Below, in pieces: positions 1 through 16,498 of a stretch of DNA of 16,498 nucleotides. Source of the DNA: a virus. Taxonomy: Duplodnaviria; Heunggongvirae; Uroviricota; Caudoviricetes. The notes beneath the pieces were generated by a model. That model was not told the origin of the DNA. It worked only from the letters and a program-made list of their open reading frames with translations, and did not search any database. Position 1 is the first letter of the stretch. The number at the start of each line of letters is the position of its first letter. The stretch covers positions 1-16,498 of IMG/VR virus record IMGVR_UViG_2737471837_000012. One strand, given 5' to 3'. Position numbers and translations under genes: made by a program.

Positions 1-7118: not shown

Positions 7119-7822
7119 ACACCGCAATTTTTAACGATAAAGCATCCATGACCAGCGTTGAGATCGCAGAGCTGGTGGGTAGTCAGCACTCAGATGTTAA
7201 ACGTAGTATCGAACGCCTGGTTGCTAAAAACATCATCCGGAAACCGCCAATGGCTGTTTCCGAGAAAATCAATAACTTAGGTTTTAAAGTTCAATATGAG
7301 CATTACCTGTTTGAAGGAGAGCAAGGTAAGCGCGACAGCATCATTGTCGTCGCACAGCTCTGTCCTGAATTCACTGCTCGCCTGGTAGATCGCTGGCGTG
7401 AACTGGAAGAACAGATCCGTAAGCCAATGAGCGAAATCGAAATGGTTGCTGCGATGGCTCTTGAAGCCGTTCGCCAGCAGAAACGGATCACTCAGGTGGA
7501 AGAAAAAGTCAGCCACGTTGCCGAAACTGTCGAACAAATCAAAAGAGGCACCATACGCGATGGTTATGCAGGATACCGTCAGCTGGTGGCGAAAACAGGT
7601 ATGTCAGATGCGAAATGCCGCAATCTGGTGAACGCTTATCAAATTCCTACAGACACCCACGAGTTCATGACGCCGGACGGATTGTTGTCACGTCGCGCAA
7701 TTGTTGCTGTGGAACCGTTTATGGCTGCTTTTTATCGGGTTATGGAGGAAGCAGAACCGCGATGGACTCGCTGGTATCACCCGAAAATGGGGTTATTTCA
7801 GGTTATTGGTTGGCAGAAATAA
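7115..7822 (+). CDS. Rha-family phage regulatory protein (235 aa)
   Basis: N-terminal segment (TSVEIAELVGSQHSDVKRSIERL) matches the conserved Rha N-terminal motif. GTG start with AAGGAG Shine-Dalgarno 7 nt upstream, overlapping the cro stop (GTGA). Confidence 0.65.
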   Translation: MNTAIFNDKASMTSVEIAELVGSQHSDVKRSIERLVAKNIIRKPPMAVSEKINNLGFKVQYEHYLFEGEQGKRDSIIVVAQLCPEFTARLVDRWRELEEQIRKPMSEIEMVAAMALEAVRQQKRITQVEEKVSHVAETVEQIKRGTIRDGYAGYRQLVAKTGMSDAKCRNLVNAYQIPTDTHEFMTPDGLLSRRAIVAVEPFMAAFYRVMEEAEPRWTRWYHPKMGLFQVIGWQK

Positions 7823-7874
7823 GAAAGGCCGGCAGAAAAAACCGGCCAGTCGGGTTTATCGTCGGAGATATTAC

Positions 7875-8699
7875 GTGAAAAACAATATCAAAGTTTTCGA
7901 TTTTAAATCAAGCACTGGTGAATTGTTGTCATCAGTTCGTAGTGTGGTCATTGATTCAACACCATGGTTTTTTGCCGTGGATATATGTAACGCGCTGGGG
8001 CTGACAAATACTGCTATCTCCCTTCAGTCCATCGATGATGAAGATAAAACCGAATATAAGGATTACTTAGGTTCGGGACGTAAGCCTTTGCTGGTCAATG
8101 AATCCGGGCTCTATGCGCTGATTATCAAAAGTCGAAAAAAACAGGCAAGACGTTTTAAACGGTGGATTACATCGGAGGTAATTCCGTCAATTCGTAAAAC
8201 GGGGAATTACTGTCTTACCACAATGACATCCCTACCAGATTTTAGCGATCCGGCTGCTGCTGCCCGTGCCTGGGCGGACGAATATGAGGCTAAAAACAGA
8301 GCAATTAGTTACGTTCATCGTCAGGCCCAATACATCGAACATCTGGAAAATTTATTCCAGCCTGGCATGACACCTGTTCAGTTCTGCAAGCAACTTAATG
8401 GAGTAAATGTTCAGCGCATCACAGCATTTCTGGAGGCTCACAACTGGCTTTATGACGAGCGTCCTGAATCGCGAAGCCCCGCATGGCGTGTAAAGGCATA
8501 TGCCCGAGATCTGTATCTGACCGAACGTCACCACTATATCGATTCAGGTTATGAAGAAGGGTTTTATTCGTACACACCAGTTCTTCTCCAGAAAGGGGCG
8601 GTCTGGATTTATCGCCAGTATCTTAGAGGTGCATTACCCATGAAGAGAAACTGGAATGGCGAATTCACCCACGATAAAGAACTGGCGGGTGCTGCATGA
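7875..8699 (+). CDS. ant: Antirepressor Ant (Bro-N N-terminal domain plus KilAC/ANT C-terminal domain), 274 aa
   Basis: The track's N-terminal extension was rejected. GTG at 7875 with GGAGA 6 nt upstream. Bro-N-like N-terminus (VFDF...STPWFFAVDICNALGL...DEDK) and KilAC-like C-terminal motif (LPDFSDPAAAARAWADEYE). Confidence 0.8.
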   Translation: MKNNIKVFDFKSSTGELLSSVRSVVIDSTPWFFAVDICNALGLTNTAISLQSIDDEDKTEYKDYLGSGRKPLLVNESGLYALIIKSRKKQARRFKRWITSEVIPSIRKTGNYCLTTMTSLPDFSDPAAAARAWADEYEAKNRAISYVHRQAQYIEHLENLFQPGMTPVQFCKQLNGVNVQRITAFLEAHNWLYDERPESRSPAWRVKAYARDLYLTERHHYIDSGYEEGFYSYTPVLLQKGAVWIYRQYLRGALPMKRNWNGEFTHDKELAGAA

Positions 8700-9358
8700 T
8701 TGTTCTCCAAAATATTGATTCTGCAATTTCGGGACGTTACACTGTTCCGGCACCTTATAAAGCGGGTGCCGGGATTGGAACCCCGGAATTGCATACGGCG
8801 ATATACGACGCGCCAGCGTCTTTTTTATCGTCCGCGCTCACGCACGCCAGAATTATGGTGGGCTGGGCAGGGGAGCCGAAAGGCTCGCCGGTTTCCGTAT
8901 GCGCCGGTAGTTCCAACCCTGTTCAGTTCACCACCAGTGAGATTGGAACCTCCGGTGGTGGAAGTTATCCATTGCATACGGAGGCTGCCATCATGGCTAC
9001 AGTCCCAACTTCCCCATACCTGAAAATCGAAGTCGTCAACGGCAAAGCTGTTATTTTCTCCCTGCATGTAGCCTGCCATTTCAAGCGCATGCACCAGAAC
9101 ATCGTCGACAAAATCGAGTATCTGAACTGCTCGCGCGAGTTTTTTACCCGTAATTTCATACCGGGTACTTATCACATCTATGGTGACTCTCTGCGTGGTT
9201 ATTACATCACCCTTGATGGTCTGATGATGCTTCAGCTTGGGTTAAGTCTGCGCACAATGCGGTACTACGAGAGCTGTATTGATGCATTCCATGAAGCTGA
9301 AACCGTCCAGGTACATTCCGCTTTTCGCCGTAATCAATGGGAGGCGCGCCATGTGTAA
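8696..9358 (+). CDS. Hypothetical protein (220 aa)
   Basis: ATG overlaps the Ant stop (ATGA). The competing minus-strand ORFs start with GTG and lack a Shine-Dalgarno. Function not recognisable by eye. Confidence 0.5.
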   Translation: MIVLQNIDSAISGRYTVPAPYKAGAGIGTPELHTAIYDAPASFLSSALTHARIMVGWAGEPKGSPVSVCAGSSNPVQFTTSEIGTSGGGSYPLHTEAAIMATVPTSPYLKIEVVNGKAVIFSLHVACHFKRMHQNIVDKIEYLNCSREFFTRNFIPGTYHIYGDSLRGYYITLDGLMMLQLGLSLRTMRYYESCIDAFHEAETVQVHSAFRRNQWEARHV

Positions 9359-9584
9359 TAACCATTATTCAGACACCTCTGTTACGGTAATTAAAACCCT
9401 GATGGATGCACTGATTGACATCTCTGTTATCGCAGATATGGCGCATAAACACGCCACCAGTGAAACAGAATATGCCGGTGCTTTCGTTCCTTATTCACTG
9501 GCTGCCATGCAAATTAGCGCCGACCAGGCGCTGGAAACAGCCAGCAAAATGCTCATGGCTGATGTGCAGGAGGTACATCCATGA
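9351..9584 (+). CDS. Hypothetical small protein (77 aa)
   Basis: GGGAGG Shine-Dalgarno 7 nt upstream of the ATG at 9351, which overlaps the previous gene's end. The track's longer start at 9279 was rejected. Confidence 0.5.
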   Translation: MCNNHYSDTSVTVIKTLMDALIDISVIADMAHKHATSETEYAGAFVPYSLAAMQISADQALETASKMLMADVQEVHP

Positions 9585-9814
9585 TTCGCCGCAGCGTTAA
9601 TTTCCTGTATCACCGATACAACCGTTGCCCCCGTGTGGGGCAGTGGTTTGCCACCAGCAACGGTCACGTTCTGCGGGTTTGCCTGGTCAATACAGAAAGC
9701 CAGAAGGTTGTCTGCCAGGTTCAGGGGCGTACTCATACCCTGAGTTATCCGCTGGTGGCGTTTCAGTCCGGAAAAATGTTTAAACGCCTGGGAGGTGGCT
9801 ATGCGTCCGTCTGA
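9581..9814 (+). CDS. Hypothetical small protein (77 aa)
   Basis: GGAGG Shine-Dalgarno 8 nt upstream. ATGA overlap with the upstream gene. Confidence 0.5.
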   Translation: MIRRSVNFLYHRYNRCPRVGQWFATSNGHVLRVCLVNTESQKVVCQVQGRTHTLSYPLVAFQSGKMFKRLGGGYASV

Positions 9815-10709
9815 TCTTCTGCTCGATTTTGGACATCCGGTTGCTTATTACCCTGGGCTCGTTAAATACATGGGAAGTCCGCACGCTGTTATTTTCTTTG
9901 GTCAGATTTTTTACTGGCAGGATAAAGCACATGCAGCGGAAGGCGTACATAAAACGCGTGAAGAGATACAACACGAAACCGGACTTACATTTGAACAACA
10001 GGCTGTAGCGCGTAAGCATCTTGTGTCCAGAGGCATTTTGGTTGAAACCAACAAGCGTCTTGAGCACAAAATGTTCTACCGTATAGATTGTGAGCGCCTT
10101 AATGAAATTATCAATGAAAACAATCAGTTTTCCCGAAATGGGGAAACCCGTTTTCGGGAAACTGTAAAACCCAATTTCGCGGAGGAGGGAAAGCCTTCAC
10201 CGCGGACACGGGAAACCCCTCACCGCGGAGAAGGGAAAACCAATTTCGATCTTACAGAGAATACAACAGAGATTACTTCAGAGAATACTACAGAGAGTAA
10301 AAACACTATTGGCGCATCCGCTGACGCGTCTGCACCAGCACGTTCTGCCCGACAGGAATATTCACCGGAATTTGAACAGGCCTGGCAGGAATATCCCAAA
10401 CGTGCTGGTGGTAATTCCAAGTCAGCAGCCTTCAAAGCCTGGAAAGCCCGTCTCAGGGAGGGAATAAAACCTGAAGTCATGCTTGATGGCGTGAAGCGGT
10501 ATGCCGCCTGGGTACGTGCAACAGGAAATACCGGCACACAGTTCGTGAAGCAGGCCGCAACGTTCTTTGGCCCCGATCGTCATTTCGAAGATTTCTGGCA
10601 ACAGCCAGCCGCTCCCGGAGGTGGGCGACAGCGACAGGTCGATGTCCTGTCTGGCCTTGGTGCCATGTCTGACAAATTCGGTAAATCCAGTGACAAATTG
10701 ACATTCTGA
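9801..10709 (+). CDS. Phage replication initiator / replisome organizer (O-like), about 302 aa
   Basis: GGAGG Shine-Dalgarno 5 nt upstream of the ATG at 9801. Positioned directly upstream of the DnaC-like and DnaB-like genes. Contains internal iteron-like DNA repeats. The C-terminal segment (EFEQAWQEYPKR...FFGPDRHFEDFW) resembles the conserved phage replication-protein C-terminal domain. Confidence 0.7.
   Translation: MRPSDLLLDFGHPVAYYPGLVKYMGSPHAVIFFGQIFYWQDKAHAAEGVHKTREEIQHETGLTFEQQAVARKHLVSRGILVETNKRLEHKMFYRIDCERLNEIINENNQFSRNGETRFRETVKPNFAEEGKPSPRTRETPHRGEGKTNFDLTENTTEITSENTTESKNTIGASADASAPARSARQEYSPEFEQAWQEYPKRAGGNSKSAAFKAWKARLREGIKPEVMLDGVKRYAAWVRATGNTGTQFVKQAATFFGPDRHFEDFWQQPAAPGGGRQRQVDVLSGLGAMSDKFGKSSDKLTF
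10125..10310 (+). repeat. Iteron-like direct and inverted repeats plus AT-rich tract inside the O-like gene (candidate origin of replication)
   Basis: GGGAAA(C/G)CC-type repeats start at about 10141, 10156, 10187, 10210 and 10233. Inverted pair CCCGAAA/TTTCGGG at about 10132-10158. TCACCGCGGA occurs twice, AAAACC(C)AATTTCG twice. Followed by ACAGAGA(A/T)TAC repeats at 10255-10300. Confidence 0.45.
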
Positions 10710-10719
10710 GGTGACAGCG

Positions 10720-11598
10720 ATGATGACGTTTAACCTGCGTGAACAACAAACAAGACTACAGGCGCGAATGGATGAGTTACGGGCAGAGATTGCATTTGCT
10801 CAGAAGGGCGAAAAGCCATGGCCTTATCGTTCCTGCCTGATGCGTGAAGGTCGCGGGTATTGCGAAAAACACGGTAAATACCATACGCATATACTGGTGT
10901 GGAGCGATCGCAATGGCGAGGACAGAGAAAAAATTTCATGCTGCCCTGACTGCTTGATCGCTGAGGCCAACGATTTGACCATGGAGCTGTCGTCCCTCAA
11001 GGCGGAAGAGCTGACTGATAACGCCGGAATTGCCCTGCGTTTTCGGGACTGTGAGTTTGATAACTATCTGGAGGTTAATCCTGACGCAGCCAGAAATCTT
11101 GCAGCCTGTCGCCGCTATGCGGAGAACTGGCCAGATATGCTGGAGAACGGCACCAGTCTTGTTATGACTGGCAGTTGCGGTACCGGGAAAAATCATCTGG
11201 CGGTATCAATGGCAAAACACATCATCCGTAATCATCTGGCCAGCGTGGAGATCACCGACGTGATGCGCCTTACCCGTGCTGTGAAAAACTGCTGGCGGAA
11301 TGACAGCGAAAAAACAGCGGATGAAGTTATTGAGCATTATGCGTCAATGGATTTGCTGATCATCGACGAAGTTGGTGTTCAGTTTGGCAGCGCGGCTGAA
11401 ATGGCTATTTTGCAGGAAATTATCAATGCCCGGTACGAAAGCATCCTGCCCACCATCCTGATCAGCAACCTTTCACCGGAAGAGTTGTGGGCGTTCATCA
11501 GCCCCCGCATTGCCGACAGGATCACAGACGGGGGACGCAACTGGTTGTCGTTTAACTGGCCCAGCTATCGTGCGCATATTGGAGGTGTGGCTGCATGA
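10720..11598 (+). CDS. DnaC-like helicase loader (IstB/DnaC-type AAA+ ATPase) with N-terminal Cys/His zinc-ribbon-like segment
   Basis: Walker A (GSCGTGKNHLA) and Walker B (LLIIDEVG). N-terminal C...CEKHGKYHTH...CCPDC. Start at ATG 10720 with GAGGTG upstream. ATGA overlap with the downstream helicase gene. Confidence 0.85.
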   Translation: MMTFNLREQQTRLQARMDELRAEIAFAQKGEKPWPYRSCLMREGRGYCEKHGKYHTHILVWSDRNGEDREKISCCPDCLIAEANDLTMELSSLKAEELTDNAGIALRFRDCEFDNYLEVNPDAARNLAACRRYAENWPDMLENGTSLVMTGSCGTGKNHLAVSMAKHIIRNHLASVEITDVMRLTRAVKNCWRNDSEKTADEVIEHYASMDLLIIDEVGVQFGSAAEMAILQEIINARYESILPTILISNLSPEELWAFISPRIADRITDGGRNWLSFNWPSYRAHIGGVAA

Positions 11599-12986
11599 CC
11601 ACTCCAGTATGGCGTAACGATGATCTGGAAGGCGCTGTCATTGGCGCGTTTTTTCTGCGTGGGGCAGATCATGAAGTGATGGATATTCTGGCCACACTGC
11701 CAGCGGACGTTTTTTCTGTACGAGCGTATAGGGATATCTACACAGGCATCTGCCGACAGGCTCGTGTTTCAGGTGTGATTGATCCTGTGCTGCTGTGTAA
11801 TGAAATGCCGGAACTTGCTCCGGTGATTACTGATACCGGGCGTAAAACCTGGGTGAAGTCATCTCTGGAACACTATGTTGCAGCGCTGCGACGCAATGCC
11901 GCACTGCGCGATGCAGAAAAAACACTGACCGAAGCATTACAGAATTTACGTGATGCGCATACCTGTGAAGCAGCCGAGGATGCTCTGAAGGATGCTCAAA
12001 ACATGATGGCCTCATTGTCGATGGAAAAAGGCGCAATTCAGCCGGTACATATTGATGATGTGCTTCCGGAAGTGGTTGACCGTGTTGAATGCCGGAATCA
12101 GGGGCTGGAGAAATCCAGGACGTTGATGACCGGTATTGATGAACTGGACGCAAAAACAGGCGGCATGGAGCCCGGCGACCTGGTATTTATTGCGGCTCGT
12201 CCGTCAATGGGCAAAACCGAACTGGCGCTGGATATCATCGACAAAGTGACTGAACAGGGGCGCGGTGTTCTTCTGTTCACAATGGAAATGGCGAACATTC
12301 AGATCGGTGAACGCATGGTGTCTGCTGCCGGAGGAATGCCTGTATCGCGCCTGAAATCTGTCTCTCACTTTGGTGACGAAGACTGGGCGCGTTTCATTAA
12401 GGGTGTGGAGCTGATGACCGGACGCAATATCTGGATGGTGGACCAGGCGAACCTGACCATTGACGAGATATGCGTAACAACGAAACACCATTTGATTAAA
12501 CATCCGGAAACGGCACTGGTGGTGGTTGATTATCTCGGGCTGATAAAAACCCGAACCACGGGGCGTCATGACCTTGCCGTGGGTGAAATCTCAAAGGGGC
12601 TTAAAGGCCTGGCAAAATCCGGCGGATTACCGGTGGTTGCGCTGAGCCAGCTTTCCCGTGGTGTGGAGTCCAGGCCCAATAAACGCCCTATGAACTCAGA
12701 CCTGAAAAACTCCGGAGAAATAGAGGCGGATGCAGACATCATTCTGATGCTTTACAGGGATGAAGTGTACAACCCGGATACGCAGGCCAGAGGCATTGCA
12801 GAAATCAATATCACGAAACAACGTAACGGTTCTCTGGGGACGATTTACCGACGTTTTTATAACGGACATTTTCTGCCTGTAGACCAGGAAAGCGCGCAGG
12901 TTCTTTCCACATCAATGCAGCCGTCCAGACCGCGCAGATACAGTAACAAACGAACTGACAGCAGTAAGATGGAGCGTTTCTTTTGA
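11595..12986 (+). CDS. DnaB-family replicative DNA helicase (463 aa)
   Basis: DnaB-like N-terminal domain and RecA-like C-terminal domain with Walker A (AARPSMGKTELALD). GGAGG Shine-Dalgarno upstream. Confidence 0.9.
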   Translation: MTTPVWRNDDLEGAVIGAFFLRGADHEVMDILATLPADVFSVRAYRDIYTGICRQARVSGVIDPVLLCNEMPELAPVITDTGRKTWVKSSLEHYVAALRRNAALRDAEKTLTEALQNLRDAHTCEAAEDALKDAQNMMASLSMEKGAIQPVHIDDVLPEVVDRVECRNQGLEKSRTLMTGIDELDAKTGGMEPGDLVFIAARPSMGKTELALDIIDKVTEQGRGVLLFTMEMANIQIGERMVSAAGGMPVSRLKSVSHFGDEDWARFIKGVELMTGRNIWMVDQANLTIDEICVTTKHHLIKHPETALVVVDYLGLIKTRTTGRHDLAVGEISKGLKGLAKSGGLPVVALSQLSRGVESRPNKRPMNSDLKNSGEIEADADIILMLYRDEVYNPDTQARGIAEINITKQRNGSLGTIYRRFYNGHFLPVDQESAQVLSTSMQPSRPRRYSNKRTDSSKMERFF

Positions 12987-12997
12987 ACAACCAGACA

Positions 12998-13241
12998 ATG
13001 ACTTTTACCCCTGAACAACTACGTAAACAGGCACAGGAAATGTTGCGACAGGCGGAACAACTGGAAAAAAACAGGTGTAACAAAAGATGCCATTCGTAAG
13101 GATATGGTGCCAGCGCTCAGGGAACTGATGCAGGCGAAACACCGCGCACAAAAAGCAGTGGATGAGCTGGTGGATTGTGTGGCAGAGCTGGAAACCAAAG
13201 TTGGAAAGTTTGAAAAACTGGTGCAGGAGGTGCTGCGCTGA
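12998..13241 (+). CDS. Small helical protein gene interrupted by a +1 frame change at an A7 homopolymer (13065-13071)
   Basis: Frame-1 ORF 12998-13099 (33 aa) and a +1-frame ORF ending at 13241, whose TGA overlaps the rusA ATG (TGATG). Removing one A restores an 80-aa ORF of uniform charged and helical character. Confidence 0.4.
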
Positions 13242-13600
13242 TGCGCCATGAGTTTATTTTACCTTATCCGCCGACGGTAAATACTTACTGGCGACGTCGT
13301 GGCAACACATATTTTGTATCAAAAGTCGGTGAGCGTTATCGCCGTGATGTGGCGCTAATTGTTCGCCAGCAGCGGTTGAAATTAAACCTGTCCGGAAGGC
13401 TGGCGATAAAGATTATTGCAGAGCCACCGGATAAGCGCCGTCGTGACCTGGACAATATCCTGAAAGCACCACTGGATGCACTGACACATGCGGGATTGCT
13501 TATCGACGACGAGCAGTTTGATGAAATCAATATTGTGCGCGGTCAGCTCGTTCCTGGTGGGCGGCTGGGCGTGAAGATTTACAAAATTGAAAGTGAGTGA
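13241..13600 (+). CDS. rusA: RusA Holliday-junction resolvase (119 aa)
   Basis: Strong resemblance to E. coli RusA as recalled from memory, including the PDKRRRDLDN and LIDDEQ acidic catalytic motifs. Confidence 0.9.
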   Translation: MRHEFILPYPPTVNTYWRRRGNTYFVSKVGERYRRDVALIVRQQRLKLNLSGRLAIKIIAEPPDKRRRDLDNILKAPLDALTHAGLLIDDEQFDEINIVRGQLVPGGRLGVKIYKIESE

Positions 13601-13608
13601 GCGTAAAT

Positions 13609-14145
13609 ATGATATACCCGGAAATTACAGGCAAAAGCGGTGAGCATTTACGCCTGAAAACTCTGGAAAGTGTCTGGCTCCAGGGGAAACTGCGTATGTG
13701 GGGGCGTTGGTCGTATATAGGTGGTGGCAAAACAGGAAATATGTTCAATCAGTTGCTGGCATCCAAAAAACTGACAAAAACCGCGATCAATGAAGCCATG
13801 CGCAAAATCAGGGAATCAGGGATTGATAAACCTGAACTGGAAGCATTCTTGCGTGAGATGATCGAAGGAAAGCAAAAAAGCTGGTTAACTCACTGCACTG
13901 ATGCAGAGGCACTAAAAATTGATAGTGTTATAGGTGAAGTTCTGGCGGATCATCCAGGACTACTAAATGTCCTGAGTCAGCGTTATGTGGGGCGAGGGAT
14001 GAGTAAGAGAAGGATGGCCGAGTTATTAAACGAACAGTACCCAGAGTGGGCGTTGATTACATGCCGACGTCGTGTTGATCAGTGGTTGCGTGTTGCTGAG
14101 TTCATTTTGTACTCACCTATGAGAGAAGCGTTCGATTATACTTAA
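13609..14145 (+). CDS. Late-gene antiterminator Q-like protein (about 178 aa)
   Basis: Positional call: last gene before an intrinsic terminator that precedes the late-region cargo, downstream of rusA as in lambdoid phages. Trp/Gly motif (LESVWLQGKLRMWGRWSYIGGG) is reminiscent of Q-family proteins. Start taken at ATG 13609 rather than the track's GTG at 13597. Confidence 0.5.
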   Translation: MIYPEITGKSGEHLRLKTLESVWLQGKLRMWGRWSYIGGGKTGNMFNQLLASKKLTKTAINEAMRKIRESGIDKPELEAFLREMIEGKQKSWLTHCTDAEALKIDSVIGEVLADHPGLLNVLSQRYVGRGMSKRRMAELLNEQYPEWALITCRRRVDQWLRVAEFILYSPMREAFDYT

Positions 14146-14152
14146 AAAATCA

Positions 14153-14181
14153 TTGCAAAATGAGCCACAAACTGCTTCAAT
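14153..14181 (+). promoter_or_regulatory. Possible late promoter PR'-like (-35 TTGCAA 14153-14158, -10 TTCAAT 14176-14181)
   Basis: Weak sigma70-like hexamers with 17-bp spacing, located between the Q-like gene and the terminator. By position only. Confidence 0.2.
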
Positions 14182-14239
14182 TCCGGTACGCTCCGCATAG
14201 CTGTATCGCGAGGCGAATCAAGCGCATGAACTTTGATAC

Positions 14240-14263
14240 AACCCGCCATTGAGCGGGTTTTTT
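14240..14263 (+). terminator. Rho-independent terminator (tR'-like) downstream of the Q-like gene
   Basis: Stem ACCCGC / GCGGGT with loop CATTGA, followed by a run of six T. Confidence 0.7.
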
Positions 14264-14385
14264 ATGTCCGAAAAACGGCAGAGAACATAAAACGTGCTGG
14301 TGGTTGCGAATACTGGTCTTTCGGCTTGTATTTTTGTAAATCGATATATACTTATCTTGTGACCAGTAATGTCAGGGCAATTGAT

Positions 14386-15129
14386 ATGAATGAAGCCTGT
14401 TCTGTTGTTTTTGTTCATTCCCCGTTTGTTGTGCTCTTTGAAGGAAAAGAGCTCTCTCTTGAAAGTGGTAGTGCACTTCTTGTCAGGGGGGGAGCTGGAT
14501 CGTTATTGCCCTTTTCGGAATGTTTTCGGCGAATAAGTCTCAGTGAATCGACAATTAGCCGTTACCTGTTGTGTGGAGACGAAAAACAGGATGTAGTTTT
14601 AGTCCGGCAAATACCACGATATCTTTGCGTGAGTTTTCCCAAGGCAGAATTGATGGGCATCCTGATTGATTATCTTTGTGAGGAAAAGATTCATACGGAC
14701 AATTTAGCGGAAATGCTTTCCTTTTCGTGTCTGGCGTTTTTCTCATCAGAGAAAATGTTTTCGTCGTTTCTGACCGCGTGTATTAGCAATATTAGTGACA
14801 GGCTTAGTGCATTGTTTCGCACGGACATTGCAGCAAACTGGACTCTGAGAGATGTGTCTTCGCGGTTATGTATCAGTGAAAGTTTGTTAAAAAAAAGACT
14901 GAAAGAAGAAGGCACCTGTTTCAGTGAGTTGTTGCTTACAGAGAGAATGAGAATGGCAGCAATGCTGTTGAATCAATCTCGTTGCGCCATCAACAGAATC
15001 GCTGCCCAGTGCGGCTATAATTTTACATCTTATTTTATCAGCGTATTCAGGAGTTATTTTGGTGTTACACCGGCAGGTTACAGGATGGCTGCATTCAATG
15101 AGATGAGTTTAAGTGTTACTCAAGAATAA
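14386..15129 (+). CDS. AraC/XylS-family transcriptional regulator (about 247 aa), AT-rich cargo gene
   Basis: C-terminal double-HTH AraC signature (WTLRDVSSRLCISESLLKKRLKEEG...INRIAAQCGYNFTSYFISVFRSYFGVTPAGYR). About 40% GC versus about 53% in the phage core. The track's start at 14233 is a TTG overlapping the terminator, so ATG 14386 is used. Confidence 0.8.
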   Translation: MNEACSVVFVHSPFVVLFEGKELSLESGSALLVRGGAGSLLPFSECFRRISLSESTISRYLLCGDEKQDVVLVRQIPRYLCVSFPKAELMGILIDYLCEEKIHTDNLAEMLSFSCLAFFSSEKMFSSFLTACISNISDRLSALFRTDIAANWTLRDVSSRLCISESLLKKRLKEEGTCFSELLLTERMRMAAMLLNQSRCAINRIAAQCGYNFTSYFISVFRSYFGVTPAGYRMAAFNEMSLSVTQE

Positions 15130-15153
15130 TTGAATTTTGCACTCATTGAAAAC

Positions 15154-15177
15154 AGGCTCGCTGCGGCGGGCCTTTTT
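15154..15177 (+). terminator. Rho-independent terminator after the AraC-family gene
   Basis: 8-bp stem AGGCTCGC / GCGGGCCT (one G-U pair), tetraloop TGCG, then TTTTT. Confidence 0.6.
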
Positions 15178-15314
15178 CATATCCGCGCCACGCCCGGCGC
15201 ATATCAAAAACCACAGAGCCTTTCAGGGGTGAGCTTACGGGATGGTCAGTGTGACTTTCTCTGTGGGCTGGTCACCCCAGGGCGCAGGCTCACCCACTAA
15301 AAGGAAAAGTCACG

Positions 15315-16498: not shown

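Follow-up and report, generated by a model that had tools for sequence, protein, structure and literature searches.

The AraC-like gene at positions 14386-15129 of the window (the whole 16,498-nt stretch of DNA that was analysed) is best explained as a prophage moron encoding a divergent activator of the YdeO/GadW/PatE/PsrB/AppY group, with GAD targets and a dual mode of expression; the probability of this explanation was put at about 0.6. Comparison of prophage sequences showed that the gene lies in a cassette of 824 bp that is exchanged between lambdoid prophages, and that its slot is the one that holds PsrB in O157:H7. The product is uncharacterised and generically annotated and, judged by its sequence, is a full-length member of the group and an orthologue of none of its members; i.e., it belongs to a separate lineage and is not PsrA, PsrB, PatE or YdeO.

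The window derives from a lambdoid prophage of E. coli and extends from the integrase to the lysis-proximal region. Its right end matched, at 99.2-99.9% identity, the prophage beside yecN/cmoA in strains 09-00049, OkiPb01715 and 08-00022, which in strain 09-00049 has a full lysis, head and tail gene set. None of the complete E. coli genomes covered at least 80% of the whole window. The AraC-like cassette itself was present in 65 of 5426 complete E. coli genomes (~1%) and always on the chromosome, and many of the carriers of the gene came from cattle, sheep and farm sources. The location in a lambdoid prophage was a general one, in that all other contexts examined were also prophages.

The gene is an intact ORF of 247 codons on the + strand, from the ATG at 14386 to the TAA at 15127-15129. 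The N-terminus of the 247-aa product (MNEACSV) aligned with the M..VCSV start that is common to all relatives, and ATG 14386 is therefore taken as the true start. A 298-aa ORF beginning at a TTG was considered and rejected, as it would span a terminator and the relatives align from ATG 14386. A Shine-Dalgarno-like AGGG could be read from the sequence at 14374-14377 (+), 8 nt 5' of the ATG, and TCAGG at this site was conserved in alignment A2. The ORF was undamaged in all five of the other loci examined, with a dN/dS of ~0.3, showing that the gene is under purifying selection and is selectively maintained; a decayed pseudogene is ruled out by the same data.

The base composition of the cassette differs from that of its neighbours, although the gap is modest: GC content was 42.1% for the ORF, 40.8% for the cassette and 46.4% for the window, compared with 51-52% for the DnaB and DnaC-like genes, 52% for TerB, 49% for RusA and 45% for Q. 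The initial annotation, which had given about 40% and placed the gene well below the phage core, was thus slightly low, though fair. Low GC was not confined to the AraC-like gene, as 3250-5000 and 5500-6250 are equally AT-rich and iraM has a GC content of 36%.

Membership of the AraC/XylS family, also proposed in the initial annotation, was borne out by the intact ORF and by matches to Pfam HTH_18 (E=1.9e-13; 50.9 bits against a cut-off of 33.6) and HTH_AraC (E=2.9e-13; 50 bits against a cut-off of 26.6), which reflect a C-terminal domain of ~100 aa with two helix-turn-helix motifs. The protein also matched PHROG 1450 (E=1e-56). The top NCBIfam model was YdeO (NF007407; 148.3 bits), which covered residues 2-230 of the protein with model positions 2-228 of 253. 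This score is below the 348-bit equivalog cut-off, and the protein was therefore rejected as a YdeO orthologue and regarded as a paralogue. It was likewise rejected as a GadX orthologue (NF007432), with 98.5 bits against a cut-off of 500 bits and a match to the C-terminal half only.

BLASTP comparison with PatE- and PsrB-type regulators was the check that had been suggested with the original proposal, and reference proteins were taken from K-12, Sakai and EDL933. Near-full-length matches were obtained to Sakai ECs0287 (39% over 234 aa), to PsrB (Z2104 of EDL933 OI-57; 37% over 236 aa), to GadW (36%), to YdeO (36.5%) and to AppY (30%), the matches to Z2104 and ECs0287 having E-values of 1e-40 to 1e-50; identities from the multiple alignment run 2-3 points below these BLASTP values. 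ECs0287 is presumed to be PatE, because prophage Sp1, which corresponds to OI-8, has no other AraC-like gene. The homology to PsrB and PatE was full-length, with the N-terminal domain included. Identity to presumed PatE, PsrB, GadW and YdeO was 42-52% in the DNA-binding domain and 25-31% in the N-terminal domain, and the segments SESLLKKRLK and TSYFISVF, which would correspond to the two recognition helices of AraC-family DNA-binding domains, were near-invariant across the group.

The homology does not amount to orthology with PsrA, PsrB or PatE, since true orthologues in these phages are far closer than 37-39%: the gene of the Stx2k phage is 91.6% identical to PsrB, and that of phage mEp332 is 98.8% identical to ECs0287. 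In a collection of 5.8 billion proteins, the lineage formed a tight group at 99, 87, 85, 83 and 76% identity, after which identity fell to 42% or less. Those relatives from the homologue searches that were at least 33% identical and carried a source name all came from E. coli and had generic names, and every one whose context was examined lay on a prophage or phage. Repeating the homologue search with a looser E-value gained one match only, and a profile search was needed. The full-length matches and the prophage contexts uphold the earlier proposal of a prophage-encoded regulator of the PatE/PsrA/PsrB type; the opposite outcome, in which the best homologues would be chromosomal housekeeping regulators and the gene would have an unrelated context, was checked and was not what was found.

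The predicted structure has two domains. An AlphaFold2 model built on a 50-sequence alignment had a mean pLDDT of 87 and was used in place of a single-sequence model, which was unusable (pLDDT 45). Residues 1-130 (14386-14775, +) form a putative regulatory or dimerisation domain, a beta-sandwich followed by helices, and residues 136-234 (14791-15087, +) form a putative DNA-binding domain with two helix-turn-helix motifs. The latter matched the DNA-binding domain of GadX (3mkl) both in sequence (E=1.7e-22) and as modelled (TM 0.91-0.93, rmsd 0.9-1.1 Å). Over the full length, the top Foldseek matches were Rns, CsvR and ToxT (E=4e-12 to 8e-8), AraC-family virulence regulators of solved structure that have the two-domain architecture in common with it. 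The model thus shows an Rns/ToxT-like N-terminal domain joined to a GadX-like double helix-turn-helix domain. As the N-terminal domain shares no more than 25-31% of its residues with those of the relatives, its signal input may differ from theirs.

These structural matches raise the alternative that the protein belongs with Rns, CsvR and ToxT as a fatty-acid-responsive regulator of virulence or adhesin genes, or that it controls phage genes, and has no part in acid resistance. The poor conservation of the N-terminal domain with the GAD-type regulators is also consistent with this. However, identity to Rns and ToxT is ~20%, compared with 42-52% in the DNA-binding domain to GadX, GadW, YdeO, PatE and PsrB, and the full-length superpositions gave a TM of ~0.42 with a large rmsd, indicating that the domain orientation differs. 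There is no fimbrial operon nearby, and the downstream neighbours vary from one context to another, which argues against a dedicated local target. This alternative is accordingly very improbable, and an activator of the YdeO/GadW type is preferred.

Upstream of the gene lies a conserved backbone. It includes a RusA Holliday-junction resolvase gene (13241-13600, +; Pfam RusA, E=2.1e-15), the product of which is 96% identical to the RusA (Z2101) beside PsrB in OI-57 of EDL933, and a gene (13597-14145, +) for a 182-aa DUF1133 protein (Pfam DUF1133, E=3.8e-100) that is 81% identical to Z2102, upstream of PsrB. The start that RefSeq gives for the homologous DUF1133 gene corresponds to position 13609. 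The DUF1133 protein also scored above the Pfam Phage_antitermQ threshold (28.8 bits; cut-off 26) and matched PHROG 753, ‘anti-termination protein Q-like’ (E=1.4e-75). In 13 Stx phages, DUF1133 has been listed as the Q antiterminator by HHpred (PMC8136144). The window protein is therefore predicted to be a Q-like late-gene antiterminator.

The Q-like gene is followed by a candidate late promoter at 14153-14181 (+), with a -35 element TTGCAA (14153-14158), a 17-nt spacer and an extended -10 element TGcTTCAAT (14173-14181). By analogy with the PR' promoters of lambda and the Stx phages, we infer that this is a PR'-like promoter. The sequence AAACTGYTTCAAT after Q was invariant in four DUF1133-type loci in which the surrounding bases varied (alignment A1). 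The candidate was not called by a strict consensus promoter scan, because position 2 of its -10 element is T. About 60 nt further on, a terminator scan found a tR'-like intrinsic terminator at 14240-14265 (+), with a 7-bp stem, a 6-nt loop and a T-run (-11.2 kcal/mol, z=-2.5). This terminator was conserved behind three different Q families (alignments A1 and A2); by eye and without a formal count, both arms of its stem varied between loci while the hairpin was kept. It is followed by a conserved leader at 14266-14328 (+) that is common to prophages with other cargo and is thus either backbone or linker. Apart from the terminator, the whole leader (14185-14400) did not fold significantly (z=-0.7). 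The AraC-like ATG lies 240 nt after the DUF1133 gene and 118 nt after the terminator, in keeping with the initial annotation, which had placed the gene immediately downstream of both.

The limits of the cassette were evident from prophages with other cargo between the same flanks. Homology to the OI-57 prophage and to one of strain AST205 spanned RusA, Q and the terminator up to 14328, where it broke off, and resumed at 15153; the intervening DNA comprises PsrB and tRNA genes in OI-57 and a DNA methylase gene and tRNA genes in AST205. It follows from this gap that the AraC-like gene is carried on a swappable 824-bp cassette at 14329-15152 (+). The cassette behaves as a moron, i.e., it is present or absent between conserved flanks, with sharp junctions at 14328/14329 and 15152/15153 where homology breaks on both sides.

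Copies of the cassette with 96-98% DNA identity follow Q genes of three distinct families. The Q protein is of the DUF1133 family in the window and strain NWU_3, whereas strain STEC308 has a lambda-Q-type protein of 273 aa (PF03589) and the Q of strain 1303 is 127 aa long. The 273-aa type also precedes P0004, a variant with 83% identity, and P0012 (42% identical) comes after a lambda-type Q. In phage Lambda_2G7a the gene order is Q, blc, ybgA, AraC-like gene, S. The gene 3' of the cassette varied with context, being terB, a methylase gene, a holin gene or a baseplate remnant. In all of the contexts examined, which number at least 10, the cassette lay between Q and the holin or lysis genes and on the same strand, the AraC-like gene being the first or an early co-oriented gene of that interval.

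Downstream of the cassette is a strong intrinsic terminator at 15154-15178 (+; first base 15153 by homology), 25 nt after the stop codon, for which the scan gave an 8-bp stem with six GC pairs (-20 kcal/mol, z=-4.3). A homologue follows the tRNA genes in AST205 and another precedes stx2A in the Stx2k phage, and the terminator was also present in prophages without the cassette. It is therefore part of the backbone, and the cassette is not a self-contained unit of promoter, gene and terminator. Beyond it lie terB-family and DUF3927 (TciB-like) genes (15315-15901, +; Pfam TerB and DUF3927; PHROG 632 and 1470, category moron) and, as a neighbouring moron, a gene for an iraM-like anti-adaptor (16163-16498, -; NCBIfam IraM subfamily, 163.9 bits; cut-off 121). 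An obligatory link between the AraC-like gene and iraM was considered and rejected, as only three records covered at least 80% of 13200-16498.

The initial annotation had described this as the locus in which Stx phages carry their toxin genes. In phage phiSTEC1575-Stx2k, the gene order is Q, a Psr-like gene (the 91.6% orthologue of PsrB), three tRNA genes, stx2AB, an opposite-strand iraM and holin. Positions 15155-15189 of the window matched the element just before stx2A in this phage, and 16057-16133 together with iraM matched the DNA just after stx2B, the two iraM genes having 78% DNA identity. The exact equivalent of the stx2AB interval is therefore 15190-16056, which in the window holds terB-DUF3927, and the AraC-like cassette lies one slot upstream. 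The description thus holds for the Q-to-holin region as a whole and fails for the strict toxin-gene position, which is one slot downstream. As the Stx2k phage has a Psr-like gene and stx2 together, the AraC-like gene does not replace the toxin genes. Like the stx operon, it is cargo of the Q-to-holin gap and lies beyond PR'/tR' in the direction of the late transcript; unlike that operon, it sits upstream of the toxin slot, and genes of its kind coexist with stx2 in phiSTEC1575-Stx2k.

The closest positional counterpart is PsrB. The OI-57 gene was identified as Z2104/PsrB because the published Z2104 primer pair maps inside L008:33274-33987 and the published Z2101 and Z2102 primers map in the adjoining RusA and DUF1133 genes. 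PsrB is likewise a prophage-borne AraC/XylS protein with full-length homology, co-oriented with the late genes, in the same slot after RusA and DUF1133 and before terB-DUF3927, and its gene also has a -10-like hexamer ~33-35 nt before the ATG. It differs in being only 37% identical and 237 aa rather than 247 aa in length, and its locus has a 65-aa ORF before the gene and tRNA genes after it, both of which are absent here; no tRNA genes were found within the window, unlike the PsrB and Stx loci. PsrA is 90% identical to PsrB. By tblastn, PsrA (z1789, said to lie in OI-50) was not found in CP-933N of resequenced EDL933 or in Sakai Sp6.

PatE (Z0321; presumed ECs0287) resembles the window protein in its length (247 aa), its full-length identity (39%), its carriage by a prophage and the spacing between TATACT and the ATG; it differs in its position, near the tail-fibre or att end of prophage Sp1/CP-933H and not after Q. 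The PatE-type gene of mEp332 and appY similarly lie near a tail-fibre or att end and outside the Q slot. AppY is a prophage-encoded AraC regulator with full-length homology as well, albeit more distant, and is located at the att-proximal end of DLP12. YdeO and GadW of K-12 are 36-37% identical to the window protein and have in common with it the CSV motif near the N-terminus and, almost unchanged, the segments SESLLKK.LK and TSYFI; their genes are in the chromosomal safA-ydeO and gadXW loci, in contrast to the phage context here.

In lambda and the Stx phages, PR' is constitutive and its transcription is stopped at tR' in lysogens (PMC7547250). The layout expected of a Q-dependent gene was found in the window: the AraC-like gene lies 3' of Q, a PR'-type promoter and tR', on the same strand and with no opposite-strand unit between. 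As it is the first co-oriented ORF after the PR'/tR'-like module, Q read-through would transcribe it, and coupling of its expression to read-through is plausible. In its strictest form this would mean that the gene has no functional promoter of its own and is expressed only when Q antiterminates PR', so that the regulator acts in lytic growth or in an induced subpopulation. The retention of the co-oriented first position in at least 10 contexts and behind three Q families fits such an arrangement, as does the fact that several lysogen-expressed morons of the region (iraM, blc, nmpC) are on the opposite strand. A strict sigma-70 scan from the terminator to the ATG also gave no match.

There is, however, a candidate promoter belonging to the gene itself at 14326-14352 (+), which the strict scan did not call. 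It consists of a -10-like TATACT (14347-14352), a weak -35 element TTGTAT (14326-14331) and a 15-nt spacer. TATACT is separated from the ATG by 33 nt in the window, in P0004, P0012, Lambda_2G7a and mEp332, and at the presumed PatE locus, and the upstream DNA of the relatives that share this spacing is otherwise unalignable. In the PsrB and Stx2k phage loci, the hexamer is TATAAT and lies 2 nt further upstream. Reasonable -35 hexamers are paired with the -10-like element in some of the relatives (TTGGCA, TTGGTA; presumed PatE, P0012). The retention of TATACT at a fixed distance across relatives that are 37-42% identical argues against purely induction-coupled expression, and an activator of host regulons would be of little use to a cell that is about to lyse. 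Deletion of psrA or patE is also reported to alter uninduced lysogens, in their secretion and in the expression of acid-resistance genes (PMC10877973), which speaks against a need for induction as well. Strictly induction-coupled expression is thus unlikely.

The conserved TATACT, the terminators on both sides of the gene and the lysogen phenotypes of its relatives together suggest expression in uninduced lysogens too, and the gene probably does not need induction to be expressed. The claim in the initial annotation that Q read-through would tie expression to prophage induction is therefore supported as regards the position of the gene after PR'/tR' and is not supported as regards exclusivity. 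The opposite extreme is a lysogenic-conversion moron transcribed from its own promoter alone, for which the post-Q site would be a recombination hot spot and read-through would be irrelevant. The sharp cassette junctions within conserved linkers, the terminators that flank the gene and the presence of PatE-type relatives at the other moron site (the Q slot is thus not obligatory for the family) are all compatible with this. On paper, however, the promoter is weak; the orientation of the gene is invariant; and on induction, the antiterminated polymerase must physically cross it. Transcription from its own promoter alone is consequently quite unlikely, and a dual mode of expression is preferred.

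In the preferred, dual-mode explanation, the gene would be expressed at a low level in the lysogen, from its own promoter (TATACT at 14347-14352), which would be weak or need an activator, from leakage through tR', or from both, and the strong terminator at 15154 would stop these transcripts. Upon induction, polymerase that started at the PR'-like promoter (14153-14181) and was modified by Q would pass both terminators, and the AraC-like gene would be the first of the late transcript, giving a burst of expression upon Q antitermination. The protein would bind AT-rich sites at host promoters, as its characterised relatives do. Its most likely targets would be gadE and hdeA of the GAD acid-fitness island, because PatE, PsrB, AppY, YdeO and GadW converge there, and knock-on effects such as repression of the LEE may follow where the LEE is present.

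Among the relatives, activation of gadE/hdeA has been described for PatE and PsrB, and PsrB, like PsrA, acts through GadE/YhiF to repress type III secretion (PMC10877973); gadE is also a target of AppY, which feeds into RpoS stability (PMC10057817). At 37-39% identity, a regulon is not safely transferable from these relatives to the window protein. What points to gadE/hdeA activation, acid resistance and LEE repression in this lineage is the conservation of the SESLLKKRLK and TSYFISVF segments, and the three effects are to be read as putative.

A more ambitious and rather improbable proposal is that the first co-oriented place after tR', kept behind three unrelated Q families, was itself selected, making the gene a YdeO-like switch on host stress regulons that is coupled to the late transcript or to leakage through tR'. 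In some phages, such a switch would act jointly with the iraM-like anti-adaptor and prophage small RNAs and, more speculatively, would amount to a portable copy of the EvgA-YdeO / SafA-PhoPQ-IraM-RpoS circuit by which the host controls acid and stationary-phase responses. In a variant of the proposal, the Rns/ToxT-like N-terminal domain may sense a gut fatty acid. The link to iraM is not conserved, and the notion of a ‘stress kit’ therefore stays speculative.

Prophage-encoded regulators that resemble YdeO and GadW (PatE, PsrA/B and AppY) reshape the control of acid resistance and of type III secretion in E. coli, with effects on its persistence in the gut. If the product of the AraC-like gene also drives gadE and hdeA, it would be another horizontally moving input into the acid tolerance of food-chain E. 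coli, including STEC. In a single post-Q slot, beside the stx slot, regulator alleles can replace one another and a promoter-like element is conserved. The slot is thus a defined system in which to ask how far expression belongs to the lysogen or to induction, and this comparative result may be the more useful one.

The early region of the window contains two adjacent matches to RNA models of Rfam, isrK (63.6 bits) and C4 (83 bits), which together span positions 8750-8938 on the plus strand. The C4 model describes the antisense RNA of P1/P7-type immunity systems, and its target, c4-a1b1, was matched there too, albeit weakly. The matches are located close to Rha-family genes and a ProQ/FinO-family gene, a setting that suggests an immunity system with an antirepressor under antisense control.

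An otherwise homologous prophage in strain 09-00049 and related strains has an IS66 element (L001 17195-19783, in the 09-00049 locus) separating the DnaB helicase gene from rusA; the element is absent from the window. In E. coli A19, the same AraC cassette is preceded by an insertion of ~815 bp (L010 3897-4711), which contains a 187-aa ORF on the opposite strand and separates the stop codon of the Q-like antiterminator gene (DUF1133) from the PR'-like promoter. Reviews assign psrA (z1789) to OI-50/CP-933N; annotation and tblastn detected no AraC-like gene at all in CP-933N of resequenced EDL933 or in Sakai Sp6. In this prophage, a terB pseudogene comes after the Q gene, which encodes the 273-aa type of Q.

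Of 40 listed genomes that carry the AraC-like gene (H16-H55), several are STEC, and about two thirds, as a raw share among the matches listed, have cattle, buffalo, sheep meat, manure and farm environments as their sources.

Upstream of this gene in the window, transcription from the PR'-like promoter candidate (14153-14181) to the terminator (14240-14265) would be predicted to yield a short RNA of ~80 nt in lysogens (14188-14265, plus strand). This interval had no match in Rfam. A by-product of the same kind is made by Stx phages: StxS, a small RNA that activates rpoS (PMC7547250).

Downstream of the AraC slot, a pair of terB-family and DUF3927 (TciB-like) genes (15315-15901, plus strand) occupies the exact position of stx2AB in phiSTEC1575-Stx2k, and the pair recurs downstream of the slot in many prophages, including OI-57, CP-933N and that of strain AST205 (which has a DNA methylase and tRNAs in the slot). 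The Rfam match to the STnc100 small RNA (15943-16118, plus strand), with 93.7 bits where the gathering score is 47, is placed between DUF3927 and iraM, its 3' end formed by a terminator at 16096-16118; the 3' portion of STnc100 is also present directly downstream of stx2B in phiSTEC1575-Stx2k. The window ends with an iraM-like anti-adaptor gene on the minus strand (16163-16498; GC 36%), which scored 163.9 bits, above the cut-off of 121. This gene is rarely found together with this AraC allele, as only three records cover at least 80% of 13200-16498. The arrangement from a Psr-like gene to iraM is the same in the Stx2k phage, where it flanks stx2AB. In the EvgA-SafA-PhoPQ-RpoS acid circuit of the host, IraM and YdeO each form a node.
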